A DNA stretch of 20,068 bases from Promethearchaeota archaeon. Lineage in GTDB: Archaea > Asgardarchaeota > Lokiarchaeia > Sigyniarchaeales > SOKP01. Position numbers and translations under genes: made by a program. Under the pieces are notes generated by a model. The model was not told where the DNA came from and did not search any database. It worked only from the letters and a program-made list of their open reading frames with translations. Where the stretch lies: assembly GCA_008080735.1 (NCBI GenBank), contig SHMW01000026.1:1-20068 (forward strand), given 5' to 3'. Positions within the stretch are counted from its first letter, which is position 1, and each line of letters starts with the position of its first letter. Positions 1 to 20,068 of the stretch are shown here, piece by piece.

Positions 1-312
1 ATGATTAAAGCCATGCTTCATTAAATACATAAAAACCATCATTTAGAAAAATACTTTTAAGAATAATACTAGTTATTCTTATTTAAAATTTGATCTTTTA
101 TCCTATTTTCGTTTATAATTAGGAAAAGATATATTATTTTTTCTTTATTCTACCATAAATTTCCTTTTAAAATAAATTAATGGTTATTTAGCTAATAAAA
201 ATCAGATATTTGTGTATATCATTTAATCTAATGAATTTGATCGTAGCCTTTGTTAAAAGAAAATAATTTTTTCTTATGTAAACCTTAAAAGAAGCTTAAA
301 ACAATTAATTGG

Positions 313-1791
313 CTATTTTAGTAATTTTACATGAAGATGAAGATGAAAAGTACGGGGTCCAAAAGTTACTAATATATAATAATTCTCTCTTCCTCCAATA
401 TCAAGTTCGCCTCCCGAAATAGGCAGAATTAATTGTCTATTTCCGAAATTAGTGGCAAGATCATGATCAAATCTATTAAAATCTGCTCTGTTCTCCAATG
501 CTCTAACAGTATGGAAATATTCAGAACTATCGTCTCTCCCCAATTCGGAAAATCTAAAATGAAGATCCAAATAATTTCCATACTCATGTTCGTTAGTAAT
601 TAAAGTAGTAGTAGTATGATATGATTTTAAAAATAGATTTCCCTCATTATAGTCAGGAAATTTTTCCTTAGCAGCTCTAAACACATCTTTAATAATATTT
701 GTTAAGAATATCAGTTGCGTTATACTATAACTCCGTAATTTCAATTTGTATGATACATTAATTTCATTCTCATTTTCTAATATATTTGCTTGGTTTATGT
801 TTAACAAGGTTTTGTATCTGTTCTTCTTTTCCTCTGAAATTTCGCAAATTTTGTTGTTTAACCGAACAGCATTTCTAAAAACCCAAGTTCTTAATAAACA
901 TTTTTGAGAAAAGGATATATCTTCGGTTGCCTCCAACAACCCTCTACACATTTGAGATGATTCTAGGGTGGGGCTGGCGCTCCCGATTACTAATCTATGC
1001 CAAGTGTTTTGAATAAATCCATCTATAGAAAACAAATTTTTAAAATATTTAGTAGGAGTCATTCCTCCTATACATCTTGGTTCTAATTCGAGCCAAAGAT
1101 TATTATAATAATGTAATAATTGATAATATAGTCCCAAATCTCCTGAAATGTCTAATCCACTTAGTATAATCTTAATATCGAGATGTTTACTTATAAAAGA
1201 TTGGATGATTTCTTTAGAAACAAATCCACTATGATATTCGGGAAAATAAAAATTACCAATATCTATTTTTAGAAATAAGCCTTCTTTTCTAAGATAATCT
1301 AATACCCTATTAAATTGAGCGTTCTCAGGATTATTTAAATCAAGTTTTGTATAAGAAGGATAAAGAACTATTCCTACGACATCCACTATTTCATCAATTT
1401 TTTTGAGTTCTTGTATTAGATCTTCATTTGGTTGAGTTAATGTAAATGATAAGATTGCCTTGAATAAATCTGGCTCATTCTTTGCTACATTAATCAGGTC
1501 TTCATTTTCAATTCCATATTCTCTACCTAAATTTAAAGCTTGAAGAAAAGCTATTTCTATATTAGAACATTGCAATTCTACTTTAAGATCATCTAAATCG
1601 AGCTTTCTATGATAAAAATAGGGATATCCTTCTAGATTTCTTAAAGAAAGGAGTTTTTGTAATTTTTCTGAACGTTCACAATTTTCAAATATAGGCCAGA
1701 CAAGACTATCAATCTGGGGATAAAGAAATGCATTTGCGTATCGTTCTCCAAAAATACACGAATAATCTGGCTGATATAAGCGTTCATTCAT
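313..1791 (-). CDS. Fusion: degenerate amidohydrolase-like TIM barrel (N-term) + YjbQ/UPF0047-like domain (C-term, ~aa 345-492)
   Basis: The C-terminus has YjbQ-like motifs HTTTTLITNE, YFH...N..DH, LILPISGGELDIG, FGPR. N-terminal segments GIVLYP, LKIDIG, IILSGL, NNLWLEL, RLVIGSASP follow the Amidohydro_2 strand order but lack the metal ligands. Confidence 0.7.
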   Translation of the reverse strand: MNERLYQPDYSCIFGERYANAFLYPQIDSLVWPIFENCERSEKLQKLLSLRNLEGYPYFYHRKLDLDDLKVELQCSNIEIAFLQALNLGREYGIENEDLINVAKNEPDLFKAILSFTLTQPNEDLIQELKKIDEIVDVVGIVLYPSYTKLDLNNPENAQFNRVLDYLRKEGLFLKIDIGNFYFPEYHSGFVSKEIIQSFISKHLDIKIILSGLDISGDLGLYYQLLHYYNNLWLELEPRCIGGMTPTKYFKNLFSIDGFIQNTWHRLVIGSASPTLESSQMCRGLLEATEDISFSQKCLLRTWVFRNAVRLNNKICEISEEKKNRYKTLLNINQANILENENEINVSYKLKLRSYSITQLIFLTNIIKDVFRAAKEKFPDYNEGNLFLKSYHTTTTLITNEHEYGNYLDLHFRFSELGRDDSSEYFHTVRALENRADFNRFDHDLATNFGNRQLILPISGGELDIGGRENYYILVTFGPRTFHLHLHVKLLK

Positions 1792-1848
1792 ATCTTTAAG
1801 AAAACTATAATTTTTAAATATTTTAGCTTTATGAAGGTATATTTCTAC

Positions 1849-2556
1849 TTAGAGATATTCCAGCTTAAATTCAAAGATTGCAATAATTTGTTGCACAATA
1901 TCTCTTAAAAGTTGTTTTTCTTCATCCAAAAATTCATGAGGTTTTAAATAATGAATATTTACCCGAAGGTCTTTATTATAAATTCTGTCTTGACATGTTA
2001 TTTTCCAGTCTGTTTTTATAAAATTTTTTGAACAATAATCTCTTCCTTGAAAGATTATTTGGGATACAATGTCGTCTGGGTATTGAAATCCTGATTTCAG
2101 ACTATCCAATACGCCATATATAATATCACCAACCGTACTAATCGGTTTAGATAATACATTTGAAATTTCATATAAACAATTTAATTCTTTAACCCTTTCT
2201 CGTAATTTATCTTCCGATTCCGCTAATTTTTCAGTGAGAATAGTTAAAATGATTCCAACGGAGAGAATAAATATCACCCTTACGATATTATCCAAAACAG
2301 ATTCTATTTGCATATTATCCCCTAGAAAAGGGAAAAAAATAAGGAAAGCGGACAAAATAATTACAATTATAAATCCACGTTTTTTCCACCAGAAAATAGA
2401 TAATGAAATGGGAAGATAAAAAAAATGAGAAAAAATAATATTGGTATTGAAAAATATATTAAAATAAAATGTTAAGAGAAATGAGATTATGACTAAAATT
2501 CCCACCAATACAGCTTTATAGATATTTGATTTGGATTTCTTAAAAGATTCTATCAT
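1849..2556 (-). CDS. Membrane sensor-like protein: ~4 TM input domain + coiled coil + short GAF-like domain, no output domain
   Basis: Four hydrophobic segments including FSHFFYLPISLSIFWW, then LRERVKELNCLYEIS...FQYP...NF..TDW, a segment typical of GAF-like modules in sensor kinases. Confidence 0.65.
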   Translation of the reverse strand: MIESFKKSKSNIYKAVLVGILVIISFLLTFYFNIFFNTNIIFSHFFYLPISLSIFWWKKRGFIIVIILSAFLIFFPFLGDNMQIESVLDNIVRVIFILSVGIILTILTEKLAESEDKLRERVKELNCLYEISNVLSKPISTVGDIIYGVLDSLKSGFQYPDDIVSQIIFQGRDYCSKNFIKTDWKITCQDRIYNKDLRVNIHYLKPHEFLDEEKQLLRDIVQQIIAIFEFKLEYL

Positions 2557-2670
2557 TTATTAACAAATTAATCAACTAATCAAACTATAATAATATTATA
2601 CAATTATAGAAATAAATGCAATTCTCATTTTGTATTTTTAGAAAATCTATATTACTAAAATCATAATTAT

Positions 2671-4668
2671 GTGTCTATGTTTCTAAAAAACCAAATCAAA
2701 AAAATCGCGGATGATTTCCCTATTATCATAAAACCTAATATAGGTCAGCCTACTTTTTTGAATCTGTATGATCTAAATGAAACTAACGAAAAAACTGGAA
2801 AAAAACTTGAATTTGAGATCTATGTAATAACAGATATATCCTTTAATAAAGATCTCATCATTGCATTTCTAACCAGTAAAATAAAACTCCAACCAATCTT
2901 AAAAAGTAGAGGGGAATTTAATGAGAGACGGGGGAAAAAGTATGATTTGAAGATTAGAAATGCCATTAAGATGGACTATGGTGATCTCAAAAATGTTGAA
3001 AATCCTTCTGAGGATTTTTGTGAGGCATGGGACATTTATCACAATATTGAGAATAAAGGGTTTAAAAACTCAAAACGAAATCACCTTTTCAAATGTTCTC
3101 TTGAACTAGAACTAAGTATTTCTCAGGAAATATGGAATCTCTTGGAAAATAAAGAATGTGTCCTATTTGACCTTATTTTAGAATATTCTTCAAAAAACCA
3201 AGTTAGAATTAATTATCATAGCTTAGCACTTTTCAATAAGAATTGGGAGGATTTCAGTTTTATTCATGCCTCTGATACTCATATTGCCAGAAGAAATGAT
3301 TTTATCTATGAATTTCTCCGAAATAAAGCACTCAAAAAAGTGGAAGGGGGATTTAGGGAAGAGAAAAGCGACGATTATTTCATATTAGAAAGGGAGTTCG
3401 AATTTAGAGAAGAATTTCAAGAAGAAAAGCTTGAGCGATTTCGCCACGGAAAATATAATTTCAATGATAATCTACGGCTTTTCATATCAAAAGCTAACGA
3501 AATGCAAAACAATAAACAATTAGATTTTATCGTTTTAACGGGAGATCTTACTGATTATGTTGATACAGCAAATTACGATAAATATTATGATAACAACTTT
3601 CAATTTTTACTGGATATCTTTCTTGGAATAACCCGAGATTTAAATCTAAAAGATAAACAACTTATGAATACAACCGAACTAATGGTGCCTATATTTACTA
3701 TTGTTGGAAACCATGATTATCGAAAAGGATTTTATAGTATTAAAACGGGAAAGATATATCAAAAATTTGGATTTGAAAGAAATGATATTAAAGATTACAG
3801 TGATGATAAATTTTTCAATTATTTTAGAGCTATATATTCCAGAACAAAATTCCTCCACGATTATTTTAGATTCATAAACCCCAATTTAAATTATAAAGTG
3901 GAGATCGGAAAAAAATTTTCACTTATTTTTCTTGATACTGGACTTGATTCAATTGCTAACCTATTTGGGTTAATGAGAAGCGCTCCGTCAACCCGGGGTT
4001 TACGTAAGTATCAAATCACCTTATTGCGTCAATATATTCAGCAGTCTAATGATCGTCGCATAATTATTTTTATGCATACACCTCCTCTATCTCCCAATCT
4101 TGGGTTATGGAAAAAGTGGAGATTGCGAAAAAAATTTGGCTTAAAAAGAGATATTGAATGGTATGATTTTTATGAACCACACATCAAAAAACACACGGGA
4201 AGCAAACGCATAGATTCAATTCTTAACTTTAAATATCAGACTATCATGTATCGCTGGAGTAAACTTATGGAGATTTTATCCGGATCTGATAAGGTTGTAA
4301 AACGAAGAATTGATATGGTCTTTTGTGGCCATACCCATACATTAAAAGAATTTAGGATTGAAGAAGCAAAAGACGGAGAGAAAAAGAAAGTAAACTATGG
4401 GTTTTATTTTATTCCATATTTTATAGATGTACCATGCAAGATTTTTACTAATAGATACAGAGATATTATTGAATTATTTGATGATAAAGAGAGCTTACAA
4501 GCGTGGTTTGATGCCAAAAAGCCGTTTATCTTTCAGACTCAAGGTTTAGGGCCATTATCTTCAAAATCTAAAGTGAAATCTCCTGGGTTTCGATTAATAA
4601 CCATTGAAAATAATCTGGTGACAGATATAGACGTATATTCAATGCAGATAAAAGAAAACGAAGGATAA
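2671..4668 (+). CDS. Calcineurin-like metallophosphoesterase with a long N-terminal extension
   Basis: All five motifs present: HASDTH, TGDLTD, GNHD, MHTPP, GHTH. Start could be GTG 2671 or ATG 2677. Confidence 0.85.
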   Translation: MSMFLKNQIKKIADDFPIIIKPNIGQPTFLNLYDLNETNEKTGKKLEFEIYVITDISFNKDLIIAFLTSKIKLQPILKSRGEFNERRGKKYDLKIRNAIKMDYGDLKNVENPSEDFCEAWDIYHNIENKGFKNSKRNHLFKCSLELELSISQEIWNLLENKECVLFDLILEYSSKNQVRINYHSLALFNKNWEDFSFIHASDTHIARRNDFIYEFLRNKALKKVEGGFREEKSDDYFILEREFEFREEFQEEKLERFRHGKYNFNDNLRLFISKANEMQNNKQLDFIVLTGDLTDYVDTANYDKYYDNNFQFLLDIFLGITRDLNLKDKQLMNTTELMVPIFTIVGNHDYRKGFYSIKTGKIYQKFGFERNDIKDYSDDKFFNYFRAIYSRTKFLHDYFRFINPNLNYKVEIGKKFSLIFLDTGLDSIANLFGLMRSAPSTRGLRKYQITLLRQYIQQSNDRRIIIFMHTPPLSPNLGLWKKWRLRKKFGLKRDIEWYDFYEPHIKKHTGSKRIDSILNFKYQTIMYRWSKLMEILSGSDKVVKRRIDMVFCGHTHTLKEFRIEEAKDGEKKKVNYGFYFIPYFIDVPCKIFTNRYRDIIELFDDKESLQAWFDAKKPFIFQTQGLGPLSSKSKVKSPGFRLITIENNLVTDIDVYSMQIKENEG

Positions 4669-4671
4669 GAT

Positions 4672-5631
4672 CTAATGGTCCTCCATAAACCTAATTACAT
4701 CTTCATAGCTATGGTCTGTCATAGGTCCAAAGGTTTCTACTTTTAAAGCACCTACCGCATTCGCAAATTTTCCAATTCTTTGAAGATCCCATCCTTGGAG
4801 TAATCCCACAATAAAAGCTCCGCCAAAAGAATCACCTGCACCAGTAGGATCTTTTTCTTCGACTTTAAAAGAAGAGACGCTAATCTCTTCCTCATTATCT
4901 TTACTAAAAATTGTAGATCCATCGCTTCCTTGCTTCAACACTACAATATCAGGTCCTTTATTTAGTAAGGTAAGACAAGCTTCTTTACTACCTTCCACTC
5001 TTGCCAACATTTCTGCTTCTTCACCACTGGGCAGTAGAATTGTCGTCTGTTCTAACACAGGTTCACAGATTTCCAAGATTATTTCTATATCAAGCATTTC
5101 GGGTCTCAGATTTGGATCAAAACTAATAACCACGTCAGGATTTTGGTCTTTCGCAATCTTAATAGCCCGATAGCATGCTTCCCTTGATTGCTCGCTTATG
5201 GAAAGCGCACTACCCATAATATGAAGAGCTTTTATATCAGTAAAATAATTCTTACTGACATCTTTAACAGAGGTTTCTCCCGCAGCTCCAGCAGCGAAAA
5301 TGAATTTTCTTGAGCCATCGGAATTATATTGATTAAATGCTATTCCTGTCGTTTGATGTGAATCTATTCGTATTTGAGAGATATCAATATCATCTCTCTC
5401 CATTTTTTCGATGATACATCTTCCAAATTCATCATCTCCCACGACGCCTACATAGCCTGTCGTCATATTAAAGTGTTTCGCCATTCTCGCTGCGGAGTCG
5501 ATAAATATGGCGGGAGCTCCGCTTGGATATGGGCCTTTATAAAATTCGCCAATTTCCCCGTGGGGAACGTCCACTGTGGGTCGCATTATTTCTACTAATA
5601 ATTCACCTAATGAGATAATATCCGGAGACAT
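4672..5631 (-). CDS. PfkB/ribokinase-family carbohydrate kinase
   Basis: GELLVE, PSGAPAI, VGDDEFG, SFDPNLR and the C-terminal signature DPTGAGDSFGG. Purine-rich GAGGGAAGGAAG upstream. Confidence 0.92.
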   Translation of the reverse strand: MSPDIISLGELLVEIMRPTVDVPHGEIGEFYKGPYPSGAPAIFIDSAARMAKHFNMTTGYVGVVGDDEFGRCIIEKMERDDIDISQIRIDSHQTTGIAFNQYNSDGSRKFIFAAGAAGETSVKDVSKNYFTDIKALHIMGSALSISEQSREACYRAIKIAKDQNPDVVISFDPNLRPEMLDIEIILEICEPVLEQTTILLPSGEEAEMLARVEGSKEACLTLLNKGPDIVVLKQGSDGSTIFSKDNEEEISVSSFKVEEKDPTGAGDSFGGAFIVGLLQGWDLQRIGKFANAVGALKVETFGPMTDHSYEDVIRFMEDH

Positions 5632-5779
5632 TTCTTCCTTCCCTCAATTGAAAAATATTTGAAAAGTTTTTATATTTTTAGATAAATAATATGCGTAGTT
5701 CTTCATAATTTTAATCAAAAAGGGATTCATTTCACACTCGAATGGCAAGTTATTTAATATCTAAGATTAAAGTATAAAT

Positions 5780-6856
5780 ATGTCAACTAAAGAAGAAATA
5801 AAAAGTTCTGAGACAAATTTGGAAGGATTTTTATCAAATTATCTCGTTATTACAGGAATGGTAGCTATATTTATCTTTTCGTTTTTATTTCAGCTATATT
5901 TTGAAAATTTAGATGAAATTTTTATTTCTACCATTCTGAGGAATGAATTTTTGCGACCTATTTGCGATCCATTCTGGTTAGTGGTTTATTGGGGAACAGT
6001 GGCTATTTTCTTTCTTGCTATAGCTGTATATTTTGTTTTTGATAATAAACGAGGAATGGGATTAGCGGTAGTTGCGATAGTAGTCTTAGGAGGATTATTT
6101 TTAGGAGATGCCCTTAAATCCTTCTTTGGTCTCTTTGGTATCCAAAGGCCAGATATTCCTATCGATTGGATTCCAGATTTTTATGCGGATTTTTTACCCA
6201 CTCGGACAGAGACAAGCGATTTTCCAGGTCAATCTGTATTGGTTCCCGCGGCTCTTTCAGTTTATTTCTATCTGAAGAATCCCAAAAAATGGAAAAAAGT
6301 AGTTTTTCCTGTTTATGTGGGGCTTATGATGCTGGCACGACCCTATGTAGGAGTTAATCATTTTTCGGCAAATATTGCCGGCACAATTCTCGGAATATAT
6401 ATTGGATTGGTAAGCTATAAATACACGCCAAAAGTACGACAACTTGAAATATTCAAAAGCAAGATAATTAAATTCTTAATCGCAGTCGGTTTATTCGGGC
6501 TTATGATAATTATTTATACGACACAACGCCCCTTCTTAATTGAACCCGCGCAGGGAGTAGATCTTGATGTTCGGATGTTTATGATGGTACTTGGGGGATT
6601 TATAGGATTATCTCTCACAGAATATCCAAAGGAACTGAAGTTCCAAATTGATTCTCCAAACAAGAGACTTATTCATATATTCAGCATAATTCTTTGCTAT
6701 ATAGTGCTTTTCGGGTTATACGTTCTAACCTTAGTCCTCGGACCCTCTTTGCTCTGGATTGGGATTATTATAGGTTTTTTTGATGGGTTATGGATTGCCA
6801 TTGGAGGTCCACTGTTAGTGGAATATCTTAATAAGGAAAATATAATACAAACTTAA
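5780..6856 (+). CDS. PAP2-family polytopic membrane protein with degenerate catalytic motifs
   Basis: Many TM segments. K....GIQRP (C1-like), FPGQS (where PSGH is expected), ARPYVGVNHFSAN (where SRxxxGxHxxxD is expected). Confidence 0.75.
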   Translation: MSTKEEIKSSETNLEGFLSNYLVITGMVAIFIFSFLFQLYFENLDEIFISTILRNEFLRPICDPFWLVVYWGTVAIFFLAIAVYFVFDNKRGMGLAVVAIVVLGGLFLGDALKSFFGLFGIQRPDIPIDWIPDFYADFLPTRTETSDFPGQSVLVPAALSVYFYLKNPKKWKKVVFPVYVGLMMLARPYVGVNHFSANIAGTILGIYIGLVSYKYTPKVRQLEIFKSKIIKFLIAVGLFGLMIIIYTTQRPFLIEPAQGVDLDVRMFMMVLGGFIGLSLTEYPKELKFQIDSPNKRLIHIFSIILCYIVLFGLYVLTLVLGPSLLWIGIIIGFFDGLWIAIGGPLLVEYLNKENIIQT

Positions 6857-6909
6857 GCGAATAATATAAAAAATAACAACAAATTAATATATCGAGGTTA
6901 TAAATTACT

Positions 6910-7851
6910 ATGACAATAGATTCACACGTACATCTATTTTTTGAAGGAAGCGATCCTGAGGAATTTTTTATCGGATGTGCTCAGGCGGGAGTAACGATAT
7001 TCGGAAAAGATAAGCCTAAGGAAGATCACCAAGATGCAAGACAATTATATGAGCAACAAATGGATATTCTCTCTGATAAGGACGGAAGCAGATTAATACG
7101 AGAGATGGACAAGGCAAACATCGATAAAGCAATTCTTCTCCCACTAGATTTTTGGTTGAAATATCCTAAAGCAGAATATACGGGGATTTCCATCAAAAAG
7201 AAAAATGAGATTTATGCAAGTGTAGTTGAAACATATCCAGATCGGTTTAAAACCTATTTTGGAATAGATCCCAGACGCAAAGACGCTAGAAAATTGTTAG
7301 ATTTAGCGATGAAAAAGTGGCAGCCCGTGGGACTTAAGATCCACCCCACTGCTGGATTTTATCCAGATGACCCCATATGTTATCCTCTTTATGAACTTGC
7401 AATGGAATATGACTTGCCAATCTTAATTCATAGCGGTCAAGAACCTGCTCCTATGGAGGCAAAGTGGAGCCATCCTATGTATATTGACACCATCGCCGCC
7501 GATTTTCCCGAGGCAACGATTATTGTTGCTCATTGTGGTCACGGTTGGTGGCGTCAAACTCTGGATTTAGCAATCATGAAACCTAATATGTATGTAGACT
7601 TTTCTGGCTGGCAACCTTTATTTAATATCAATCCAGATTACTTTTGGGAACCATTACGATTCGCAATTGATACTTTAGGTCCTTGGCGAGTTCTCTTTGG
7701 TTCTGATGGTAGTATGTTGGATGTATTCCTTTCACCAAAGAAATGGGCAAAAGCGGTTTCCCATCCTTCCAAAACAACAGAAATAAAATTTTCAGAACGA
7801 GAGATTGATATCTTCACGCAGAAAGCAGCTAAAAAACTCTACAATATTTAA
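6910..7851 (+). CDS. Amidohydrolase family 2 metal-dependent hydrolase
   Basis: IDSHVH, GLKIHP, ILIHSG, VAHCG, YVDFS and LFGSD motifs are intact. Confidence 0.92.
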   Translation: MTIDSHVHLFFEGSDPEEFFIGCAQAGVTIFGKDKPKEDHQDARQLYEQQMDILSDKDGSRLIREMDKANIDKAILLPLDFWLKYPKAEYTGISIKKKNEIYASVVETYPDRFKTYFGIDPRRKDARKLLDLAMKKWQPVGLKIHPTAGFYPDDPICYPLYELAMEYDLPILIHSGQEPAPMEAKWSHPMYIDTIAADFPEATIIVAHCGHGWWRQTLDLAIMKPNMYVDFSGWQPLFNINPDYFWEPLRFAIDTLGPWRVLFGSDGSMLDVFLSPKKWAKAVSHPSKTTEIKFSEREIDIFTQKAAKKLYNI

Positions 7852-7870
7852 TCTTTTTTTTTCTATTTCT
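7852..7870 (+). terminator. Putative archaeal oligo-T terminator
   Basis: Run of nine T immediately after the amidohydrolase stop codon. Confidence 0.4.
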
Positions 7871-8024
7871 GTGTTTCATTTTAAAAGGTCCCAAACCATA
7901 ATAAAAAATCGATACTCTATTCTTTTAATCCCCAAATCATTCTAAACATTTTTTATCAATTATTTTTAAATTTATAAGTCATAATCTTCTTTTATACTCA
8001 AAAAACAATAAAAATTTGATAAAT

Positions 8025-8501
8025 ATGGCTGAAAATAGGAAAGAAATTAATCCATATGAATATGTTGAACATTTCTTTAGTCAAACCGGACTTTTAGTGT
8101 CTATGGGAAAAAAGAGTGAAAAAAATGTTATGGCTTTAGATTGGAAGACACTCGGTGAGCTTTGGCATATCCCGGTAATTACCGTAGCAGTTGCTCCAAG
8201 CAGGTATTCTTTCAAATTGTTAACGGAGGGAATAAGGGAATTCACTGTAAATATACCTTCATCTAATATCTCAGAAGCGATTATGGTTGCGGGGTCCTCT
8301 TCTGGAAGAAATACTGATAAATTTCAAGAAGCTAATCTGAATGCAATAGACGGAAAAAACACCAAAGTCCCCACGATTCAAGATTGCCTGTTGAGTTATG
8401 AATGTGAAATCGTCCATGAGACAAAATCAGGGAATATGGCCCCACATCACTTGTTTTTTGGAAAGATCCTCAAAGCATATGCATCCAAAGATATTTTATA
8501 G
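8025..8501 (+). CDS. Flavin reductase-like FMN-binding protein (flavoredoxin-like)
   Basis: NVMALDW, VAVAPSRYS, EFTVNIP, GSSSGRNTDKF, YECEI, HHLFFGKI. ATG 8025 is preferred over TTG 8016. Confidence 0.88.
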   Translation: MAENRKEINPYEYVEHFFSQTGLLVSMGKKSEKNVMALDWKTLGELWHIPVITVAVAPSRYSFKLLTEGIREFTVNIPSSNISEAIMVAGSSSGRNTDKFQEANLNAIDGKNTKVPTIQDCLLSYECEIVHETKSGNMAPHHLFFGKILKAYASKDIL

Positions 8502-8728
8502 AAAGATTAGTTTTTTTTAAAAAATTTTTATTTCCTATTATTTTCTTACCAGATCCATTTATTTAAAGCCACTAAGTCTTTTTTTGAAAACATAAGTGCG
8601 GATTGGTATTTTTCGTGAAAATTTATCAAAAATACTAGAACTACTACTATATTAGACAGATTTCAGAATTTTTATGATGTATTGTAAAATTTAAAAAGAT
8701 AGTGGATTTATAGTAAAATGATGAATAT

Positions 8729-9484
8729 ATGAACACTCTTTTTGTAATTATTCTTTTTGGTTTCTTAATGAGTTTGATCGCTTGGATAGGTTTAATTACT
8801 TTATCTATTAAAGAGAATATTTTGAGAAAAATTTTATTAATATTAGTAGCTTTTTCTGCGGGGGCATTATTAGGGGGGGCATTTCTTCACCTAGTGCCCG
8901 AGAGTATTATCAATGGTGGGGATATAATGAGTGTATTTATTTGGTTATTAATTGGTTTCTCAATCTTTTTCTTATTAGAACAATTTCTTCAATGGCAACA
9001 TCAACATCGAGTACCTTCAGAATATAAACCCCCAGTGGGATATTTAATTCTAGTCGCGGATGGTTTACATAATTTTATTGGAGGGTTAGCAATTGCCAGT
9101 TCTTTTATGGTGAGTTTCGAAGTAGGAGTTATCACATGGATTGCGGCAGCAGCGCACGAAATTCCACAAGAATTAGGAGATTTCGGAGTCCTTTTGCATA
9201 GTGGTTGGAAAAAAAGAAATGCGTTAATCTTTAATTTTCTTTCCGCTTTAACCATAATTCCTGGAGGGATAATAACTTTTTATATTTCTGGAAGTTTTGA
9301 TACAACCTTTCTCTTACCTTTTGCTGCGGGGAATTTTTTATATATAGCCGCTTCAGACCTAATTCCGGAGATAAAACATGGGAAGAAAGATTATGGAGAG
9401 TCGGTATTGACGAGATTAGGACATTTTTTCGCTTTTATTGTGGGTATCTTTTTCATTTTATTAGTGAGAATTATTTTTGGATAA
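8729..9484 (+). CDS. ZIP family zinc/divalent metal transporter
   Basis: AFSAGALLGGAFLHLVPE, ADGLHNFIGG, AHEIPQELGDFGVL and YIAASDLIPE signatures, with a His-containing loop QHQH. Confidence 0.93.
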   Translation: MNTLFVIILFGFLMSLIAWIGLITLSIKENILRKILLILVAFSAGALLGGAFLHLVPESIINGGDIMSVFIWLLIGFSIFFLLEQFLQWQHQHRVPSEYKPPVGYLILVADGLHNFIGGLAIASSFMVSFEVGVITWIAAAAHEIPQELGDFGVLLHSGWKKRNALIFNFLSALTIIPGGIITFYISGSFDTTFLLPFAAGNFLYIAASDLIPEIKHGKKDYGESVLTRLGHFFAFIVGIFFILLVRIIFG

Positions 9485-9647
9485 TAACGAGAACTAAATT
9501 AGAAATTCATAAGAAACCCTATTAGGAAAGATATGAATATAAAAAAGATCAAGATAAAATAGATATTTTTAAATATTATTCGAAACTTGTTTGTAAATTA
9601 AATTCAAAAAAATATAAAATTAAAAATCTGAAAGAAGTAAAACTTAA

Positions 9648-11669
9648 ATGAACAAAACTAATGGGAATGAAAATTCCTATAAGAATTTAAAAAAAGAGAG
9701 TAAGCAAAACAATTTAAAGCATACCACATTCGGCCCAATAGAAAATCTGGAAGAGTATGTAAACACGGATTGGTGGAAAAATCTTTTTAATTCCAATTAC
9801 TTAAAAACAGATGGGGATGTCGTCAATGATCCTGAAATCACATCTCACGAAGTAAATCTATTGATAAATCTTCTCAATCTTAAAGAAAACGATAGAATTC
9901 TAGATTTATGCTGTGGGCAAGGTAGGCATTTAATTGAACTGTCTAAAAGAGGTTTTAATCATCTTTATGGCTTGGATCAATCATCTTTTTTAATAAGAAA
10001 AGCTAAGTCGACAGCTTTGAAAGAAGCATGTGCTATTCGCTTTAAAGAAGGGGATGCCCGTAAATTACCTTATCCATTAGATTATTTTGATTATGTTATG
10101 ATATTGGGAAATAGCTTCGGATACTTTGAATCGAAACAAGACGATCTTAAAGTATTAAAAGAAGTGAGAAGAGTTTTAAAACCTTATGGAACAATCTTTT
10201 TAGATCTTACTGATGGAGAATATCTCGCAAAAAATTATAGTCCTCGATCGTGGGAATGGATAAATAAAAGGTTTTTTGTCTGTCGGGAACGAAGCCTTTC
10301 TTTGGATAAGGATCGGTTAATTTCGAGAGAGGTAATAACAGATGTGAATCAGGGGGTAATTGCAGATCAATTCTATGCAGAAAGGCTATATACAAAAGAG
10401 AAAATTATTGAATTACTGAAGGTTGCGACGTATCTTGAACCTGTTTTTCACGGAGAACTGAGTGCTAACTCTAAAAAGAACCAGGATCTTGGTATGATGG
10501 AAAAGAGAATCCTTGTCTCATCGCGGGTACAAAAAGAATGGACTCCTAAAAAGCCACGTAAAGAAGTCAAAAATGTGATCGTTTTAATGGGGGATCCAAA
10601 TAAAACTGATATTGTAAAACCTTCTCATGTGTTTGACGAGGACGATATGTATACCATTAACGAGTTAAAATCTGCGCTACACGAATTGGATGATTATAAT
10701 TTTACATATCTTGATAATCATGACACACTTATTTGGGATTTGACGAAAAAGAGAAACAAAATTGACTTTATCCTTAATTTATGTGATGAAGGGTATTACA
10801 ATGATGCGCGTAATGAATTGCATATACCTGCATTGTTGGAAATCCTGAAGATCCCATATACGGGGGGCGGTCCTCAGTGCTTGGCATTTTGCTATGATAA
10901 ATCTTTAGTACGAGGAATCGCAAAAGAAATGAATATTCCAGTTGGAGATGGAATTTATGTAAAACAAGAAGATTTTACCTATCAATTCCTTCCCTTTAAT
11001 TTTCCAGTACTAGTAAAACCTAATTTTGGAGATTCAAGTTTTGGTATTACTCAAAACAGTTATGTAGAAAATGGAGAGGGTTTAGTAAACATTATCAACG
11101 AAATCAGACAAAAGTTTGGCTATGATAAACCTATTTTGATTGAAGAATTTCTACCAGGTGCTGATTTATCCGTAGGAATAATTGGTAATCCCGATGAAAC
11201 TTATCGAGTTCTTACCATCACCGAAGAAGATTATTCAGAATTACCAGAAGATATTCCAAAAATTTGTGGATATGAAGCAAAATGGATGCCCGATTCTCCA
11301 TATTGGAATATTAAATCGATACCTGCCAGAATAGATGATCAAAAAAAGCATTTCATAATCGATTGTTGCGTGAAATTATTCAAACGGCTTGAGTGTCGAG
11401 ATTATTGTAGATTTGATTGGCGTCTTGATGCACAAGGTAATCCTAAGCTTCTTGAAGTCAATCCAAATCCGGGATGGTGTTGGGATGGACATCTTGTTAA
11501 AATGGCTAAGATTGATGGGCTTTCTTATAGCGATATGTTAAAAGAGATTTTAGAAGCCGCGGAAAGAAGGATTGGGCTAAGAACATCTCAAGAAGAATTG
11601 GAAAAATCCGATCAAGAATGCAAGATTATAGACAAAAAATCCTCAAAAGATCCTATTATTTCTACTTAG
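9648..11669 (+). CDS. Class I SAM-dependent methyltransferase fused to a D-Ala-D-Ala-ligase-like ATP-grasp domain
   Basis: N-half: ILDLCCGQGRH, GLDQS, GDARKLP, GNSFGYF. C-half: IPYTG, DKSL, PVLVKP, SSFGI, IEEFLPG, RFDWR, LEVNPNPG. Confidence 0.9.
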   Translation: MNKTNGNENSYKNLKKESKQNNLKHTTFGPIENLEEYVNTDWWKNLFNSNYLKTDGDVVNDPEITSHEVNLLINLLNLKENDRILDLCCGQGRHLIELSKRGFNHLYGLDQSSFLIRKAKSTALKEACAIRFKEGDARKLPYPLDYFDYVMILGNSFGYFESKQDDLKVLKEVRRVLKPYGTIFLDLTDGEYLAKNYSPRSWEWINKRFFVCRERSLSLDKDRLISREVITDVNQGVIADQFYAERLYTKEKIIELLKVATYLEPVFHGELSANSKKNQDLGMMEKRILVSSRVQKEWTPKKPRKEVKNVIVLMGDPNKTDIVKPSHVFDEDDMYTINELKSALHELDDYNFTYLDNHDTLIWDLTKKRNKIDFILNLCDEGYYNDARNELHIPALLEILKIPYTGGGPQCLAFCYDKSLVRGIAKEMNIPVGDGIYVKQEDFTYQFLPFNFPVLVKPNFGDSSFGITQNSYVENGEGLVNIINEIRQKFGYDKPILIEEFLPGADLSVGIIGNPDETYRVLTITEEDYSELPEDIPKICGYEAKWMPDSPYWNIKSIPARIDDQKKHFIIDCCVKLFKRLECRDYCRFDWRLDAQGNPKLLEVNPNPGWCWDGHLVKMAKIDGLSYSDMLKEILEAAERRIGLRTSQEELEKSDQECKIIDKKSSKDPIIST

Positions 11670-11670
11670 A

Positions 11671-11697
11671 TTTTCTCCTTTTCTCTTTTTTTTATTT
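11671..11697 (+). terminator. Putative oligo-T/pyrimidine terminator
   Basis: TTTTCTCCTTTTCTCTTTTTTTTATTT directly after the stop at 11669. Confidence 0.4.
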
Positions 11698-11750
11698 GGT
11701 AAATAAACCCATATTTTTTAATTACAAATAATTCATATCTAAATGATTAT

Positions 11751-13178
11751 ATGTCTTTTTCATATCATTGCTATAATTGCGATAACCAATTTAATAGCTC
11801 ACAAGTAAGCTATAGCTGTCCGAAATGCGAAGGATTAGTATTAATTGAGACTATTACTGAAATTGTTAAAAAATTATTTAGCAAGAAGTTTCAGCCAGAT
11901 AGTTTTTGGGATTTCAGAGCAATCTTACCAAAAATAGATGATCAGTTTATTGTGAGTTTAGGTGAAGGAGGAACTCCTTGTAGAAGATCAAAACGGTTGG
12001 GTAAGATTTGGAACATAGATGGGCTTTATTTCAAAGATGAGACACAGAACCCTACAAATTCCTTCAAGGATCGCGCCGCAGCATTACTTGTTTCTCATGC
12101 TCAAAGCTTAAAAAAGAATAAAATAATATGTGCTTCAAATGGAAATCAAGGAGCATCAATAGCCGCTTATGCCTCATTAGAGGGAATGGAATGTACTAAC
12201 ATTATACCCAAGAAAATTGATGTGGGTAAGAAAGCCCAAATGATTGCATACAATTCTAAAATTATTGAAAACGGAGATTATGTAGATGAGGCTATTGAAG
12301 AAGCGATTAAATCAAAATATAAAGAATATTATCAAGCAACTCCCGAATTTAATCCATTAACTATTGAAGCTCAAAAAACCATTTCATATGAAATTTTCCA
12401 GCAGGTTGGACCAATAGAAGGGATAATAGTACCCATGGGAAGCGGGGGGTTATTATTGAGTATATGGAAAGGATTCAAAGAATTGAGAGAGGGAGGTATT
12501 ATAAAAAGTCTTCCAAAAATGATTGGAGTACAATCACAAGCATCATCTCCGATAGTAAATCAAATGGAGCAGATCGAAGAAATCTTGAATAAGCCCATAA
12601 AAAAGGGATTTAATTCCTATGCTCTGGGAATTTTAGTTAAAAAGCCGTTTTATCAGGATCTAGCCCTTAAAGCAATTAAATACTCCAATGGGATGGCTAT
12701 ATCTATTCCAGAAAATATTATGCTCACTTCTGCTGAAGAGCTAGCGAGTAATGAAGGGATATTTGCTGAACCTGCCTCAGCTCTCACTGTCGGTGCGTTA
12801 AACATCTTACGTGAGGAAAACAAAATTCGAACAAATGAGAAAATTGTCTGTATGATTACAGGGTCTGGTTTAAAAACACCACATGTTCTGGAGGCGCTTT
12901 CGAGTAGAGCTAAGACCGCAGGACTAGGGGGTATATTAAGTACAAAATTAAAAATTCTCTCTCAAATCTCTATTTCCCATAAAAATGGAATTTATGGAAA
13001 AAAAATCGGAGAAATTCTTGGAGGTATCAGTCTTGCCGCCGTTTATCAACATTTAAAGGAATTAGAGGAGCGAGAACTCATTAAACGGCAAAAAAAGGGA
13101 AAATCGGTATATTATCGAATTACTGAAAAAGGAAAGAAGGTCTTAGAAGCGCTTGAAACACTTATCACGTTGCTATAA
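11751..13178 (+). CDS. thrC: Threonine synthase-like fold-type II PLP enzyme with an N-terminal Zn ribbon and a C-terminal winged HTH
   Basis: CYNC/CPKC, SLGEGGTP, NPTNSFKDR (PLP lysine), ASNGN, VPMGSGG, EPASA, TGSGLK. The last ~80 aa, SLAAVYQHLKELEERELIK...YYRITEKGKKVL, are an ArsR/PadR-like wHTH. Confidence 0.85.
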   Translation: MSFSYHCYNCDNQFNSSQVSYSCPKCEGLVLIETITEIVKKLFSKKFQPDSFWDFRAILPKIDDQFIVSLGEGGTPCRRSKRLGKIWNIDGLYFKDETQNPTNSFKDRAAALLVSHAQSLKKNKIICASNGNQGASIAAYASLEGMECTNIIPKKIDVGKKAQMIAYNSKIIENGDYVDEAIEEAIKSKYKEYYQATPEFNPLTIEAQKTISYEIFQQVGPIEGIIVPMGSGGLLLSIWKGFKELREGGIIKSLPKMIGVQSQASSPIVNQMEQIEEILNKPIKKGFNSYALGILVKKPFYQDLALKAIKYSNGMAISIPENIMLTSAEELASNEGIFAEPASALTVGALNILREENKIRTNEKIVCMITGSGLKTPHVLEALSSRAKTAGLGGILSTKLKILSQISISHKNGIYGKKIGEILGGISLAAVYQHLKELEERELIKRQKKGKSVYYRITEKGKKVLEALETLITLL

Positions 13179-13208
13179 GAGGATTTGAGCTTTTTAGATC
13201 CAATACTT

Positions 13209-13832
13209 TTATTCATTAAGTGCTTTGTGAACATTGAAATCTTGCTCTTCGCTTATAAATAGCTTTTCGAATAATTGAGGTAATGATTCATACAATCCTT
13301 TTCTGAGAGGAATTGTCAATAGTAATGAAATTGTGATTCCAAGAGAATATTGAATTAAGCTATTCATAAATATTTCATATAACGCAGCATAGAATCCAAA
13401 TAATATGATCTCATAGATGAAATAACCAAAAACCATAATTAAACCTCCAATAGCCACACCAATTATATCCCGATAAGTTAGATTTCTTCCATTGCGTTTT
13501 GGGTCCGCAATTAATCCAACCACAAATCCTTCTAATCCTTTTATGATTAAAGTTGCTGGTGCATATATAAGAGCTCCTAGAAAGATGTCTGCTAAAGCCG
13601 AACCGATGCCTCCTGCTAATGCTCCTACAAAAGGACCAAATAAAAGAGCTGCTAACATCACCACAGCATCTCCAATGTTTATGTATCCTTGAGTCGCAGG
13701 AATAGGAATGGCAATAAGCATCGTAATTACACATGCTAATGCACCAAAAATTCCGATTAATGAGAGAGAAATCGAATTAGTTGGAGAGTAATATCCAAAA
13801 ATGGTTTTTTCATAACTTTTTTGACTATTCAT
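13209..13832 (-). CDS. ECF transporter S component (resembles the HmpT/PdxU2-type group)
   Basis: IPIPATQGYINIGDA...LLFGP..GALAGGIGSALAD...APATLIIKGLEG, with 5-6 TM segments. ATG at 13832 (alternative TTG 13844). Confidence 0.85.
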   Translation of the reverse strand: MNSQKSYEKTIFGYYSPTNSISLSLIGIFGALACVITMLIAIPIPATQGYINIGDAVVMLAALLFGPFVGALAGGIGSALADIFLGALIYAPATLIIKGLEGFVVGLIADPKRNGRNLTYRDIIGVAIGGLIMVFGYFIYEIILFGFYAALYEIFMNSLIQYSLGITISLLLTIPLRKGLYESLPQLFEKLFISEEQDFNVHKALNE

Positions 13833-13848
13833 TTTGTTTACCAACCTA

Positions 13849-13870
13849 TATATAAGTTATAACTTATATA
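13849..13870. promoter_or_regulatory. Perfect 22-bp palindrome, candidate operator of the ECF S gene
   Basis: TATATAAGTTATAACTTATATA is its own reverse complement. It lies between the putative TATA box and the start codon of the ECF gene. Confidence 0.65.
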
Positions 13871-13893
13871 ACTTCAAACCTAGATATAATCTG

Positions 13894-13910
13894 AACCTTA
13901 TAAAGGTTTT
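13894..13910 (-). promoter_or_regulatory. Putative BRE/TATA box of the ECF S gene
   Basis: The minus strand reads AAAACCTTTATAAGGTT (A-rich element, then TTTATAA). Confidence 0.5.
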
Positions 13911-13961
13911 GTTTTGATGTGATTGGAAACAAATCTTAAAAAACAAACTAATACATATTTT

Positions 13962-14744
13962 TTATTCTGATTGGCATTTAGGGCAATAAAACCCATGCCG
14001 ACTTGAAATTTCATATCTTTTAATCCCAGAACCGCATTTTGGACAGTTTTCCTCTTTATCTCGATGTAGCATTAAATACTCATTGGGAAATTTTGTATTT
14101 TTTATATTTAATTCTATCGCTGTATTCAAAACCTCTAAAATAGATTCATAAAGAGTCTCAATAGTAGCACTTTTCAGAGTAGATATTTTAGTTTTGGGGT
14201 AAATCTTTGCTTGAAAGAGGATTTCATCAGAATATTCATTTCCAATTCCGCTTATAGCACTCTGGTCCATCAACGCGGTTTTAGCATATGAACGCTTCTT
14301 ATTTTCCATAATCATTTTAAATTCATCAAGAGTAAGCTTAAGAGCGTCTGGACCGATTTCATTCTCTTTAGCATATTCGGAAATTTCATTAACAATTTGA
14401 ACCCTTCCGAGTTTTCTGACCGATACTATAGAAAGATAATCGCCATTTTTAAACTCAATTTGAATTTTGCTATATTCTGGTTCATTCTTCGGATTATTAT
14501 AATATTTCACGGTTCCACTCATAGCGAAATGAAGCATTAGATTTTTGGAATCGAAATGAATAAATAGGTATTTACCTCTTCGTTCAGTTCGGGTGAATTT
14601 CTTTCCTATCAATGCTTCTTTAAACTCTTTTGTTGGCATTTTTAAAATATAATCATCATGAACCGTGATTGTTGAAATTTCTTTATTAAGCGCACTTGGG
14701 TCTATCTCCTTTCTAAAGCTCTCCACTTCTGGCAATTCTGGCAT
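13962..14744 (-). CDS. mutM: Fpg/Nei family DNA glycosylase/AP lyase
   Basis: N-terminal MPELPEVE, RRGKYL, H2TH motif LMDQSAISGIGNEYSDEILF, C-terminal zinc finger CPKC...CPKCQ. Confidence 0.92.
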   Translation of the reverse strand: MPELPEVESFRKEIDPSALNKEISTITVHDDYILKMPTKEFKEALIGKKFTRTERRGKYLFIHFDSKNLMLHFAMSGTVKYYNNPKNEPEYSKIQIEFKNGDYLSIVSVRKLGRVQIVNEISEYAKENEIGPDALKLTLDEFKMIMENKKRSYAKTALMDQSAISGIGNEYSDEILFQAKIYPKTKISTLKSATIETLYESILEVLNTAIELNIKNTKFPNEYLMLHRDKEENCPKCGSGIKRYEISSRHGFYCPKCQSE

Positions 14745-14926
14745 GGGTATTCACAAATATATAACTATTTATTAGTGGATTTAAATTATTTTTTTATAGA
14801 TTTTAATTTTATATTGCTTCGTAGCAAATAATTATTAAAATTGTAAGAAATCTCAATTGGAGAAAATAATTTGGTTTTTAAAATCTTCATTTTCAACCTA
14901 AAAAGACCTTTATTTTGATGATTTAA

Positions 14927-15202
14927 TTGGAAATAATAAAATTTTTAGCAGATAAGCTGGCTCGTAAGATTGGTATGTCTGCCGTAGCGGCACGAGGACT
15001 CATCAAATTATCGATTAAAGACAAATATGGCCCCTTTAAACCATATGAACAATTAACGTATGGAGATTTAGAACAAATGATTGAAGATTCTCTAAAGAAA
15101 CGATTAGAAGAAATCGAAATAGATAATCTAGAAGATCTAATAACATTTCTGAAAACGGAACTAAATGAAAATCAATCTTTGATCACTATGGGGGCTGTTT
15201 GA
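14927..15202 (+). CDS. Small soluble helical hypothetical protein (copy 1)
   Basis: 91 aa, TTG start. 58/91 identical without gaps (manual count) to 16079..16354, which supports it being coding. Confidence 0.85.
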   Translation: MEIIKFLADKLARKIGMSAVAARGLIKLSIKDKYGPFKPYEQLTYGDLEQMIEDSLKKRLEEIEIDNLEDLITFLKTELNENQSLITMGAV

Positions 15203-15264
15203 AAAAATCATGATAATAGAATACATATCGAAATTCGAATTAAAAAGAAAGAGCGTATCACAAA

Positions 15265-15972
15265 ATGTACTCAACGATTTATAATGTATTTAATATAATG
15301 TTTATTGTATTTATTGGGAGTTTATTAGTTAATGGAATATTTCTTTTAATTCGCTCTTATAAGCTTAGAAGGCTTAATGTTTTTCATATTGGTATAGCTC
15401 ATATTTTCATCGTATTGGGATTTGTAGGAAATTTAATCTTCAATCTATCTCTCCTTTTTGAAGAGACATTTGTTTCCTTGGGTTTCTTTTTCGGTGTACT
15501 TTTCACATTCACCACTTTCCATAAAAATCGTGATATAAATGCAAAGTACACTCTCCTTTTCATAAGTATCTTGTTGTTAGTACATTATATTTTTCAAGTT
15601 ATTTATTTTATCACTCCCGGGAGTTTAGTCCATATAATTAGCAAAATTTTAGATATTGCTAGCACATTTTCGGTTTTCGGCTGGATGGGTTTCTCATCAT
15701 TCTTTGCTTATCAAAGAATTAAAGATGAAAATGTACAAGATTGGATCAAATTTAGGTACAAACTTATCAGTTTTTCAGCGTCAATTTTAAGCTTGCAAGC
15801 CATTCCAGAGCTATTTATACGATATGATGTTGAATATGGAGATCCCGCCAACTTGGGTACATTAGTTATTTTTGGTTTTACCTTAATATTTTCTCTCATT
15901 TTCTCAATAGGTTTTTTAATTGCGTGGATTTTTCCAAAATATATTAAAAAGGTTAGTTCTCCTGAAGAATGA
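15265..15972 (+). CDS. Seven-transmembrane hypothetical protein (copy 1)
   Basis: Seven hydrophobic segments. Collinear paralog of 16402..17127. Confidence 0.85.
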   Translation: MYSTIYNVFNIMFIVFIGSLLVNGIFLLIRSYKLRRLNVFHIGIAHIFIVLGFVGNLIFNLSLLFEETFVSLGFFFGVLFTFTTFHKNRDINAKYTLLFISILLLVHYIFQVIYFITPGSLVHIISKILDIASTFSVFGWMGFSSFFAYQRIKDENVQDWIKFRYKLISFSASILSLQAIPELFIRYDVEYGDPANLGTLVIFGFTLIFSLIFSIGFLIAWIFPKYIKKVSSPEE

Positions 15973-16002
15973 ATTCACATAGATTAAAGACTTTAGTAAT
16001 GT

Positions 16003-16018
16003 AAAGGTTTATATATAA
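16003..16018 (+). promoter_or_regulatory. Putative BRE/TATA promoter of the second cassette
   Basis: AAAGGTTTATATATAA about 65 nt upstream of TTG 16079, with an SD-like GAGGT just before the start. Confidence 0.5.
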
Positions 16019-16078
16019 GAATTTGTGAAATTTACTAAAGGAAAACTATCCATTAGAAAAATTTTTCTGAGGTTTTAA

Positions 16079-16354
16079 TTGGAAATTATAACTTTATTAG
16101 CGGAAAAACTCGCTTCTAAAATAGAAATGACTCCCACTGCTACGAGAGGATTAATAAAATTATCTATTAAAGATGAAGTGGGACCATTTAAACCAATTGA
16201 ACAATTAGATTATGATGATCTAATGGATATAATTAATCGCTCATTAAAAAAAAGATTAGAGGCGATTAAAGTTGATAATGTGGATTTAATCATTAAATAT
16301 TTAGCAAAAACGCTAATCGAGAATCAATCTCTTATAACGATGGGATCCGTATAG
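16079..16354 (+). CDS. Small soluble helical hypothetical protein (copy 2)
   Basis: 91 aa, TTG start after GAGGT. Shares RGLIKLSIKD, GPFKP, SLKKRLE and ENQSLITMG with copy 1. Confidence 0.85.
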   Translation: MEIITLLAEKLASKIEMTPTATRGLIKLSIKDEVGPFKPIEQLDYDDLMDIINRSLKKRLEAIKVDNVDLIIKYLAKTLIENQSLITMGSV

Positions 16355-16401
16355 GAAGAAAAAATAAAAATCTAAAAAAGTTTGAGCTGATAAAAAATAG
16401 T

Positions 16402-17127
16402 ATGTTATTAATATATAATATCTTTACATTGTTATTCGCTGTATTTATATCCCTATTGTTGATAACGGGAACATTTTTAATAACTAGGGCGGTATATCTC
16501 AGAAAATTAAACGTTTTTTATATCGGAATCGCATATATTCTAATTGGATTTGGGTTTATTGGAAACCTCGTATTCAAATTAGGTATCATATTTGAAGAAA
16601 TTTTTGTATCATCTGGATTCAGCTTTTTGGCTTTATTCACATATACCACATTTTATAAAAACCGTAATCACAAGGCAAAATATTTATTAACTTGTGTTCT
16701 TTCACTTTTGGTCATCCATTTCATATTTAAGGTGATTTTCTTCATTCAGCCAAACGAACTTACGCATATTATTCGTAAAATATTCGATGTTATTAGCACC
16801 TTTAGTATATTCGCTTGGATGGGCTTATCTTCCTTAGTCGCATACCAGAGAATTAAGGATGAAAATATCCAACAGTGGATTAAAACAAGGTACAAAATAT
16901 TTTCTTATTCAGCACTATTATTAAGCGTTCAAGCAATTCCCGAATTATTTTTACCTTATGATGTCAGTTATGGAGATCCAGATTTTAATGCTGTATTGAT
17001 ATTTGGAATCACATTAATTTTATCGTTAATTTTTTCTCTCGGTTTTTTATTTGCTTGGATCATCCCTAAACAATTAAAAAAGATCAATAATAAACTCATA
17101 AGTATTTGGAATAGAAGAAAAAATTAA
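16402..17127 (+). CDS. Seven-transmembrane hypothetical protein (copy 2)
   Basis: Seven hydrophobic segments. Shares GNL, FEE, AYQRIKDEN.Q.WIK.RYK, QAIPELF, YGDP and AWI.PK with copy 1. Confidence 0.85.
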   Translation: MLLIYNIFTLLFAVFISLLLITGTFLITRAVYLRKLNVFYIGIAYILIGFGFIGNLVFKLGIIFEEIFVSSGFSFLALFTYTTFYKNRNHKAKYLLTCVLSLLVIHFIFKVIFFIQPNELTHIIRKIFDVISTFSIFAWMGLSSLVAYQRIKDENIQQWIKTRYKIFSYSALLLSVQAIPELFLPYDVSYGDPDFNAVLIFGITLILSLIFSLGFLFAWIIPKQLKKINNKLISIWNRRKN

Positions 17128-17192
17128 ATTAGTAATTGATTTTGGTAACTTTGTTTTTAAAATAATTATAATATTTAGGCATTGAGTTTTTA

Positions 17193-18713
17193 ATGAATAA
17201 GCAAATAATATCTGAACTGAAAAACGAATTGTATAATTCATTATTTGAAAGTTTTCCAGATTTGATATTCCTTATAGATTCAAAAGGAAGGATTCTTGAT
17301 ATTTCTAAAAGTGTCCTTGATCATGGAGCACTTAGGAAAAATAATATAATCGATAAATTAATTTTCAATTTCATTCACCCTAGTCAAATAAATTCAGTTA
17401 GAGAAAGTTTCAATGCGTTATTGAATGACGGAAAACTGGAAAAAAAAGAATACAAATTAAAAAGATTAGATGGCTCGTATTATTCCGCTGAAATAAGTGC
17501 GATTTCAATTGAAAAACACAATTCACAGTATATTTTAGCTGTTATAAGGGATATATCCGAAAAAAAGAAGGCAAGAAATCAATTAAAAAATAAAAAGGAA
17601 ATGTTTCAGCTTGTCATCGACAACATCCCGCAATATATTTACTGGAAGGATAAGGACTCTATATATAAAGGCTGTAATGAAAACTTTGCGCGGGTGGCGG
17701 GCGTACAAGAACCTGAGTATATTATCGGAAAAACAGACTATGATTTGGCCTGGAAACGTTCAGAGGCTGACACTTTTTATGAGATTGATCATCTTGTAAT
17801 GGAATTGGATAAACCTGAATATCATGTAATCGAGCCACAAATGCAAGCAAACGGAAAACAAGCGTGGAGAGATACTAACAGAATACCCCTTCACGATGGA
17901 AATGGAAAGGTTATCGGTGTTTTAGGCACCTATGAAGATATCACAGAGCGAATCCGGGCAGAGAGGGCCCTAAGTGATTCAAAAAAAAAATATGAAAAAG
18001 CATTTAACCGAGCGGAGTTTTATAAGGATATTTTTGCCCATGATATAAGCAATATCCTCCAAAGTATATTATCTTCTATAGAATTGTGTCAGGTATATCT
18101 GAATAAATCAGAAGATAAGAATAAGGACACTGATGAATTGAAAATGCTTTTGAAAATCGTAAATGAACAAATAGACCGCGGAAATCTTTTAATCAGTAAT
18201 ATCAAAAAATTATCATTATTAGAAAAAAGTCCGAATATCAAAACTACCGAGAATCTTCAACTATTACTAAAAAATTGCGTTCAGAAGATTTTAGAAGAAA
18301 ATTCAGATAAACGGATTGAGTTAGATCTAAATCAAGCAGAAAGTAATCCACTATTTGTACGTGGAAATAAATATTTAGACGACGCATTTTATAATATTTT
18401 AAAAAATTCTATCGAACATAACAATAATCAGAAAATTCAAATCAAAATAAGTGTGTCTGAGGTTACAAAGGCTCGTCAAGCTTACATTAAGATCGAAATC
18501 ATTGATAACGGCAAGGGAATACCGAATAAGCAAAAAGATGCAATTTTAGGGAACTTACGAGAAAAGTCTCAAGTTTCAAATAGGATAGGTTTGGGCTTAT
18601 TATTTGTGGAAAAGATTATTGCGCTATGTGGAGGAGAAATTACAATTAGAGATAAAATTGAAGGAGCTCATTCTAAAGGGACAAATTTTACAGTAATTCT
18701 TCCTAAAGAATAA
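17193..18713 (+). CDS. Cytoplasmic PAS-PAS sensor histidine kinase
   Basis: Two PAS/PAC repeats (FPDLIFLID...IRDISEKK; IPQYIYWKD...GKTDYDL...EDITER), H-box FAHDISN, N-box NILKNSIEH, G1 DNGKGI, G2 GLGL. No TM segments. Confidence 0.93.
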   Translation: MNKQIISELKNELYNSLFESFPDLIFLIDSKGRILDISKSVLDHGALRKNNIIDKLIFNFIHPSQINSVRESFNALLNDGKLEKKEYKLKRLDGSYYSAEISAISIEKHNSQYILAVIRDISEKKKARNQLKNKKEMFQLVIDNIPQYIYWKDKDSIYKGCNENFARVAGVQEPEYIIGKTDYDLAWKRSEADTFYEIDHLVMELDKPEYHVIEPQMQANGKQAWRDTNRIPLHDGNGKVIGVLGTYEDITERIRAERALSDSKKKYEKAFNRAEFYKDIFAHDISNILQSILSSIELCQVYLNKSEDKNKDTDELKMLLKIVNEQIDRGNLLISNIKKLSLLEKSPNIKTTENLQLLLKNCVQKILEENSDKRIELDLNQAESNPLFVRGNKYLDDAFYNILKNSIEHNNNQKIQIKISVSEVTKARQAYIKIEIIDNGKGIPNKQKDAILGNLREKSQVSNRIGLGLLFVEKIIALCGGEITIRDKIEGAHSKGTNFTVILPKE

Positions 18714-18759
18714 AAAAACAAATAGATATAATAAAAAATTAGATTAAATAAAATCAGTT

Positions 18760-19713
18760 CTAAAAATTAGAGTACGTGATAAACTTCTTGTCAGAACCAA
18801 GTGAATATATCTCAAATGATTTACCTTTCTTAGTCTCACACATCATCTGAATCATCGGGAAAAGATGGATTTTGGTCACTAGCTTATAATCATCATCTTT
18901 CTCATAATTCTTGTAGTCTTTCCCAGCAGAACTTATTGTTTTTTTGATGTTTTTATTATAATAGCCTAGTGAAGGTTCGGCTTTCTTATCGAGCGATTTA
19001 AAGTCATCAAATCTGATACCCTCAACTTCATCAATTAGTTTATGAAGATCTTCTCCCATCTCTTTTTCATACTTCGTTTTCGCACTACTATGTAATACGG
19101 GCATACCACTAACGACTCGTTTAAATGGGACTGCTTTAATTTCGTATGTATATAAGTTTTTATGCCCATTGCATTCTTTGCATAAATCTTTGGTCTTTCC
19201 CGATCCATAGCAATTTCCACAAGGATATTCAAACACCTTTTTATCTTTATTCATCTCTTCTCCTTCAAGAACCAATAATTTATCAGAAATCTTCCCATTT
19301 CCACCACAGCTACTGCATTTATCTTCGATATATCCCTTACCTTTGCATTTCGGGCATGGCTTTGCTTTGATTGAGTTATACATCGGCACAATCTCGTCCC
19401 CATCCCATTCATCCTTATTTACTTCGTTCTTGAAAATAAAATAGGTTTCTTTGCTTACCTTATCTGCCCGTACGGTCTCTTCTTCTTCCTTCCCCTTTGC
19501 GGGAGCCACGGTTTTCTGGACTGCGTAATAGATCGCGGCCTCCTTCATCGTATCTTTTACAGTCTCTGCCGCAGAAATTACATCTAAAGAAAATACCGCG
19601 CCTTTAGTTCCAAATTGCTTCTCAAGCTTCTTTTTATCTTTTCTGTAAGCAGTTTGCTTCCACTTCTCGAAAATATCATCCAAATTAGGGGTCTTGATGG
19701 TTACATCTGGCAT
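18760..19713 (-). CDS. DnaJ-type cysteine-rich zinc-finger protein lacking a J-domain (possibly SSUH2-like)
   Basis: Four CxxCxGx(G) units: CPKCKGKG, CSSCGGNG, CGNCYGSG, CKECNGHK. No HPD motif. SD-like AGGAG upstream at 19726-19730. Confidence 0.75.
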   Translation of the reverse strand: MPDVTIKTPNLDDIFEKWKQTAYRKDKKKLEKQFGTKGAVFSLDVISAAETVKDTMKEAAIYYAVQKTVAPAKGKEEEETVRADKVSKETYFIFKNEVNKDEWDGDEIVPMYNSIKAKPCPKCKGKGYIEDKCSSCGGNGKISDKLLVLEGEEMNKDKKVFEYPCGNCYGSGKTKDLCKECNGHKNLYTYEIKAVPFKRVVSGMPVLHSSAKTKYEKEMGEDLHKLIDEVEGIRFDDFKSLDKKAEPSLGYYNKNIKKTISSAGKDYKNYEKDDDYKLVTKIHLFPMIQMMCETKKGKSFEIYSLGSDKKFITYSNF

Positions 19714-20068
19714 TTTTACAATTCTCTCCTTTTATTATTAAAAATTGGTTTTTTCCAATTAAATTGAATTTACTATTTAGTTATAGATATAGGTAATAGA
19801 AATCATATAAAAAATTTTTGTCAAGCTCATCATCAAAATTCATTTGAATTAAATGAAGTTAAATTAACTGGTAAAAGTCATAAAGAATTAATATTTAAAT
19901 TCTGCTCTTACTTCATAAACAAATCCTGTTTTTTTAAATCAAAAGTTCAATATTTATAAAGGTTCGTAACAGTTCAATCATCGTGGAATTTTCCATTCAA
20001 ATAGAGAGAGAATTTATTAAGAATAAATTTTATAAAAATATTAAGAAAAAATTATTAAGGTAAAATAA

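Follow-up and report, generated by a model that had tools for sequence, protein, structure and literature searches.

The gene at 11751-13178, labelled 'threonine synthase', very probably encodes a vitamin-B6-sensing switch and not an enzyme. It lies within a stretch of 20,068 nucleotides from a Lokiarchaeal genome (hereafter the window), and its product joins the fold of threonine synthase (ThrC) to a winged helix-turn-helix (wHTH). From comparative sequence analysis we consider it highly likely that this fusion is a non-catalytic repressor, which would sense B6 phosphate and act via an operator on both the uptake and the synthesis of the vitamin. Our confidence in the identity of the ligand and in the sign of regulation is lower than in the connection between regulator, operator and B6. 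An earlier note on this DNA had proposed a transcription factor built on a fold-type II PLP domain that controls B6 uptake through a palindrome. That proposal is now supported by synteny, by the distribution of the motif, by the joint loss of motif and gene and by the presence of a separate thrC. The features of the region are as follows.

11751 to 13178, plus strand: ThrC-fold/wHTH fusion, predicted B6-responsive transcription factor, 475 aa (open reading frame, domain matches, AlphaFold model)
11769 to 11828, plus strand: N-terminal Cys4 zinc ribbon (C7, C10, C23, C26), from conservation in fused proteins
11952 to 12863, plus strand: fold-type II PLP (PALP) domain, residues 68-371 (domain match, E 2e-67)
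12066 to 12068, plus strand: Lys106, Schiff-base position (alignment with fused and unfused relatives)
12927 to 13175, plus strand: C-terminal winged HTH, PadR/HxlR/ArsR-like (domain matches and AlphaFold model)
13209 to 13844, minus strand: ECF S component of the HmpT/PdxU type, PF07155 (E 2e-36); start TTG 13844 or ATG 13832
13849 to 13870, no strand: putative operator site 1, perfect 22-bp palindrome with an 18-bp core at 13851-13868 (score 20.0, top in genome)
13867 to 13884, no strand: putative operator site 2, imperfect (score 16.9)
13885 to 13902, no strand: putative operator site 3, weak (score 9.8)

A threonine synthase fold with a winged helix

The earlier reading of a ThrC-like protein with a wHTH at its C-terminus (~12927-13175) was confirmed by PALP and HTH matches and by an AlphaFold model (pLDDT 83.7), in which residues 393-474 form a separate helix/wing domain. 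The profiles HTH_45, HxlR and PadR match at about residues 400-473 (E about 1e-5), and Y432, Q433 and H434 of the recognition helix are strongly conserved among 50%-identity representatives. At the N-terminus, C7 and C26 of the zinc ribbon are invariant in 39 diverse fused proteins, while C10 and C23 are conserved in at least 90%. The PLP lysine (Lys106) and the Gly-rich loop (residues 230-233) are kept in this protein as the note had claimed, and the altered motifs to which it drew attention, NPTNSFKDRA (usually NPTGSFKDRG) and ASNGNQ, are both there as described.

A Foldseek search returned ThrC as its top hits, the best being B. subtilis ThrC 6NMX (E 7e-24); the fusion architecture was not found in any solved structure in this comparison, the best matches being ordinary ThrC. 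A homodimer model scored 0.81 compared with 0.00 for the best control (partner pLDDT at least 83), with the runs agreeing in at least 90% of contacts and an interface through the PALP domain. Of 30 solved homodimers 20 attain the score mark, as against 1 of 23 monomers, and the pass may reflect likeness or recall because solved ThrC dimers exist. The best NCBIfam match is PRK05638 'threonine synthase' (352 bits, residues 6-469), whose curated cut-off of 421 bits is not reached. This match spans the wHTH and therefore the fusion architecture is already in databases, under an enzyme name. A true PRK05638 member (P0152, 800 bits) has its architecture and clade in common with the window's fusion; the Thermococcus member of PRK05638 falls into that clade. 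The protein is one of a widespread, PRK05638-like archaeal family annotated as threonine synthase, a name that is probably a misannotation.

The Schiff-base lysine distinguishes fused from unfused proteins. Among 50%-identity representatives it is present in 61/61 unfused proteins, and is replaced by Arg, Leu, Ile, Val, Thr or others in most of the 87 that carry a wHTH; the cofactor-pocket residues N132, G230, G232, E340 and T370 stay conserved in the fused proteins. The retained lysine reported earlier is therefore real in the window's protein but peculiar to this Lokiarchaeal clade, since nearly all fused relatives are without it. In a tree of the PALP domain only, the unfused proteins are grouped apart from the rest (SH-aLRT 99). 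The Lokiarchaeal clade that has the lysine falls, with weak support, among Arg-bearing relatives. Lys106 may thus have been either kept or regained in this clade.

A lysine-retaining form could still be a trigger enzyme, whose turnover by beta- or gamma-elimination or replacement is coupled to DNA binding. The window's protein, like the rest of the Lokiarchaeal family to which the genome belongs (f1), has an intact Lys106, Gly loop and K209, and it narrowly passes the cut-off of TIGR00260 (173.4 vs 167.1 bits). However, its ASNGNQ, PEFNPLT and GSGGL align to the ThrC motifs ASTGNT, NS.NP.R and GNAGN (2ZSJ, 6CGQ, 2D1F), which we take to be the residues holding the substrate phosphate; the cofactor pocket is kept in the fusion but these motifs differ from those of solved ThrC. 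Moreover, the Arg-bearing relatives among which the clade falls share its operator. The genome also has the second, canonical thrC that the note had suggested looking for: a gene of the E. coli/yeast type with intact motifs, near homoserine dehydrogenase (contig C47, L236:3245-4594). A homoserine kinase above cut-off was not found in the genome, so that the threonine route is only partly accounted for; nor did the genome scan find the operator motif at a thr or other amino-acid gene. We regard a trigger enzyme as improbable. This branch of the earlier proposal, together with amino-acid sensing, is disfavoured because the family has mostly lost the Schiff-base lysine and because every target found is a B6 gene.

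The S component and its putative operator

The convergent neighbour had been read as an ECF S component, and its PF07155 match agrees. Its only PDB sequence match is 4HZU_S (HmpT/PdxU2; E 1e-17), and it belongs to one family with HmpT/PdxU2 and PdxU (COG4720, PF07155). HmpT has pyridoxamine as its substrate (PMC4860826). We compared six residues of the HmpT pocket, E41, H84, Q87, Y120, N140 and Q143 (PMC4860826): three are identical in the S component, two are changed conservatively (E to D, Q to E) and H84 is replaced by K. The equivalents of Y120, N140 and Q143 are invariant in 30/30 orthologues; E41 corresponds to D or E, H84 to K, Q87 to E and W76 to Y or F. An energising EcfT module is available, as the genome has three CbiQ/EcfT genes. 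Among Asgard genomes, which are kin and not independent, the S gene occurs in 8 of 38 with pdxS vs 194 of 213 without it, and pdxS was not found in the present genome (93% complete). B6 is the likely substrate of this common Asgard PF07155 transporter, and the distribution indicates that most Asgard archaea scavenge the vitamin. A stand-alone kinase of the ThiD/PdxK family (PF08543; L237:1581-2336, G000:C29:29580-30323) is a candidate for phosphorylating imported B6; no operator was found before its gene.

Before the S gene stand tandem copies of the motif TATAAGTT-NN-AACTTATA. The perfect palindrome noticed earlier at 13849-13870 was confirmed over 22 bp, although it is one of three tandem sites and not a single site. 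Nor does it appear to lie in the leader, as had been thought: judging from the sequence, the sites are most likely placed over the promoter and not in the transcribed leader. Site 3 overlaps a candidate TATA box on the minus strand (13898-13904), and the whole array (13849-13902) covers this and a second candidate at 13864-13871.

A 22-bp palindrome is by itself weak evidence, because this AT-rich genome holds seven perfect palindromic 22-mers. A matrix was built from the S-gene promoters of other genomes only, with this genome left out. The window's site is its highest-ranking match in 4.1 Mb, and in the genome scan the pair of sites 1 and 2 scores 36.9 vs 17.5 for the best other locus; thus the palindrome is more than chance. 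A second strong tandem operator was not found in the genome, the other matrix matches being single or in coding DNA, and the regulon here seems to consist of the S gene alone. A weak tandem match before a small gamma-glutamylcyclotransferase-like gene (G000:C34:3677-3716) may be chance.

Several other genes of the window were also inspected. Directly upstream of the S gene and on the same strand is a bacterial-type Fpg/MutM glycosylase (13962-14744, minus strand; TIGR00577 196 vs cut-off 203), a position shared in two other genomes (G006, G012). A SAM methyltransferase fused to an ATP-grasp domain like that of D-Ala-D-Ala ligase (9648-11669, plus strand) is found upstream of the fusion in G006 and G017 as well. 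A pair of genes for a 91-aa protein and a 235-241-aa membrane protein is duplicated in tandem (14927-15972 and 16079-17127, plus strand) just upstream of a PAS histidine kinase (17193-18713), and a Pfam match was found for neither protein of the pair. Lastly, a 492-aa protein (313-1791, minus strand) has a C-terminal UPF0047 (YjbQ-like) domain just under the cut-off and an N-terminal part that by eye looks like an amidohydrolase.

Co-occurrence of motif and regulator gene

The note had named conserved synteny as a check, and the fusion adjoins the S gene or pdxST across Asgard archaea. Most relatives within the order have it beside the S gene (in this family convergently, elsewhere in tandem or divergently), and so do many other Asgard families and 3 of 8 distant contigs examined that are non-Asgard or unassigned. 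A contig search with a Thermococcus query gave just three bacterial matches, all unrelated. In B6-making Asgard genomes it is often found beside pdxST rather than the S gene, and it lies next to pdxST in families f8, f12, f19 and f28. In one genome (G083, L089:628-2998) the S gene, pdxS and pdxT follow one another, the S gene being preceded by tandem operator sites. A Lokiarchaeal genus (g3) carries pdxST (L065-L067; G008, G020); the S gene and the regulator were not found in four genomes of this genus, an apparent switch from scavenging to unregulated B6 synthesis.

The motif itself follows the regulator gene. All 18 of the f1 genomes first examined that have both fusion and S gene carry two or three copies of the motif before the S gene, and two genomes of that sample with the S gene but no fusion carry none. 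Scores in a second sample are 17-24 for five further fusion-bearing genomes and 6 or less for 14 of 15 without the fusion. Overall, the S promoters of all fusion-bearing f1 genomes (23/23) have the motif, whereas in 16 of 17 genomes that have the S gene and in which no fusion was found the motif is decayed or not there at all; for these as for the other counts without fusion, absence of the fusion is not proven because genes can be missing from incomplete assemblies. A matrix from f1 alone missed lineage variants, which were recovered with a broader training set. Trained on S promoters only, the matrix picks up a site ahead of pdxS in 13 of 15 fusion-bearing genomes, but in 0 of 17 without the fusion.

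None of the three loci (fusion, pdxST, S gene) is linked to another in Thermococcales; in Thermococcus and Pyrococcus the fusion gene comes after those for proteasome beta and aCPSF1. Across Thermococcales the motif stands before pdxS in all genomes that carry the fusion (17/17) and in none of those without it (0/13), counts that overstate independence because the 13 genomes represent only one or a few losses of the gene. Leave-one-out scores range from 12.7 to 27.6 with the fusion and are -0.2 or lower without it, with zero overlap. For 12 motif-less Thermococcales genomes the absence of the fusion was predicted beforehand, and none of the 12 was found to have it. Moreover, a matrix trained on pdxS sites of Thermococcales recovers a site in front of the unlinked S gene in 13 of 15 fusion-bearing genomes, compared with 0 of 8 without it. 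Losses of motif and gene agree in direction between Thermococcales and several Lokiarchaeal genera.

Some loci depart from this pattern. One genome (G035) has fusion and pdxS but no motif, and another (G231) has a medium-score site where no fusion was found. Where the fusion is not present, several promoters of the Thorarchaeia type still have a half-site, which falls on the BRE/TATA, and some S promoters adjoining the fusion score at background. Family members in which Ile or Leu takes the place of the lysine (L147-L154, L229-L231, L099, L080) mostly have a variant motif of the TATATAGG-N6-CTTATATA type, which suggests that wHTH and operator co-vary in these members.

The note had been able to connect the fusion to the palindrome by adjacency only. 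That connection now has strong comparative support, since motif and gene are lost together, and the motif has been found before orthologous S genes and before pdxS, the conservation that the note had proposed to look for. One and the same operator is found with the lysine-retaining clade and the lysine-less members, and motif and gene are lost jointly at two unlinked promoters. The latter also bears on whether the palindrome is the site of a different factor such as RbkR, or has arisen merely from AT-rich TATA elements, the fusion being no more than a neighbour. The genome does contain an RbkR-like gene (G000:C22:44706), PF07155 is named a riboflavin S component, the flanks of the motif are TATA-like and divergent promoters can mimic symmetry. 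However, the promoters here and in Thermococcales are not divergent from the fusion gene, a second strong tandem site is lacking in the genome scan and the published RbkR consensus motifs differ (PMC5397151). An RbkR-like factor cannot account for a motif that precedes pdxS and disappears precisely in those genomes that have lost the fusion, and we consider the attribution to another factor or to TATA elements highly improbable.

Autoregulation by the fusion was also considered and rejected, as no operator was found before its gene in about 30 Lokiarchaeal loci. It is possible in divergent arrangements, because the site is shared there.

Proposed mechanism and known systems

We propose that the fusion is a one-component transcription factor derived from a retired threonine-synthase fold. 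The protein is predicted to homodimerise via the ThrC-type interface, and the two C-terminal winged helices of the dimer would bind the palindrome; a dimer with two wHTH domains fits a palindromic site. Two or three tandem sites would be occupied over the B6 importer's promoter and, in B6-making lineages, over that of pdxST. The fold-type II pocket would bind a phosphorylated B6 vitamer, presumably PLP, possibly as a Schiff base in this protein and non-covalently in most relatives. Plentiful B6 would thus lead to repression of uptake and synthesis.

The same regulator and operator may answer to another signal or work with the opposite sign: the effector could be PMP, PNP or a PLP-amino-acid adduct, or the protein could be an activator under B6 shortage like bacterial PdxR. 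This alternative, which overlaps our preferred explanation except in ligand and sign, we think rather unlikely. An internal aldimine is impossible in most family members, which suits vitamers without an aldehyde, and HmpT carries pyridoxamine (PMC4860826). Moreover, binding by RbkR is reduced and not increased by its product FMN (PMC5397151). However, the Thermococcales sites are placed with the first one starting from the 3' end of the TATA box and the second, 23-25 bp beyond it, covering the expected transcription start. This placement and that in the present genome suggest the geometry of a repressor, and with a B6 phosphate as co-repressor it would be sensible for synthesis and uptake alike to be repressed.

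Read as a B6-responsive repressor, the fusion resembles the bacterial PdxR/MocR/GabR factors in combining a wHTH with a sensor domain derived from a PLP enzyme. The PdxR regulon comprises pdxST and pdxU, and MocR factors are reported to be absent from Archaea (PMC5320631). By comparative genomics, the targets of the archaeal fusion correspond to this regulon. However, MocR proteins have an N-terminal GntR wHTH and a fold-type I aminotransferase domain, neither of which is matched in the fusion by Pfam. The fusion has instead a fold-type II (ThrC) sensor, a C-terminal PadR/HxlR-like wHTH and a zinc ribbon, and its Schiff-base lysine is dispensable; the two are a convergent solution.

ThiR and RbkR are archaeal vitamin regulators of one kind, each pairing an enzyme fold with an HTH, and like the fusion they have palindromic operators before synthesis and transporter genes that co-occur with the factor. 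RbkR binds palindromes of 16-20 bp, often two adjacent, and has synthesis genes as well as an ECF S component under its control (PMC5397151). The sensor of RbkR and ThiR derives from an enzyme of the vitamin's own pathway, that of the fusion from an amino-acid-synthesis enzyme that uses the cofactor. RbkR, moreover, is still an active kinase and has its HTH at the N-terminus. The riboflavin kinase or ThiN sensor domain of these factors is absent from the fusion, and the RbkR-like gene is separate in the genome. With ThrC (TIGR00260; 2ZSJ, 6NMX, 1V7C) the fusion shares its fold, predicted dimer interface and cofactor pocket; it differs by the added wHTH, the altered substrate-phosphate motifs and, in most members, the lost lysine. 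By domain content, then, the predicted family is one of enzyme-derived, vitamin-sensing transcription factors outside both MocR/PdxR and RbkR/ThiR.

We know of no earlier transcription factor on a fold-type II PLP domain, and this would be the first. A description of the ThrC-wHTH family was not found in the open literature, although closed-access work or database entries may exist, and the family is probably undescribed. The only regulators named in a 2023 survey of bacterial and archaeal PLP pathways are of the PdxR type (PMC9997740), and an archaeal regulator of vitamin B6 genes is not named there or in PMC5320631.

Taken together, these data make it probable, though with less assurance than for the repressor itself, that we are dealing with an undescribed and widespread archaeal family of B6-sensing transcription factors, whose origin from a fold-type II PLP enzyme was independent of bacterial MocR/PdxR. 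Its members would read the cofactor mostly without a Schiff base, through an operator conserved from Asgard archaea to Thermococcales, and the Lokiarchaeal clade with a kept or regained lysine may sense PLP covalently. The 'threonine synthase' annotation, which can inflate metabolic reconstructions, would thereby be corrected. Archaea would gain a candidate B6 regulator with its operator and targets, testable in the tractable Thermococcales, where regulator-less species occur naturally.
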